64,000 nt of DNA from an uncultured Desulfobacteraceae bacterium (GTDB taxonomy: Bacteria > Desulfobacterota > Desulfobacteria > Desulfobacterales > UBA5616): positions 8,110 to 72,109 of the forward strand of contig CAYLRU010000008.1 in NCBI GenBank assembly GCA_964386565.1, written 5' to 3'. Below the pieces are notes generated by a model. It was not told the DNA's origin. It worked only from the letters and a program-made list of their open reading frames with translations, and ran no database searches. Positions 1 through 64,000 of the stretch are shown here, one piece after another. The position numbers were made by a program, and so were the translations under genes. Positions within the stretch are counted from its first letter, which is position 1. Every line of letters starts with the position of its first letter.

Positions 1-1656
1 CGTTATCGCCTGCCGGAATCTGCCCTTGGGCACCACCCGAATCAAGGCAACAGCCGCTAAAATATTTAACCAGACATACCTGGGCGCATTGGGTTCATGC
101 CAGGTCAAAACCGCCATTGCCAGAGAAAGAACGCCCCATCGCCAGTTCCACAGCTTGAAAAAACTGACGGCAATCATCAAGACCAGGAAAAGATCCATCA
201 GCGTCCATTGCCTGAACCAGGTATTCTGAACATTATCAACCCCGCGCATGGTCAGCACGTTCCATCCCGGTGGCAGGTGCAACACCGAATCGACCTGCTG
301 AAAATCATGGGTCCAGCCGGTTACCGGCAAGTCGCTGATTTCATTTTCGTACCGTGAATCAGCCGTCAGATTCAAACCGCCCCGACGGACTTCCACCCCT
401 TGTCTGTCAGATCCCGGCAGCGTTGTGATAAATTGGGGGATTCCATCAATGAGAACCCGGCCCAACTTGATTTCCGGACCGGTTTCAAGTCGCCATCCCC
501 GCGTCATGGTACCGGTAATCCGGTCCTGGATCGTATACCCGGATCCGTCAAAATCCAGCCACAGGTTTCGCGTCAGGGTCAGTTGATCCGGCGTCGGCTC
601 AGGATCTCCCCGTCGAATGACCTTAAATGTCATGGTGTCGCCGGATTTCACCCGGTATGCCGGCAAATGGCGCCATCCGGCGGGCAGCGTGGTCTGGCGG
701 GGATCAATCGCCGGCACACCCTTTATCTCCAAAAGCCGCAGGTGATTTCGACCGTCGAATACCCAAATTTCTTCATCCGGCCAGGGATCGGGGTTTTTAC
801 TCAAGGTCAGGGATATCTGCTCTGTTGTGCTTCGGGAAATGACTTCCACATGCCAGTTGCCCGGCCGAATCTGAAGACGAAGCCGTCCATCCGCTTCAAG
901 CCTCGCCGGAAGGGGGCTTTTCAGGTTCAAGGGGATAAAGTCCCCTGGAAGGGCGCCCTCCAGGAACACTTCCCGCTGATTTCCCGAAACCTGCAGGTCT
1001 ATTGCGGTAATCACCTCCATGGGGATTTCATCGACGATCAATCGAAAGACCTGTACGTCAAACCGGTCTTTCACCTCTTTCCGATCAGCAGCAACGTCCT
1101 GTTTTTTAAGCCACAACCGTCCATTTTCATCGATATCGGGAAATGCCACAAGCCGGCCATTCATAAAGACCCTGACAAGGGCCGTTTCACGCGGTATCAC
1201 CATTGCATCGGGAAGGATCCGCCAGGAGAACTCTCCGTGGATGCGATATATTCCCGGATTAAGCAGAACGCTTGGCCGGCCGTTTTTCGCCAACACTGTT
1301 GCCGGAACGCCATTGACAAAAATCTTTTGCGGCCACAATTCCATGCTGCCGGGCAATGTCACCCGGCTTTCCCCAAATACCTGCCAGGTCTGTTCAAAGG
1401 ATGCCGACGTCTCCTTGATTTCCAGAACCAGGGCCGTAGGCCATGCACATCGGCGTTCTTTCCCGTCGTTATATAAATGGGGGCAATCCAGGTCTTTTTC
1501 ATCATCCAGCACCCAGTCCACCCAGGGCCTGAGGGGTTCCGGCACCTGTTCAGGCGTCATGCCATGCGTATCAGATAAAAGCGCTGTCCAACTTATACAA
1601 AGCACAACCAAAAACCGAAATCCAGTGCAACACCATTTGAACCCCGGCACTTTCAT
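1..1656 (-). CDS. hypothetical exported/membrane protein; C-terminus cut by the window edge (552 codons visible)
   Basis: Absent from the supplied ORF track because it runs off the window. My translation of the minus strand is open from ATG 1656-1654 (AAGGAGG SD at 1669-1663) to base 1. It starts MKVPGFKWCCTGFRFLVVLCISWTALL (signal-like) and has a TM-like stretch LMDLFLVLMIAVSFFKLW near the edge. The plus-strand ORFs 400-1476 and 1019-1702 look like antisense shadows. Confidence 0.6.
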   Translation of the reverse strand, partial: MKVPGFKWCCTGFRFLVVLCISWTALLSDTHGMTPEQVPEPLRPWVDWVLDDEKDLDCPHLYNDGKERRCAWPTALVLEIKETSASFEQTWQVFGESRVTLPGSMELWPQKIFVNGVPATVLAKNGRPSVLLNPGIYRIHGEFSWRILPDAMVIPRETALVRVFMNGRLVAFPDIDENGRLWLKKQDVAADRKEVKDRFDVQVFRLIVDEIPMEVITAIDLQVSGNQREVFLEGALPGDFIPLNLKSPLPARLEADGRLRLQIRPGNWHVEVISRSTTEQISLTLSKNPDPWPDEEIWVFDGRNHLRLLEIKGVPAIDPRQTTLPAGWRHLPAYRVKSGDTMTFKVIRRGDPEPTPDQLTLTRNLWLDFDGSGYTIQDRITGTMTRGWRLETGPEIKLGRVLIDGIPQFITTLPGSDRQGVEVRRGGLNLTADSRYENEISDLPVTGWTHDFQQVDSVLHLPPGWNVLTMRGVDNVQNTWFRQWTLMDLFLVLMIAVSFFKLWNWRWGVLSLAMAVLTWHEPNAPRYVWLNILAAVALIRVVPKGRFRQAIT

Positions 1657-1769
1657 GGATCGCCTCCTTGTATATTACAACGTTCGGAGTGATAAACGAT
1701 AAGCAATCAGTAATAAGGGGGGGATAAAATACGGTGGATCATCACCCATCACTCATTGCCCTTCCCTCA

Positions 1770-2090
1770 TTATTTATAATCCTCTCTTACCGGACTGAAC
1801 ACATCAATGATGTAGCAGTCCGTCAATGCCTTTCCTACATGGGGAACATTTGACGGGATCACGGCGATCTGTCCGGGCTCCAGAATATGGGTTTTGCCGC
1901 CGATGGTAAACTCGAACTTCCCTTGGATCACATTGGACACCTGTTCATGCTCATGAGTATGCTCCGGAACCACGGCGCCGGCATCCAGTATCACCTGGGA
2001 AATGGTCATTTTTTCCGTATGAACGAGCCTTGCCCGGCATCCGGGAAAAAGTTCCCTATAATTCATGTCTTCGGGTTTTAAAAAAGCCAT
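1770..2090 (-). CDS. cupin domain protein (106 aa)
   Basis: The last 106 aa of ORF 1770-2315 carry a cupin pattern (PEHTHEHEQV ... IPSNVPH). The internal ATG at 2090 follows a GGAGGAAAC SD. The 75 upstream codons are low-complexity and have no SD. Confidence 0.75.
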   Translation of the reverse strand: MAFLKPEDMNYRELFPGCRARLVHTEKMTISQVILDAGAVVPEHTHEHEQVSNVIQGKFEFTIGGKTHILEPGQIAVIPSNVPHVGKALTDCYIIDVFSPVREDYK

Positions 2091-2434
2091 TTCGTTTCCT
2101 CCGTTCTTCATATTTCCTGTTGCCGCTGTCAAACTTTCCGGTTTCAAATTTTTAACCCGTGGATCCCGCGGATCCAACCGGTCAAACCGCCGAAGGGACC
2201 GAAGCAGAAACACCGGGCCGAAACCGACTTTTTGCAGCCCCGGGCGGGTTTCCATTTGATTCGTGGCGAACCTGACTTCCAGGCGATGGAAAAACGACTT
2301 GAAATTTTTATCCATCGCCTATAATTTCATTTTTATTGATAACGGGCCTTTAATGATATACGATATAAGCTTCATAATAATTTCGCATTATACCCGTTGA
2401 AGGGGAAAAACACAATATAAGGAGCTAGAATCTG

Positions 2435-4147
2435 TTGAAGGTACCAAGAATAAACACATGGTTTATCGTTTTTGGCTTGTTGCTCGCGATGACATTCAGC
2501 AAGTCTGCATTTCCCGAAGAACCGTCCAGGATATTGATTCTTCCGTTTAATATTTATTCTGAAAAAGACATCTCGTTTTTAAAAAGCGGCATTTGGGACA
2601 TGTTGTCAACCCGGCTGTATCATGAAGGAACGGTATCCATCATGGGAAAAACCGTATCCCAAAACGCCGTGGAAACTTTTTCAGGTCCCGTTGATGAAAG
2701 CTTGGCAATGAACGCCGGTGAGAAACTCTCGGCCGACTACGTGTTATTCGGAAGCCTGACCGTTTTCGGCGATACCATCAGCACGGATGCCCGGTTCATT
2801 CATGTTCCCAGCCGGTCGGTAAAGGTGACGTTTAACCGGTCCGGCACACAACACGGCGATGTTATACTGCATATCAATGAGTTTGCCCGGATCATCAACG
2901 AGACCGTCTTCGGCAACGTCCCGGTGGTTAAACCGGTTCCCCAAAAGCAGGGCGCCATACGGGAAAACCGCATGAATCCTGAAATCTTGTGGAAAAAAGA
3001 ACAAGGCAACATGCCCATTGAAGATAAATTGCCGGCAGCACAAATGCCCCCTGCCGGACCAGGAAATCAGGAACAGGTTGCCGTGGTTTCGCCGTCGCCC
3101 GTTAAAAAGCCCGCTACGGATCGGCCCGTCAGATTCTGGAAAAGCGCTGAATTTTCCTTTAAAATAAACGGTATGGCCGTTGGGGATGTTGACGGGGACC
3201 GGGTGCCTGAAGTCGTTTTTATTACCCAAAGGGATATTTATGTTTATCGCATCAACGAGAACGGTATTGAAAATTTTTCCGTTATTAAAGGAAGGAGAAC
3301 CAGCAATCTGATCAGCATCGATGTGGCGGATATAAATCAAAACGGAAAGGATGAAATATTTGTTACGAATTTTCTGACCGGAAACGCCGTTAACAACTCT
3401 TTTGTACTGGAATGGAACGGACAAAATTTTAAAACCGTATCGAACAGGCAGGACTGGTATTTTCGTGTGATTAAGGACCCTGAAAACAATCCCCTCCTCT
3501 TAGGTCAAAAACGGACCCGGGAAGATGAATTCTTTTCAGGGCCGGTAAAGAGGCTTGCCTATCGAAACGGCGGTTACGAGGCTGTGGAATCCGTTAAACT
3601 GCCTGCAGGTATGAATCTTTATGCCTTCAGTCTGGGAGATGCGTTAAACGACAACCGAAAGCTGATCGTTACCTATGCCTACGACGATCGTATTAAAATT
3701 ATCGACGAATCCGGCAACGAAGACGTCACCGGAGATGATTCTTACGGCGGAGGGAGCGTCCTCCTGGAGTTTCCGTATAACCGGAATTCGAATGCAAAAG
3801 AAGAAGACAGGTATTATATCCCCCAGCGTCTCTTTGTTGAAGATCTGGACAACGACGGAAAAAATGAAATTGTGGCGGTGAAAAACACCGATTCCTCGGG
3901 CCGTCTTTTCAAGCGTTTCAGGCACTACAAGACCGGCCTCATCGAAGCGCTCCAATGGAATGCCCTGGGATTCGACAAAAAGATAAAAACAAAAGAAATC
4001 TCTGGATATATTGCCGATTATGCCGTTGTCGATCTCAATCGTGACGGGAACAAGGAACTGCTTTATGCCGTGGTTAAAGGCGGCGGCCCGTTTTTCGGGA
4101 AGGAAAAAAGTTTCATTGTCTACCAGCCTTTTCATAAGGCTGACTAA
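2435..4147 (+). CDS. secreted FG-GAP/VCBS-repeat protein with CsgG/LpoB-like N-terminal domain
   Basis: 570-aa ORF with a TTG start 10 nt after AAGGAG and a signal-like N-terminus. N-domain: ILILPFNIYS...ADYVLFGSLTVFGD. Four FG-GAP-type Ca-binding motifs: DVDGDRVPEVVF, DINQNGKDEIFV, DLDNDGKNEIVAV, DLNRDGNKELLY. Confidence 0.8.
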   Translation: MKVPRINTWFIVFGLLLAMTFSKSAFPEEPSRILILPFNIYSEKDISFLKSGIWDMLSTRLYHEGTVSIMGKTVSQNAVETFSGPVDESLAMNAGEKLSADYVLFGSLTVFGDTISTDARFIHVPSRSVKVTFNRSGTQHGDVILHINEFARIINETVFGNVPVVKPVPQKQGAIRENRMNPEILWKKEQGNMPIEDKLPAAQMPPAGPGNQEQVAVVSPSPVKKPATDRPVRFWKSAEFSFKINGMAVGDVDGDRVPEVVFITQRDIYVYRINENGIENFSVIKGRRTSNLISIDVADINQNGKDEIFVTNFLTGNAVNNSFVLEWNGQNFKTVSNRQDWYFRVIKDPENNPLLLGQKRTREDEFFSGPVKRLAYRNGGYEAVESVKLPAGMNLYAFSLGDALNDNRKLIVTYAYDDRIKIIDESGNEDVTGDDSYGGGSVLLEFPYNRNSNAKEEDRYYIPQRLFVEDLDNDGKNEIVAVKNTDSSGRLFKRFRHYKTGLIEALQWNALGFDKKIKTKEISGYIADYAVVDLNRDGNKELLYAVVKGGGPFFGKEKSFIVYQPFHKAD

Positions 4148-4155
4148 ATTCCGGT

Positions 4156-5922
4156 CTAAAGGATCCGACGAAACCTTTTTTCCAGGTCAGCCACGGTCCA
4201 TCGGATCCAGGTGGGGCGGCCGTGAGGACAATTGTCCGGATTTTCACACCGGTCCAGTTGAGCCAGCAATTCAGCCATCTGCTTGTCTGAAAGGGATTGA
4301 TTCGCCCTTATGGCGCCATGGCAAGCCATGATTTTATGGCATTCATCAAGGGCTTGTGTCAAACCCGGGGTAAATCCGATATCCATCATTTTCTCGATGA
4401 TTTCCATAATGATCGGCTTGATGTCGCGATCTGCCAGCAGACCGGGAACGGCCTTCAAGGCAAACGTGTTCCCGCCGAACGGTTCGATTTCAATTCCGAT
4501 TTTTTCCAGTTCAGGTATCAGGTCATCCAAGATCCGGGCTGCATGATATCCTACATCAAAGGTTTCCGGCATCAGCAGTTTCTGGCGATGGACAGCGTTA
4601 TTTTCAGCCCGGTCCCGGATACGTTCATACAAGACCCGTTCATGGGCCGCATGCTGGTCGATGAGAATCAGACCGTCTTCTCCCTGGCATACCATATAAG
4701 TGTTATGCAATTGCCCGATGACCGCCAGATCGCCGAAAAACCGCTTCTGCCAGAGATCCTGCTGCTTGACGGATTCTTTCTTTAAAACAGAGGGTCCGGG
4801 CAGTGATTTTGTTTCCGGGAAAAAATCATCTACAGGCTCCCTCACCTGTTTTTCCACAGGAGGCACCGTCCGTAAACCAGTCGATTCCCGAACCGCGTTT
4901 TTAAAGCCGGCCGCCTCAGGTCGTACCATTCGGGTTCCTCCCTTAAATACCCCGGATAAGGCCCGAACCACCGCATCATGGACCTGCTTCTGGTCTGCAA
5001 ACCGGACTTCATGTTTTGTGGGGTGTACATTAACATCCACCCTTTCCGGGGGAAGATCGATAAAAATGACAACCAGGGGATATTGCCCTTTCATCAGGCG
5101 TCCGGAAAACCCTTCGAACAACGCGTGGGTAATGACCTTGTCCCGGACAAACCGTTTATTTACGAAAAGATAAATCCCTTTTGAGGTACTTCGTGCATGT
5201 CGATCCGAGGCGGCCCATCCGGAAACCGATATACCGTTTTGATCCCATTCCAGGGGATAAAGATCGCCTTCCAGTTCTTTTCCCAGTATATCGGCAATCC
5301 GGCTTTTCGGATCGGACGATGATGTCCAGTTATAGACCGTTTTACCGTTATGGGTCAGTTTATATCGAATGCCCGGACTCCCCAGCGCCATCCGTGATAC
5401 CACATCGGCAATATGCCCCATCTCCGTGTTTACGGTTTTTAAAAATTTTCGCCTTGCCGGCGTATTATAGAACAGGTCTTTCACCGTAATCATGGTACCC
5501 CGGGGGGCGCCTACTTCCCTGACCCGGGTGATTTTTCCTCCCTCGACAATGACCTCTGTTCCCGACGGAGATGATTCATCCCGGGTTATCAGGGAAAAAC
5601 GGGAGACCGAAGCAATGCTGGGCAGGGCCTCACCCCTGAATCCCAGGGTACCGATGGAAAACAGGTCCTTGTCCGTATATATTTTGCTGGTGGCATACCG
5701 CTCAATGGCCAAAAGCGCATCATCGTGGCCCATGCCGATGCCGTCATCCGATACGCGTATTAAAGAACGCCCCCCTTTTTCCACTTCAATGTGAATGCGG
5801 GAGCTTCCGGCGTCTATAGCATTCTCCGTCAATTCCTTGACCACGGAAGAAGGGCGCTCCACCACCTCGCCTGCGGCGATCTTATTGGACAGAATTTCCG
5901 GAAGAATTTTTATGCGGGACAT
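4156..5922 (-). CDS. mutL: DNA mismatch repair protein MutL
   Basis: GHKL ATPase N-terminus IKILPEILSNKIAAGEVVERPSSVVKELTENAIDAG and C-terminal dimerisation/endonuclease region (ACHGAIRAN). Start is either 5922 (MSRIKIL) or the upstream in-frame ATG at 5943. Confidence 0.95.
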   Translation of the reverse strand: MSRIKILPEILSNKIAAGEVVERPSSVVKELTENAIDAGSSRIHIEVEKGGRSLIRVSDDGIGMGHDDALLAIERYATSKIYTDKDLFSIGTLGFRGEALPSIASVSRFSLITRDESSPSGTEVIVEGGKITRVREVGAPRGTMITVKDLFYNTPARRKFLKTVNTEMGHIADVVSRMALGSPGIRYKLTHNGKTVYNWTSSSDPKSRIADILGKELEGDLYPLEWDQNGISVSGWAASDRHARSTSKGIYLFVNKRFVRDKVITHALFEGFSGRLMKGQYPLVVIFIDLPPERVDVNVHPTKHEVRFADQKQVHDAVVRALSGVFKGGTRMVRPEAAGFKNAVRESTGLRTVPPVEKQVREPVDDFFPETKSLPGPSVLKKESVKQQDLWQKRFFGDLAVIGQLHNTYMVCQGEDGLILIDQHAAHERVLYERIRDRAENNAVHRQKLLMPETFDVGYHAARILDDLIPELEKIGIEIEPFGGNTFALKAVPGLLADRDIKPIIMEIIEKMMDIGFTPGLTQALDECHKIMACHGAIRANQSLSDKQMAELLAQLDRCENPDNCPHGRPTWIRWTVADLEKRFRRIL

Positions 5923-6094
5923 ACAAAAACCAGGCCGATCCAATTTGAAAGTTGACAGGTTGTTCAGATTTCAGGCTGACTGTTCGTTTTGTGAATGGTG
6001 AACAAGTTAAGACTGTACCGGGCTTTTATTCCGGTTCTCCTGAAGCCTGATACCCTGAACCCATAGCCTGTGGCTTATAGCCTATCCATCTATT

Positions 6095-6274
6095 TCAACA
6101 TTTCTCTTTACAAAAACGAACCAGATATTCCTGCTCCTTGGGGGACAGGTTAAACCGGAAACCTGCTTCGCTGACCCATTTCTGAACAGGGGTATGCGGA
6201 TATTGGGTTCTCTGCTCGGAAACCCATTTTACGGCATTTCTGATGGCATCGCCTTCGGGCATAATGGTCGTCAT
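6095..6274 (-). CDS. small hypothetical protein (59 aa) distal to gatA
   Basis: ATG 6274 follows an AAGGGG SD-like sequence. The ORF begins 15 nt after the gatA stop on the same strand. No recognisable motif. Confidence 0.4.
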   Translation of the reverse strand: MTTIMPEGDAIRNAVKWVSEQRTQYPHTPVQKWVSEAGFRFNLSPKEQEYLVRFCKEKC

Positions 6275-6288
6275 GGGAAAACCCCTTT

Positions 6289-7758
6289 TCAAATTGATGA
6301 TAAAGCAGGCTTTTTAAGGGGAACCGCTGTTGCCTGCTCAAAATTATGGGCGATCTTCAGTAACATCTGCTCGTTAAAATGCGCCCCCAGGATCTGAAGG
6401 CCGATGGGAAGACCTTCCGGCGAAAAACCGCATGGTACGGACATGCCGGGTATTCCGGCAAGGTTGGCGGACAGGGTGTAAATATCCGATAAATACATGG
6501 TCAGAGGATCATCGATGTTTTCCCCGATTTTAAACGCCGGTGTCGGCACCGTGGGTGCAAGAATCGCATCACAGAAACCAAAGGCCTTTTTAAAATCATC
6601 CATAATCAGGGTCCGAACCTGGGATGCTTTTTTGTAATAAGCGTCATAGTATCCGGCGGAAAGCGCATAGGTTCCCAATATAATCCGGCGCTGGACCTCC
6701 GGGCCGAATCCCCTGGACCGGGTCTTCCGATACATGCCGATCATGGATGTGCCGGTTTTATCCCTGACGCCGTATTTCACCCCGTCATAACGGGCAAGGT
6801 TTGAACTGGCTTCCGACGGCGCAATTAAATAATAGGCAGCCACCGCATAGTCGGTGTGGGGCAGGGAGACATCCACACAAGTTGCCCCCAGGTCTTCAAT
6901 GGTTTTGACGGCCCGGTTTACGGCATCTGCCACCGAAGGGTTCAATCCATCCACTTCAAAGTACTGTTTCGGAATCCCCACGGTGCATCCTTCAAGACCG
7001 GGGGTTAAAAACGCGGTATAATCCGGAACATCTTTGGGTACGGATGTTGAATCTTTTGGATCATAGCCCGAAATCACGTTCATCAGCAAGGCGGCGTCAA
7101 AAACGGTTTTGGTGATGGGACCGATCTGATCCAGGGAAGACGCAAAGGCCACCAGGCCGAATCTGGAGACACGGCCGTATGTGGGTTTTAATCCCACAAC
7201 ACCGCAATGGGAAGCCGGTTGACGGATGGACCCCCCGGTATCCGAGCCTAGAGCGCCGAGGCACATATCCGCAGATACGGCAGCGGCCGATCCACCGCTG
7301 GATCCGCCGGGTACCCGGCTGATATCCCAGGGGTTTCGGGTCAGCCTTAATCCGGAGTTTTCCGTGGAAGACCCCATGGCAAACTCATCCATATTCACCT
7401 TGCCCAACATCACGGCACCTGCCTGATTCAGCTTCTCCATTACCGTTGCATCATACGGCGGAATAAAATTTTCAAGAATCTTCGATGCGCAGGTCGTCCG
7501 GATCCCCTTGGTGCAGATCAGATCTTTGATGGCAAGGGGAATCCCGGTCAACGGTAATATATCACCCTCGGCGATCATGTAATCCGCGCGCCGGGCCTGC
7601 TCCATTGCCGTCTCAGGGGTCACCGTAATATAGGCACCGATTTTGTCGTCCACTGCTTCGATGCGATCCAGAACGGCCCGGGTCAATTCCGTTGATGATA
7701 TGTCTTTATTCGCCAGAAGCCGGTGTGCTTCCTGAATGGTGAGTTCATGATACGTCAT
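6289..7758 (-). CDS. gatA: Glu-tRNA(Gln)/Asp-tRNA(Asn) amidotransferase subunit A
   Basis: 489 aa with the amidase signature [11 protein letters not shown] and conserved GatA blocks ([18 protein letters not shown]). Directly downstream of gatC. Confidence 0.97.
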
Positions 7759-7778
7759 TGTATGTGTATTACTCCTTG

Positions 7779-8078
7779 CTAACCGATAACCGTTGGAACC
7801 AAAAAAAACCCGTCTTCTTTTTCAGGAGCATTGGCCAGTGCCGCTTGCCTGTCAAGATGTTCTCCTTCTTCATCCTCCCGGAACGCGTTGTTTAAAAAGA
7901 TCGCATGGGAAGTAGGCTTGACGCCTTTGGTATCCACTTTGTTCAATACGTCGACATACGCAAGAATCGTCCCGATTTGATCGGCAAATTTATCCGTCTG
8001 CTCGTCTTCAATATCCAGACGGGCCAGTTTCGCCACATGGGCCACTTCTTCCTTGGTAATCTTCATTTCCTCTTTCAC
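7779..8078 (-). CDS. gatC: Glu-tRNA(Gln)/Asp-tRNA(Asn) amidotransferase subunit C
   Basis: About 95-99 aa. [18 protein letters not shown]...[13 protein letters not shown] is typical of GatC. Start is GTG 8078 or ATG 8066. Confidence 0.9.
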
Positions 8079-8089
8079 CTGATTTTATG

Positions 8090-8812
8090 TTAAAGGGTAA
8101 TCAACAGTGCGTCATACTTCTCGGATTTTAGCCGGGAAAGCATCTTTTCCGCTTCTTCCTTGTGCCGGAAAGGTCCCACCCGGACCCTGTACCACCTTCC
8201 TTTGCCTGAAATACTTGAAGCCATGCTGTAAGCCGAATACCCTTTCTGTTTCAGCTTTTCCACCATTTTTTCCGCCGCGGCCCTGTCTTTCAATGAGGAC
8301 ACCTGAATGGTCCACCGGAAGTCTCCACCGGCCGGTTGATCCGTTATTTTCGATTCTTCTCCCCCGTCCGCCGGTTTTTGCATCATTTCCGCGGGTTGTT
8401 CTTTTTCCGGTTGAATTGTGGATTCTTTTACGGCAACCGGTTTGCCTGCATCCGGCTTTTCGGCTGCAGGCTCTTTCTTTACCGCGGTAACGGCATGAAC
8501 CGTTTCGGACTTCTTTAAATCTTCATAAAATTCAAGATGTTCCTTCTTATTCACCGCCTTGGACAGATCTTCAAATTGTTCCCTTTCTTTTTTGATCAAT
8601 GCTTCTTCAAGTGCCGCTAATTTATTCTGAATTTTTTCAATATCGAACTGCACCGGCGCCGTTCCCCTGCCCACAAGAATTCCCAGCCCGAACATCCAGA
8701 TCGATGAAAAACAGATCAGCCCGATCCAGAAGCCGGACCCTTTTCCGGGTCTTTCAGCCGACTTGTTCTGTTTCTGGCGCACAGGCCTGTTATTTGACGA
8801 TTTTTCCGTCAT
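8090..8812 (-). CDS. SPOR domain-containing protein (septal peptidoglycan-binding)
   Basis: One TM segment (FWIGLICFSSIWMFGLGILVG), a charged linker and a C-terminal SPOR fold signature (WTIQVSSLKDRAAAEKMVEKLKQKGYSAY...WYRVRVGPF). Start placed at ATG 8812 so it does not overlap argS; the ORF extends to 8860. Confidence 0.8.
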   Translation of the reverse strand: MTEKSSNNRPVRQKQNKSAERPGKGSGFWIGLICFSSIWMFGLGILVGRGTAPVQFDIEKIQNKLAALEEALIKKEREQFEDLSKAVNKKEHLEFYEDLKKSETVHAVTAVKKEPAAEKPDAGKPVAVKESTIQPEKEQPAEMMQKPADGGEESKITDQPAGGDFRWTIQVSSLKDRAAAEKMVEKLKQKGYSAYSMASSISGKGRWYRVRVGPFRHKEEAEKMLSRLKSEKYDALLITL

Positions 8813-8822
8813 ATCGCATTGG

Positions 8823-10487
8823 CTACATTTTTTCCGGTGATGTAACGCCCAGCAGGGCAAGTCCGTTGCGGATGACCTGTTTAACCGCGGTGACGAGATA
8901 TAAACGGCCCCGGGTTAACACCCTGTCATCCGATAACACACGGTGTTTATTGTAATAGGTATGGAACGCGGATGCAAGGTTTATCAGATAAAACGTAATC
9001 CTGTGGGGCTCCATGAATTCGGCGCTGGTTTTAACCACCTCGGGATATCCGGCCATGGCCCTGATCAGGGCGATTTCCTCGGGGGTGACGAGCCTGGATA
9101 CAGCATCCGCATCATATGGGATTTCATCGAATCCGCGTTCCGCAGCGTTCCTGATAATGCTGGATATCCTGGCATGCACGTACTGTACGTAATATACCGG
9201 GTTGTCGTTGGATTTTTTCTTTGCCAGTTCCAGGTCAAAATCCAGGGGGCTTTCATGATGACGGGTTAAAAAGATAAAACGAGCCGCATCACTGCCCACT
9301 TCGTCAACCACGTCTTTTAATGTAACGAATTCACCTGCCCGGGTGGACATGGCAACAGGCTCGCCTTCCCGCAACAGATTTACCAGTTGAACCAGAATAA
9401 CGTCAAATTTTTCCGTTTCATGTCCTGAAGCGGCGATGCAGGCCCGCATTCGCGGAATATAGCCGTGGTGGTCGGCCCCCCACACATCGATGATTCTGGA
9501 AAATCCCCGATCGAACTTATCCCCATGATAGGCAATATCCGAAGCAAAATACGTGGTGTCTCCATTGCTTCTCACCACAACGCGGTCTTTCTCATCCCCG
9601 AACGCCGTTGTTTTAAACCACCATGCCCCGTCTTTTTCATACACAAGGCCTTTTTGTTTGTAATCCTCGATGGAGCGATCCACCTTGCCGGCATCATATA
9701 AGGCCTGTTCGCTGAACCAATTGTCGTATTCGATGCCGAAGTTTTTTAAATCCTTCCCAATCTCATCGAGGATATGCTTGGCGGCAAACCGTGCACATTC
9801 GTTGACAGCCTCGTTTTCATCCATCTCCAGCAGTTTGTTTCCCCTTGCCGCCTGGATCATCCTTGCGATATCGGTGATATACGCCCCCTGATAACAATCT
9901 TCCGGAAAAGAAATATCAATACCGAACAAGGCCGTGTATCGTAAAAAAACGCTGCGCCCCAGCGTGTTGATCTGACGTCCGGAGTCATTAACATAGTACT
10001 CCCTTTGAACGTCGTATCCGCAGAGTTTCAAAATATTGGCAACCGCATCCCCCACGGCGGCGCCCCGGCCATGCCCCACATGCAAGGGACCCGTCGGGTT
10101 GGCACTGACGAATTCCACCTGCACCCGTTCATTGTTTCCCATATTTACGGCGCCGTATGTTTCATTCTGCACGTGGATGGTTTTCAATACGGGATGCCAT
10201 GCAGACGGTTTGACAAAAAAATTAATAAACCCGGGACCGGCGATCTCCACTTTTTCGAACAGGCCGTCCATATCAACGATTTGGCTGACAATGGCCTCGG
10301 CGATCTTTCTCGGGGCCATCTTTAAAACGGATGCGGACACCATGGCGATATTGGTGGAAAAATCCCCCTGGGTCTCAAATTTGGGCTCTTCGATTTCAAC
10401 GGCCGGAATATCCGGCGAGTTCAACATCTTGTTTTGGTAAGCACTGCGGGCCGCAGCCGTTACCAGTTTTTGTATCGTGTGCTTCAT
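8823..10487 (-). CDS. argS: arginine--tRNA ligase
   Basis: Class I HIGH motif ([12 protein letters not shown]), DALR anticodon-binding C-terminus and the terminal ...PEKM typical of ArgS. ATG 10487 lies 9 nt after GAGGA; the ORF extends to GTG 10517. Confidence 0.96.
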
Positions 10488-10695
10488 CTGCAGTATCCTC
10501 GAAATTAATCGTTTCACTTCATAAAGTGTTTCCCGTTGTTAGTCAAGATACTTGGCTTTCATCCGGCTTACCATCAAAATTAAATGTCGTTAACGCAGCG
10601 CTGTTTTCCCACGACTTCCGTCAAAGAGCCGGTTAGAAACGCAAAAACAGTCCTTCCTGGTGGAGAAGGATAGCGTTAATGACATTGAATTTCAA

Positions 10696-10854
10696 TTGAC
10701 AACACTTAAGATATTGTTTATAAATAAAAACAACTTCAGGCTGAAGCCTGAACCGAATATTCATTGCTGTCATGAAACCCACGCTGCCACGAAGGTAACC
10801 ATATCATGAAGATATGCGGATTTCGTGGTTTTTTTTTTGGAAACGGAGGATCAA
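10696..10854 (+). promoter_or_regulatory. promoter plus ~125-nt structured leader of the Ni/Co ECF transporter operon (candidate attenuator/riboswitch)
   Basis: TTGACA 10696-10701, 17-nt spacer, TATAAA 10719-10724. Hairpin TTCAGGC(10735-41)-tgaa-GCCTGAA(10746-52). Terminator at 10786-10838, then GGAGGA and ATG 10855. Confidence 0.55.
10786..10838 (+). terminator. intrinsic terminator inside the 5' leader, 6 nt upstream of the SD
   Basis: Outer stem CCACGAA(10787-93)/TTCGTGG(10822-28), inner stem CATATC/GATATG, followed by T10 (10829-10838). No plus-strand gene lies upstream for it to terminate. Confidence 0.65.
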
Positions 10855-11634
10855 ATGAAAAAAGGTTTATGTTTCAGTCTATCTTTGGTAGTTTTATCTT
10901 TATTATGCGTCTGTCCGGTCATGGCACACTACGGCATGATCATTGTCTCCGACACCATGGTGATGCAGGAGGACAATCGGACGGTCCACGTGGATCTCTC
11001 GTTTTCCCACCCGTTTGAACTCATCGGTATGGAACTGGAAAAGCCCAAAGTCTTTGGTGTGATGGCCAACGGTAAAAAACAGGATCTGCTGGAAACCCTG
11101 AAGCAAACCAAGGTAATGGATCATACGGCATGGACCGCAAATTATAAAATCAGACGACCGGGCATCTATATGTTTTACATGGAGCCGACCCCCTACTGGG
11201 AGCCGTCCGAGGATTGTTTTATTGTTCATTACACGAAAACCGTTGTGGCCGCCTTCGGGAACGACGAAGGGTGGGATGAACCAGTGGGATTGAAAACGGA
11301 AATCGTACCTGTTTCCAAACCCTTTGGGCTTTATGCGGGAAACGTATTCCAGGGTATGGTTCTGCTGGATGGAAACCCGGTACCCAACGCCGAGGTTGAG
11401 ATTGAATTTTACAACCAGCAGAAAAAATTCCAGGCACCCACGGACTATATGATCACCCAAACCATAAAGGCCGATCCCAACGGCATCTTCACCTATGCCC
11501 CCCCACAAGCAGGCTGGTGGGGATTTGCCGCGTTGAACACTGCTGATGAAAAAATACAACGAGACGGAAAAGACAAGGATGTGGAACTGGGCGCTGTTAT
11601 CTGGGTGAAATTTCACGAATTCAAAATGAAATAG
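10855..11634 (+). CDS. DUF4198-type periplasmic Ni/Co transporter component (NikK-like)
   Basis: ATG after GGAGGA; signal peptide MKKGLCFSLSLVVLSLLCVCPVMA-HYGMI. Size and position directly upstream of cbiM match the NikK/CbiK-type accessory component. Confidence 0.75.
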   Translation: MKKGLCFSLSLVVLSLLCVCPVMAHYGMIIVSDTMVMQEDNRTVHVDLSFSHPFELIGMELEKPKVFGVMANGKKQDLLETLKQTKVMDHTAWTANYKIRRPGIYMFYMEPTPYWEPSEDCFIVHYTKTVVAAFGNDEGWDEPVGLKTEIVPVSKPFGLYAGNVFQGMVLLDGNPVPNAEVEIEFYNQQKKFQAPTDYMITQTIKADPNGIFTYAPPQAGWWGFAALNTADEKIQRDGKDKDVELGAVIWVKFHEFKMK

Positions 11635-11645
11635 GAGACATCTCC

Positions 11646-12251
11646 ATGCATATTTCAGAAGGCGTATTGTCCGGTCCGGTCCTGATCTCCGGTTATGCAC
11701 TGGCAGCTGCCGGAACCGCCGTCGGACTGAAAAAACTGGATTACGAAAAAATCGCCCAGGTCGGTATTCTGGGGGCCTCGTTCTTTGTCGCGTCCCTGAT
11801 TCATGTTCCCATCGGCCCTGCAAACGTCCACCTGATTCTAAACGGTATTGTCGGGATGCTGCTGGGATGGGGGGCCTTCCCCGCCATCCTTGTAGCGTTG
11901 ACCCTTCAGGCTGTTTTGTTTCAATTCGGCGGCATCACCTCCCTTGGCGTCAATACGCTGACCATGGCAGCACCGGCAGTGGTCTGTTTTTACATGTTCG
12001 GATGGATCATCCGGAAAAAACCCGGTCTGGCCGGTATGGCCGCTTTTTTATGCGGGTTTACCGCCGTTTTTATGTCTGCAGTCATCGCCGGTGCCGCCCT
12101 GATGTTCACCGAAGAAAATTTCCTGAAGGTCGCAGCCCTCATTGTGGCGGCCCATCTTCCGGTCATGGTGGTGGAAGGATTGATCACGGCCTTTTGTGTT
12201 GAATTTTTAAGAAAAGTTCGTCCTGAGATACTGGCCATGCATTATTTATAA
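11646..12251 (+). CDS. cbiM: ECF transporter substrate-capture component CbiM/NikM
   Basis: Starts with the family hallmark MHISEGVL (Met1-His2 metal ligand). About 6 TM segments, 201 aa. Confidence 0.9.
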   Translation: MHISEGVLSGPVLISGYALAAAGTAVGLKKLDYEKIAQVGILGASFFVASLIHVPIGPANVHLILNGIVGMLLGWGAFPAILVALTLQAVLFQFGGITSLGVNTLTMAAPAVVCFYMFGWIIRKKPGLAGMAAFLCGFTAVFMSAVIAGAALMFTEENFLKVAALIVAAHLPVMVVEGLITAFCVEFLRKVRPEILAMHYL

Positions 12252-12299
12252 CTTTACCCGGCTTGGGCGTTTTTTGCAAAGAAATATGCCGGAATCCGT

Positions 12300-12983
12300 A
12301 TGTATGCGAAGAAAATCACCCAATCCGACTATACAATCATTGGAGAAAAAACCGTGGAAAACCGACTGTTCGGCAAAATATGCTTGTTATTTTTTGTGAC
12401 GGCATCCTTTTTCTCAATCACCTGCATCACTCCTGCCATGGCCCACAAGGTAACCGTGTTTGCCTGGGTGGAGGGCGACCAGGTGTTTACCGAAAGCAAA
12501 TTAAGCGGTGGAAAACGCGTTGCAGCGGGTGACATCACCGTTTACGATGCCTCCAACAACGTCCTTTTAAAAGGAAAAACCAATGACCAGGGAGAATTTT
12601 CATTTAAACTTCCACAAAAACCGCCCCTGATTATCGAGCTTAACGCCGGTATGGGACACCAGGCCAAATGGACCATTCAGCCGGATGACGTGGATGATGA
12701 TACCTTTCCAGCAGGCAATGATCCGGAAAAGGACATCATTGCCTCCGAACCGGTAAAAACAGCCCCGTCCGTGGACAGATCCGCGGAATTAAATACCGCG
12801 GATCTCGAAGCCGTGGTAGAAAGGGTCCTGGATAAAAAACTCAAACCCGTCATTCGATTGTTGGTGGATACCCGACAAAACGAACCGTCATTATCCGAAA
12901 TCATCGGCGGAATCGGCTATATCATGGGTATCGTGGGCATCATCGCCTATTTCCAAAGCCGGTCGCCGAAGCGGGACAAATAG
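12300..12983 (+). CDS. NikL-like nickel transport accessory protein (signal/TM - beta-sandwich - C-terminal TM)
   Basis: N-terminal hydrophobic segment ICLLFFVTASFFSITCITPAMA-HKV, a transthyretin/CarboxypepD_reg-like block (ITVYDASNNVLLKGKTNDQGEFSF) and a C-terminal TM (IIGGIGYIMGIVGIIAYF). Alternative start GTG 12354 after GGAG. Confidence 0.65.
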   Translation: MYAKKITQSDYTIIGEKTVENRLFGKICLLFFVTASFFSITCITPAMAHKVTVFAWVEGDQVFTESKLSGGKRVAAGDITVYDASNNVLLKGKTNDQGEFSFKLPQKPPLIIELNAGMGHQAKWTIQPDDVDDDTFPAGNDPEKDIIASEPVKTAPSVDRSAELNTADLEAVVERVLDKKLKPVIRLLVDTRQNEPSLSEIIGGIGYIMGIVGIIAYFQSRSPKRDK

Positions 12984-13014
12984 GGAACCGGCCCGAGAAA
13001 ACCGTTCATTAAAC

Positions 13015-13773
13015 ATGATCGAAGAATATTTTACTGAAGCAGGTACCCAGATCCACCGGCTGGATCCGCGGCTTCGAATCGTTTTTGCCACGGCCTACGC
13101 GTTTTCCGTGGCCCCTCTCCATCGATTCGAACCCATGTATGCAGCGGCGGTGTTGTCCCTGTTGATGGTCATCCTGTCCGGAGTGGGTATCGGGACTCTG
13201 GTGAAGCGCATGCTGGCCTTTAACGGTCTTGTTCTTCTGTTCTGGCTGGTGCTGCCCTTCACCTTTTCCGGTGAAGCCCTTTACAGTATCGGCCCGTTTA
13301 CCATCACCCGGCCCGGTGTTATCATGTCTGCAAAGATCACGCTGAAGGCCAACGCCATCATGCCGGCTTTCATTGTCATGATTTCAACGATCCCCGTTTC
13401 AGTCATGGGCCATGCCCTGGAAAAGCTTCATGTGCCGAAAAAAATCGTTCATATTCTTCTGTTGACTTACCGTTACATATTCGTGATAGAACAGGAATAT
13501 CAGCGGCTGAAGCGTGCCATAAAAACAAGGGGGTTTGTTCCCGGGACCAATATGCACACATACAAAACCTATGCATACCTCATCGGCATGATATTTGTCC
13601 GATCCCTGGACCGGGCCCAACGGGTGCATCAGGCCATGATCTGCCGCGGATTTTGCGGAAAATTTTTCTCCCTGAACCGATTTTCCTTGAAAAAAGCAGA
13701 CTATGCTTTTCTGCCGATCATGGCAGCCGCGATTATCGGACTGGAGGTGATGGAATGGATTCCGATCCGGTGA
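13015..13773 (+). CDS. cbiQ: ECF transporter transmembrane (T) component CbiQ
   Basis: 252-aa polytopic protein with the CbiQ/EcfT signature region (YRYIFVIEQEYQRLKRAIKTRGF). Sits between cbiM and cbiO. Confidence 0.88.
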   Translation: MIEEYFTEAGTQIHRLDPRLRIVFATAYAFSVAPLHRFEPMYAAAVLSLLMVILSGVGIGTLVKRMLAFNGLVLLFWLVLPFTFSGEALYSIGPFTITRPGVIMSAKITLKANAIMPAFIVMISTIPVSVMGHALEKLHVPKKIVHILLLTYRYIFVIEQEYQRLKRAIKTRGFVPGTNMHTYKTYAYLIGMIFVRSLDRAQRVHQAMICRGFCGKFFSLNRFSLKKADYAFLPIMAAAIIGLEVMEWIPIR

Positions 13774-14486
13774 TCATCCAACTGGAAAAGGTTAATTTCT
13801 CGTATCCCAACGGCCGGGTTGTACTTAAAGATACCGATTTTTCCCTCCGGACAGGCCAGAAAATCGGATTGATCGGCCACAACGGAAGCGGTAAATCCAC
13901 CTTCTTGCACATCCTGGTCGGGTTATTGAAAATATCCGGCGGTTCCATTCGCTTCTTCAGAGAACCGGTGGTATCTGAAAAAGATTTTCAAAAGGTCAGG
14001 CAGCACATCGGCCTGGTATTTCAGAATTCCGACGACCAGCTTTTCAGCCCAACGGTATTGGAAGACATTGCCTTTGGGTTGTTGAATCAGGGCAAAACAC
14101 CTGAAGAAGCCCGGGAAATATCCAGGAAACTGCTGACCGACCTCGACCTGAAAGATTTTGAAAACCGGGTCACCTACCGGCTGTCCGGCGGCGAAAAGCG
14201 GCTGGTAGCCCTGGCAACGGTTCTCGTCATGGAACCCCGGGTGCTGTTGCTGGATGAACCGTTTACCGGGCTGGACGAATACACCCGGGATCACATCATT
14301 GAAATCCTGAATCATCTGGATATCAGCTATATCATCGTGACCCATGAATACGACTCCCTGGTCCAGACCACCAGTGACATCTGCAGCATGGAGAATGGCA
14401 AAATCATTTATAACGGCGATTCATCCATGCTCCACAGCCATTTTCACCGGCACCCCGGGGGAACCGTCCACCATCATCACCGATAG
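13755..14486 (+). CDS. cbiO: ECF transporter ATPase CbiO with His-rich C-terminal tail
   Basis: ATG 13755 after GGAGGTGATGGA, overlapping the cbiQ end by 19 nt. Walker A GHNGSGKST, signature LSGGEKR, Walker B LLLDEP. Tail: HSHFHRHPGGTVHHHHR. Confidence 0.9.
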   Translation: MDSDPVIIQLEKVNFSYPNGRVVLKDTDFSLRTGQKIGLIGHNGSGKSTFLHILVGLLKISGGSIRFFREPVVSEKDFQKVRQHIGLVFQNSDDQLFSPTVLEDIAFGLLNQGKTPEEAREISRKLLTDLDLKDFENRVTYRLSGGEKRLVALATVLVMEPRVLLLDEPFTGLDEYTRDHIIEILNHLDISYIIVTHEYDSLVQTTSDICSMENGKIIYNGDSSMLHSHFHRHPGGTVHHHHR

Positions 14487-14494
14487 CGACACCG

Positions 14495-15421
14495 ATGACA
14501 GACGATATTCTTATTCAGCATCATTTCCTGTTTCAAAAAGGATTCTTTGAAAGGCACCCTTCCCTTTTTGATATCTATTTCCGCAATACCCCGAGAAAGC
14601 TGTACGACAAATTGGAAAAGACAAAAGCCGCCCTTACCGCCTATGAAGGAACCATTCAATGGCCGGCGATCAGGGGGCCGGGATTTTGCGGGGCCACCCA
14701 TCCCGGGGCCGGAAAAAGTTTTAACGGCTACATGACGGGCTGCTCCCCGTCTTTTTACAACAGCGACTGTCTTTATGTCCATCCGGGTCTGAACATTTTT
14801 GCCGTATCCGACCCCCCCGGGATCACCACAATCTCCCGAAAGCTTTTTGAAAAACTGGATGACCGGTTAAGAAAAACAACCACGGATAGACTTGATACTG
14901 TCATCAATGACCTGGCCGCCGGCATCCAGGAAAACGGGCCCACCCTGGCATTGATTCAATTTCAACAATACGGCATCTCCCGGACGCCAAACCGGGCATT
15001 TGTTTATATCGCCGGTGACACCGAAGTATACCGGGGAAACTTTAAAGGGGAAAAAATCAAACGGATTAACGGCAGCCCGCATTTCTGGGGAACTGCATGC
15101 CATGATTTAAAGCCCCGCGTGTTTGAATTGAACAGCAACGATTTTTTTCTTATCGTCAGTGACGGCATCAGCAGTCTGAGACAGACCGTTCCCGAGCATG
15201 GAATCGAAAAAATCCTTTGGGAACATATCATTCGTGATCCTGAAAAATTTGCCGAAAACGTCACCATGACCTGCAACCGGGTTTTTACCCAAAACAATAA
15301 CGGCAGATCCCGAACCCTGCTCGGCGGAACGGATGACATCACCGCCCTGCTAGTCGTCCCATCGGCGCTTGCCCAAATCCCTGTTGATAAAGGATACATA
15401 CTGGGAGGACACATCGGCTAA
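14495..15421 (+). CDS. PP2C/SpoIIE-family phosphatase-like protein
   Basis: Starts 8 nt after cbiO. Degenerate PP2C motifs FAVSDPPG, FFLIVSDGISS and GGTDDITALLV. Confidence 0.55.
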   Translation: MTDDILIQHHFLFQKGFFERHPSLFDIYFRNTPRKLYDKLEKTKAALTAYEGTIQWPAIRGPGFCGATHPGAGKSFNGYMTGCSPSFYNSDCLYVHPGLNIFAVSDPPGITTISRKLFEKLDDRLRKTTTDRLDTVINDLAAGIQENGPTLALIQFQQYGISRTPNRAFVYIAGDTEVYRGNFKGEKIKRINGSPHFWGTACHDLKPRVFELNSNDFFLIVSDGISSLRQTVPEHGIEKILWEHIIRDPEKFAENVTMTCNRVFTQNNNGRSRTLLGGTDDITALLVVPSALAQIPVDKGYILGGHIG

Positions 15422-15645
15422 AGAACCCCGGCCGGACATATGTTTAAGGCAAACCATAAATTTCTATAATTGAAATGTATCAAATTATAGGGGATTTTAT
15501 CACCTTTTTAATGCATTTTTCAGAATCGGCTATGATAATTTCTATTTGACCGTCCGTCGCGTCAGACTGCAAAAAGAGCGGGTTGATGCAAAAGGATGTC
15601 TTGTATAACCGAATCCGTCAAATACGCAAAAAACGGAAGTAACAT

Positions 15646-16518
15646 TCATTGTCCCGGGTTCCAGACGTCCCTGAGGCTGTCCCCCAAAAGATTAAAGGCC
15701 AATACGGAAAGCATGATGGCAATTCCCGGATATACTGAAAGATGGGGTGCGCTTAAAATATAGTCTTTCCCTTCCATGAGCAACGTACCCCATTCCGGAT
15801 AGGGTGGCTGGACACCGAATCCCAAAAACCCAAGGGCCGATACGGCAATAATTGCCTTTGCCAGTCCGATGGTGGCAAGAACGATGACCGATCCGATGTT
15901 TGCCGGCAAGATATGGCGAAAAACAATAACAATTCTTGATACCCCTGAAAACTGCGCGACTTTTACATAATCCCGTTCCTTAACAGAAAGGGTAATCCCT
16001 CTGACAAGTCTGGCGTAACGCATCCAGCCGGTAATGGAAAGGGCAAAAATCAGATTAAATGTGCCCGGTCCCATTAGCCCTGCCAGTGTCATGGCAGCAA
16101 CTATCTCAGGAAGGGAAAGAAAAATATCGGCAATTCTCATGAGCAATTCATCCATGAGACCGCCCTGGTAGCCGGCAACCAACCCAACCATTACTCCCAA
16201 AAGGCAGGAAACCATCACCACAGAAACTCCCAGCCCTATGGACATGCGCGCACCAGACAAAATACGTGAAAAAAGACACCGGCCCAAGGCATCATTGCCC
16301 AGAGGATATTGCAGGCAAGGAGAAGCTAATCTTAAAGACAAATCTGTCTTCAGGGGATCATGGGGGGATAGCGCAGGCCCCAAGGCAGCTATAAAAAACA
16401 CCACGACTGCGATTACGGCCGCGCCTGAAATCAGGGGGTTTTTAATTACGGAGCGGTAAAATCTGCCCTGGATTTTTTCATATCCGGCATGCTCCCGCGA
16501 AAAATCATGAGCACTCAT
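15646..16518 (-). CDS. Opp/Dpp/Nik-type ABC transporter permease (DppC/NikC-like)
   Basis: 290-aa polytopic protein with the BPD_transp_1 EAA-type region. Overlaps the upstream permease by 4 nt. Confidence 0.9.
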   Translation of the reverse strand: MSAHDFSREHAGYEKIQGRFYRSVIKNPLISGAAVIAVVVFFIAALGPALSPHDPLKTDLSLRLASPCLQYPLGNDALGRCLFSRILSGARMSIGLGVSVVMVSCLLGVMVGLVAGYQGGLMDELLMRIADIFLSLPEIVAAMTLAGLMGPGTFNLIFALSITGWMRYARLVRGITLSVKERDYVKVAQFSGVSRIVIVFRHILPANIGSVIVLATIGLAKAIIAVSALGFLGFGVQPPYPEWGTLLMEGKDYILSAPHLSVYPGIAIMLSVLAFNLLGDSLRDVWNPGQ

Positions 16519-17453
16519 AATGGTCGAATCCGTGGATCCAGATATTGGTAGACAATATCCACAAAAAAATTAATCAGGACAAAAATCATAGCGGTAAAAA
16601 ACACCAGACCTTGTATCAAAGGATAATCCCTGTTGCTGACCGCATTGACCATCAGTTCCCCCAGCCCCGGCCATGCGAAAATGGTTTCCGTTATCACTGC
16701 TCCCTCAAGAATCATTCCCAATTCCAGCCCCACCACGGTAACTACAGGTATCATTGCATTTTTCAATATGTGACCTCCGAGCACGAGGCGGCTACTGACG
16801 CCTCTGGCGCGAAGGGCCAACAGGTATTCAGACTGCAAGGTTTCTGCGACGGCGGAACGCAAAATTCGTGTCGTATAGGCCGTCAGTGCGGTTCCCAGTG
16901 TTATGGCGGGCAAAACCAGATGCTGCCAATCCCCACGGCCAAAGCTTGGAAGCCAATGAAGTTTCACACAAAAAACAACAATGAGCACCAGCCCAAGCCA
17001 GTAATTGGGCATGGAAATACCGGTTACGGCAACCGCAACTCCGATTGAATCAAGCCATGTGCCTTGCCTGACGCCTGAAAGAATACCGATTGGCACGGAT
17101 ATGATCAGTGCAAGGAAAATGGCGGTTATGGCAAGATCAAAGGTACGGCTGAATCGAATGCTGATGAGTTCCCAAACAGGTACTTCCTCCACCAGTGATA
17201 TGCCAAAGTCAAGACGGACGACATGCTTCAACCAATGGAAATATTGCTGATAAAAAGGCTTGTCCAATCCTTCTTCCTGAATGATCCATTCAATGGTGGC
17301 CTGATCTACTAAACCTGGTTCTCCATAGCGGGCAATGGCTATCTCCAGGGGGGCGTCACCCGGTGCAAGCAGCATCATGGCGTAGGTAAAAAAAGTTGCG
17401 CCAATGAGGACAAAAATTGCGGTAACTATGCGCTTTGATATGAATCGTACCAT
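16515..17453 (-). CDS. Opp/Dpp/Nik-type ABC transporter permease (DppB/NikB-like)
   Basis: 312 aa with the typical DppB N-terminus (IVTAIFVLIGATFFTYAMMLLAPGDP) and C-terminus (IVYQYLDPRIR). Confidence 0.9.
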   Translation of the reverse strand: MVRFISKRIVTAIFVLIGATFFTYAMMLLAPGDAPLEIAIARYGEPGLVDQATIEWIIQEEGLDKPFYQQYFHWLKHVVRLDFGISLVEEVPVWELISIRFSRTFDLAITAIFLALIISVPIGILSGVRQGTWLDSIGVAVAVTGISMPNYWLGLVLIVVFCVKLHWLPSFGRGDWQHLVLPAITLGTALTAYTTRILRSAVAETLQSEYLLALRARGVSSRLVLGGHILKNAMIPVVTVVGLELGMILEGAVITETIFAWPGLGELMVNAVSNRDYPLIQGLVFFTAMIFVLINFFVDIVYQYLDPRIRPL

Positions 17454-17477
17454 TCAAACATTTTTCTATAACTGACG

Positions 17478-19277
17478 TTAATCTAAATGACAAAAAATCT
17501 CATGTTCGCACGTGATATTTCTTTTTAACGGCGCGATTTTTTCGCATACCGAGAGCCGTCGGGGGCATCTTGAGTGAAATATACAGCCGGATGGCGGGTC
17601 ATAAGGAGACGGAATCTCCCCTTCAAGAACGATCCGTTTATCCTGCCATAGGCCGGGTTTTAGTGCATTTGACAAAAGGGCCTGTGAATATGGATGGCGA
17701 GCGGAGGAAAAAAAGATTTCCACCGGGGCCTTTTCAACGATTCTTCCCAGATACATTACAGCCACGGTTGTGCCGATGTCTTTGACAAGGCCGAGGTCGT
17801 GGGTAATGAGAAAACAGGTCAGGCCATGCCGCCTTTTCAGCCTGTAAAGCAGCTTCGCCATGTCTTTTTGGTTCACAGCATCCAGAGCGCTCAGGGGTTC
17901 GTCGAGAAATAAAAGATCGGGGCCGGTTGAAAGGGCACGGGCGATACATGCTCTTTGATTCTGACCCACCGATACTCTCCCGGGTGGTTGCTGAAGCAAA
18001 GAGTATGAAAGCCCCACTTCCGCTGCCAATCTTTTGACAATCTTTTCCCTCTCTTTCTTCTTAACACCCCTGGCATGTAACGGCTCCATAATAGACTGTC
18101 CCAAGGAAAGATAGGGGCTTAAAGAAGCAACCGGATCCTGGAAGACCACCTGGGACTTGGATTTCATCCTTTGATGGACCGGATCGCCGGGCCGCCTGAC
18201 GGGTTGACCATCGAAAATCATCTCACCTTCCTGATACGGACAGAATCCTAGCATGGCGTTTATCAGGGTTGTCTTTCCGGAACCGCTTTCACCTATCAGG
18301 CAAAAGATCTCTTCACGGCGGACATCCAGACTGATATTCCTTACGGCATAAAATGAACGATGGGAAAAGAGCGTTTCGGCCCTAAGCGTGAATTGAACGG
18401 AAAAGTTGCGGATGGAAATGGCGGAAGCTGTCTCCGGTTTTTCATACCTGTTCCCGACTTGTTCAGACATACCTGAAACAAGCCGCCGGGTATATGGATG
18501 TGACGGTCGGAAAACTATTTCACGCGCTGCCCCGTTTTCCACGATATGGCCCTTGTGCATCACCGCTACCCGGTCACATACCTCCAGGGCAACTGAGAGG
18601 TCGTGGGTGATAAAGATGATTCCGGTGCCATAACGTTTTTTTAAAAGGGCGATTAACTGGATGATCTGCACGGTAATCGTAGGATCAAGGGCCGATGTAA
18701 CTTCATCCAGTATCACGACTTCCGGCCTGGTGGAAAATGCCATTTGTAACTGGGCACGTTGCAGCATCCCCCGGCTCCATTGATGGGGATACTGCCGACA
18801 CCGTTCTTCCGGTGAAGCAATGCCAACCGTTTGGAGAAGGTCATTTATTTTTTGATTTTCCCTTTCCTGTTTTCTCCATCTACGCTTTTTTAAGCCGGAG
18901 CGAACCGACAGAACATCTTTGAATTGGTTACCCACTGTAAAGACCGGGTCCATCGCGCTTTTGGGATTTTGCAGCACCAGGGATATCTTACGTCCCCTGA
19001 AATACTGCATCTTTTGCTGACTTTGCGTGGTGAGCTCTTGACCACCCAGAACAATGGAACCGGAAACAATTTTTCCCGGGTATTCCAGCCGTACAAGGGT
19101 CCTGGCAAAAACGCTTTTCCCGCAACCGGATTCCCCCACAAGGCCGAGAATTTCACCCCGGTTAAGCGAGAGACATAGACCATCGAGAACCCTTGGACCG
19201 GTCGCCCTGCCTGGTAAATCGACAACCAGGTTTTTCACCTTAAGAATTGGATTCGCTGCTGTCGCGCGTTGATACAT
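17478..19277 (-). CDS. fused double ATPase of Opp/Dpp/Nik-type ABC transporter (DppD-DppF fusion)
   Basis: 599 aa with two nucleotide-binding domains: Walker A GESGCGKS and GESGSGKT, two signature/Walker B sets (ILDEVTSALD, LFLDEPLSALD). Confidence 0.9.
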   Translation of the reverse strand: MYQRATAANPILKVKNLVVDLPGRATGPRVLDGLCLSLNRGEILGLVGESGCGKSVFARTLVRLEYPGKIVSGSIVLGGQELTTQSQQKMQYFRGRKISLVLQNPKSAMDPVFTVGNQFKDVLSVRSGLKKRRWRKQERENQKINDLLQTVGIASPEERCRQYPHQWSRGMLQRAQLQMAFSTRPEVVILDEVTSALDPTITVQIIQLIALLKKRYGTGIIFITHDLSVALEVCDRVAVMHKGHIVENGAAREIVFRPSHPYTRRLVSGMSEQVGNRYEKPETASAISIRNFSVQFTLRAETLFSHRSFYAVRNISLDVRREEIFCLIGESGSGKTTLINAMLGFCPYQEGEMIFDGQPVRRPGDPVHQRMKSKSQVVFQDPVASLSPYLSLGQSIMEPLHARGVKKKEREKIVKRLAAEVGLSYSLLQQPPGRVSVGQNQRACIARALSTGPDLLFLDEPLSALDAVNQKDMAKLLYRLKRRHGLTCFLITHDLGLVKDIGTTVAVMYLGRIVEKAPVEIFFSSARHPYSQALLSNALKPGLWQDKRIVLEGEIPSPYDPPSGCIFHSRCPRRLSVCEKIAPLKRNITCEHEIFCHLD

Positions 19278-19317
19278 TTTTCAGCACCTGCCGTTTTTGC
19301 ACCGGGTGGTTGAGAAT

Positions 19318-20904
19318 TCATTTTCGATAGATCTCGGGGGTCAGAAGGAATTTCTCCGCCGGATGAATCCGGTAGTTTTGCACATAATTATAGGCGACGG
19401 ATACCATTGATTTGTAAAACAGCACAATCACAGGACTGTCGTCATAGATAATTTCCTGAATCCGGTCATAAATTATTTTGCGCTTTTTAGGGTCAAAAGT
19501 GACTTTTCCTTTTCTCGCCAATTCGTCCAGTTCCGAGTTGTGGTATCCCATACAGTTTGACCCGGCCTGGCCGGTAAAAACATTGGAGATGAAAAAATCA
19601 GGGTCACCTTCAGGAGCAACGTTCCACATCTGCAAATTTAAATGAACCTCGCCTTTTCTCATGGCCCTGCTGATAGGTGATCCCCTTTGGGTAATTTTCA
19701 GCTTTGTAATGATGCCCACCCTATGCAATTGTGCCTGTATCAATTCAAGGACCGGTTTTAACGATGCACGTCCTTCATAGGTCCACATATTCAGTAACAA
19801 CGGCCGGCCGGCCATTTCCAATATCCCGTCTCCGTCACTGTCTTTGGCGCCGGCCTCAGCCAAAAGCTTTAATGCTTTGTCAGGGTCATAAGGATACGGT
19901 TTCAGGTTACGGTTACCCCAGGGAATGGTTCCAGGAAAAACTGACGCGCCGACTTGTCCCCCCACGCCGCCAAGAACCGTATCAACAATCTCCTGTCGAT
20001 TGATGGCATGGTTGATGGCCTTTCGGACACGGGAATCGGCAAGAGGGCCGTCTGCAATCCTTACAAAAAAAAAGCAAAGCCGATTGGTGGGTTCGTGATA
20101 GATTCGGACGTCTTTTCGCGATGCCATGCGCTTTACATCATTTTCAGGAAAATTTGTCACCACATCCAATTGTCCGGCTTCAAACGCCAGCATCCGCGTT
20201 GAAGGGTTCCTGATGATTTTCAGATGAACTTTTGCAAGCTTTGCCCTGCCCCCCCAATAACCGTCAAATCGGGACACAATCATCTCTTCCTTTGGAATCA
20301 CCTTGTCCAATACAAACGGGCCGGTGCCGTAAATTCTTTCTTTACTGCTCCCGGGGCTGACAATCCCTGTCCCAGGTGATGTTAAATAATATAAAAACGC
20401 AGCATTGGGCTTATGGGTTTCAAATACCAGGATATCGTTATCCTTAACGGTGATGTTTTTGATATCCAGCATTTTCTGTATCCGTATATTGAACACCTCG
20501 CTTTTTTTATCAATAATACGGTCAATGGACCATTTAACGGCTCTGGCGTTTAAGGGTGTATTGTCATGAAACCGGATCCCATTTTTTAATTTGATCTCCC
20601 AGATTAAAGGACTGAGGTTTTTGGATGCAGCCACGAGCCAGGGCCTTAAATTCATTTCAAAGTCAAGCACAAAGAGCGTTTCGGTCACTCCGGCCTCGTT
20701 GGTGTACCAACCGTTGGCCCCTTTGGCCGGATCAGGACATTTTACGGATGGGCCAAAAGGTTTGGCAATGATCAGTTTGTCCGGTCCGGCTGCAAAAACA
20801 CCGGTAGCAAATAATTCCAGTGAAAACAGAAGGATCAGTATAACAGCCAGACCAATCTCCCTATCTTCTTGCATGCGCAATAAAGAATGCCGGTTTTTTT
20901 TCAT
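19318..20904 (-). CDS. family 5 (DppA/NikA-type) ABC substrate-binding protein
   Basis: SBP_bac_5-like sequence across about 500 aa. Signal peptide after MKKNRHSLLRMQEDRE-IGLAVILILLFSLELFATGVFA. The start is ambiguous (20904, 20874, or up to 21051); every option overlaps the methyltransferase 3' end. Confidence 0.85.
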   Translation of the reverse strand: MKKNRHSLLRMQEDREIGLAVILILLFSLELFATGVFAAGPDKLIIAKPFGPSVKCPDPAKGANGWYTNEAGVTETLFVLDFEMNLRPWLVAASKNLSPLIWEIKLKNGIRFHDNTPLNARAVKWSIDRIIDKKSEVFNIRIQKMLDIKNITVKDNDILVFETHKPNAAFLYYLTSPGTGIVSPGSSKERIYGTGPFVLDKVIPKEEMIVSRFDGYWGGRAKLAKVHLKIIRNPSTRMLAFEAGQLDVVTNFPENDVKRMASRKDVRIYHEPTNRLCFFFVRIADGPLADSRVRKAINHAINRQEIVDTVLGGVGGQVGASVFPGTIPWGNRNLKPYPYDPDKALKLLAEAGAKDSDGDGILEMAGRPLLLNMWTYEGRASLKPVLELIQAQLHRVGIITKLKITQRGSPISRAMRKGEVHLNLQMWNVAPEGDPDFFISNVFTGQAGSNCMGYHNSELDELARKGKVTFDPKKRKIIYDRIQEIIYDDSPVIVLFYKSMVSVAYNYVQNYRIHPAEKFLLTPEIYRK

Positions 20905-21601
20905 TCTGTTTTTTGCCCCCATAAGGATTAAAGCCAACGCGAGATGTATCATAAGATCGAATCTCTTTAAAACGGGCAGCATGCAAAAGCATGCTGGCCT
21001 TTTCAAAGCAAATGCCTTCATAAAATGGAAGCGACTTTTGCAGACCGGCATAGCTTCGGAAAAAACGAAGGAAAATCATACTGCGGTTCCGGCGCATCCC
21101 TTTGAGCAATTTGAAAGCCAAATGATGAATACGCTTCCAAGTGGTATTCATCCATAACCCGTCGGATACTATCAAGATGCCTTCTGGTTTCAAAATCCGC
21201 CGCCATTCTTCAAGTGCTTTATCGGGATGCGGAAGCGTCCACAACAAATTCCGGGAAACCACCACATCAAAAGTGCTGTCACCGAACGCAAGCGCCTCGG
21301 CGTCTCCGATCTGAAAATCGATATCAAGCCCTTGATTTGCTGCATATTGCCCGGCAATGAAAAGCATGTTTTCGGCCAGATCGATACCCGTCACGTTGAA
21401 ACCGGCACGGGCGAGATATACGGCAAACTGTCCGGTCCCGGTTCCGATATCCAGCGCGCGCCTTCCGGGAGCCCCTGGAGCCAGTTCTTTTAAAATGGAT
21501 TCCCAGTTCTTGGCTATTGCAATCGACTTGTCCGTATCATGGCCGTAACTTCTGCTTCTCCAGTTCCAGTAATTTTTAATCGAAGCTTTTACCCTGTCCA
21601 T
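20861..21601 (-). CDS. class I SAM-dependent methyltransferase
   Basis: SAM-binding motif I ALDIGTGTGQFAVYLARAGFNVTGIDLAENML, then the acidic post-I and motif II region (GDAEALAFGDSTFDVVVS). Confidence 0.85.
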   Translation of the reverse strand: MDRVKASIKNYWNWRSRSYGHDTDKSIAIAKNWESILKELAPGAPGRRALDIGTGTGQFAVYLARAGFNVTGIDLAENMLFIAGQYAANQGLDIDFQIGDAEALAFGDSTFDVVVSRNLLWTLPHPDKALEEWRRILKPEGILIVSDGLWMNTTWKRIHHLAFKLLKGMRRNRSMIFLRFFRSYAGLQKSLPFYEGICFEKASMLLHAARFKEIRSYDTSRVGFNPYGGKKQNEKKPAFFIAHARR

Positions 21602-21704
21602 ATAGATCCTCTCAAAAAGCTAACCGATGCAGTTACCACCGGCAGATGCATTCCGCCCATAGAGGCTGCATCGGTAATGTCAAATCCGGGTCACACCATG
21701 GTCT

Positions 21705-24020
21705 TTAGTAGCAAACGCTCACCGTACCGAGCCAAAATCGGCCGGGGGCACGGTAGTATTCATAGTATTTTTCATCAAAAAGATTGTCCACGGAAAGGGA
21801 GAGTGCGATATGGTCCATCGGCCTGGCAGTTATCTTGGCGTCTACAATATGGTATTCGTCATCTGCTCTGTATGTTGTGTCCGCATATTGGGCATATTCA
21901 TCATCGTATCTGCTGTCACAATATCTATAGCTGATGCTCGCATCCAGGTAACGGCCGAAATAGCCAAGCCAGAGGCTCCACATGTCCGTGGGCGTCTCAT
22001 TCACTTCCCATCCCAGCTTGGAAGAAACTTGCGTTTTCGTATATTCGGACCAGTTATGCGCATAAAACAGACCGGCCTTCATATTGTGGGGCAGAAGGGC
22101 TTCAATCGAGGCCTCGATACCGTTTACCTCGGCCTCTTCGGCATTGACCCGCTTTTTCTCTGTTACCTGGGTTCCGTCCGCAAGGGTATAAGTTGTTGTT
22201 TGATTTACGATCAGGTCCTTAAAATCATTTTCAAAATAGGTTGCCTTGACCCGGATGCGCTTTTCCCAGAATTCCCATTCCGTACCGATCTCCCAGGATT
22301 TATTGGTCGTGGGGCCAAGGTCGGGATTCGGATCGGCCATGGAAATGGTTCCGCCGCCTTCCCAATAGTAGCTTGCGGTTCTGTAATACAGGGAAGGTGC
22401 GGTAAATGCTTCGCCATACGACGCCCGAACTGTACCGTTCTCAAATGGACGATACACCAACGACACTTTGGGGCTGAACTTTCCGTCATCCGTGTCCGGG
22501 TATTCGATATTACTTCCGTCAATATTGGAATAGTCTGCATCAGTACCCCACCAATGGTCGTAGCGGCCGCCCAGATAGGCAGTCAAATGGTCTGCAGGTG
22601 AATACTCCACCTGGATGAATGTTCCCAGCGTACGGTTTTTGCCTGAAGTCTCTTCCCTGACGGATACAGTGCTGTCTTTGTCGTAAGGATCGGAAAGGTT
22701 ATTGTCCGTGACCGTGGCCTCTTCCTGAACGCCTTGAATTCCCACCGTAACCAGGCATTTGTCGTTCAAATAATGAAATGTGGCTGCCAGATCGGCCTGG
22801 GCAAGGTAATTGTCTTCCACCTTATACCGGCTGTTGCTGATATTATGGGTCGCACTTTCCTTATCGTTGAAAGCGAGAAGACCAACGATATCTACCGAGT
22901 CGGGTATTGAGTGATTGAAACGCAGGGTGTGGACCATGGATTCTTTTGTTTTCGGGTTCGAAGTAAAATTAAACGGGCTCAATGTTGTTGTGTATGTGTT
23001 TCCCCCATCCTGAATATAGACATCGCCTTCATAGAGGGTTGTTCCGGATGAATTCTTCAGAAAGCTCTTCCCGTCCTTCCAACCGTATTCGAATTCGCTG
23101 ATATTGAGGCTGTACCATAACCGGGTATTGGGGGCGAAGTCATAACCTGTTTTAAAAAACAGGCCGTGGTCTTCATACCAGTTGTCGCCCTGATGACCGA
23201 TCTTGTAGCGATCATTTCCGGTTTGCGGATCAACATCCTTTTCCCAGCCTGTTACTATCGGGATATTGGGATCAAGCACACCTGTAACGGGGGTGTTCAG
23301 GCTTTTGTAAGAAGGAGTCGTGACATAGCCGTCCGAACTACGCGATTTGAAACTGAACGAGTAAAAAAAACGGTCGCCAAGGATGGTGGGGTCAAACCAG
23401 AAACTCCGTTTCCTGCCACCATTTTTCTTTCCAAAAGGTCGATCGGCAAATCTGAAACTGTAAAAATGGCTGTTCCAGTTGCCGTAAGAAGCCGAGGCAT
23501 CTATCTCCGCATCTTCCGGTATTTTTGTTGTATAATTAATAACGCCGGTCTGGGCCAACGTTCCGTATAGCGCGGAAAACGGCCCTCTGACCACGTCAAT
23601 TCTTTCCACATCCGGCATCGGTATGGCACCGGTATGCGAATAGTAGCCGTAATCGTACCAATTGACCCCGTCAACCTGAACAAGGGCTCTTTGGCTGCGG
23701 ATAACAGGCCGGGCCCAATAGTCCGCCAGCCCCCGGTACTGCCTTGGCCAGATCCCTTCCGTCAGGACAAGCGGTTTAAAGGGGTGCTCGGAATTAAAGG
23801 CCTTTATTTCATCTTCCGTAATGACGGAAACGCTTGCCGGAGCATCTATCGGCGCTTTTGGTGTTCTTGTTGCCATAACCGTTATGGGTTCAAGTTGGTA
23901 CGGTTCGGCATCATGTCTGACCGTCGACTGGTGGCCGGCGTCTTCTGTCTCAGCCCACACCGGTTGACAAATAAAAAAGATCATTGCCGCTGCAAAACAC
24001 AATATCGATTTCAACTTCAT
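21705..24020 (-). CDS. TonB-dependent outer-membrane receptor
   Basis: ATG 24020 after GGAGGAGG; signal peptide MKLKSILCFAAAMIFFICQPVWA. Plug-domain motifs (EPITVMATR, VVRGPFSALYG), a long beta-barrel and an aromatic C-terminus. Confidence 0.92.
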   Translation of the reverse strand: MKLKSILCFAAAMIFFICQPVWAETEDAGHQSTVRHDAEPYQLEPITVMATRTPKAPIDAPASVSVITEDEIKAFNSEHPFKPLVLTEGIWPRQYRGLADYWARPVIRSQRALVQVDGVNWYDYGYYSHTGAIPMPDVERIDVVRGPFSALYGTLAQTGVINYTTKIPEDAEIDASASYGNWNSHFYSFRFADRPFGKKNGGRKRSFWFDPTILGDRFFYSFSFKSRSSDGYVTTPSYKSLNTPVTGVLDPNIPIVTGWEKDVDPQTGNDRYKIGHQGDNWYEDHGLFFKTGYDFAPNTRLWYSLNISEFEYGWKDGKSFLKNSSGTTLYEGDVYIQDGGNTYTTTLSPFNFTSNPKTKESMVHTLRFNHSIPDSVDIVGLLAFNDKESATHNISNSRYKVEDNYLAQADLAATFHYLNDKCLVTVGIQGVQEEATVTDNNLSDPYDKDSTVSVREETSGKNRTLGTFIQVEYSPADHLTAYLGGRYDHWWGTDADYSNIDGSNIEYPDTDDGKFSPKVSLVYRPFENGTVRASYGEAFTAPSLYYRTASYYWEGGGTISMADPNPDLGPTTNKSWEIGTEWEFWEKRIRVKATYFENDFKDLIVNQTTTYTLADGTQVTEKKRVNAEEAEVNGIEASIEALLPHNMKAGLFYAHNWSEYTKTQVSSKLGWEVNETPTDMWSLWLGYFGRYLDASISYRYCDSRYDDEYAQYADTTYRADDEYHIVDAKITARPMDHIALSLSVDNLFDEKYYEYYRAPGRFWLGTVSVCY

Positions 24021-24228
24021 TTCAAATCCTCCTCCAAATAAAAAAGCCACGAAGTCGCTCTCCTTTCCGGGAGCACAGACCTTCGTGGCCTTTTGTTCAG
24101 GCTCTTTATATTGTTTCCGCCGATATACGGCGACATGACTTTTGGCTTTGCCCTGAAATTAAACCGTTTGCGACTTCTGCCGCAGATTAAGAAAGAATTT
24201 TTTTACTTGATATTTTCCGGGAAGTCAA
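24021..24228 (-). promoter_or_regulatory. promoter plus ~170-nt structured leader of the TonB-receptor/ABC operon (candidate attenuator/riboswitch, related to 10696-10854)
   Basis: Read on the minus strand: TTGACT (24228-24223), 17-nt spacer, TAAAAA (24205-24200). TTCAGGGC (24157-24150) can pair with GCCTGAA (24102-24096). Internal hairpin CGCCG-tatat-CGGCG (24132-24118). Terminator at 24089-24036, then GGAGGAGG (24035-24028) and ATG 24020. Confidence 0.55.
24036..24089 (-). terminator. intrinsic terminator inside the 5' leader, abutting the SD
   Basis: 5' arm GCCACGAAGGTC and 3' arm GACTTCGTGGC (one bulged G), with an inner GCTCC/GGAG(A)GC stem, followed by TTTTTTATTT and then directly GGAGGAGG. 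Confidence 0.65.
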
Positions 24229-24817
24229 GATTTTTCGCCAATTATTGTTGTTAGCACGTCGAGTATCCGGTATTCTTGACATGAAGCCATCTCAAAAAAA
24301 AACGAGGTAGTATTACAGCGCAACCAAGTTGAACCATATCGAGGAGATTCTCTGCATGGTATTCGTATCGAACAACCCATCGCCTGAAGTTTTGCAGCCA
24401 GGCGCAGAGGGCATCCTCCGGGATTTTTTTGAGACAGGTTCTAAACTGCGGGGACGTGACCGTTATGGGCAGGGGACCTGGGAAGTATTGTCCCACTACC
24501 TGAAATCCGGTGTTTCATATGATGACACGTTTCCTGGCGGTGTGATCGTGGTTCAGACCTTTGGTCGGTTTATGGAAAACCCGGAACCAGGATTCCCGAA
24601 AATTGTGCCTTATCTGATTGATTTTTTAATTTTTTGCACTTATAGTAATCAAAGAACTTGTTTTTCCCCCTGGCGTTCTTGGCATCTTGAGTGAGCGTAG
24701 CGAACGGGCGATGTGTTTTTGGGTTAAACCGTTAAGGCGCAAAGCGCCAAGAGACTTTGAATGATTTTTTTCCCTTCTGGACTCCGGTTTCTGGTATTTT
24801 GTTTTTTTTTTCTCTTT

Positions 24818-24831
24818 TTGACTTAAGTCAA
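24818..24831. promoter_or_regulatory. CRP/FNR-family-type operator TTGACTTAAGTCAA upstream of hcp
   Basis: Perfect 14-bp palindrome (TTGAC-N4-GTCAA). Its centre lies about 41.5 bp upstream of the transcription start predicted from the TATATT -10 hexamer at 24854-24859. Confidence 0.5.
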
Positions 24832-24960
24832 GGATGGTTCTGTCCGGCGCATGTATATTGTCGCCAAAAACAGCAAATAAAGCTGTGGCGAACGGAACGC
24901 TGCAACGCGAAAATCCGGAAAGGTCTACATTAATATACACAAACGAAAAGGAGGCAAACC

Positions 24961-26574
24961 ATGTTTTGTTATCAGTGCGAACAAACGGCAAAGGGTCAGG
25001 GATGTGATAAAATCGGCGTATGCGGCAAAAAACCCGATGTGGCCGCTCTGCAGGACCTGCTGCTGTATGCGGTTAAGGGGCTGTGCCAGTATGCGGTGGA
25101 AGGCCGGAAAAAGGGAATCCGGGATGCAAAGACCAACCAGTTTATCTGCGAGGCCATTTTCTCCACATTGACGAACGTCAATTTCGATCCGGAACGGTTT
25201 GTCGACCTGATCAATGAATGTGCCCGGTTACGGGATGAATTAAAAGGAAAAACCGGTGCTGAAATTTCCGGTGGAGCAGCGACATTCGTGCCGGAAGACT
25301 CGATGGATGCCCTGGTTGCCCAGGGAGAAAAGGTGGGTATTAAGTCTGACCCCGAGATAGATCCGGACATCCAGTCGCTGAAACAGTTGCTCACTTACAG
25401 TATCAAGGGTGTTGCCGCCTACGCGGACCATGCAGCCATATTGGGGCAGGCCGACGATGCCGTGTACGATTTCATCCAGGACGGTATGGTTGCTACGCTG
25501 GATACGGAAATTGGTGTGGATGACCTTATCGGACTGGTGCTCAAGTCCGGCGAGATCAACTTAAGGGCCATGGAACTGCTGGATACCGGCAATACCGGAG
25601 CCTATGGGCATCCCGTCCCCACAAAGGTGCCCCTGTACCCGAAAGCGGGAAAAGCCATCCTGGTGTCCGGCCATGACCTCAAAGACCTGGATGAAGTCCT
25701 GAGACAGACCGAGGGTAAGGGAATCAACGTTTATACCCATGGTGAAATGCTGCCCTGTCACGGATATCCCGAATTGAAGAAGTATCCCCATTTTTGGGGT
25801 CATTACGGAACGGCCTGGCAAAACCAGGCAAGGGAATTCGACGAATTCCCCGGAGCGATCATCATGACCACCAACTGCATCCAGAAACCCAGGGAGACTT
25901 ACCGGGACAATATCTTTACCACCGGCCTGGTGGGATGGCCCGGGGTCAGACATATTGCGGACAAAAATTTTGCACCGGCCATCGATAAAGCTCTGGAAAT
26001 GGAAGGCTTTAAGGAAGACGGTCAGGGCAAGTCCGTCATGGTGGGATTCGCCCACAATGCCGTCATGGGTGTGGCCGGACAGATAATCGAGGCGGTGAAA
26101 AATAAAAACATCCGTCATTTCTTCCTGGTGGGCGGATGCGACGGCGCCAAGCCCGGCCGAAGCTATTACACGGAATTCGTCGAGAAAATTCCCAAGGATT
26201 GCGTGGTGCTGACCCTCGCCTGCGGTAAATTCCGGTTTTTTGACAAGGATCTGGGCGATATCGGCGGCATTCCCCGGCTTTTGGATGTGGGGCAGTGCAA
26301 CGATGCTTACTCCGCCGTTCAGATTGCCGTTGCCCTGGCAAATGCATTTGAATGCGACGTAAACGACCTGCCGCTCTCCATGATCATTTCCTGGTATGAA
26401 CAAAAGGCCGTGGCGATCCTGCTGACCCTGCTCTACCTGGGGATCAAGGATATCCGGCTCGGCCCCAGCCTGCCGGCATTTATTTCGCCCAACGTACTGA
26501 ATGTGCTGGTTGAAAAATTCAACATCATGCCGGTAAGCACCCCGGATGAGGATCTAAAGGCAATATTGGGATAG
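24961..26574 (+). CDS. hcp: hybrid cluster protein (hydroxylamine reductase)
   Basis: N-terminal MFCYQCEQTAKGQGCDKIGVCGK Cys motif; 537 aa collinear with class I Hcp. AAAGGAGG SD upstream. Confidence 0.97.
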   Translation: MFCYQCEQTAKGQGCDKIGVCGKKPDVAALQDLLLYAVKGLCQYAVEGRKKGIRDAKTNQFICEAIFSTLTNVNFDPERFVDLINECARLRDELKGKTGAEISGGAATFVPEDSMDALVAQGEKVGIKSDPEIDPDIQSLKQLLTYSIKGVAAYADHAAILGQADDAVYDFIQDGMVATLDTEIGVDDLIGLVLKSGEINLRAMELLDTGNTGAYGHPVPTKVPLYPKAGKAILVSGHDLKDLDEVLRQTEGKGINVYTHGEMLPCHGYPELKKYPHFWGHYGTAWQNQAREFDEFPGAIIMTTNCIQKPRETYRDNIFTTGLVGWPGVRHIADKNFAPAIDKALEMEGFKEDGQGKSVMVGFAHNAVMGVAGQIIEAVKNKNIRHFFLVGGCDGAKPGRSYYTEFVEKIPKDCVVLTLACGKFRFFDKDLGDIGGIPRLLDVGQCNDAYSAVQIAVALANAFECDVNDLPLSMIISWYEQKAVAILLTLLYLGIKDIRLGPSLPAFISPNVLNVLVEKFNIMPVSTPDEDLKAILG

Positions 26575-26739
26575 TCAACCCGCGGGGTAAGGGGCGCGAC
26601 TTGCTCCCCGCATTTGATGCTGCATTGCCAAAGCGCAGGTGATGCCTTATATTGCGGTAAAAGATTGTAACGGTAAAAAGGGAATTGGGTCGGTATTTAC
26701 TACATATCAAAACAAAATTGAAACTTGAAATTTAACACG

Positions 26740-26769
26740 CCATGCATTCGACGGCTGTCGAATGCATGG
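26740..26769. repeat. perfect 13-bp inverted repeat CCATGCATTCGAC-ggct-GTCGAATGCATGG
   Basis: Read directly from the sequence. Ends 3 nt before the GGGGGAG SD of the HD-domain gene. Confidence 0.9.
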
Positions 26770-26784
26770 ACAGGGGGAGTGACC

Positions 26785-27516
26785 ATGAAATGTCCCGGAC
26801 AGGATATGCAATACTGGAAACCCGGCGCGATATATGATGCCAAATGTCCCAAGTGCGGGCATAACGTGGAATTCTTTAAAGATGACCCCACGCGCAAATG
26901 CCCGAACTGCGGTCACCGGTTCGTCAACCCCAAGATGGATTTCGGATGTGCCGCCTATTGTCCGTTTGCCGACCAATGCGTGGGTGACCTGCCCCCGGAA
27001 GTGGTGGCCCAGCGGCAAGATTTGATCAAAGATCGTGTGGCCATTGAAATGAAGCGCTATTTCAAAAACGATTTTAAACGGATCGGCCACGCCACACGGG
27101 TAGCGCGGTACGCTGAAAGAATCGGAAAAGACGAGGGCGGCAACCTGGCCGTTATTCTCATTGCCGCCTATCTCCATGATATCGGAATCCCCGAAGCTGA
27201 GAAAAAATACAACAGCAGTGCGGCGAAATACCAGGAACAGGAAGGCCCGCCGGTGGCTGAAAGCATATTGAAAAAGCTAAACGCACCAGAAGAACTGGTT
27301 AAAGAGGTATGCGACATTATCGCCCATCACCACCATCCGAGGCCGGACGACAGCCTTAATTTCAAGGTTGTATATGATGCTGATTTAATAGCGAATATTG
27401 AAGACAATCAAAAAGAAAAAGCCATTGATGGAAAAAAGATTGAACATATGATCGAAACCGCTTTTTTGACCCAAGGCGGGAAAAACCATGCAAAAAAGGT
27501 GCTGTCAAAAGGATAA
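26785..27516 (+). CDS. HD-domain phosphohydrolase with N-terminal double zinc-ribbon
   Basis: ATG after GGGGGAG. CPKCGH...CPNCGH plus CAAYCPFADQC, then the HD motif HATRVARYAERIG...LIAAYLHDIG. Confidence 0.8.
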   Translation: MKCPGQDMQYWKPGAIYDAKCPKCGHNVEFFKDDPTRKCPNCGHRFVNPKMDFGCAAYCPFADQCVGDLPPEVVAQRQDLIKDRVAIEMKRYFKNDFKRIGHATRVARYAERIGKDEGGNLAVILIAAYLHDIGIPEAEKKYNSSAAKYQEQEGPPVAESILKKLNAPEELVKEVCDIIAHHHHPRPDDSLNFKVVYDADLIANIEDNQKEKAIDGKKIEHMIETAFLTQGGKNHAKKVLSKG

Positions 27517-27521
27517 ATGCC

Positions 27522-28295
27522 ATGAAAGTAATGCGTAAAATCATACAAATAGACGATGAGAAATGCGACGGTTGCGGACAGTGCATCCCGTCCTGTGCCG
27601 AAGGAGCCCTTGAAATCGTGGACGGCAAGGCTCGGGTCGTTGCGGAAAAATTCTGCGACGGCTTGGGCGCCTGCCTGGGCGAGTGCCCAAACGATGCATT
27701 GACCATCATAGAGCGCGAAGCGGAAGAATTCGACGAAGAAGCCGTTGAGCACCATCTGTCAACCCAGGAAGAAAAAGCGGACAAGCCTGAAAAAGTACTC
27801 CCCTGCGGATGTCCGTCTGCCACGATCCAGGATTTTGCACCGCCCAAAACACCGTGTCAGCAGGCCAATGCACCCAGGGCCATGGCCTTTGACGGGGAAT
27901 CGACCCTGACCCACTGGCCCATCCAGATCCGGCTGGTTCCCCCGGATGCGGGGTTCCTGAAAAATGCGGACCTGCTGGTTCTGGCCGATTGTTCGGCAGT
28001 GGCGTTTCCCACCCTCCACCGGGATTTATTAAAGGGCAAAGTGGTATTGATGGGGTGCCCCAAATTTGATGAAGCAGATGAATATGTCCGGCGGTTTGCA
28101 GAAATTTTCAGGGTCGCCGATATCAGAAGCATCACCACCGTGGTGATGGAAGTGCCCTGTTGTTCGGGCCTTCCCATGATCGTGAAAAAGGGTATGGCGG
28201 CTGCCGGAAAAACCGTTCCCATGGAGGAAGTCACCATCAGCGTGAGGGGAAAAGTCTTGGCACCTGTCGAGCGCCCTGTTAAAGCAGCGGGTTAG
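27522..28295 (+). CDS. 2x[4Fe-4S] ferredoxin-domain protein (FrdX-like hcp partner)
   Basis: CDGCGQCIPSCAEGAL and CDGLGACLGECPNDAL cluster motifs. The C-terminal about 130 aa is Cys-containing (GCPKFD, VPCCSG). Starts 5 nt after the HD gene. Confidence 0.8.
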   Translation: MKVMRKIIQIDDEKCDGCGQCIPSCAEGALEIVDGKARVVAEKFCDGLGACLGECPNDALTIIEREAEEFDEEAVEHHLSTQEEKADKPEKVLPCGCPSATIQDFAPPKTPCQQANAPRAMAFDGESTLTHWPIQIRLVPPDAGFLKNADLLVLADCSAVAFPTLHRDLLKGKVVLMGCPKFDEADEYVRRFAEIFRVADIRSITTVVMEVPCCSGLPMIVKKGMAAAGKTVPMEEVTISVRGKVLAPVERPVKAAG

Positions 28296-29056
28296 AGACG
28301 GCTTATGGCATCCACAAGCGCGGGCAGAATAACGCCGGAAGGCCCGCGCAGGCTGACCCGGCAATGTGGGCTAATGTCGCTTTCATACGCGTTGACCTCT
28401 ATGACCGGGTTGCCGTCTCTTAAAATTTTCCTGGGAAAGGCCGCTGCCGGATAAACCGTGGCGGACGTGCCCACCACGATCATACAGTCGCATTTTGCTG
28501 TTTCGGTTTCACATGCGGAAAGAACGTCCGGGGGAATGGGTTCGCCAAAAAAAACCGTGTCGGATTTTAAAATACCCTTGCAGGAGGGGCAAATCGGCGG
28601 CAGTTGCGTCGTGGATATTTCTTCCGGATCATACCGCCGGTTGCAGTTGATGCACCGAAGGAGCATGGCATTGCCGTGGATCTCCAGGACATTACGGCTG
28701 CAGGCTTCGGTGTGGAGGTTATCGATGTTCTGAGTGATGACGGCCCTTACGACCCCCATTTCCTCCAGTTCGGCAAGGGCCAGATGCCCCGCGTTGGGCA
28801 CGGCGTTTTTCAATGCATCCACCAATTCCACCATGGGCCCTTTTGGGTTAAGGCGACTCTCCCATGCTTTTTTCGGATCGTCCAAAAAACGCTGATACCC
28901 GTCCATGGGGGGTTCCCCGTGCTTGGCCCAGATTCCTCCGGGACCCCGAAAAGGCGGAATACCACTTTCAACACTGATGCCCGCACCGGTAAGTGCAATG
29001 ACATATTTTGCCTTGACCATAATCCGAGCCGCTTTCCAAAGTAAATCCTCATTCAT
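28292..29056 (-). CDS. cobB: NAD-dependent protein deacylase (Sir2 family)
   Basis: GAGISVESGIPPFRG, TQNIDNLH and the Zn ribbon CINCN...CPSCKG. Confidence 0.92.
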   Translation of the reverse strand: MNEDLLWKAARIMVKAKYVIALTGAGISVESGIPPFRGPGGIWAKHGEPPMDGYQRFLDDPKKAWESRLNPKGPMVELVDALKNAVPNAGHLALAELEEMGVVRAVITQNIDNLHTEACSRNVLEIHGNAMLLRCINCNRRYDPEEISTTQLPPICPSCKGILKSDTVFFGEPIPPDVLSACETETAKCDCMIVVGTSATVYPAAAFPRKILRDGNPVIEVNAYESDISPHCRVSLRGPSGVILPALVDAISRL

Positions 29057-29074
29057 GACGTCATCTCCCGAGGC

Positions 29075-29473
29075 CTAAATGTCTTGAAGAATTTTTTTCA
29101 CGACGTTACCGTCAGCCCTCGGCCCGAAATGCTTCATGATAAGCCCCATGGCCTGTATCTTATTTTTAAATGCTGAAAAATCGACATTCTCATGAATCCA
29201 GCCGATGATTTCATCTTCTGATGCCTGTTCAGGCATATAAGCCTCAACAATGGATATGAATTCGGAGTCCTCTGATATCCCTTGTTTCTGAAGCAGCTCT
29301 CTTTCAGACTTGATCAGTTTTTTCAAAATGCCTATTATCTGGTCATCGGTCAGCTCTTTTTGTTCCAGTCGCCCGAATTCTCCTAAAATCACGCGGATGG
29401 CGTCTTTTTTCACACTGTCCCTGGTCTTCATTGCCAGGGCCAGGTCGCTTTTAATTTTTTCCTGAAGGCTCAT
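29075..29473 (-). CDS. GatB/YqeY domain-containing protein
   Basis: MSLQEKIKSDLALAMKTRDSVKKDAIRVILGEF is typical of YqeY. ATG 29473 lies 9 nt after GAGGA. Confidence 0.85.
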   Translation of the reverse strand: MSLQEKIKSDLALAMKTRDSVKKDAIRVILGEFGRLEQKELTDDQIIGILKKLIKSERELLQKQGISEDSEFISIVEAYMPEQASEDEIIGWIHENVDFSAFKNKIQAMGLIMKHFGPRADGNVVKKILQDI

Positions 29474-29535
29474 CTTCAAATTTCCTCTTTAAAATCGGCG
29501 CGGTTCATGTCCGGTGTTATATCCGAACCTGGCGC

Positions 29536-30039
29536 TTATTTTTTTGACGGCGCGGGGTGAAGGAATTTTTGCTCTATAAAATCGGCGATCTTCTCGATTT
29601 CCTCGAGTGCGAAATCCGGTACATGAAGATCCATTTTCCGATCCGATACAAAGGCCACCAGCTCATCATTATCCAGGCAAAGGGGATGCTTATGCGCCGC
29701 AGATCGGAAAATTTCAATCTTGGGCAACTTTTCTTTTTTATACCCTTCCGCAATAACCAGATCAACATCCTGAAAATAGGTCAACAGGTCTTCCAGTCCC
29801 AGGGGACACTTTTTTTTGATCATGGCCATGCTGTCCGCAGAAGCTACTATGACCGTATCCGCTCCGGCCTTCTGATGACGCCAACTGTCTTTGCCTTCCC
29901 TGTCCATATCAAAGCCGTGGTGAGCATGTTTCATCACCCCGATTACATACCCGCGTTTTTTCAGTTCAGGGATTAGTTTTTCAATCAAAGTGGTTTTGCC
30001 GGCCCCGGACTCGCCGACAACGGAAACAACCGGGGGCAT
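29536..30039 (-). CDS. mobB: molybdopterin-guanine dinucleotide biosynthesis adaptor MobB
   Basis: P-loop VVGESGAGKTTLIEKLI, then VIGVMKHAHHGFDMDREGKDSWRH. Start is ATG 30039 (6 nt after AGGAG) or 30045. Confidence 0.9.
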   Translation of the reverse strand: MPPVVSVVGESGAGKTTLIEKLIPELKKRGYVIGVMKHAHHGFDMDREGKDSWRHQKAGADTVIVASADSMAMIKKKCPLGLEDLLTYFQDVDLVIAEGYKKEKLPKIEIFRSAAHKHPLCLDNDELVAFVSDRKMDLHVPDFALEEIEKIADFIEQKFLHPAPSKK

Positions 30040-30244
30040 AAACATCTCCTTTTCAATTCCATGTGAGAAACAATTTTCCGTTATCCCGACCCATCAGGCG
30101 CATCGTAAGTATGGGTGCTGTCAGATCATAAATCATGTATCTGATAGGCATAATTCATACAACAGCATGTTTTCGAATGCAATTCATAAAATATTCTATT
30201 GATTTACGCGTAAAAACAACAAGAATTACAAAAGAATAAATATT

Positions 30245-30273
30245 TTGACATATTTGGGTTTACTTGATATTTT
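30245..30273 (+). promoter_or_regulatory. sigma70-like promoter of the OmpA-family gene
   Basis: TTGACA 30245-50, 17-nt spacer, TATTTT 30268-73. Confidence 0.4.
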
Positions 30274-30320
30274 TTGAAAATAGTAAAAATAACCAGCACC
30301 GTACCTAACCATCGTGGTGA

Positions 30321-30339
30321 TATCCGGATTATCCGGATA
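30321..30339. repeat. perfect 19-bp palindrome TATCCGGAT-T-ATCCGGATA
   Basis: Read directly from the sequence. Lies in the predicted 5' UTR, 80 nt upstream of ATG 30420. Confidence 0.9.
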
Positions 30340-30419
30340 AACAAAAAACTCAATTTTGTGTAAAACATGTATTTATCTGTTTTAAAATCAAATTATTTAT
30401 TCCAGGAGGAGGAAATATC

Positions 30420-31658
30420 ATGGGAAGAAAAACGTTACCAATGCTGTTGATGACCGCGTTATGTGCGATGTTGATCGGATGTGCCGCCCAAACGCCCCAG
30501 AAAAAGATGACATTGCCGCTTAACGTGGCGCCCCAGATTGCGGCCGGTCAGTATGTGCAGGATGCGGATATTTTATATGTGATACTGGATGCGTCCTCAT
30601 CTGTTCCGGTTCCCGGCGGGGACCAGGCCAATGTTAATGCGGCCAAAAATATCGTCAGCCGGATAAATCAAAGGATGCCTGATGTGGAAATAAACAGCGC
30701 GTTAAGGCCCTTCGGACTCGGCGATTGTTTATATAACAAGGAAACCCGCCTGCTTTACGGGATTACCCGATTTAACCGTCATTCATTTCAATCCGCACTG
30801 GATACGATCACCTGTGTGGCGAACAAAAGCCCCATGAAAAAGGCAATTGACGCCGCAACCGAGGATTTAAAGGACACCAAGGGTAATATCGCCCTGGTGA
30901 TTGTCAGTGACGGTGTGGGGATGGGAAACGCTCCGGTTGAGGCGGCCAAAAATATGAAAAAAGCACTGGGTGACAGATTGTGTATCTATACGGTGTTGGT
31001 GGGAAATAATTATGAAGGCGAAACCTTGATGACCAAAATCGCAAAAGCCGGTGTTTGCGGCGACATGGTCAGGGAAGGGGATATTGCCAATAAAAAAGAT
31101 ATGAGTCGATTCATCGAGAAATTGCTCTTTCATATTTACACGGACATGGATTGCGACGGTGTAAAGGATTCATGGGACAAGTGCCCGAATACGGAAAGAG
31201 GTGTGAAGGTGGACGGCTGTGGATGCCCCATGGCCATGGATTCGGATGGCGACGGAGTTTATGACGACAAGGACCAGTGCCCCAATACGCCCAAGGGAGC
31301 CAGGGTTAATTCCGTGGGATGCTGGGCCCTGAAAAATGTTCTGTTTGATACGGACAAGGACAATATTAAACCGGCTTTTTATTCGGATTTGCATGAAGTC
31401 TTAGCGGTTCTGGAAAAAAATCCCACCCTTACCATCGAAATTCAGGGACATACGGACAATGTGGGCGGAGCTGCATACAATAATGCCCTTTCCCAGAGAC
31501 GTGCAGATGCGGTCATGAACTACCTTGTGGGAAAAGGCATTGCTGAGAAGCGGCTGACGGCCGTGGGCTATGGTTTTGACAAGCCGGTGGCGTCAAACGA
31601 TACAAAAGAAGGCCGGGCTCAGAACAGGCGGGTGCAATTGGAACCTCTGAGCCGGTAA
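30420..31658 (+). CDS. OmpA-family lipoprotein with vWA-like and thrombospondin type 3 repeat regions
   Basis: Lipobox LIGC; vWA-like (VILDASSS ... ALVIVSDG); TSP3 repeats (DCDGVKDSWDKCPNT, DSDGDGVYDDKDQCPNT). OmpA_C domain (IEIQGHTDNVG...YNNALSQRRA...NRRVQL). Confidence 0.9.
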   Translation: MGRKTLPMLLMTALCAMLIGCAAQTPQKKMTLPLNVAPQIAAGQYVQDADILYVILDASSSVPVPGGDQANVNAAKNIVSRINQRMPDVEINSALRPFGLGDCLYNKETRLLYGITRFNRHSFQSALDTITCVANKSPMKKAIDAATEDLKDTKGNIALVIVSDGVGMGNAPVEAAKNMKKALGDRLCIYTVLVGNNYEGETLMTKIAKAGVCGDMVREGDIANKKDMSRFIEKLLFHIYTDMDCDGVKDSWDKCPNTERGVKVDGCGCPMAMDSDGDGVYDDKDQCPNTPKGARVNSVGCWALKNVLFDTDKDNIKPAFYSDLHEVLAVLEKNPTLTIEIQGHTDNVGGAAYNNALSQRRADAVMNYLVGKGIAEKRLTAVGYGFDKPVASNDTKEGRAQNRRVQLEPLSR

Positions 31659-31739
31659 GCCCGGATAGATATCGCAAAATGTATCAGGCGTTATAATAAA
31701 ACAGGGATGCCGGTCAGATTCATGAGATAAGGGGAAACC

Positions 31740-33752
31740 ATGAAAAAGCTTATCAAATGGGGGGTGATCATTGGCGGATCAATCCTGGTCCTCGTTTGTG
31801 CCGTACTTCTCATTGTGCCGTTTTTTTTGGACATGGAACAATATAAACCCATGATTGAAGAAAAGGTCTCGGCTGCGGCAGGGAGGCCTTTTTCAATCAA
31901 CGGCGATATTCAGCTCTCCCTGTTTCCCCTTGCCGGTATTTCATTTACGGATTTGCAGATCGGCAATCCCGAAGGCTTTGAAGAAAAAGAATTCATCAGC
32001 ATCAAGAACTTTGAAGCACGGGTCAAGCTCCTGCCGCTGCTTTTTAAGGACGTTCAAATCAACCGTTTTATCATAGAAGAACCCAGAATCGTTCTGGTCA
32101 CGCAAAAAAACGGCCGGGTCAACTGGGAGATGCCGTCAAAAACCCCTCCTGTGAAAACTTCTGAAAAGAAAGAAGACGAAAACCAACCCGGTTCCGGTAT
32201 TTCTTTAAAAAACCTGGCGGTCGGCGAAATGGTCGTCACAGACGGTTTGGTCCAGGTGATTGATCATTCCCAAAAAAGTCGCACCGAGATTTCTAAAATT
32301 GCGGCAAAAATCAACGACCTCCGCCTTGATCGACCTGTTAAGCTGTTTCTTTCCGCAAATATTAACGGCCTTCCCATATCATTAAGGGGCCAGGTGGGGC
32401 CGTTGGGCCGGGACATCGGCGCCGGTGATATTCCGGTTGATCTTATGACAATCGTGCTCAATGAAGCGAAAATAGTCATAACCGGAAAAGTTCTTCACCC
32501 CATGAATCAACCGGCCTTTAACCTGACGGTGCGGGCCGAGCCCTTTTCTCCGAAAAAATTGATTCCGGCACTCATCAAGGATATTGAAATTCAAACGGCA
32601 GATAGGAACGTCTTGAAAAAGATGGCTTTCGGCATGACGTTAAACGGTAATGCCGATGCCGTGTCGATTTCAGAAGGAAGCATCGTCCTTGACGATTCGA
32701 CACTTGCATTTAACGCAAAAATCAAAGCCTTTGAAAAGCCGGATCTGTCTTTTGATGCGACACTGGATCAAATCGATGCAGACCGTTACCTGCCGCCGAA
32801 AAAAGAAGCTGAAACACCGGTTGGACAGCAAGAAGCATCCGCTTCCAAAGCAGAACCGGATTACGGGCCCCTCCGGTCACTCGTCTTGAAAGGAAATATA
32901 AAAGTCGGGGCCTTAAAGGTCAATAACATCCGGATGCAGAACCTTGTCATAACACTGACGGGAAACAGGGGGATAATCAGGGCCAATCCCCTTTCCTTGG
33001 ATTTGTACGGAGGCCGGGTGGATGCCAATGCGGTATTGAATGTTGCGACGGATACCCCCAAAACGGTATTTCAGTTAAATGCCGATAACATCCAGGCAAA
33101 CGCGTTATTAAAAGATCTTTTGGGAAAAGATATTATAGAGGGAGTGCTGAAGGCGAAGATTGATCTTCAGACCGTGGGCGCCGACCCGGAAGCCGTAAAG
33201 CAGTCTCTGAGCGGCATCACGAATGTATTATTTAGAGACGGCGCCATTAAAGGGATCGATCTCACCGCCATGGTAAGAAACGTGAAAACCGCATTCGGTC
33301 TGGTCCAATCAGGCGAATCCGGGGAAACACAACCGCGGACCGATTTTTCCGAATTCCACCTTCCCTTTGTCTTTAAAAACGGGATCGCCAATACATCGGC
33401 CACGCAACTCGTATCACCGCTGGTCCGTGTGACGGCCGAGGGCCGGGCGGACCTGGTGAATGAAAGCCTGGATTTTCGGGTTAAGCCCAAATTCGTGGCC
33501 ACTGTAGCGGGTCAGGGGGATACAGAAAACCGGTCCGGGGTAATGGTGCCGATACGGATTACCGGCAGTTTTTCATCTCCGAAATTCGCTCCGGATATCG
33601 GCGGCATCATAAAGCAGGGTCTGGAAGGCAATCTGCCGGTTCCGGGAAATTTAAAAGATGTTCTCGGCGGAGGCAATGCCTCCGATGACAAGTCCGGCTC
33701 CCTGGAAGAAGCCACAAAGGGATTGCTCAAGAATCTGCCATTCGGCAGATAA
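31740..33752 (+). CDS. AsmA family protein
   Basis: 670 aa with an N-terminal anchor (KWGVIIGGSILVLVCAVLLIVPFF) and AsmA-like N- and C-terminal regions (DLYGGRVDANAVL...). Confidence 0.85.
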   Translation: MKKLIKWGVIIGGSILVLVCAVLLIVPFFLDMEQYKPMIEEKVSAAAGRPFSINGDIQLSLFPLAGISFTDLQIGNPEGFEEKEFISIKNFEARVKLLPLLFKDVQINRFIIEEPRIVLVTQKNGRVNWEMPSKTPPVKTSEKKEDENQPGSGISLKNLAVGEMVVTDGLVQVIDHSQKSRTEISKIAAKINDLRLDRPVKLFLSANINGLPISLRGQVGPLGRDIGAGDIPVDLMTIVLNEAKIVITGKVLHPMNQPAFNLTVRAEPFSPKKLIPALIKDIEIQTADRNVLKKMAFGMTLNGNADAVSISEGSIVLDDSTLAFNAKIKAFEKPDLSFDATLDQIDADRYLPPKKEAETPVGQQEASASKAEPDYGPLRSLVLKGNIKVGALKVNNIRMQNLVITLTGNRGIIRANPLSLDLYGGRVDANAVLNVATDTPKTVFQLNADNIQANALLKDLLGKDIIEGVLKAKIDLQTVGADPEAVKQSLSGITNVLFRDGAIKGIDLTAMVRNVKTAFGLVQSGESGETQPRTDFSEFHLPFVFKNGIANTSATQLVSPLVRVTAEGRADLVNESLDFRVKPKFVATVAGQGDTENRSGVMVPIRITGSFSSPKFAPDIGGIIKQGLEGNLPVPGNLKDVLGGGNASDDKSGSLEEATKGLLKNLPFGR

Positions 33753-33842
33753 TCTTGCATCTCTTTAGCCTATTCCAAAAGCCGTTGGGGCAAGATGGGC
33801 AAACAGCTAAAAAATGGGACCTCTGAACTGTAACGGGAATTT

Positions 33843-34295
33843 ATGAAAACGGCAAAGGATATTATGACCGGAAATCCGGTGACGGTGTCCCCGGAAACGG
33901 AGATTCTCCAGGCGGCAAAACTTCTCCTGGAAAGACGGATTAACGGCGTACCGGTTGTCGATGACACGGGCAAACTGGTGGGAATTATCTGTCAGAGCGA
34001 CCTGATCGTTCAACAGAAAAAAATGCCGATACCATCGTTGTTCACATTTCTGGATGGTATTGTCTCGTTGACATCCATGAAGCAGATGGAAAAAGAAGCC
34101 CGGAAAATTACTGCAATAACCGTGGCTCATGCCATGACGGCCAACCCTGTCACCATTAAGCCGGACACCACCATAGAAACAATGGCCGAGTTGATGGTGG
34201 ATAAAAAATTTCACACGCTTCCCGTGGTGGATAATGGTAAATTAGTTGGAATCGTTGGGAAAGAAGATATTTTAAGAACATTGATGCGACAATAA
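33843..34295 (+). CDS. CBS domain pair protein
   Basis: Two CBS motifs (IMTGNPVTVSPETEILQAAKLLLERRINGVPVVD; HAMTANPVTIKPDTTIETMAELMVDKKFHTLPVVD). Confidence 0.9.
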   Translation: MKTAKDIMTGNPVTVSPETEILQAAKLLLERRINGVPVVDDTGKLVGIICQSDLIVQQKKMPIPSLFTFLDGIVSLTSMKQMEKEARKITAITVAHAMTANPVTIKPDTTIETMAELMVDKKFHTLPVVDNGKLVGIVGKEDILRTLMRQ

Positions 34296-34469
34296 TGTTT
34301 TTTTACCTCCCATGTTTCATCTTCCCTGATTTTCCGTATTCGTTCAAAGACCGGTAAGGAAAAATTGCAACAGCCGAGAATCTCTCTCCCCATCTTTGTA
34401 AAGGGGACTTAAAGAAATTATGCGATTTTGATGTTGAATTCCCATTTTCTGATCAAGGAGGAAAACCTT

Positions 34470-35360
34470 ATGGCAAGTGAGAAATTGAAACATATCATAG
34501 AATTACTGAAATCCATGCCGGTTGATGAAGACGCATCCTTTCAGGAAATGCGGGCGGAAATGGAAAATATGTTGATTCTTCAAACACCCACGGAAGGTTT
34601 TGATTTTTCACCGGTTTCCGTCGATAAAGTACCTGCTGAATGGGTGTTGCCGGAAAATGCCGGAAAGGACGGTGTGATATTGTATCTCCATGGCGGCGGA
34701 TATTGCATCGGTTCCATCAATACCCATCGGGCCATGGTAGCCCGAATTGCCAGAGCATCGAAGGCCCGGGCGCTTTTAATCGATTACCGGCTTGCACCGG
34801 AAAACCCGTTTCCGGCGGCGGTAGAGGATGCAACAACCGCCTATCGATGGCTTCTTGAAGAAGGCATATCCCCTGAAAAAATTGTCATTGCGGGTGATTC
34901 CGCAGGCGGCGGACTTACCGTGGCCACGCTGTTGAATTTAAAGGACGGTAAAACCCCCTTGCCGGCTGCGGCGGTTTGCATTTCACCATGGGTTGATTTG
35001 ACAATGAGCGGGGAATCCATGAAGACCAGAGCAGCGGCAGATCCCATGGTGCGGTATCAAGGAATTGTTAAAATGGCCGAAGCATACTTGAACGGAAAAG
35101 ATCCCAAACTACCTCTTGCCTCGCCCCTGTTCGGAAATCTGGAAAATTTGCCGCCCATGCTCATTCATGTCGGCACCGCCGAAGTGTTGCTGGATGACAG
35201 TCTGCGTCTGGCCGAAAAGGCAAAGGCAGCGGGAGTGGATGTGACGATTGAAACCTGGGAAGACATGATTCATGTATGGCATACGTTTGCGGAAATGTTG
35301 CCTGAAGCAATGGAAGCCATTGACATCATCGGAAAATATATTTTACAGCATATCCAATAA
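34470..35360 (+). CDS. alpha/beta hydrolase, hormone-sensitive-lipase-type esterase
   Basis: ATG after AAGGAGG. Oxyanion HGGGY; nucleophile elbow GDSAGG; C-terminal DxxxxD...H region. Confidence 0.88.
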   Translation: MASEKLKHIIELLKSMPVDEDASFQEMRAEMENMLILQTPTEGFDFSPVSVDKVPAEWVLPENAGKDGVILYLHGGGYCIGSINTHRAMVARIARASKARALLIDYRLAPENPFPAAVEDATTAYRWLLEEGISPEKIVIAGDSAGGGLTVATLLNLKDGKTPLPAAAVCISPWVDLTMSGESMKTRAAADPMVRYQGIVKMAEAYLNGKDPKLPLASPLFGNLENLPPMLIHVGTAEVLLDDSLRLAEKAKAAGVDVTIETWEDMIHVWHTFAEMLPEAMEAIDIIGKYILQHIQ

Positions 35361-35389
35361 TGATAGTTTACAGATAAAGGATAAAATCT

Positions 35390-36637
35390 ATGAATCCATA
35401 TGAAATTGCCTGCCGGCAGGTGGATATTGCCGGAAAATATCTTGATATCGATGACGGGCTGCTTGAATTCCTGAAACACACCAAACGGGAACTTGTGGTC
35501 CATTTCCCCGTAAAACGGGATAACGGCAAGCTGGAGGTTTTTACCGGCTACAGGGTTCTTCATAATCCCGCCCTTGGACCGGGCAAGGGCGGAATCCGGT
35601 ATCACCCGGATGTGTGCCTGGATGAGGTTCGGGCACTGGCCATGTGGATGACCTGGAAAACGGCCGTGATGAACGTGCCCTTCGGCGGAGCCAAGGGCGG
35701 GGTGACCTGCAATCCCAAGGAATTGTCCCAGCAGGAAATCGAACATATCACCCGACGGTTCACATGGGAAATCGCCCCGTTTATCGGTCCCAAATCCGAT
35801 ATTCTGGCCCCGGATGTCTATACCAACCCCCAGGTGATGGCCTGGATCATGGATACGTACAGTATTTTAAAAGGGTATTCGGTTCCCGAAATTGTAACCG
35901 GAAAACCCATTGAAATCGGGGGCTCGGCAGGCCGGTTCAAAGCTACGGGCAAAGGGGTTTATCTGACAAGCGTTAATGCGGCCCCCCATGTCGGAATAGG
36001 GAATTCCGTCAAGGGAACTCGGGTGGTCATTCAGGGCGCCGGCAATGTGGGAGAAATAACCGCTAGATATTTTTGCCAGGCCGGTGCAAAGCTCATCGCC
36101 ATCAGTGATTCCAGGAGTGCCGTCTTTAATCCCCGGGGAATCAAGGCGGATGAAGCCATGTCCTGTAAACAGAAAAACGGAAAATTTGTTGGCCGGGAAC
36201 TGGGGGCGGAAGAGATTTCCAATGCGCAGCTCCTGGAACTGGAATGCGACATACTGATCCCAGCGGCCCTGGGAAACCAGATTACCAAGAAAAATGCCGG
36301 AAACCTGAAATGCAAACTGGTGGTGGAAGGGGCCAACGGCCCGACAACGCCCGAGGCGGACGAGATTCTCTTTGAGAGAAACATCATGGTGGTTCCGGAT
36401 ATCCTGGCCAATGCCGGGGGGGTGACGGTTTCCTATTTTGAGTGGGTCCAGAATGTCCAGGAGTTGATGTGGAGCGAACATGAGGTCTTCGAACGCCTGG
36501 AAAAAATCATGGCCAGAGCTTTTAACGAGGTCCTGCGGATTGCCGAAGAAAAAAAGGTCAGTATGCGCACGGCGGCCTATATCCTCGGTGTGGGGCGTGT
36601 GGCAAAGGCCATGCAGTTAAGGGGAATATATCCCTGA
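35390..36637 (+). CDS. gdhA: glutamate dehydrogenase (Glu/Leu/Phe/Val dehydrogenase family)
   Basis: KGGIRYHP, the catalytic-Lys box PFGGAKGG and the Rossmann motif GAGNVG. 415 aa. Confidence 0.88.
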   Translation: MNPYEIACRQVDIAGKYLDIDDGLLEFLKHTKRELVVHFPVKRDNGKLEVFTGYRVLHNPALGPGKGGIRYHPDVCLDEVRALAMWMTWKTAVMNVPFGGAKGGVTCNPKELSQQEIEHITRRFTWEIAPFIGPKSDILAPDVYTNPQVMAWIMDTYSILKGYSVPEIVTGKPIEIGGSAGRFKATGKGVYLTSVNAAPHVGIGNSVKGTRVVIQGAGNVGEITARYFCQAGAKLIAISDSRSAVFNPRGIKADEAMSCKQKNGKFVGRELGAEEISNAQLLELECDILIPAALGNQITKKNAGNLKCKLVVEGANGPTTPEADEILFERNIMVVPDILANAGGVTVSYFEWVQNVQELMWSEHEVFERLEKIMARAFNEVLRIAEEKKVSMRTAAYILGVGRVAKAMQLRGIYP

Positions 36638-36815
36638 CAACCGACCGGACGTTTTCGGGCGTTCTGAAAACGGCGTTTGATGGAAAGAAGGCGGTTTGGA
36701 TATTGCGGCAAAGAATAAACCCGGAATAAGAAAAGCGACACCGACCTCATTTTGACTTCAGTCCTCTGATTCCCGGTTTCCGGTTCCTGAATGCTTAAGC
36801 ATAACGGAGGAAAAA

Positions 36816-37049
36816 ATGAAAGATATATCCGCATGGGTGTTGATTGCCCTTTTGATGACGACGAGCCTCTTTTTCGCCTGTTCCGATAAAGATAACGGGG
36901 TAAAGGAAAAAAATGTCGTTGAAAAGATAAGCGATGACGCTGCAAAGAAAATTTCCGACAAAATACTGGAGCCGGTTGAAAACGCCCGGGATGTAAAGGT
37001 TATGGAAGACAAGCGGCTGCAGGAACTTGAGAAGGCCATGGTTGAGTAA
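36816..37049 (+). CDS. small lipoprotein, unknown function
   Basis: GGAGGAAAAA SD, signal peptide plus lipobox LFFAC, then a charged 55-aa tail. Confidence 0.55.
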   Translation: MKDISAWVLIALLMTTSLFFACSDKDNGVKEKNVVEKISDDAAKKISDKILEPVENARDVKVMEDKRLQELEKAMVE

Positions 37050-37154
37050 TTCGGTGGTCGGATTTTTATTAATCAGTTTAGGATTTACGAGGATGAATTC
37101 GCAAAAAGTTGCTTTCCGACTTTTTACGAGACCATCAAGGAGAGGGTTCTTATT

Positions 37155-38147
37155 TTGTTACCCATCGGAATTATTGCAAACCCTGCTTCGGGAAAGGATA
37201 TCCGGCGGCTGGTAGCATTCGGATCGGTGGTTCCCAACAGCGAAAAAATAAACATGGTGAAGCGAATTCTACTCGGACTGGATTCCATGGGGGTGGAGAA
37301 AGTTTTTCTGATGCCTGAAAACGCCGGTATCTGCAGGCTGGCCCTGGACCGGTTGAATGTTTCCCTTGAGGCATCCTTTCTGGATATGCAGCTGGAAAAT
37401 TCCCAGAACGACTCGACACGGGCAGCCCGATTGATGAATGAGATTGGGGTGGCGTGTATCATCACCCTTGGCGGTGACGGAACCAACCGGGTTGTTTCAA
37501 AAGGATGCTTGGATACGCCGCTTTTGTCGGTGGCCACCGGAACCAACAATGCCTTTTGCTATATGGTCGAAGGAACCCTTGCCGGTATCGCCGCCGGTGT
37601 GCTGGCGTCCAACCACTTCCCCGTTGATGCGTTGACCCGGAAGGCCCCGAAACTCGAAATCCTGAAAGATTCGGAGTTGCTGGACATTGCTCTGGTTGAC
37701 GTGGTGGTGTCATCTTCAGAATTTGTGGCATCCAGGGCCGTATGGGATGTGGACACCTTAAGAGAAATTTTTTTAAGCCAATCCGAACCCGGAAATATCG
37801 GATTTTCCTCCCTTGGAGGATATATATGCCGGCTGCCGGAAAATTCGGGAAAAGGACTGTATATCGTCGTCGGTAAAGGAGGGCAGAAAGTCAGGGCGCC
37901 CATTGCGCCGGGACTGGTTCGATGGGTTCCCATTGAATCCCACCGGATGTTTGAATCCGGTGAAACCATACCGGTGAAAACAAAACATGGCGTCATTGCC
38001 CTGGACGGAGAACGGGAAATCACCATAAGCGAGGAAGACCGGATATCAATCCGACTGGACCTGGAAGGCCCGCGCGTACTGAATCTGACCGAGACGCTGA
38101 GGCATGCATCTGTAGATTGCATCTTTATCGCCGAACAGGGCGAGTGA
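37155..38147 (+). CDS. ATP-NAD kinase family (AcoX-like) protein
   Basis: IGIIANPASGKDIRRL N-terminus and the ITLGGDGTNR diacylglycerol/NAD-kinase motif. TTG start after AAGGAGAGG. Confidence 0.7.
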   Translation: MLPIGIIANPASGKDIRRLVAFGSVVPNSEKINMVKRILLGLDSMGVEKVFLMPENAGICRLALDRLNVSLEASFLDMQLENSQNDSTRAARLMNEIGVACIITLGGDGTNRVVSKGCLDTPLLSVATGTNNAFCYMVEGTLAGIAAGVLASNHFPVDALTRKAPKLEILKDSELLDIALVDVVVSSSEFVASRAVWDVDTLREIFLSQSEPGNIGFSSLGGYICRLPENSGKGLYIVVGKGGQKVRAPIAPGLVRWVPIESHRMFESGETIPVKTKHGVIALDGEREITISEEDRISIRLDLEGPRVLNLTETLRHASVDCIFIAEQGE

Positions 38148-38224
38148 CCCCATAACGTCCTGCTTGACCGGAAAAATCGTGTCTGGTATGCAGAAAAGTC
38201 AAATAAATTAGTAAGGACAAGTTC

Positions 38225-39799
38225 ATGCTGATTACGGAAATACTTGCCAGAAATGCCCGCATGTACGGTAATGAAACGGCTCTCATCGAACGGGAACCGG
38301 CTAAAAACATCAGGAAAGAAATCACCTGGAAAGAATTTAACGACCAGGCAAACCGGATCGCCTCTGCATTGATTAAAATGGGCGTTAATAAAGGAGACCG
38401 GGTCGTCCACCTGATGACCAACTGCATTGAATGGCTGCCGATTTATTTCGGCATATTGCGAACCGGGGCATGGGCCGTTCCCCTTAATTTCCGGTTTGTC
38501 GCCGAAACCATCAAACGGTGCATTATCACCGCGGAAGCCGGGGTCCTCATTTTCGGCGAAGAGTTCATCGATCGTATCAATTCGGTGAAACCGGAACTGG
38601 ACGAAACGGTCCGGCAGTATATCTTTGTCGGGCCGAAATCGCAAAAACCCGACTACGCCGAATACTACGAAGACCTGTTTTCTGTTGAGCAGGCCGAAAA
38701 TCCCGGTGTTGGGATTGACATCAATGATGAAGCGGCCCTGTATTTCACATCCGGGACCACGGGAACACCCAAAGCGACATTAATAACCCACAGAAACCTG
38801 GAATTCGCCTGCTATATTGAAAACAATCATCACCGGCAGACGCACCAGGACAATTTTCTTTGTATCCCGCCGCTGTATCACACCGGCGCTAAAATGCACT
38901 GGTTCGGCAACTTCCTGGTGGGAGCAAAGGCCGTAATTTTAAGGGGAGTGGAACCGAAATGGATACTGGAGGCGGTTTCAGAGGAAGGCGTCACCATTGT
39001 CTGGCTGTTGGTTCCCTGGGCACTGGACATATTATTTGCCATTGAAAGCGGTGAGTTGAAGTTGCACAATTTTCACCTGGACCAATGGCGTTTGATGCAT
39101 ATCGGCGCCCAGCCTGTTCCGCCCAGCCTGATCAGGGAGTGGTTAAAGGTTTTTCCCCATCACCAGTACGACACCAACTATGGATTGACGGAAACCACCG
39201 GACCGGGGTGCATCCATCTGGGTATGGAAAATCTCCACAAGGTGGGGGCCATCGGGATCCCGGGGTTTGACTGGGAATTTAAAATTGTCGATGCCCAGGG
39301 AAACACCGTTTCGAACGGAAAACCGGGAGAACTGGTGGTAAAGGGCCCGGGCGTGATGAAAGCGTACTATAAAAACGAGGCAGCCACCGGAGAAACGTTG
39401 AAAGACGGCTGGTTGTTCACCGGTGACATTGCCCGACAGGATGAAGATGGTTTCATATGGCTGGTGGACCGGAAAAAAGATGTAATTATTACGGGCGGAG
39501 AAAATATCTACCCCGTGGAAATCGAGAATTTCCTCCAGACCCATCCGAAAATTCAGGATGTGGCGGTCATCGGCCTGCCGAGTCTGAGGCTGGGAGAGAT
39601 CGCCGCGGCCATTGTCCAGGTGAAACCCGGATATGAGATCTCAAAGGATGAAATTAATGAATATTGTGCGGCACTGGCCCGATACAAACGGCCCCGGCGC
39701 ATTATCTTCGGCGACGTTCCGAGAAATCCGACCGGTAAAATCGAAAAACCGAAATTGAGAAAGCGGTATACGGGGGGCGAAGAAAGTATCAAGGTCTGA
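38225..39799 (+). CDS. AMP-forming acyl-CoA synthetase
   Basis: AMP-binding motif YFTSGTTGTPKA; GDIARQDEDGFIWLVDRKKD; C-terminal lysine loop PRNPTGKI. Confidence 0.9.
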   Translation: MLITEILARNARMYGNETALIEREPAKNIRKEITWKEFNDQANRIASALIKMGVNKGDRVVHLMTNCIEWLPIYFGILRTGAWAVPLNFRFVAETIKRCIITAEAGVLIFGEEFIDRINSVKPELDETVRQYIFVGPKSQKPDYAEYYEDLFSVEQAENPGVGIDINDEAALYFTSGTTGTPKATLITHRNLEFACYIENNHHRQTHQDNFLCIPPLYHTGAKMHWFGNFLVGAKAVILRGVEPKWILEAVSEEGVTIVWLLVPWALDILFAIESGELKLHNFHLDQWRLMHIGAQPVPPSLIREWLKVFPHHQYDTNYGLTETTGPGCIHLGMENLHKVGAIGIPGFDWEFKIVDAQGNTVSNGKPGELVVKGPGVMKAYYKNEAATGETLKDGWLFTGDIARQDEDGFIWLVDRKKDVIITGGENIYPVEIENFLQTHPKIQDVAVIGLPSLRLGEIAAAIVQVKPGYEISKDEINEYCAALARYKRPRRIIFGDVPRNPTGKIEKPKLRKRYTGGEESIKV

Positions 39800-39837
39800 G
39801 CCCCAAACCCATATCGTATGCAAGGAGACGATCCATC

Positions 39838-41181
39838 ATGAAAAAATCGGTTGTAGCTGTTGTTAAGTATGAAGAACCCGTCAAATCAGTAAGAAAAGCG
39901 GTTGAAATGTCAAACGGACCGGCGGTTTTTCAATCCGGCGCCAAGGTGTTTATCAAACCCAATATCGTCTTCTGGAACAAACATTACCCCATACCCAAAT
40001 ACGGCTCCATTACAACGAGTCGTGTGATCGAAGATATGATCATTCTGCTGAAGGAATGCGGGATAAACGACATCACCATCGGGGAAGGCACCGTGATCAA
40101 CAAGTCCGGGGTGAAAGGACTGCAGGAACATGCATTTGAAACCCTCGGGTACAATGTGTTGAAAAAAAAGTACGGGATCAAGACCTTGAATGTTTTTGAA
40201 AGGCCGTTTAAAAAAATCGACATGGGCGACGACGTGGTGTTGAATTACAATGAAGATATTTTAAATGCCGATCTTGTGGTGGATATCCCCGTGCTGAAAA
40301 CCCACGGCCAGACCACGGTCAGCCTGGCTCTTAAAAATTTAAAAGGCTCTATTGATATTCCATCGCGGAAGAAATGCCACAATACGGATCCTGTAAAAGA
40401 TTTGAATTATTGGGTGTCCAGGATAGTGGAGCCCATGCCGCCGATATTTGCCATCATTGACGGCATCTACAGCCTTGAACTGGGCCCCGGCTATGACGGA
40501 CGGGCCAGGAGAACCAACCTGCTTATCGCGTCCACGGATGTACTTTCCGCAGACATGTGCGGAGCAAAGGTCCTGGGGTTTGATCCTGCCTCGGTACCCC
40601 ATCTGGTTCATGTCGCCAAAAAACGCAATCGGCCTCTTGATCTTTCGGATATCGATGTCGTTGGAGAACCCCTTGACAAGGTATCTTCCCCGCATCAAAT
40701 TGAATATGATTATACCAATAACGGAGAGTTGCCGGCGTACCTGGCGAAATACGGCATTGAAGGAATTTCCTGGCGAAACCCCGGCTCCACTATCTGCACG
40801 TACTGTACGGGATTCACCAGCCCCGTATTGACAAACATTGTTTCCACATGGGCTGGCAAGGCTTTCGATGACGTGGAAGTGCTTACGGGAAAGGATATGA
40901 AACCCACACCGGGGAAAAAGAAAACCATTTTGCTGGGCAAATGCATTTATGAGGCGAACAAGGACAACCCGGACATAAAGGAAATGTTTGCCGTCAAGGG
41001 ATGCCCTCCCTCCGAAAAAGGAATTATCAAGGCATTGCAACAGGCCGGTATTCCGGTCAGTGACGATCTCTTTGAAATTTACGACAGCACCATCGTTCCC
41101 ATTTTAAGCCGCCGGTATACAAGAAAGCCGGAAGAGTTCCAGGAGTCTTTTTATACCGTGGAATCAATGCCGGTAACCTAG
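39838..41181 (+). CDS. DUF362 domain-containing protein with Cys-rich C-terminal extension
   Basis: DUF362-like N-terminal layout (VAVVKYEEP...VFIKPNIV...LKTHGQT). C-terminal cysteines (CTYCTG, GKCIYE, VKGCPPS). Confidence 0.7.
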   Translation: MKKSVVAVVKYEEPVKSVRKAVEMSNGPAVFQSGAKVFIKPNIVFWNKHYPIPKYGSITTSRVIEDMIILLKECGINDITIGEGTVINKSGVKGLQEHAFETLGYNVLKKKYGIKTLNVFERPFKKIDMGDDVVLNYNEDILNADLVVDIPVLKTHGQTTVSLALKNLKGSIDIPSRKKCHNTDPVKDLNYWVSRIVEPMPPIFAIIDGIYSLELGPGYDGRARRTNLLIASTDVLSADMCGAKVLGFDPASVPHLVHVAKKRNRPLDLSDIDVVGEPLDKVSSPHQIEYDYTNNGELPAYLAKYGIEGISWRNPGSTICTYCTGFTSPVLTNIVSTWAGKAFDDVEVLTGKDMKPTPGKKKTILLGKCIYEANKDNPDIKEMFAVKGCPPSEKGIIKALQQAGIPVSDDLFEIYDSTIVPILSRRYTRKPEEFQESFYTVESMPVT

Positions 41182-41276
41182 TATGCTTTTTATACCCCCT
41201 TTGGAAGTCCCCCTTCCCTGGTGGGGAAAGGTGAGAATGAGAGGCAACTAAGGCATTGTGTTTTTCCCCGGCGTTT

Positions 41277-43232
41277 TTAATCCTTCTCGAGTTCCTTTAT
41301 ATCGGCATAATACTGCAGCACGTCCGGATTGCTCAAGGCGTCTTTGTTCAATACGGGTTTTTTCTCGATGATTTTTTTCACGGCCAGTTCGACCTTTTTC
41401 ATGTTCAGGGTGTAGGGAATCTCCGGTACGGCAATGATTTTATCCGGAACATGCCGGGGGGAAGCATTTTTCCGGATGGCGTCCTTTATCGTCTTTTTAA
41501 ACGCCTCGGTCAGGGTCTGCCCCTCTTTCAGTTTTACAAATAAAACCACCCGGACGTCGTTTTTCCAGGACTGGCCGACCACAAGGCTGTCCTCTATCCC
41601 ATCGATGAGTTCCACCTGGCGGTAGATTTCAGCCGTACCGATGCGGACGCCGCCGGGGTTCAGCGTGGCGTCGGAGCGGCCGAAGATTTTCACGCCTCCG
41701 CGGTCGTTGATCAGGATGTAGTCTCCGTGTCTCCAGACACCGGGATACACATCGTAATAAGCGCTGATATATTTTTCATGATCCGGATCATCCCAGAAGT
41801 AGATGGGCATGGATGGAAAAGGCGCCGTACAGACCAACTCCCCCTGTTCATTGATAACGGCGTTGCCGGCTTCGTCAAACGCTTCGACTTTCATGCCCAG
41901 GCCCCTGCACTGCAGCTCGCCGGCATACACCGGGATCATGGGATTTCCCAGGGCAAAACAGCCGTTAAGATCCGTTCCCCCTGAAATGGATGATAGTTGC
42001 AGATCTTCTTTTACTTCCTTATAAATGAATTCAAATCCTTCTTCCGACAGGGGAGAACCGGTTGAAAGAAGGGTTTTAAGAGACGACAGGTCATATGTCT
42101 TTCCCGGTTTGATACCGGATTTTTCAAGTGCGGAAATATACCCCGAACTGGTTCCGAATACGGTAATTTTCTCTTTTTCCGCCATCTCCCACAACACTCC
42201 CGGATGGGGATAAAACGGGTTGCCGTCATACAGTACAATGGTTGCGCCCACGGCCAGGGAGCTAGTAAGCCAGTTCCACATCATCCAGCCGCAGGTAGTA
42301 AAATAGAAGATGGTATCTTCCCTTCCCAGATCCGTGTGAAGCAAAAGCTCTTTCAGATGATTGATGAGCACGCCTCCCGCACTTTGGACCATGCATTTGG
42401 GAAGTCCGGTGGTGCCGGATGAATACATGATGTAAAGGGGGTGGTCAAACGGCAGGTGCTCAAATACCGGTTCAAGTCCCGATTCATCCGGTTTAAAGGT
42501 CTCGTATAATACGGCATTGGAAATCCCGCCGATATCCGGCAGCGGCGTGGTATAGGGAACGACAACAACTTTTTCCACGGAGGGAAGTTCGTTTAAAATT
42601 GTCGAGATGCGTTCCAGAATAGAGAGTGTTTTGCCTTTATAGAAATAACCGTCGGACGTAAATATGATTTTCGGCCGAATCTGGCCGAAGCGGTCCAGAA
42701 CGCCCTTGATTCCGAAATCAGGGGAACAGGACGACCAGATGGCACCAATGCTGGTGGCGGCCAGCATGGCGATGATGGTTTCAGGCATGTTGGGCATAAA
42801 TCCCACGACTCTGTCGCCGATACCCACACCGGCCCGGCGCAAGGCGACTGCCGTCTGCCCCACTTCCCGGTAAAGGTCGGCATAGGTGATTTTCCGGACG
42901 TTCTGACCTTCACCTTTGAAAATCAGGGCGACTTGATCATCCCTGTATCGCAGAAGATTCTCGGCAAAATTCAATCTGGCGCCGGAAAACCATTTGGCCC
43001 CGATCATTTTTCCGGGATCATCAATAACCCGGTAAAATGGGGTCAAGGCCCGGATTTCGGCAAAATCCCACATTGCCGCCCAGAAATCGGCTATATGGGC
43101 CACCGACCACTGGTAAAGAGACGGATAATCCTTAAAATGGTGTTCGTATCGTTCGTTTACAAAATTCATAAAACGGCTCATACGGGATTTCTGGATTCTT
43201 TCCTTCGAAGGCTGCCATAAGATCTTTTCCAT
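41277..43232 (-). CDS. acetoacetate--CoA ligase (acetoacetyl-CoA synthetase)
   Basis: 651 aa. N-terminus LWQPSKERIQKSRMSRFMNFV...YQWSV..IADFWAAMWDF is characteristic of AACS. AMP motif YSSGTTGLPK. Confidence 0.88.
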   Translation of the reverse strand: MEKILWQPSKERIQKSRMSRFMNFVNERYEHHFKDYPSLYQWSVAHIADFWAAMWDFAEIRALTPFYRVIDDPGKMIGAKWFSGARLNFAENLLRYRDDQVALIFKGEGQNVRKITYADLYREVGQTAVALRRAGVGIGDRVVGFMPNMPETIIAMLAATSIGAIWSSCSPDFGIKGVLDRFGQIRPKIIFTSDGYFYKGKTLSILERISTILNELPSVEKVVVVPYTTPLPDIGGISNAVLYETFKPDESGLEPVFEHLPFDHPLYIMYSSGTTGLPKCMVQSAGGVLINHLKELLLHTDLGREDTIFYFTTCGWMMWNWLTSSLAVGATIVLYDGNPFYPHPGVLWEMAEKEKITVFGTSSGYISALEKSGIKPGKTYDLSSLKTLLSTGSPLSEEGFEFIYKEVKEDLQLSSISGGTDLNGCFALGNPMIPVYAGELQCRGLGMKVEAFDEAGNAVINEQGELVCTAPFPSMPIYFWDDPDHEKYISAYYDVYPGVWRHGDYILINDRGGVKIFGRSDATLNPGGVRIGTAEIYRQVELIDGIEDSLVVGQSWKNDVRVVLFVKLKEGQTLTEAFKKTIKDAIRKNASPRHVPDKIIAVPEIPYTLNMKKVELAVKKIIEKKPVLNKDALSNPDVLQYYADIKELEKD

Positions 43233-43247
43233 CGTATTTTCCTCCCC

Positions 43248-43790
43248 TTATAGCGTTCCAACCCACAGGGCAACGGCCATACTCCGACCATTGTTTATAA
43301 TTTTCTGCTCTTTGGGCTCAATCCAGAACTGGACGGCGTCTCCCTTTTCGAGTATCACCGTGTTCCCGCCATGGATCAGCTCCAGAGACCCTTTCAGAAT
43401 GCACAGGATTTCCTGGCCGCTCTTGATATTTTTTCGGACGGGGATGACTTTTCCCGGCGCGATGAACATGATCGCACTGTCAATCACCGTTCTGTTTTCC
43501 GAAGAAAAAAAACGCCGGGTGACGAATCCCGACCGTGGAATTTCAACATCATCCCATTCCGAACCGCGAACTACGACAAACCGTTCCTGTTTTTCCGCAT
43601 GGTTCAAAATATCACCGGCATTCACACCAATGGCATTGCATATTTTTATCAGTGTATCCACTGACGGGGAATTCACATTATTTTCAATCTGGCTTAAAAA
43701 GCCTTCCGAAATGCCTGCTTTTTCCGCAACCACTTTGAGGGTCAGTTTTTTTTCTTTCCGGGACTTTCTGATCAGTGGGCCGATATTCAT
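43248..43790 (-). CDS. XRE-family HTH regulator with C-terminal cupin sensor domain
   Basis: HTH_3 (IRKSRKEKKLTLKVVAEKAGISEGFLSQIENN) plus a cupin region (EILCILKGSLELIHGGNTVILEKGDAVQF). Confidence 0.88.
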   Translation of the reverse strand: MNIGPLIRKSRKEKKLTLKVVAEKAGISEGFLSQIENNVNSPSVDTLIKICNAIGVNAGDILNHAEKQERFVVVRGSEWDDVEIPRSGFVTRRFFSSENRTVIDSAIMFIAPGKVIPVRKNIKSGQEILCILKGSLELIHGGNTVILEKGDAVQFWIEPKEQKIINNGRSMAVALWVGTL

Positions 43791-43835
43791 AATCGCACAG
43801 CTCCGGTTAAAAGTGCTTTCTTGTATAAAATATAA

Positions 43836-43873
43836 TTGACATAATTAAATTATTAATATATATCAATATTAAT
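43836..43873 (+). promoter_or_regulatory. sigma70-like promoter with overlapping inverted repeat (candidate operator) for the acyl-CoA dehydrogenase operon
   Basis: TTGACA 43836-41, 17-nt spacer, TATATC 43859-64. Inverted repeat ATTAATAT(43852-59)-N6-ATATTAAT(43866-73). Very AT-rich context. Confidence 0.35.
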
Positions 43874-43973
43874 CATAAGTAAAGATTTAATTTAAAGAAT
43901 ATTGGGCCCGGCGGTCCATATGGAATGAAACGAAGAAAAAATCCTCAAACCCGTTACCAAAAAGGAGGACGTT

Positions 43974-45122
43974 TTGGATTTCGATCTTTCAACGGAGCAG
44001 GAAATGATCCGCAGGGAGGTTCGAAAATTTGCGGAGAATGAGATCGGTCCCGTGGCCAGCGAACTGGATGAAAAGGAGTTGTTTTCCACGGAGCTGACCC
44101 GGAAAATGGGTGAAATCGGTCTTTTCGGCATGTTCGTCTCCGAAACATACGGCGGCCAGGAAATGGATTACCTGTCCTATATTATTGCCGTTGAAGAAAT
44201 CGCCAGGGTCGACGGATCACAGGCTGCCACCGTTGCAGCGGGAAATTCCCTGGGTATCGGCCCCATATTTTATTTCGGGACCGATGAACAAAAAAAAAAG
44301 TATCTTCCGGCACTATGCAGTGGAGAAGGGCTGTGGGGGTTTGGATTGACCGAGCCCACGGCCGGTTCAGATGCCGGGGCGAGTAAAACTACGGCCGTAC
44401 TTGACGGAAATCAATGGGTACTCAACGGGTCGAAAATATTTATCACCAACGCGGCCTGCGAGATGTCAATGGGAGTGACGGTTCAGGCCGTAACGGGAAA
44501 ACGGCCCGACGGGAAACCTGAATATACCTGCTTTCTGGTGGAACACGGTACGCCGGGTTTTAAGAGCGTTCCCATGCACGGGAAAATGGTGTGGCGGGCC
44601 TCAAATACGGCACAGCTCTATTTTGATGATGTGAGAATTCCCAAAGAGAACATCCTGGGAAAAAAAGGCGATGGATTTCACCAGATGCTGAAGACCCTGG
44701 ACGGCGGCCGTCTTTCCATCGGCGCCATGGGGCTCGGGGGCGCCCAGGGAGCATACGAGGCGGCTTTGAATTACGCCAGGGAAAGGGTCCAGTTCGGGCA
44801 ACCCATCTGCAAGTTCCAGGCCAATGCCTTCAAGCTGGCCGATTGCGCCACTGAAATCGAATGCGCCAGAAACCTTCTGTATAAAGCCTGCTGGCTGAAA
44901 GACCGGAACCGGCCCTTCGGCAAACTGGCCGCCATGGCAAAACTGTTCTGTTCGGAAACAATGGGACGGGTGGTCAATCATGCGGTTCAGCTCCATGGGG
45001 GGTACGGGCTTTTTAAGGAATATAACGTCGAGCGATTTTACAGGGATCAAAAACTTCTTGATATCGGTGAAGGGACTTCCGAGGTCCAGCGAATCGTCAT
45101 ATCCCGGCATATCGGATGTTAA
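43974..45122 (+). CDS. acyl-CoA dehydrogenase (short/branched-chain type)
   Basis: 382 aa. TTG start after AAAGGAGG. ACAD signatures (GLTEPTAGSDA, catalytic-base region YRDQKLLDIGEGTSEVQR). Confidence 0.9.
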   Translation: MDFDLSTEQEMIRREVRKFAENEIGPVASELDEKELFSTELTRKMGEIGLFGMFVSETYGGQEMDYLSYIIAVEEIARVDGSQAATVAAGNSLGIGPIFYFGTDEQKKKYLPALCSGEGLWGFGLTEPTAGSDAGASKTTAVLDGNQWVLNGSKIFITNAACEMSMGVTVQAVTGKRPDGKPEYTCFLVEHGTPGFKSVPMHGKMVWRASNTAQLYFDDVRIPKENILGKKGDGFHQMLKTLDGGRLSIGAMGLGGAQGAYEAALNYARERVQFGQPICKFQANAFKLADCATEIECARNLLYKACWLKDRNRPFGKLAAMAKLFCSETMGRVVNHAVQLHGGYGLFKEYNVERFYRDQKLLDIGEGTSEVQRIVISRHIGC

Positions 45123-45140
45123 CCCAATTTAGGAGGAACG

Positions 45141-45791
45141 ATGGAAACCAAGAATCAAAGCCCTTACATAAATATTGATTATTTTGAGGATTTGACTGGC
45201 GATATATCCCGTGTATCCGGAAAGGACGAAATCTCCATCGGCGAAAGAATTAAAAGCCTCCGGGAACTTAAGGGAATGTCGATAGATGATGTGTCGCGCG
45301 TCACCGGCTTTGACGGAGATCTTTTGCTGAAAATAGAAAATAACGATGTCCAGCCCCAACTGGGAACCATCATCAAGTTGTCCAAGGCCCTGGATTCGGC
45401 ATTCAGCCTTCTGGTATCCGGCGCCGGCACCGGCCCTTACGCCATAACCCGGAAGAATGATCGAAAACCCATATTGAGATCTGCGTCCGGAAAGGGAAAA
45501 AAACGGCTCTATTCTTATAAAGGCCTTGCGCCTGAAGTCGAAGGACGGAGTATGGAGCCCCTGATCGTTGTTCTTGAAGAAGGCATTGACGAGGAATCGT
45601 CCGTCCATCATGGTGAGGAGTTTATTTTTGTTCTGGACGGTGTTGTTTTACTTCAACTGGGAGATGACCGGTTCGAGCTTGAACCCGGGGACAGCGTCTA
45701 TTATTTGTCCAGCGTTCCACATTTTATTTCAGCCAAACATCAAAAGGCTACCATACTGGCGGTTATTTATGAGGGAGGAAAGGAGAAATAA
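45141..45791 (+). CDS. XRE-family HTH regulator with C-terminal cupin domain (second copy)
   Basis: HTH_3 (IGERIKSLRELKGMSIDDVSRVTG) plus a cupin region (EFIFVLDGVVLLQLGDDRFELEPGDSVYY..VPH). Confidence 0.85.
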   Translation: METKNQSPYINIDYFEDLTGDISRVSGKDEISIGERIKSLRELKGMSIDDVSRVTGFDGDLLLKIENNDVQPQLGTIIKLSKALDSAFSLLVSGAGTGPYAITRKNDRKPILRSASGKGKKRLYSYKGLAPEVEGRSMEPLIVVLEEGIDEESSVHHGEEFIFVLDGVVLLQLGDDRFELEPGDSVYYLSSVPHFISAKHQKATILAVIYEGGKEK

Positions 45792-45794
45792 AAA

Positions 45795-46946
45795 ATGACC
45801 GAATACGATATGTGGAAAATTTTTCCCCGCATGCCCAGGAAGGTGACCATCGGGGATATTACCGTACGGGACGGTTTCCAGCATGAAGAAAAGTTTATTT
45901 CAACGGCAGCTAAAAAGTTTTACCTGGAAGAACTGATATTTGCCGGATGTCGGCATATCGAAGTCACCAATCTTGGCAATCCTTACATCATGCCCCAGTT
46001 TAGGGATGCGGAAGAACTGCTGGCCCATCTTCGAGGTGATCGGTTCAGGCAAAAATGCGAGAGAAAAGGGATCCCCCATGAAGACATCTGCCTCACCTGC
46101 GTTACGATTCGTGAACCCGCCGTGGATCGCGCCATTGCATTAAAGGAGAAGGGTATTGGCCCGGATCGCGTTCTGATGATGGTTTCCACGGAGGAGGAGC
46201 ATCATTTTGCCAATTCCGGGACCACTCTGCCCCAGTATTGGCGTGAAGCAGAGCGCTGCATCAAAAAATGTGCGGATGCCGGCATCAAGATGTGCGGCAC
46301 GGTGAGCACCATCTGGGGAAGTCCCATCGGCGGGGCCACGGACTTAAGAGACGCCGTGGCGTTCACCAAGCGCTGGCTTTCCATCGGCGCCCATGATGTA
46401 GAACATGCAGACCATGACGGAAGTGCGTCGGCACCGGATGTATATCGGTATTTTTCCATGATTTTAGATGAAATGCCGGATACCCGGCTGCACATTGCCC
46501 ATTTCCATGAGACCAAGCGTATGGCGTCCGCATCCGTTCTGGCCGCGCTTCAGGCCGGCATCACGAATTTTGAAGCAACCCTGGGCGGCCTGGGAGGACA
46601 GCCGAGCAACTTCATGGACGACTGTCCGGTGAAGGGGACGGGTGAATACTATTACGAAGATCCCCGCTATGTGGGGCTGGTCACCCTGGAAGACACCCTG
46701 GTTCAGATTGACGAAATGGGAATCGAGCACGGATATGATGTAGATCGTATCCTGTGGCTGGGAAAGCAGATGGAACGCACCATCGGCAGGCGGCTTCGGT
46801 CCGAGGCCGTTTATAACGGCAGAACATTAAAGGAAGGTCACATGAAGTTCGCCCGGCCTGGACTGGCGGAACTAAAGGAAAAGCTAGGGGAATCACCGGG
46901 GCAGAGACTGCCGGTGGAGTGGAAAGATAAAGCCATGCTGTCGTAG
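45795..46946 (+). CDS. HMG-CoA lyase-like (HMGL/pyruvate carboxyltransferase TIM-barrel) protein
   Basis: VTIGDITVRDGFQHEE parallels the E-V-G-P-R-D-G-L-Q-N-E motif. H-x-H metal motif (IAHFHETKRMA). Starts 4 nt after the regulator. Confidence 0.75.
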   Translation: MTEYDMWKIFPRMPRKVTIGDITVRDGFQHEEKFISTAAKKFYLEELIFAGCRHIEVTNLGNPYIMPQFRDAEELLAHLRGDRFRQKCERKGIPHEDICLTCVTIREPAVDRAIALKEKGIGPDRVLMMVSTEEEHHFANSGTTLPQYWREAERCIKKCADAGIKMCGTVSTIWGSPIGGATDLRDAVAFTKRWLSIGAHDVEHADHDGSASAPDVYRYFSMILDEMPDTRLHIAHFHETKRMASASVLAALQAGITNFEATLGGLGGQPSNFMDDCPVKGTGEYYYEDPRYVGLVTLEDTLVQIDEMGIEHGYDVDRILWLGKQMERTIGRRLRSEAVYNGRTLKEGHMKFARPGLAELKEKLGESPGQRLPVEWKDKAMLS

Positions 46947-47075
46947 ATCATGCCTTTGTATTTAGAATCCAGAAGTCAATGCCGATAACTTCGCGTAAAT
47001 GGCCATCATGTTCCATTATGTCAGTCTTAAGTTAATGATATCGATCAGAAGTCAGAATGGAGGAAATAACAACCC

Positions 47076-48683
47076 ATGCGCCGGATCAAGACCGCCATCG
47101 ATCCCCTGTCGACCGTTTATCGGGATTATGAACGCTGTAACCGGAAACGTATGGCCGATTTTCACGAGCGCCAGCAAAAGGCCCGTTTCCACCGGCCGGA
47201 ACGCGACATAAATCGGCTGCGTCGACAGAAAAAACTCCTGGTAAGGGAACGTCTCGACATGCTGCTTGACCCGGGCACGCCGTTTCTGGAACTTTCGTCT
47301 CTGGCTGCAAACATGGCCTACGACGGCACGGTCCCCAGCGCCGGGCTGGTGTCGGGGGTGGGAATTGTATGCGGCCGTGAAGTCCTGGTAATGGCCAGCG
47401 ACAGTTCCATAAAAGGCGGCGCGTGGTATCCCCTTACCGTTAAGAAAATGGTGCGGACAACCCATATCGCCATTGAAAACCGTATTCCCATGATCCACCT
47501 GGTGGATGCGGCAGGGGCTTTTTTACCCATGCAGTCCGAGCTTTTTCCGGACAGGGACGGGGCGGGGCGGATTTTTCGAAACCAGTGCGTCTTAAGCGCT
47601 CTGGGGGTAAAGCAAGTGGCGCTGGTGCTGGGACACAGTACGGCAGGGGGGGCTTACGTGCCCACCTTATGTGATTATTCCGTTATGGTACGCAGGACCG
47701 GCGGCGTATTTTTAGGAGGCCCCCCCCTGGTCAAAGCCGCTACAGGGGAAGATGTTTCCGCTGATGAACTGGGGGGTGCGGATGTTCACAGTTCCATCAG
47801 CGGTACGGCGGATTACGCCGTTGACTCGGAAAAGGAAGGCATCGCGTTGGTACGTGAAATCGTGGGCACCTTTCCCCGTGAAAAAAAGGCGGCAGTGGAA
47901 AGACGGGAAATCGAAGAACCCTACTACGATCCAAAGGAGCTTTACGGCATTATTCCGGATGATGTCAAAAAGCAGTTCGACATGCGAGAGGTGATCGCCC
48001 GCATTGTGGACGGCAGCCGTTTCCACGAATTCAAACCCGACTACGGCACCACCGCCGTGTGCGGTTTTGCCTTTCTATACGGATGGAAAATCGGCATTGT
48101 CGGCAACAACGGGGTTCTTTTTTCTGACAGCGCCAAGAAATGTACGCAGTTCATGCAAATCTGCAATCGGGATCGTGTTCCGGTAATATTCCTGCAAAAC
48201 ATCACGGGGTTCATGGTGGGAAAGGACTACGAACACGCGGGTATTACCAAGGACGGCGCCAAAATGCTCATGGTCCAGGCCAACCTGGATGTGCCCAAAC
48301 TCACGATAATGACCAACGGCAGTTTCGGTGCCGGCAATTACGCCATGTGCGGCCGGGCTTATGACGCGCGGTTTATCTTTTCCTGGCCCAACTCCCAGAT
48401 TTCGGTTATGGGCATGGAGCAGGCGGCTAAAACCCTCACCCAGATTCGGTTAAAAGCCTTGGAACGGCAGGGAAAGACCCTGACCGAGGAAGAAGAACGT
48501 GAAATCAACGAGGGCATTACCCAGGACTACCTGGAAAAAAGCAGCGCATACTATGCCACGTCGGAATTGTGGGACGACGGTATCATAGACCCCGTGGATA
48601 CCCGAAAGGTATTGGGAATTGCCCTGTCGGTATCACTGAACCGTGATTTCGGTGAAACACCTCATGGGATTTTCAGAATGTGA
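47076..48683 (+). CDS. acyl-CoA carboxylase carboxyltransferase (beta) subunit, methylcrotonyl-CoA carboxylase-like
   Basis: 535 aa, the typical MCCase-beta length. Two crotonase-like CT halves (SGVGIVCGREVLVMASDSSIKGG; GGADVHSSISGTADY; LQNITGFMVG). Confidence 0.85.
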   Translation: MRRIKTAIDPLSTVYRDYERCNRKRMADFHERQQKARFHRPERDINRLRRQKKLLVRERLDMLLDPGTPFLELSSLAANMAYDGTVPSAGLVSGVGIVCGREVLVMASDSSIKGGAWYPLTVKKMVRTTHIAIENRIPMIHLVDAAGAFLPMQSELFPDRDGAGRIFRNQCVLSALGVKQVALVLGHSTAGGAYVPTLCDYSVMVRRTGGVFLGGPPLVKAATGEDVSADELGGADVHSSISGTADYAVDSEKEGIALVREIVGTFPREKKAAVERREIEEPYYDPKELYGIIPDDVKKQFDMREVIARIVDGSRFHEFKPDYGTTAVCGFAFLYGWKIGIVGNNGVLFSDSAKKCTQFMQICNRDRVPVIFLQNITGFMVGKDYEHAGITKDGAKMLMVQANLDVPKLTIMTNGSFGAGNYAMCGRAYDARFIFSWPNSQISVMGMEQAAKTLTQIRLKALERQGKTLTEEEEREINEGITQDYLEKSSAYYATSELWDDGIIDPVDTRKVLGIALSVSLNRDFGETPHGIFRM

Positions 48684-48836
48684 GCTCCCCGTCCCCTGAA
48701 ATATTTACAAAACGGTCGATACCTGTTAAAAGTCTTACTTAAGATGGATCACCGACTTTTCCGGCCACCCGGGATTTTGATTGAAAAATACGTAGTGACT
48801 GGAAAGGCATGAGGTGGGATTCCCCAAAAAGCTGTT

Positions 48837-51458
48837 TCAAGCATCAAACCATTTCTGATAAAAACTCATGCGATCCTCATAAAAAGCAACCATTTCCCGG
48901 TTTTCTTTTCCATGCAAGCCGATTTCTGAAAAATACGAAAGGGCGTTTTCGATGTTTAACCTGGATAAGGCTTCCGGCTGTTCGATTTCTCCCTGCTTGA
49001 GCAGGATATTGCCGAACAACAGTATTTTTTTCAGTCGGTCTTTTGAAGACCGCTGGTCAACAGATTGCCGGGACAGCCATTTCAGCACAAGACCATAGGA
49101 TTCGATAAACGGCTTTAAAAAAGCGGCGAACTGTTTTAATTTCCGGTAACCCGGTGACGTAATCGTATAGGTCTCCGGTTGGATGGGATGGGGGATGAGG
49201 ATGTCGTCATCAATAAATGCCTTGATACTCTTTCTCAAATAAAATTCAACAGGCTGTTCATTGTCCCGGATAAATTCCTGACTGAAAAAGCCGGCAAGAA
49301 ACTGATAATCGGCAAGAATATCCGCTGTCCTGAATATAAATGCGTCTTTTGACAGAATGGCAAGGCCGGCATAGGCAGCAGGAATGAAATGGGTGATGGC
49401 GTTGTTTTTGTAATATTCCAGTTCATGCCGTTTGTTTTTCCTGATGATCAGGGTATCCGTGTCTTGCCATATGCCGGGTTCGGCCTGAACAGCATCAATG
49501 ATCTTTGCCTGGAGATAATGGTTAAGAATCCGGCCGGTGATATGGCGTGGATAGGCCGTCAATGAATCGCTCACCGGAGATTTCCGTGACACCAGGTATG
49601 ATACATAGGTCTGGATCTGATTCATCAGGCTTTTAAAGGTGCGGGAATTTTTCCGGGAATTCAGCAACGATGCGGCAACAATGGACCTGGGCATCGCAAT
49701 GGTGGCCCGATCGATTTCGTTCATGATTTTGTTGCCCAGTTCACGGCAAACGAAATTCTTTTGTTTTGAAGAAAGACCGCCCGCCGGTAAGTTCTTTTGG
49801 GCGATATAATCGTTAAGATCGATGGGATCATTGAACTTCACAAAAATCTTTCCATATCGTTTCTTCAACAACTTCCGGACCTTTAAAATCTGCCTGGCGC
49901 TTTCCGGTTGTTTTTGGCCTCCTTCGATTTCATGCAGATATTCCTTTTCTTCAGGAACGCGTTCGTACCCGATATAAACCGGAACAAAAATAAGATCCCT
50001 GCAGGCGTTGTTTTCAAATGCGGTCAGTAAAATATTGATCATACCGAGCTGAGGATGAAGGAGTTTTCCGGACCGGCTTCGGGTTCCTTCAATAAAGACG
50101 GTAATATGAAATCCTTCTTTGAGAAGTTCATAAATATAGGCGGAAAAAACCTTTGTGTAGAACACCGCACCTTTGAAAGACCGTCTGACAAAAAAGGTGC
50201 CCGCCATTCTGAGAATGGGGCCCAAAGGCCAGAAGGAGAGATTTTTCCCGGCAAAAAAGTGGGGCGGGGACATATGGTGTAAAAACATGATGTAAAGCAT
50301 TACCATGGAATCGATGTGGCTTCGGTGACACGGCACAAAAATAACGGGACCTTTTAAGGCCATTCGCTTGATCGCTTCGAGCCGTCCGACATCAATGTGA
50401 ATTCCGTCGAAGACGGTACGGGACAGCCACTGGATGATACGGACCGACAATCCGGTGAAACCGGGCCGGTATCTCGCAGCAATTTCGTCAAAATATGCCA
50501 CGGCCTGACGGCGTACCGAAAAAATAGAAGTGTTTTTCCGGGCCGCGTGTTTTTTCATATAATCCTGAAGGTCATCGTTGGTCAGGATACTCAGCCTGAT
50601 TTCATCAAAAGATTTTATTACCGGTCCAGTGGTGCTTTGACGGTGTCTTGTGATTTGATACAGAAGGTTGCGTCTTAACACAAGGGCCAGATGACTGGTA
50701 CTGCGTGAAGACGATCCGGGTTCGTTTAAAAAATTTTGGAGATTAACCGGCTGGGAAAATTCGACAAACATTTTTTCGGGTTTCAGCAATGCCTTGAAAA
50801 ACTTTCGCAACGTGTCGGGCCTTTGCTCGGATCCAAAAAAAAGATCGGTTAATTTTAACGCCGTGGTTGCCGGTTTTTGGGTATAAAAAAAAAGTTGGGG
50901 CACAATGACAACGGGCCTGTTGATTTTGCCCTGCAACTCGATCAAATATTTTAAAGGATCGGGTTTCTGTTTTACAAACCGCTGATAAAAATCATGTTTT
51001 TCAACCAGCGACAGGAAAACGGCCTCTCCTTTTTGCAGTTGCAGGCCCAGATAGTCATCATGAAACAGTCCGGATCGGTGTTCCTGATGAAAGAACCGGT
51101 AAATTCCCGAAAAAAGGATCTGGAGCCATTTTCTGAAGGATTGAAAAAACAACAATCTGTAATCTATGGCAATGGTGGGCCCCACCAGTCCCATGGAAGA
51201 GAGGCGGAAATATGAAAACAGATACTCAAACGTGCTTTTAAATTTATTCACGTAAACGATACAGGCATTTTCAGGAAGGCCTTTGATGACGTCCGCCTGA
51301 TTCGTTGAAAAGCCGATTCGAAGAAACAGCAGTTTAAAAAAGAAATGCCGTATTGGATCCATATGAGAAGGAAGTTGACAGCCGAAGTGCTGTGTGGTTC
51401 CCTCTAAAAACCGGTTGATTATCGTGTTGATTTTCTTTATCAGCATGACAGGATTCAT
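48837..51458 (-). CDS. plsB: glycerol-3-phosphate acyltransferase PlsB
   Basis: Catalytic block VPCHRSHIDSMVMLYIMF...FFAGKNLSFWPLGPILRMAGTFFVRRSFKG...FIEGTRSRSGKLL closely parallels E. coli PlsB. The start is uncertain (ATG 51458; the ORF extends to GTG 51494). Confidence 0.9.
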   Translation of the reverse strand: MNPVMLIKKINTIINRFLEGTTQHFGCQLPSHMDPIRHFFFKLLFLRIGFSTNQADVIKGLPENACIVYVNKFKSTFEYLFSYFRLSSMGLVGPTIAIDYRLLFFQSFRKWLQILFSGIYRFFHQEHRSGLFHDDYLGLQLQKGEAVFLSLVEKHDFYQRFVKQKPDPLKYLIELQGKINRPVVIVPQLFFYTQKPATTALKLTDLFFGSEQRPDTLRKFFKALLKPEKMFVEFSQPVNLQNFLNEPGSSSRSTSHLALVLRRNLLYQITRHRQSTTGPVIKSFDEIRLSILTNDDLQDYMKKHAARKNTSIFSVRRQAVAYFDEIAARYRPGFTGLSVRIIQWLSRTVFDGIHIDVGRLEAIKRMALKGPVIFVPCHRSHIDSMVMLYIMFLHHMSPPHFFAGKNLSFWPLGPILRMAGTFFVRRSFKGAVFYTKVFSAYIYELLKEGFHITVFIEGTRSRSGKLLHPQLGMINILLTAFENNACRDLIFVPVYIGYERVPEEKEYLHEIEGGQKQPESARQILKVRKLLKKRYGKIFVKFNDPIDLNDYIAQKNLPAGGLSSKQKNFVCRELGNKIMNEIDRATIAMPRSIVAASLLNSRKNSRTFKSLMNQIQTYVSYLVSRKSPVSDSLTAYPRHITGRILNHYLQAKIIDAVQAEPGIWQDTDTLIIRKNKRHELEYYKNNAITHFIPAAYAGLAILSKDAFIFRTADILADYQFLAGFFSQEFIRDNEQPVEFYLRKSIKAFIDDDILIPHPIQPETYTITSPGYRKLKQFAAFLKPFIESYGLVLKWLSRQSVDQRSSKDRLKKILLFGNILLKQGEIEQPEALSRLNIENALSYFSEIGLHGKENREMVAFYEDRMSFYQKWFDA

Positions 51459-51673
51459 ACAGTTTGACAATTTTACGGGTAATGGTGTGCACACCGTTGA
51501 TGTTTTTCGATCTTATGTTGTTGATATATTCGATATCCAAAGAAAAATCAAACAGCCACCTGAATATCCTTGATGGCTAAGGATGCAACTCTGATTGAAT
51601 CGGACAACCTGTAAATTATGCGTTCCCCCATCGGAACGCGGGAAAGGAAATCGGCAAAGAAACAGGGGCAATT

Positions 51674-52567
51674 GTGAATCATTCCAGACTGCCGGCATTA
51701 AATGATATTGAAGATTCAAGGATACCGGGAAATCTGCCGTTTGTGGTGGATTCCCATGTCCATGTTTTCCCGGAACCCTTATTTAAGGCCATATGGGACT
51801 GGTTCGACATGTTCGCATGGCCCATACGATACCGTTTTGCTTCAGAGGAAGTGGTGGACTATTTACTGTCCCGGGGGGTGGGACATGTGGTGGCGTTTCA
51901 ATATGCCCATAAACCCGGCATGGCGGACATGTTAAATTCATATATGGCACAACTCTGCCGGGCCTTTCCGGGCCGGGTCACCGGTATGGCAACGGTATTT
52001 CCCGGAGAACCCGACTGCCGGCGGATTCTGGTTCGGGCGTTTGGTATGGGGTTAAAAGGCGTTAAACTGCACGCCCATGTGCAATGCTTCGATATGACCA
52101 GCGAAGAAATGGACGAAATTTATGATGTTTGTTCATCCGAAAAAAGACCGTTGGTCATGCATGTGAGCCGGGAGCCCAAAAGTCCTGCCTATAAATGCGA
52201 TCCCTATGTGTTGTGCAGTGCGGAAAAGCTCGAACGGGTGATCTCCAACTTTCCGAAATTAAAAATATGCGTTCCTCATTTGGGGATTGACGAGTTTTTG
52301 CCGTATAAAAAGCTCATTGAAAAATATGATAACCTGTGGCTGGACACGGCCATGGCCGTTACGGACTATTTCCCCATCGTCAATCCGGTGGGCCTGGAAG
52401 AAATGCGGGGAGATCGGATTCTGTACGGCACGGATTTCCCCAACATTCCATTTGCATGGGACCGTGAAATCAAATGGATCAACCGCCGAGGTTTTTCAGA
52501 TCAATTCCTTGAACGGCTGTTGGGAAAAAACGCCGTTGATTTTTTTGATCTGGATATCCCATGCTGA
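51674..52567 (+). CDS. amidohydrolase-2 family metal-dependent hydrolase (TIM barrel)
   Basis: N-terminal metal motif VVDSHVHVF, later HLG...DTA...YGTDFP. GTG start 6 nt after AGGGG. Confidence 0.8.
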   Translation: MNHSRLPALNDIEDSRIPGNLPFVVDSHVHVFPEPLFKAIWDWFDMFAWPIRYRFASEEVVDYLLSRGVGHVVAFQYAHKPGMADMLNSYMAQLCRAFPGRVTGMATVFPGEPDCRRILVRAFGMGLKGVKLHAHVQCFDMTSEEMDEIYDVCSSEKRPLVMHVSREPKSPAYKCDPYVLCSAEKLERVISNFPKLKICVPHLGIDEFLPYKKLIEKYDNLWLDTAMAVTDYFPIVNPVGLEEMRGDRILYGTDFPNIPFAWDREIKWINRRGFSDQFLERLLGKNAVDFFDLDIPC

Positions 52568-52666
52568 ACGACAACTGCGGGAAAAATCCCCGCAACCTGT
52601 GGAAAGTTCCGGGAAGCGGGTCTGATGGTATTATCCGTCGCACTGATTTCCAAATCCTCTGCTTTG

Positions 52667-52690
52667 ATCCCGGACCCGGGATTCTTTTTT
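52667..52690 (+). terminator. intrinsic terminator after the amidohydrolase gene
   Basis: ATCCCGG-ac-CCGGGAT stem followed by TCTTTTTT. Confidence 0.55.
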
Positions 52691-52699
52691 CGGATGGCA

Positions 52700-54112
52700 C
52701 TATTGGAAGGAGCGTTTTATTTCCGCATATCGGGTCAGCGCAGCCATGGCCAGCGCGCATTGTTCCGATGTATTGTACATGGGAATTCCGGCGCTCTTCA
52801 ATAGTTCCATGGTGGATACCGACGAATGAAGTTTTTGCGTGATGACGGGTTTGTTGTACTTTTTGGGGATTTGGCAGAACCGGTCGACAGCCGTCAAGAC
52901 GGCGATTCTGGTCTGGGCCAGGGACTCGTTTTTCAGGGTTCGGTCTATGGGTACATTTGTGATGATACCATCAATATAGTCAATGGATGCCAGTTTTTCA
53001 ATGATGCGCACCTCGTCCATGGCTTCGTAAATGCCGGCGGCAAAATCCACCGGGTTATTGGGCACCGGGGCATGGGGAGGCAGTATTTCCTTGAGCCCGA
53101 GTTTGTCCGCTTCTTTGAATTCCGGAATGTGAATACCCATGCAGGCCAGATTGTCCGTCGTAGTCACTCCCTGGCCGCCGTTTCCCACCACGGCGATACG
53201 CTTCCCTTTGGGAAGAGGCTGATTGATCAGTGCCTCGGCCATGATAAACAGATGTTCCATCTGTCGGACCCGAATCAGGCCTGCCTGGCGGCACATGCCG
53301 TCAAATATCCGGTCTTCTCCCGCGATGGATGCCGTGTGAGACAAAGTCGCCTTAGCCCCCATTTCGGATGTACCGCCTTTGAGAATCAGGACGGGCTTTT
53401 CCCTGGCCACTTCCCTGGCGATTCGCCGGAAGGTTCTGCCGTCTTTAAATCCTTCGATATACACAGCAATCACCTGCGTATCCGGATCGTTGGCAAAATA
53501 CGCCAGATAGTCCGCTGCCGTCAGATCCGCCTGGTTCCCCATGGAGATGAATTTACTCAACCCAAACCCCTTGGTAAGCGCAATCCTCACTGCCTGGCCG
53601 CCAAACATGCCGCTCTGGCTGATAAAAGCCAAGGCGCCTCTGGGAGGATTGGGAAATGGGGTGATATTTAAGTCCCCCGCCGCGGAAAAGATGCCGTTTC
53701 CGTTGGGGCCCACAAAACGGATACCGCCTTTCCGGGCGATGTCCACCGTTTCCATCTCAAGGGCACGGCCAGCCTCACCGGTTTCGGCGAAATCCGCGGA
53801 TATGATAACACCGCCCTTGACGCCTTTTTTTACGCAATTTCGCATAATTCCGGGCATCTGAGCGGCCTGAACCGTGAATACGGCAAGGTCGACGTCACCG
53901 GGGATCTCCGTTATATCCGCATATGACGGCAATCCGCAAATCCGGCTTTCCTTCGGGTTAACCGGAAAGATCTTTCCCCTGAACTTGGATTCAAGGGCGC
54001 TTAATATTAACCGCCCCCCCCATTTGGCCGGGTTATTGCTTGCTCCGATAAAAGCAATGGATTTGGGTTTGAAGATGGGATCCAACTGTTTAACGATATC
54101 TGCGGACAACAT
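52700..54112 (-). CDS. CoA-binding protein, ADP-forming acyl-CoA synthetase alpha-like (no ATP-grasp domain)
   Basis: IFKPKSIAFIGASNNPAKWGG CoA-binding Rossmann, then succinyl-CoA-synthetase-like ligase/flavodoxin domains (ISQSGMFG, phospho-His-like region GHTASIAG). Confidence 0.8.
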   Translation of the reverse strand: MLSADIVKQLDPIFKPKSIAFIGASNNPAKWGGRLILSALESKFRGKIFPVNPKESRICGLPSYADITEIPGDVDLAVFTVQAAQMPGIMRNCVKKGVKGGVIISADFAETGEAGRALEMETVDIARKGGIRFVGPNGNGIFSAAGDLNITPFPNPPRGALAFISQSGMFGGQAVRIALTKGFGLSKFISMGNQADLTAADYLAYFANDPDTQVIAVYIEGFKDGRTFRRIAREVAREKPVLILKGGTSEMGAKATLSHTASIAGEDRIFDGMCRQAGLIRVRQMEHLFIMAEALINQPLPKGKRIAVVGNGGQGVTTTDNLACMGIHIPEFKEADKLGLKEILPPHAPVPNNPVDFAAGIYEAMDEVRIIEKLASIDYIDGIITNVPIDRTLKNESLAQTRIAVLTAVDRFCQIPKKYNKPVITQKLHSSVSTMELLKSAGIPMYNTSEQCALAMAALTRYAEIKRSFQ

Positions 54113-54196
54113 TTCCTCCGTTTCTCACCAACGGGCATTTTTTATTTTTCGAAACAACAAAACCATGCTCTTCGGGTGTACCCCGGGTTTAGCAAT

Positions 54197-55438
54197 TTAC
54201 TCCGTACCGGGCACATCCGCCTCGGTGGTGATTACACCTTCAACGAATAGATCGCTGATATCATCATCTGTCAATCCCAGGATTTCCTTATATACATATT
54301 CAATGTCTTCACCCAGGCAGGGACCGGCCTTATAAATGTGGTTTGGTGTTTTTGACAGCCGGTAGGCCGGGGCATTGTAAGCATGTTCCCCGATAACCGG
54401 GTGCTCCAAAAACCGGAAATGCTCTCTGTGTTTCAATTGGGGGTCCTTAAACAGATCTTCCGCAGCTTCCACCATCCCGCAGGGCACTTCGGATTCCTGC
54501 ATCAAGGTCATGATCTTTTCGGCCGGCAATTTTTTCGTCCATTGAGTGATAAGATCGTCTAATTCATCTTCATTCTTTTTACGGGTCAGAAACGTTGAAA
54601 ATTTTGCATCCCGACACCAGTCAGGATTTCCGATAACGCGACAAAAAGCACGCCATTGGGCCTCGTTGGTAACGGCAATAGCGATCCATCGATCTTCGCC
54701 CGAGCAGGGGAATATGCCATGGGGCGCCATGTAGGGGTCTTTATTCCCCATTCGCTTGGCAATTCTTTTATTAACGCTGTAATCCAGGATGGTGGGACCC
54801 AGAAAGGTTACCCCGGCCTCCACCTGGGACTGATCCAGGTAGATGCCCTTGCCGGTTTTCTTTCTCCGGATCAGCGCGGCGATGACCGTGGAGGCCAGGT
54901 ACCAGGGCGCGATAAAGTCGCTGTAATTATTGAAAATAGGCAGTGGTTCCCGATCCGGGAGGCCGAGAAGATTGGAAAAACCCGCATACGTTGTGCCGAA
55001 CATGCCATAAGCACCGAACTCTCTCAACGGACCGGTCTGACCCATCTGGCAGGTTGAAAAGTAGATGATGTCGGGCTTTATTTTTTTGCAGCTCTCATAA
55101 TCCAACCCGAACTTGGCCATGGTTCCAGGTGTGAAACTCTCCGTCACCAGATCGGCCCACGCAACGAGTTTTTTGGCCAGTTCCACGCCTTTGGGTTTGG
55201 TCAGGTCCATAGCCACGCTGTATTTGTTGGTATTATAGGCTGCGCCGAATACGCTTCGGTCGACGCCGGGTTCTCCGTCTCTGAACGGGGCGAAAGTTCT
55301 CAAGGAATCGGGGACGCGGTGACTTTCCACCCGAATAACCGTGGCCCCGTGCTCCGCCAACTCTCTTCCCACTTGAGGGCCCACGCCCACCCATGCGAAA
55401 TCCGCCACCTTTAATCCTTTAAAGACTTGTTTTTGCAT
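54197..55438 (-). CDS. family III (CaiB/BaiF) CoA-transferase
   Basis: GLKVADFAWVGVGPQVGRELAEHGATVIRVE N-terminal fold. 413 aa. Confidence 0.9.
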   Translation of the reverse strand: MQKQVFKGLKVADFAWVGVGPQVGRELAEHGATVIRVESHRVPDSLRTFAPFRDGEPGVDRSVFGAAYNTNKYSVAMDLTKPKGVELAKKLVAWADLVTESFTPGTMAKFGLDYESCKKIKPDIIYFSTCQMGQTGPLREFGAYGMFGTTYAGFSNLLGLPDREPLPIFNNYSDFIAPWYLASTVIAALIRRKKTGKGIYLDQSQVEAGVTFLGPTILDYSVNKRIAKRMGNKDPYMAPHGIFPCSGEDRWIAIAVTNEAQWRAFCRVIGNPDWCRDAKFSTFLTRKKNEDELDDLITQWTKKLPAEKIMTLMQESEVPCGMVEAAEDLFKDPQLKHREHFRFLEHPVIGEHAYNAPAYRLSKTPNHIYKAGPCLGEDIEYVYKEILGLTDDDISDLFVEGVITTEADVPGTE

Positions 55439-55449
55439 GATATTCTCCT

Positions 55450-56724
55450 TTATATAACACCACGGTTCTTGAGGATGATCATCTCTTCCCGGCTAAGGTT
55501 CAACTCTTCTTCATAGATTTGGATGTTATGCTCTCCGATAAGTGGTGAGCGGCGTTGGGGATGATACGGGGGCAGCTCGGTCCAGCGGATAGGCCAGCCC
55601 GGATAGGTAATTTTTTCCCCAAGCTCAGGATGATCCACTTCCACCCAGAACTCCCTGGCTTTCAGTTGGGGGCTGGCCACCAGGTCTTCAGCATTGGTTA
55701 CCGGAACCAGCATGATATCATTTTTAATGGCGTAGTCAAAAAGCTCTTCCTTGGTTTTGGTTAACAGGAATTCGGCAAACTGTTCTTCCATGGCGGTGAT
55801 TTCTTCCTGGGTGACCGTGGCGGAATTGTCCTCAAGCCAGTCGTGGTCCTTGAGCAAAAGGCAATACCCTTCGCTGTTGGCCCATGCGGTAAGGCGTTCG
55901 GTGGAAATTCTGACACCGTGAGCCGCCCCTCCGCCCACCATTAAATAGACATAACCGTTCTTGCACGGCCATACCCATCGCATGATGATGGGGCCCGGCG
56001 GCGTGGGTCTCACCGACATACCGTAAGGCCCGATACCCCGGTAGTTGACCTTCAGGATGTCCCAGATTTCGGCGGCCATCATCAGGGTCAGTACAACGGC
56101 CTGCTGGCACGAGACATCTACATGCTGTCCTTCCCCGGTCATTTCCCTGTGGTACAGGGCCACCATGGTTCCCAGAACGCCCTGCAGGCTTCCGTTGAAA
56201 TAAAACTGCGGGACTGAAAACCGCATGGGGGGAGAATCCATATAACCGTAAAGGCGTGCCATTCCCCCCATTGAAACACCAACCAAGTCCGTTACATTGT
56301 AATGGGCATAAGGCCCGGTCTGACCAAAAGGCGTAATAGAGGTCAGAATCACGCCCGGATTTTGTTTTTCCAAAACCTCGTATCCCAGGTTCAAGAGGTT
56401 CAGATAACCGGGTTTGAAGGACTCAACAACAATATCGGCGGATGCAACGAGCTTTAAAAATAGTTCCCGGCCTGCCGCGGTTTCTAAATTCAGGGTTACC
56501 CCTCTCTTGTTTAAATTCGCATAAAACCAGTACAGGCTTTTTTCGGGATGGGGCATATCATGGTAAAAAGGGCCGTTGTTCCTTCCCGGGTCTCCGTCCG
56601 GGGGTTCGATTTTGATCACATCGGCCCCCAGATCTCCCAGAATTTTGCCGCAAAGGTGTCCGGTTTCATTGGTGAGATCAAGTACCCGATACCCCTCCAA
56701 AAACCTTTCTGCTTCGTTGTTCAT
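55450..56724 (-). CDS. family III (CaiB/BaiF) CoA-transferase, second subunit-like copy
   Basis: YRVLDLTNETGHLCGKILGDLGADVIKIEPP. ATG 56724 after GGGGGA; the ORF extends to 56769. Confidence 0.9.
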   Translation of the reverse strand: MNNEAERFLEGYRVLDLTNETGHLCGKILGDLGADVIKIEPPDGDPGRNNGPFYHDMPHPEKSLYWFYANLNKRGVTLNLETAAGRELFLKLVASADIVVESFKPGYLNLLNLGYEVLEKQNPGVILTSITPFGQTGPYAHYNVTDLVGVSMGGMARLYGYMDSPPMRFSVPQFYFNGSLQGVLGTMVALYHREMTGEGQHVDVSCQQAVVLTLMMAAEIWDILKVNYRGIGPYGMSVRPTPPGPIIMRWVWPCKNGYVYLMVGGGAAHGVRISTERLTAWANSEGYCLLLKDHDWLEDNSATVTQEEITAMEEQFAEFLLTKTKEELFDYAIKNDIMLVPVTNAEDLVASPQLKAREFWVEVDHPELGEKITYPGWPIRWTELPPYHPQRRSPLIGEHNIQIYEEELNLSREEMIILKNRGVI

Positions 56725-56824
56725 GTGTTCCCCCTGATTGTCAAGTGTGTCGGTTTGTAAAACGGTCAAATTGTTTATTTTCAGCGTTGACTCCCCCGGT
56801 GTTTTTATGGGAGCCCTGGATTCG

Positions 56825-56846
56825 AAAAAAGCCCGGTTACAGGGCT
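56825..56846 (-). terminator. short intrinsic terminator about 100 nt upstream of the CoA-transferase start
   Basis: On the minus strand: AGCCC-tgtaacc-GGGCT followed by TTTTTT. Confidence 0.45.
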
Positions 56847-57178
56847 GATCATGGATGATTTTGTATAAAAAGTATTTTATAGATGATGGAATTAAATATA
56901 ATTGAAATATTAGCCGTGATATATATCCAAGAATCAGGGACGAGTCAAGGAATTGATGGATGACGAAACACGGATTCTGTCCGTATCACATAATTAACCG
57001 GAAAAGGAAGATTTTGGGTCCTGGGGAATCCTGGACATGCCGAGGCTGCAGCTCCTGTGAAACCGCCCCGCTAAAGTCACGGGACCCTTGGCAGACACAG
57101 CGGTACGACGTCAAGGATTTCAAATGAACGAAAATACGGGAATGGGTCGAAAGGTGCTACTTATGGGATGGATACCAA

Positions 57179-59443
57179 CTATTTTGAGATATATTTTTCA
57201 ACCTCAACAAGGGCGCTGTTCATGGGAATGGACCCGCCCGGGGAATGGTCGTCGCCGGTCAGTACATTGGCGCATCCCCCCAAATCCACTCCGTCCTTAT
57301 CCGGCTCATACCAGGCCCCCTGACTCACGTTGACCACACCCGGCATAATGCGCTCGGTCACATATGCCGGTATGCGTATCCGGCCCCTGTCATTAAAAAC
57401 ATCAACAAGATCGTTGTTCTCAATTCCCCTTTTCCTGGCATCAACAGGATTGATCCAGACTGAATGGGGTTCGATTTTGCGCATCCATGGGACATTGTAC
57501 CAGGTGGAATGGGCCCTTGTTTTGTGGTGAGTCGTGAGAAGCTGGAGGGGATATCGGGCAGCCTTTGGCGAATCATAATTTTCACCATGGCTGATGTACT
57601 TGGGGATGGCGGGGACTAAGGGATCTTCCATTTCCGCCAGATGGTCGCATTTGATTTCAATTTTGCCCGACAGGGTGGGAAACGGGTTGTTTTCAGGATC
57701 CCGGACCTGCTCCTTGAAGGAAACAATGGGCTCTGACAGCTTGATTTTAAGGACACCGTCTCGCTTCATGGCATCATAGTCGGGGATATCATCCCGGGTG
57801 GAAGCGATCCCTCTTAAAAGTTCATCTTCCGTGGCATCAAAGATATGATGGGATATGCCCAGACGTTTTGAAAGCTCCCGGCAGATATCAAGGTCCGACT
57901 TTGTTTCATAAAGGGAGTCCACTGCTTTGTTCAGATAAATATAATAAGGAGATCCCATCCACGGCGGGGCGATATCGCATCTTTCCATAAACGTGTTCAC
58001 CGGCAAAACAATATCGGCAAACCTGGCCGTGGCCGTCATGAACTGTTCGTGGACCACCACATATTCCAGGGTTTTAAATGCCTTTACCCCGAGATTGGTA
58101 TTGGGAAACTGGTTGATCTGGTTGCCGGCCACCACGTAGGCCATTTTAATATCTGCTGGATATCCCCCGGCCCGGCCCCTTAATATGGCATCATAGACCT
58201 TGCTGTAATGAATTCGGGCACTGGAGGGATTGGTCCCGCCGTAAAGCTTATACAACGATTTCTTACGGGGCAGGGCCCCGTCTTCAACGGGATTCCCCGA
58301 TCGAAGGGGGGTATCCAGAGTGATCCGGGAGGTCACCCCCTTGTTTTTGGCCTTGCCGAATTTTGTCTCCCGGCTTGAATAGGCCCGCATGAAGCCGCTG
58401 GCATAACCGCCGTTAATCCCGATGTTGCCGGTGATGGTGCAAAGCACATTGGCAGCCCTGGAATACTGCTCTCCCAGGGATGTCCGGGCCGGGCCCCAGC
58501 CGGCGATGAGTGCGGCCGGCCTGCTTTTCGCATATTCCCGGGCCAGGTTGATGATGGTCTGCGCCGGCACTTTGGTTATGGCCTCCGCCCATTTCGGGGT
58601 TTTCGGTTCCCTGTCCTCCAGCCCCAGAACATATTTCCGGTACGTTTCAAATCCGATGGTGTGGGTGTCTATAAAGGATTGATCGTGGAGGTTTTCCGTA
58701 ATAATGACATGGGCCATGGCGATAAGCATGGCCGTATCCGTTCCCGGACGTATGGGAATATATTGGTCGGCAAAGGTCGCCGCCGTATCAGTGTAACGGG
58801 GATCCACGACCACCATCTTAATGCCTTTTTCCTTTGCAAGGGCCAGATAGGGACTGGTTTCCGGGTCCTGAATGGTGTTGGCCGGGTTCCAGCCCCACAT
58901 GATAATCAGGTTGGAATTGAGCAGGTCATCCCGGGAATTTCCCGTCCGGATGGTGCCGTATGTGGCCATGGACGCAAACAGGGCTCCTTCAAAGGAGGGA
59001 ATACCCCAGATCCGTGTAAATCCGCCGAATTTCTGGAGCATCAATCCCACGGGAAAAGGGCCGTGAAGCATACCCTGGTTTCCGGATCCGGCAGAAAGAA
59101 AAATGGCGCTGTTCCCATAAGCCTGCTTTATCTTTTTCAAATTTTCGGCAACGTTATCCAGGGCATCATCCCAGGATATGCGCTCAAATTTTCCTTCTCC
59201 CCGGGAACCAACCCGTTTCAGGGGGTATTTCAGCCTGTCCGGATGATAAAGCCGCTGCCGGTATGACCGCCCCCGGAGACATGCCCGGATTTGCGGATCT
59301 TCGCCGTTGTCTGTCTCGTAACGAATGACTTTCCCGTTTACAACATGGGCTTTCAGGACGCATCGGCCGCCGCAGTCATGACAACATCCCGTGGGGATGA
59401 TGGATACATTGTTATCAGATGAAACCTTCACATTTGGGTTCAA
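57179..59443 (-). CDS. DmsA-like molybdopterin (bis-MGD) oxidoreductase catalytic subunit, no Tat signal
   Basis: TTG start 6 nt after GGAGG. [4Fe-4S] motif C-x2-C-x3-C-x26-C (CHDCGGRC...IRAC). The block ACLRGRSYRQRLYHPDRLKYPLKRVGSRGEGKFERISW closely parallels E. coli DmsA as I recall it. No RR motif in the first 25 aa. Confidence 0.88.
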   Translation of the reverse strand: MNPNVKVSSDNNVSIIPTGCCHDCGGRCVLKAHVVNGKVIRYETDNGEDPQIRACLRGRSYRQRLYHPDRLKYPLKRVGSRGEGKFERISWDDALDNVAENLKKIKQAYGNSAIFLSAGSGNQGMLHGPFPVGLMLQKFGGFTRIWGIPSFEGALFASMATYGTIRTGNSRDDLLNSNLIIMWGWNPANTIQDPETSPYLALAKEKGIKMVVVDPRYTDTAATFADQYIPIRPGTDTAMLIAMAHVIITENLHDQSFIDTHTIGFETYRKYVLGLEDREPKTPKWAEAITKVPAQTIINLAREYAKSRPAALIAGWGPARTSLGEQYSRAANVLCTITGNIGINGGYASGFMRAYSSRETKFGKAKNKGVTSRITLDTPLRSGNPVEDGALPRKKSLYKLYGGTNPSSARIHYSKVYDAILRGRAGGYPADIKMAYVVAGNQINQFPNTNLGVKAFKTLEYVVVHEQFMTATARFADIVLPVNTFMERCDIAPPWMGSPYYIYLNKAVDSLYETKSDLDICRELSKRLGISHHIFDATEDELLRGIASTRDDIPDYDAMKRDGVLKIKLSEPIVSFKEQVRDPENNPFPTLSGKIEIKCDHLAEMEDPLVPAIPKYISHGENYDSPKAARYPLQLLTTHHKTRAHSTWYNVPWMRKIEPHSVWINPVDARKRGIENNDLVDVFNDRGRIRIPAYVTERIMPGVVNVSQGAWYEPDKDGVDLGGCANVLTGDDHSPGGSIPMNSALVEVEKYISK

Positions 59444-59481
59444 TTTCTTCCTCCATGGATAACTTTCTTCCGGCGGCTGTT

Positions 59482-61230
59482 TCAGGGGTTTCCATAGGCG
59501 TCTCTTACTTTTTGCCGCAACATTTTCCCCGCTGGCGAAAACGGAATGTCGTTTACAAAGACAATGGATTTGGGAATTTTATAGCCGGCCATTTTGTCCC
59601 GGCAAAATTCGATTATCTCTTCGGGTTCTGCCGTCTCACCGGGCTTTAACCGGATCACTCCCCTCACCCGGCTGCCCCATTCTTCATCAGGTACACCGAT
59701 AATGCATACCGTATCGACCTTGGGGTGGCTTGAAATGATCTCTTCCACTTCCAAGGGGAACACCTTTTCCCCTCCCGTATTAATGCATTCCTTTTTCCGG
59801 TCAATCACCCGGATTTCACCGGATTCATCAATATAGCCCAGGTCCCCGCTCCTGAACCACCCGTCTTCCATGGCCTCCCGGGTTTTTTCTTCGTCCTTGT
59901 AATACCCTTTCATCACAGTGCTCGATCGGTAAAGAATCTCACCGGGTTCACCCCGGGGCACCTCATTATTATTCTCATCCACAATTTTTATGTCCACGAT
60001 GGAACTGCCCACGGACCGGTCCTTGATATTCTCCGGATCAACATCGAGTTTAAAGGATGTCACCGGCGTCATCTCCGTCTGGCCGAAGGCGTCCAGGATC
60101 ATGGTTTCCGGGAATGCCCGCAATATCTTCCGTTTCAAGTCCTTGGGGCAGGCCCCACCGCCTGTTCCGGTTAACCGAATTGAACCGACATCGTATTTAT
60201 CGAAATCCGGATATGACAGCAGCTTTTTCCATCCCGTGGGAACATTGGACAGGTTATACACCTGCTCCTTCTCGACGAGTTCAAGAATAAGGGCAGGATC
60301 GAATTTGATGCTTTCGGGCAGAACATAACACACTGCCCCGGTAAGGGCGCCCATCATCAGGTTTGCATAGGATGCATCATGAAAAAACGGCATGGACGGG
60401 AACATGGCCTTTCGCATGTTCTTGTATCCCTTTCGCAGTTTTTTGGGGTCCATAATGCTTTTTCTGACTTTCTCCCGAAAAAATTCCAGAGTCTTTGGTT
60501 TTTTCATGATGTTTTTAAACAGGTCGGATCGATAAAACGGACCCAGAACGGATTTTAAAGGAAGCGTGGAATCCGCGATGATCTTCTTTTTTCGGTCCGG
60601 GGGCATATCCATGGTAAACATCCGGACGGCAAGGTGTGCCGACAGCATGGAAAACATATCCAGATGGCCTTTATATGTCAGCATGACCCCTTTGGGAAAG
60701 CCGGTTGTGCCGCCGGTATAGATCATTACTGCCACGTCTTCCCATGCATTCGCCACACGGGGGTCCTTCCCTTCACCCGAATTCACGAAGCTTTCATAAT
60801 CAATGATATTATCGGCTTTTGTTTCCCCCATACAGATGAAATGATCAATCTTTGTCAGATTTTTCATGGCCGGAACCACTGTATCCGACCAGATCCCGTC
60901 AAAAATGAACACATTAGCGTCCGAATGGTTTCCCTGGTATTCGATTTCACCGGGAACAAACCGGTAATTCATGGGGCAGGGAATCGCCCCGGCCACCTGA
61001 ATCCCGAAGTTGATCTCCACAAATCCGGGTGTATTATGAAACATGAACACCACTTTATCATCTTTTTTCACGCCGAGTTTGATCAGGGCCTGGGCGATTT
61101 TAAACACCCGTGGAACCAAATCTTTCCACTTTATCCGCCGGTCTCCGTAGATGATGATCTCTCCTTCGGGATTGTATGTTGCACATGACAAGAAACTGTT
61201 GGCAATAATATTCGGTGAAAAAGAACCCAT
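59482..61230 (-). CDS. AMP-forming acyl-CoA synthetase (FadD-like)
   Basis: YTGGTTGFPKG AMP motif; GDLGYIDESGEIRVIDRKKE; C-terminal PFSPAGKMLR. GGAGG SD. Confidence 0.9.
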   Translation of the reverse strand: MGSFSPNIIANSFLSCATYNPEGEIIIYGDRRIKWKDLVPRVFKIAQALIKLGVKKDDKVVFMFHNTPGFVEINFGIQVAGAIPCPMNYRFVPGEIEYQGNHSDANVFIFDGIWSDTVVPAMKNLTKIDHFICMGETKADNIIDYESFVNSGEGKDPRVANAWEDVAVMIYTGGTTGFPKGVMLTYKGHLDMFSMLSAHLAVRMFTMDMPPDRKKKIIADSTLPLKSVLGPFYRSDLFKNIMKKPKTLEFFREKVRKSIMDPKKLRKGYKNMRKAMFPSMPFFHDASYANLMMGALTGAVCYVLPESIKFDPALILELVEKEQVYNLSNVPTGWKKLLSYPDFDKYDVGSIRLTGTGGGACPKDLKRKILRAFPETMILDAFGQTEMTPVTSFKLDVDPENIKDRSVGSSIVDIKIVDENNNEVPRGEPGEILYRSSTVMKGYYKDEEKTREAMEDGWFRSGDLGYIDESGEIRVIDRKKECINTGGEKVFPLEVEEIISSHPKVDTVCIIGVPDEEWGSRVRGVIRLKPGETAEPEEIIEFCRDKMAGYKIPKSIVFVNDIPFSPAGKMLRQKVRDAYGNP

Positions 61231-61671
61231 TCCCGCCTCCTGTTCCGGGTGTGATTTTCAATACGCTTTAAAAAATACCGGTCTCCCCTGAAAATCGATT
61301 GTTTGGTTCATGATCAGGCTAAAAATGAAATACAGAAATGAAACTTACGGCAAATTGCGGTTGCCGGTTCATGGCAAACAGGGCACCTGCAAGGGATGAC
61401 TTGCCAATAATACCAATAAAAAGATTATAGCCAAAAAAAATATTTAAAATCAACAAAATATGGCCCATCAACTTAAAATTCGTCAGATAAGCGACCGCCT
61501 TCTTTGATGCCGCGCCTTGGGATACGGTATATGGGACGGTCAAACAGCCCGGCCCTTGACAGGAACTGATATTTTTCCTATTCACCACAGTCAGGGATGT
61601 TAAGTTTCGGTCCGGCGTCTAACGTACGGGTAAAAAGACAAGTATTTAATTTTCGATTACGGATAATCAAA

Positions 61672-62640
61672 ATGGAAAAATCTTTTCAGCCGGTACTTCC
61701 GTTGAAGAATCCTTTCTTGCAAACCGTTCTTGCCAGCAGCCGGCTGAGGACCCTTGGAAAGAATCCCATGCTGGATCATGCCCGGGAAATCATTTTGACA
61801 ACCCGTGATCATGTTCGTTTAGTGGCGCATTATTCACCACAGGTTCATGCACCGGAAAAGGGCGTCGTGATACTGTTGAACGGCTGGCAGGGAGATTCCA
61901 ACTCCGCATATATCCTGCGTACGGGAAAATATCTTTACAATCATGGGTATGCCGTATTCAGGCTGAACTATCGGGACCATGGCAAGAGCCATCATCTCAA
62001 CGAAGGGCTTTTTTACGCCACCCTTCTGGATGAATTATTCGAAGGTATTGAACAGGCTGCACAAATCGAAAACAGAATCCCGGTTTTTCTGGCCGGGTTT
62101 TCCCTTGGGGGAAATTTCGCCCTGCGGATCGCAAAAAAATGTTCGGTCTCTCCCATCAAAAACCTTCGTTATATCGTGAGTATCAGCCCGGTCCTGGACC
62201 CGAACAAAACAACGGCTGCCATCGACAACATCAGGCTTATCCGGGACTACTTTCTGAAGAAATGGAAGCGCTCGCTGCGGGACAAACAACGCGCTTTCCC
62301 GCAATTGTATGATTTTACAGATATATTGAAAGAAAACAACCTGCACACCATGACCGAAATGTTGATACGGCGCTACACCCGGTATGAAAATGCAAAACAG
62401 TATTTCCGGGACTATACCGTCAAGCCGGATGATGTTACGGATATCCCCGTGCCCACAACCATTATCACGGCCGAAGATGATCCCATCATTCCGGTGGAAG
62501 ATTTCCAGGCATTACACGTGAACAACCCGACCCGTCTGGTCATTCATCCCAATGGCGGTCACAACGGTTTTTTGGAAAATTTCAGATTGGAAACCTGGTA
62601 TGAAAGGGAAATGATCCGGTTGTTCGACAGCATGGTTTAA
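61672..62640 (+). CDS. alpha/beta hydrolase (YheT-like)
   Basis: Nucleophile elbow GFSLGGN; C-terminal DD...GGHNGF. Start is ATG 61672, or up to 61597 in the ORF track. Confidence 0.8.
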   Translation: MEKSFQPVLPLKNPFLQTVLASSRLRTLGKNPMLDHAREIILTTRDHVRLVAHYSPQVHAPEKGVVILLNGWQGDSNSAYILRTGKYLYNHGYAVFRLNYRDHGKSHHLNEGLFYATLLDELFEGIEQAAQIENRIPVFLAGFSLGGNFALRIAKKCSVSPIKNLRYIVSISPVLDPNKTTAAIDNIRLIRDYFLKKWKRSLRDKQRAFPQLYDFTDILKENNLHTMTEMLIRRYTRYENAKQYFRDYTVKPDDVTDIPVPTTIITAEDDPIIPVEDFQALHVNNPTRLVIHPNGGHNGFLENFRLETWYEREMIRLFDSMV

Positions 62641-62678
62641 TCTTTTTCTATCCCGGTATACCCGGGTCAGGAGGTCTT

Positions 62679-63242
62679 ATGCGGAAAAAAATCCTGGTTC
62701 CCATCGCCGATGGGACGGAAGAATTGGAAGCCGTCAGCATCATTGATGTTTTGCGGCGGGCCGATGCAAAGGTTGATGTGGCATCCGTAGGAGAACTGCA
62801 AATTACCGCATCCCGGGGAACTAAAATTATTGCAGACACCCACATTTCACGGTGCAAGGAAAATCAGTACGACCTGATCGCCCTGCCCGGCGGCCTGCCC
62901 GGTGCTCACCACCTGAGGGATTGTGAAGATTTAATCGAAATGTTGAAAAAACAAAAAGCAGATGGCGGATGGATTGCAGCCATCTGTGCCTCGCCGGCAG
63001 TGGTTTTTGAACATCATGGGCTTTTGGATGAACTGAAAGCCACCTGCCACCCGGCATTTGCCCATGAAATCAAGAATAAAACGTCCATTGAATCCCGGGT
63101 GGTCGTGGACGGCAGGTGCGTGACCAGCAGGGGGGCGGGCACGGCAGTGGAATTTGCATTGACGCTGGTTGCTCTTCTTTATGATAAAGAGAGGGCCATG
63201 TCCGTAGCCGAACCCATGCTGGCCCGTTTTGATATGCCCTGA
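62679..63242 (+). CDS. DJ-1/PfpI family protein
   Basis: KILVPIADGTEELEAVSIIDVLRRA and the nucleophile-elbow Cys AAICASP. Confidence 0.9.
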   Translation: MRKKILVPIADGTEELEAVSIIDVLRRADAKVDVASVGELQITASRGTKIIADTHISRCKENQYDLIALPGGLPGAHHLRDCEDLIEMLKKQKADGGWIAAICASPAVVFEHHGLLDELKATCHPAFAHEIKNKTSIESRVVVDGRCVTSRGAGTAVEFALTLVALLYDKERAMSVAEPMLARFDMP

Positions 63243-63287
63243 CGGTTGCGGTTGTGTCTGACAAAACAGGAACAGGAAAACTGAAAT

Positions 63288-63662
63288 ATGAAAGCCTTAT
63301 TAATAACGGCACACGGCAGCCGAAAGCGCACGTCCAATAACGAGGTCCTTGAACTGGCGAAAAGCCTGGAAAAAATGCCGGAAAGCCATTTTGACATGGT
63401 GATGTGTGCCTTTATCCAGTTTGCATCACCTCTGTTTCATGATCAGGTTGATGTCATGGCTGGAAAAGGCGCCTCGCAAATCATCGTCTTCCCCTATTTT
63501 ATTGCAGCGGGCAGCCATGTTTTAACGGACATCCCCAACCTGATTCAGCAGGCCAAAGTGAAATACCCCCGTATCGACTTTGGATTGATCCCCCATATCG
63601 GGGGGCTAAAGGGCATAAAAGCATTTCTGATAAATGAAATTAACGCATACCTGTCAAATTAA
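63288..63662 (+). CDS. cbiX: sirohydrochlorin cobaltochelatase, small CbiX type
   Basis: 124 aa. MKALLITAHGSR...VFPYFIAAGSHV matches the CbiX(S) layout with the catalytic His in AHGSR. Confidence 0.8.
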   Translation: MKALLITAHGSRKRTSNNEVLELAKSLEKMPESHFDMVMCAFIQFASPLFHDQVDVMAGKGASQIIVFPYFIAAGSHVLTDIPNLIQQAKVKYPRIDFGLIPHIGGLKGIKAFLINEINAYLSN

Positions 63663-63672
63663 AGCCTTCATT

Positions 63673-64000
63673 TTATTCAGGGGACAAATAAATCAATTTG
63701 CCGCACGAATTCTGGATTGCCACGTCCAAACGGGTATCACAGCCGCTTAAAGCAGAACCGACATGGCTCAATGCTTTTTCCGGGGTATTGTTTATTTCAC
63801 TCAAATGGCCCAACACAACATGCTTAAGCCTGTCGTGCTTCAATTCACTTAAAAGGTTTTTCGAATCTTCGTTGGACAGGTGACCGTCGCGGCTTTTAAT
63901 CCGCTGTTTGACAGGCCAGGGGTAGGGTCCTGTCTCCAGCATTTTTAAATCGTGGTTGGCTTCCAGGAATAATGCGTCGCATCCCTTCAAGTGCTGTTTC
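63673..64000 (-). CDS. MBL-fold metallo-hydrolase, C-terminal part only (N-terminus beyond the window)
   Basis: The frame stays open to base 64000 (...KQHLKGCDALFLEANHD...SRDGHLSN...VLGHLSEINN). The M at 63990 in the track is an internal TTG codon. Confidence 0.75.
   Translation of the reverse strand, partial: KQHLKGCDALFLEANHDLKMLETGPYPWPVKQRIKSRDGHLSNEDSKNLLSELKHDRLKHVVLGHLSEINNTPEKALSHVGSALSGCDTRLDVAIQNSCGKLIYLSPE

Follow-up and report, generated by a model that had tools for sequence, protein, structure and literature searches.

Organization of the locus

In the window (the whole stretch of DNA analysed, 64,000 nt) open reading frames and domain searches define an operon of six co-directional minus-strand genes, convergent with an operon for an ECF-type nickel/cobalt importer. 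The features are as follows:

10696–10855, plus strand: second copy of the leader, before the ECF operon (genome pattern search)
10856–15421, plus strand: NikKMLQO-type ECF Ni/Co importer and a 308-aa ORF (Pfam)
15646–16518, minus strand: NikC-type permease (BPD_transp_1 and OppC_N)
16515–17453, minus strand: NikB-type permease (BPD_transp_1 with its N-terminal domain)
17478–19277, minus strand: fused NikD-NikE double ATPase, 599 aa (two ABC_tran and oligo_HPY)
19318–20904, minus strand: family-5 periplasmic substrate-binding protein (SBP), 528 aa (SBP_bac_5; alternative start at 20874)
20861–21601, minus strand: class I SAM-dependent methyltransferase (MT), cytoplasmic, 246 aa, protein P0001, YWxWR-motif family (Methyltransf_11/25/31)
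21623–21643, minus strand: weak terminator-like hairpin in the 103-nt spacer between receptor and MT genes (terminator scan)
21705–24020, minus strand: TonB-dependent outer-membrane receptor (TBDR), 771 aa (Plug and TonB_dep_Rec_b-barrel)
24021–24228, minus strand: leader of the TBDR operon (sequence read; pattern with two genome matches)

The two operons lie tail-to-tail across a gap of 224 nt, as the first-pass annotation had described, and ORFs and domains bear out the six-gene arrangement that it gave. The NikB and NikC genes share the 4 nt expected from that description. The reported overlap between the 3′ end of the MT gene and the SBP gene is also present; it amounts to 44 or 14 nt, because the SBP may start at 20904, where its signal peptide begins, or at 20874, as in the public gene call.

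The TBDR likely starts at the ATG at 24020, behind GGAGGAGG; a signal peptide opens there and ends at VWA-ET. With this signal peptide, a plug (PF07715, 48 bits) and a barrel (PF00593, 154 bits), the protein belongs to the TonB-dependent receptors. No NCBIfam equivalog was reached and no close relative was found among solved structures; orthologues with 49–74% identity stand at the head of the cassette in relatives.

Nickel-type transport genes

The inner-membrane components score as nickel transporters. NikB reaches the cut-off of the Opp2B nickel permease model (NF045470, 350 versus 350) and NikC passes that of Opp2C (NF045474, 306 versus 300); the TIGR models for nikB (290 versus 447) and nikC (312 versus 358) were missed. 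The two halves of the ATPase pass the cut-offs for nikD (TIGR02770, 339 versus 319) and nikE (TIGR02769, 347 versus 333). The ATPase is fused in L018, L025 and L030 and split in L013, L017, L020, L028, L029, L033 and L034; since relatives carry both forms, the fusion is a natural variant, and an assembly artefact was rejected because of its recurrence.

The ECF operon encodes NikK (DUF4198), NikM (CbiM), NikL (NF058648, 174 versus a cut-off of 100), NikQ (CbiQ), the NikO ATPase with a His-rich tail and the 308-aa ORF. The genome has a nickel demand, as it encodes CODH (two copies) and ACS.

The substrate-binding protein

The SBP (SBP_bac_5, 272 bits; predicted structure with pLDDT of 94) forms a distinct orthogroup, with the next homologue found in the order at only 33% identity. 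Its best NCBIfam match, Opp5A_nikA, gives 245 bits against a cut-off of 600; it also stays below the cut-offs of nickel_nikA (170 versus 393) and of the CntA model NF047575 (112 versus 800 bits), so that it is not a CntA-type protein, and CntA itself ranks about 30th among its solved relatives.

In E. coli NikA, His416 contacts the metal, and Arg97, Arg137, Tyr402, Trp100 and Trp398 contact the chelator. A NikA-like pocket had been proposed as a check of the nickel reading. All these ligand-contact residues are replaced in the SBP (R97E, W100N, R137G, W398N, Y402G and H416Q, in a phmmer alignment to 2noo that is locally uncertain); judged by its pocket, the SBP is not of the NikA type.

The nearest solved relatives of the SBP are a mixture of nickel-binding and glutathione- or peptide-binding proteins, and neither Foldseek nor profile searches separated the two groups. 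Glutathione-binding GsiB is about as close as the nickel binders. An importer of peptides or glutathione with no link to metals, the adjoining nickel genes being coincidental, would fit the high rank of GsiB (1uqw) and DppA as well as the strong matches of the ATPase to dipeptide and oligopeptide models in NCBIfam. A TonB receptor is unexpected for peptide uptake, and with the regulatory and synteny data below we regard such a function as very improbable.

Among the closest structural matches of the SBP are SaNikA and EcNikA, both binders of Ni-His complexes. Together with the nickel-type permease and ATPase scores they agree with import of free nickel or of a simple complex such as Ni-(His)2, as by E. 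coli NikABCDE and H. pylori FrpB4, where the MT would have no relation to the ligand and could, for example, detoxify a noxious compound that comes in along with the substrate's route, like TehB or TPMT. This is an improbable reading on the evidence given in the following sections.

A leader common to both operons

Upstream of the TBDR gene, a promoter-like TTGACT-N17 box is followed by ∼170 nt of leader and then by a terminator hairpin, GCCACGAAGGT...GACTTCGTGGC-TTTTTT (24036–24090), with a Shine–Dalgarno sequence and ATG directly after it. The ECF operon has a leader with the terminator GCCACGAAGGT...TTTCGTGG-T10 at 10786–10835. The motif that the first-pass annotation had seen before both operons was confirmed genome-wide: the pattern CCACGAAGG-N10-45-TCGTGGNTTTT has exactly two matches in the 3.38-Mb assembly, one ahead of each operon, while the reversed pattern used as control has none. 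Equivalent leaders precede orthologous operons in L013, L018, L017 (twice), L027 and L034; among them a C-G pair of the stem has become G-C, a compensatory change. No Rfam family was found in either leader, at gathering scores or at E up to 10.

The common terminator-containing leader would switch both the TBDR operon and the ECF nickel importer, and the two are presumed to form one regulon. That this leader is common only with a Ni/Co importer argues against a peptide or glutathione transporter. A search of the 96.8%-complete genome for the repressor NikR (PF08753 NikR_C) gave no match, with a control that matched in five genomes. As a scan of the region for promoters and terminators gave a site count not above that of shuffled controls, the hairpin at 21623–21643 is no more than a possible attenuation point.

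The methyltransferase

The MT scores 94.6 bits with Methyltransf_11 (cut-off 21.2) and carries the SAM motif LDIGTGTG; its model (pLDDT 84.7) has alternating strands and helices and matches class I methyltransferases with Foldseek probability of 1.0. It is a class I enzyme. Foldseek returned generic small-molecule methyltransferases, LahSB first, and did not separate O-, N-, C- and S-methyltransferases, so the fold search leaves the chemistry unconstrained; look-alikes in the ESM Atlas fall only into generic clusters named ‘class I SAM MT’. The protein is under the cut-offs of all named NCBIfam methyltransferase families: CpaM (81 versus 180), the DVU_1556 family (75 versus 155), UbiE/MenG (TIGR01934, 70 versus 158), ArsM (56 versus 263) and BioC (53 versus 185). 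A cobalamin or corrinoid link, raised by CpaM as the best NCBIfam name, was set aside because of the score far under the cut-off, the lack of a B12 riboswitch and the nickel-type neighbours. Weak TehB matches would favour a detoxification role beside import of free nickel; they reach 24 bits only, far under the generic methyltransferase models.

More than 120 orthologue clusters have at least 57% identity to the MT, and the family has 46 invariant residues. The YWxWR motif is common to the MT and to distant relatives with 37–44% identity. The only longer forms are double-MT proteins (∼40% identity over 60% of the query); no orthologous fusion was found. The MT is a member of an undescribed enzyme family that repeatedly adjoins metal-chelate importers and, in relatives, genes for nicotianamine synthase (NAS); our literature search found no paper on the MT or on its link to NAS.

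Conservation and co-occurrence with nicotianamine synthase

Among 401 genomes of the order, nine have an orthologue of the SBP, and in eight of these the MT gene adjoins it, which upholds the link between methyltransferase and transporter suggested for this single locus. In the ninth genome (G086) a gene of the glyoxalase family occupies the place of the MT. The gene order TBDR-MT-SBP-NikDE-B-C is kept in L013, L018, L020, L022, L023, L025, L028, L017 and L033; L029 and L034 have the order MT-TBDR-SBP. Genes for DUF4198/NikK, NicO and CooT recur beside related cassettes, another observation at odds with a peptide importer.

NAS genes are present in 9 of 13 MT-positive genomes versus 11 of the remaining 388, an association that Fisher p-values overstate because related genomes are not independent. 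Every MT-positive genome has the importer cassette, tandem NAS genes or both. The NAS loci of relatives consist of two tandem NAS genes and a gene for a fold-type III PLP enzyme. The MT gene physically adjoins this NAS-NAS-PLP unit in five genomes (G375, G027, G209, D. ovata and Ca. Electrothrix scaldis), and in Ca. Electrothrix scaldis the genes NAS-NAS-TBDR-MT-SBP-NikDEBC follow one another on a single strand. Neither the co-occurrence nor the adjacency is explained by uptake of free nickel, and the linkage to NAS is likewise foreign to a peptide transporter.

No NAS gene was found in the genome studied here. PF10100, the opine dehydrogenase CntM, had no match in this genome, though the control search matched in no genome either; the related loci examined show no CntM. 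Both results would fit import of free nickel. Since relatives have the NAS operon and this genome lacks it, we regard the organism as probably a user and not a producer, one that acquires chelator from neighbouring producers.

Association with NAS could also mean that the MT takes part in biosynthesis as a tailoring enzyme, methylating the NAS-derived metallophore ahead of its export, and that it stands in the uptake operon by linkage only and is a leftover in this genome. Class I methyltransferases (PF13649, PF13489 and PF13847) occur at most seven ORFs from cntM in some opine-zincophore clusters and are enriched in those that rely on a FecCD-type importer; for these enzymes, whose role is unknown, a further modification of the product was suggested (Morey and Kehl-Fie 2020, PMC7438024). 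Several observations on the MT speak against this role and make it unlikely here. The four orthogroup genomes that lack NAS (this one, G020, G148 and G228) retain an intact MT with 45–46 of the 46 invariant residues. Where the MT gene adjoins NAS-NAS-PLP it remains behind an uptake-type leader, outside the biosynthetic transcription unit, and it was never seen within that unit. Conversely, 11 NAS-positive genomes have no MT; these and the replacement in G086 mean that the MT is not indispensable.

The distant relatives of the MT are linked to importers as well. They lie in operons for Nik/Opp-type or FecCD-type importers, in shuffled gene orders, in six of six contexts with enough flanking sequence (the contigs of P0297 and P0302 are too short), and NAS is absent from all three of their genomes searched whole (G479, G544 and G516), one of which is a 100%-complete single contig. 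For P0026 no gene was on record. The MT here, unlike the zincophore-cluster enzymes as read in that work, follows the importer even without NAS. The presence of the family with FecCD-type importers is also left unexplained if the MT has no relation to the imported ligand. For these reasons we prefer the suggestion of the first-pass annotation that the MT acts on an imported chelate.

Comparison with known systems

The Cnt systems include staphylopine (CntKLM and CntABCDF of S. aureus), pseudopaline (CntOLMI of P. aeruginosa) and yersinopine. There, an enzyme of the NAS family makes a chelator from SAM, and uptake of the complex relies on an Opp/Nik-type ABC importer and its family-5 SBP, to which Gram-negatives add a TonB receptor as the first step. 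The Electrothrix locus follows the same logic, with biosynthesis and uptake genes clustered. The differences are the two tandem NAS genes and fold-type III PLP enzyme of the relatives, the class I methyltransferase inside the uptake unit, the SBP and the missing biosynthetic half in this genome. With E. coli NikABCDE the operon has in common five transport functions and NikB/C/D/E-type scores at or over the NCBIfam nickel cut-offs; it differs in the SBP pocket, including the position of His416, in the added TonB receptor and MT, in the fused ATPases and in that NikR was not found.

For cable bacteria, Hiralal et al. 2024 (PMC11247825) reported an ‘undefined TBDT + putative Nik/Opp/Dpp operon’, whose SBP they placed closer to Opp1A of S. 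aureus than to NikA of E. coli. SBPs of Ca. Electrothrix are 57–59% identical to the SBP studied here, and the reported operon appears to belong to the same orthogroup. The MT and two NAS genes of the Electrothrix locus have apparently gone unremarked, since the words ‘methyltransferase’ and ‘nicotianamine’ are absent from PMC11247825.

Proposed function

The first-pass reading of the operon as a metal-chelate importer is supported by the nickel-type permease and ATPase scores, the leader held in common with the ECF importer and the NAS-adjoining cassettes of relatives. Our preferred explanation, to which we give an even chance, is that the operon provides the uptake half of a Cnt-like metallophore system found in sulfate-reducing Desulfobacterota and that the MT modifies the ligand after import. 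A metal-chelate complex would cross the outer membrane through the TonB receptor, and the dedicated SBP and the Nik/Opp-type ABC transporter would then move it into the cytoplasm; the cargo is most likely nickel. The chelator in the SBP/MT orthogroup is probably of nicotianamine type, the product of the tandem NAS-NAS operon (plus PLP enzyme).

In the cytoplasm the MT, as partner of the importer, may methylate a donor group of the ligand (carboxylate or amine). Methylation would weaken metal binding, releasing Ni(II) without a redox step, and would keep free chelator from depleting the cytoplasm of metals. Anaerobes offer a precedent for metal release of this kind: in anaerobic haem degradation, ChuW/HutW transfer a methyl group from SAM to the ligand of an imported chelate and thereby set the metal free; unlike the classical class I MT, ChuW is a radical-SAM enzyme that acts on porphyrin. 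A point against the release step is that in producer strains newly made chelator would be methylated too.

Nickel has no accessible redox step, and to our knowledge no explanation exists of how cells free it internally from tight chelators of the nicotianamine type, even for staphylopine and pseudopaline. The importer-coupled MT is a concrete candidate for such intracellular release. If this is true, ligand methylation would join reduction and hydrolysis as a third way in which metallophores give up their metal.

Sulfate reducers and cable bacteria need nickel in large amounts (CODH/ACS), and little of it is available in the sulfidic sediments that they inhabit. Cable bacteria also have nickel-dependent conductive fibres (PMC11247825). 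The linked tandem NAS genes are a sign of an undescribed nickel metallophore in these organisms, and the presence of producer and importer-only genomes in the same order suggests that a public-good chelator is shared or stolen within anaerobic communities. More tentatively, and with some doubt, we propose in general that the widespread YWxWR family is a dedicated cytoplasmic partner of Nik/Opp and FecCD metal-chelate importers that frees metal by ligand methylation, and that a NAS-NAS-PLP nickel metallophore of Desulfobacterota, cable bacteria included, may be taken up by non-producers such as the organism studied here.

Structure of the uptake operon and its neighbour

The operon is real: six co-directional open reading frames occupy the minus strand at 15646–24020, and their domain content agrees with the gene set proposed in the first-pass annotation.

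Genes of the uptake cassette and the convergent ECF operon
21705–24020, minus strand: TonB-dependent receptor (TBDR), Plug and barrel domains
20861–21601, minus strand: class I SAM methyltransferase (MT), Methyltransf_11, 94.6 bits
19318–20904, minus strand: family-5 binding protein (SBP), beginning with a signal peptide (ATG at 20904)
17478–19277, minus strand: double ATPase of 599 aa, two ABC_tran domains
16515–17453, minus strand: upstream permease (NikB-type), BPD_transp_1
15646–16518, minus strand: downstream permease (NikC-type), BPD_transp_1
10856–15421, plus strand: ECF operon with DUF4198/NikK, CbiM, NikL, CbiQ, an ATPase with a His-rich tail and a 308-aa ORF

The overlaps described earlier are present as well: the permease genes share 4 nt, and the SBP gene overlaps the MT stop codon (20861–20863) whether it starts at 20904 or, as in the public gene call, at 20874. 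The Ni/Co ECF importer said to lie tail-to-tail with the cassette is the convergent plus-strand operon, whose NikL scored 174 bits against an NCBIfam cut-off of 100. A His-rich tail (HSHFHRHPGGTVHHHHR) closes the ECF ATPase at 14436–14486. In the cassette, both permeases met NCBIfam nickel-permease cut-offs (Opp2B, 350 versus 350; Opp2C, 306 versus 300), while the respective halves of the double ATPase passed those for NikD and NikE. These nickel-type scores, together with an ECF partner under a common leader, uphold the reading of the cassette as a metal-chelate importer. The kind of operon is already known; like the Cnt systems, it combines an outer-membrane receptor with an Opp/Nik-type metal-chelate importer.

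A leader shared by the two importers

The leader of each operon closes with GCCACGAAGGT followed by an inner hairpin, then (C/T)TTCGTGG and finally a T-run. The claim of a common motif held: the pattern has exactly two matches in the 3.38-Mb assembly, one ahead of each importer operon, and the reversed control gave none. The leaders matched no Rfam family. Orthologous cassettes in other families are preceded by the same element, and in the variant GCCAGGAAGG/CTTYCTGGC the stem is kept through a change on both sides. We take the sharing of the leader as evidence that cassette and ECF importer would form one regulon. The NikR C-terminal domain was not found in the window's own genome (96.8% complete).

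A leader-like GCCAGGAAGG...terminator also lies between TBDR and MT, not upstream of TBDR, in genome G265 (L028, 10978–11046). In G064 (L021, 3042–8825) and G209 (L026, 1207–2054) the shared leader stands ahead of another operon, which encodes a TBDR, DUF4198, a protein of the tetrapyrrole methylase family whose N-terminus resembles a signal peptide, and a fusion of an inosine-uridine nucleoside hydrolase with FmdE.

Conservation of the cassette among relatives

Orthologues of the MT form more than 120 clusters at ≥57% identity; those with names belong to Desulfobacterales such as Desulfonema and Desulfosarcina. Across the order, sampled evenly with 401 genomes, 13 genomes carried the MT, none of them from the window's genus or family, and nine carried the SBP orthogroup (≥54% identity; next-best homologue only 33% identical). 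Synteny of MT and transporter was found in relatives, with the MT adjoining the SBP in eight of these nine genomes. The ninth, G086, has a 132-aa glyoxalase/VOC-family gene in the MT position, directly upstream of the SBP (L030, 4068–4466); the contig ends soon after this gene. In G064 an IS66 transposase truncates the SBP that follows the MT.

Searches with the six window proteins (tblastn) recovered the order TBDR-MT-SBP-NikD/E-NikB-NikC at L013, L018, L020, L022, L023, L025 and L028, and the same order with a divergent TBDR at L017. For a Desulfobacter genome (L029) they recovered MT-TBDR-SBP instead. Gene tables gave TBDR-MT-SBP for Ca. Electrothrix scaldis (L033) and MT-TBDR-SBP for Desulfobacter curvatus (L034).

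Horizontal acquisition of the cassette fits the pattern in the same-genus genome G001, where NikQ-NikO and the 308-aa gene are retained with no cassette beside them. At this locus (L040) identities to the window genes are 75% for NikQ, 82% for NikO and 60% for the 308-aa ORF; neither NikK/M/L matches nor the leader core CCANGAAGG were found in the 19 kb covered, so the front end of the ECF operon varies within the genus.

Association with nicotianamine synthase

Genes for nicotianamine synthase (NAS) were detected in 20 of the 401 genomes: 9 of the 13 with MT versus 11 of the remaining 388. The association p-values are inflated by genome relatedness; the nine genomes with both genes span six families. 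No MT-positive genome lacked both NAS and the SBP cassette, and only four of the nine SBP genomes also have NAS.

Several loci place the genes together. In Ca. Electrothrix scaldis a single strand carries NAS, NAS, TBDR, MT, SBP, NikD, NikE, NikB and NikC, and upstream of them lies a NicO-like gene; Desulfosarcina ovata has NAS, a PLP enzyme, TBDR, DUF4198, a 569-aa protein, TBDR, MT and NikABCDE. In G375 a lone MT behind the leader is convergent with NASb-NASa-PLP, and MT and NAS are divergent neighbours in G027 and in a second copy in G209. Desulfobacter curvatus carries PLP, leader and MT-TBDR-SBP in this order, with the NAS pair elsewhere in the genome. A locus in G027 (L014, 2091–2544) holds only the C-terminal half of an MT (residues 118–245), directly behind the leader and beside an intact NAS pair; it looks like a decayed copy.

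In the window's own genome NAS was not found and the nearest match to the PLP enzyme is only a 32%-identical paralogue. Opine dehydrogenase had no match there either, and its control likewise matched no genome.

Role of the methyltransferase

An MT that neighbours NAS genes might be a biosynthetic tailoring enzyme of the ligand. Against this, 45–46 of the 46 family-invariant MT residues are kept in four NAS-less genomes of the orthogroup (the window's own, G020, G148 and G228). Where the MT does lie beside biosynthetic genes, it still follows an uptake-type leader and stands outside the NAS-NAS-PLP unit. The wider family, marked by an N-terminal YW(D/N)WR(S/A) motif and sampled at 37–44% identity, also speaks against tailoring.

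Gene contexts of distant MTs
L035: NikBCDE-MT-SBP-Gate-DUF4198
L037: SBP-MT-NikBCDE
L039: MT-Peripla_BP_2-FecCD-ATPase-MT
L045: NikBCDE, a convergent MT and, after it, a TBDR sharing 59% identity with that of the window
L046 and L047: SBP-NikBCDE-MT in both genomes

Gene order varies, and an importer is adjacent in all six informative contexts; NAS was not found in any of the three carrier genomes searchable whole, one of them a complete single contig. Because the MT is retained in NAS-less genomes, linked to importers in distant relatives and outside the NAS-NAS-PLP unit, action on the ligand after import is favoured over tailoring. This is in line with the first-pass suggestion that the MT could modify the imported chelate; the reaction itself we infer. 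Among solved structures the MT comes closest to LahSB, a carboxylate O-methyltransferase, with generic methyltransferases nearly equal in score; the 46 invariant residues include many Arg and Trp/Tyr.

Two distant loci have further features. At L039 (JAOTID010000011.1, 2823–7744) two paralogous MTs of the family bracket the FecCD/Peripla_BP_2-type ABC importer, which adjoins plasmid-type genes (RP-C, relaxosome NikA-like). At L035 (9102–13211) the Nik-type operon with DUF4198 adjoins genes for transaldolase, RuBisCO large subunit and phosphoribulokinase.

Ligand and cargo

The predicted SBP model (pLDDT 94) matched 5u4o, SaNikA, 3t66, EcNikA and GsiB most closely, with similar scores. Against solved proteins, the orthogroup profile ranked 3t66 (277 bits; a structural-genomics protein named by its depositors nickel ABC transporter/nickel-binding protein), 5u4o, GsiB, SaNikA (212), DppA (201), EcNikA (190) and CntA (153). 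The highest-ranking solved proteins thus mix nickel binders with glutathione or peptide binders: 3t66 and SaNikA rank high, and so do GsiB and DppA. NikA-like pocket residues, raised as a possibility earlier, were not kept; unlike E. coli NikA, the SBP has every contact residue replaced. Since nickel, glutathione and peptide binders match similarly and the NikA contacts are replaced, the SBP constitutes a distinct subfamily, its ligand not fixed by homology alone.

The context speaks for nickel as the cargo without proving it: this context comprises the ECF partner, the nickel-type scores, CODH/ACS in the genome, and NicO, CooT and DUF4198 genes neighbouring cassettes in relatives. The window's genome encodes two CooS-type CODHs and one ACS, and a [NiFe]-hydrogenase large subunit (PF00374) was not found in the 96.8%-complete assembly; CODH/ACS may therefore be its main nickel sink.

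In cable bacteria, an undefined TBDT was reported immediately ahead of a putative Nik/Opp/Dpp operon, with MT and NAS unmentioned (Hiralal et al. 2024, PMC11247825). Some zincophore clusters hold unexplained methyltransferases (Morey and Kehl-Fie 2020, PMC7438024). A literature search for nicotianamine synthase with Desulfobacter, Electrothrix or sulfate reducers returned nothing relevant. What is new is a conserved importer-coupled MT family, the genomic link between this family and a tandem-NAS and PLP-enzyme pathway in Desulfobacterota, and the split of carrier genomes into producers and non-producers.
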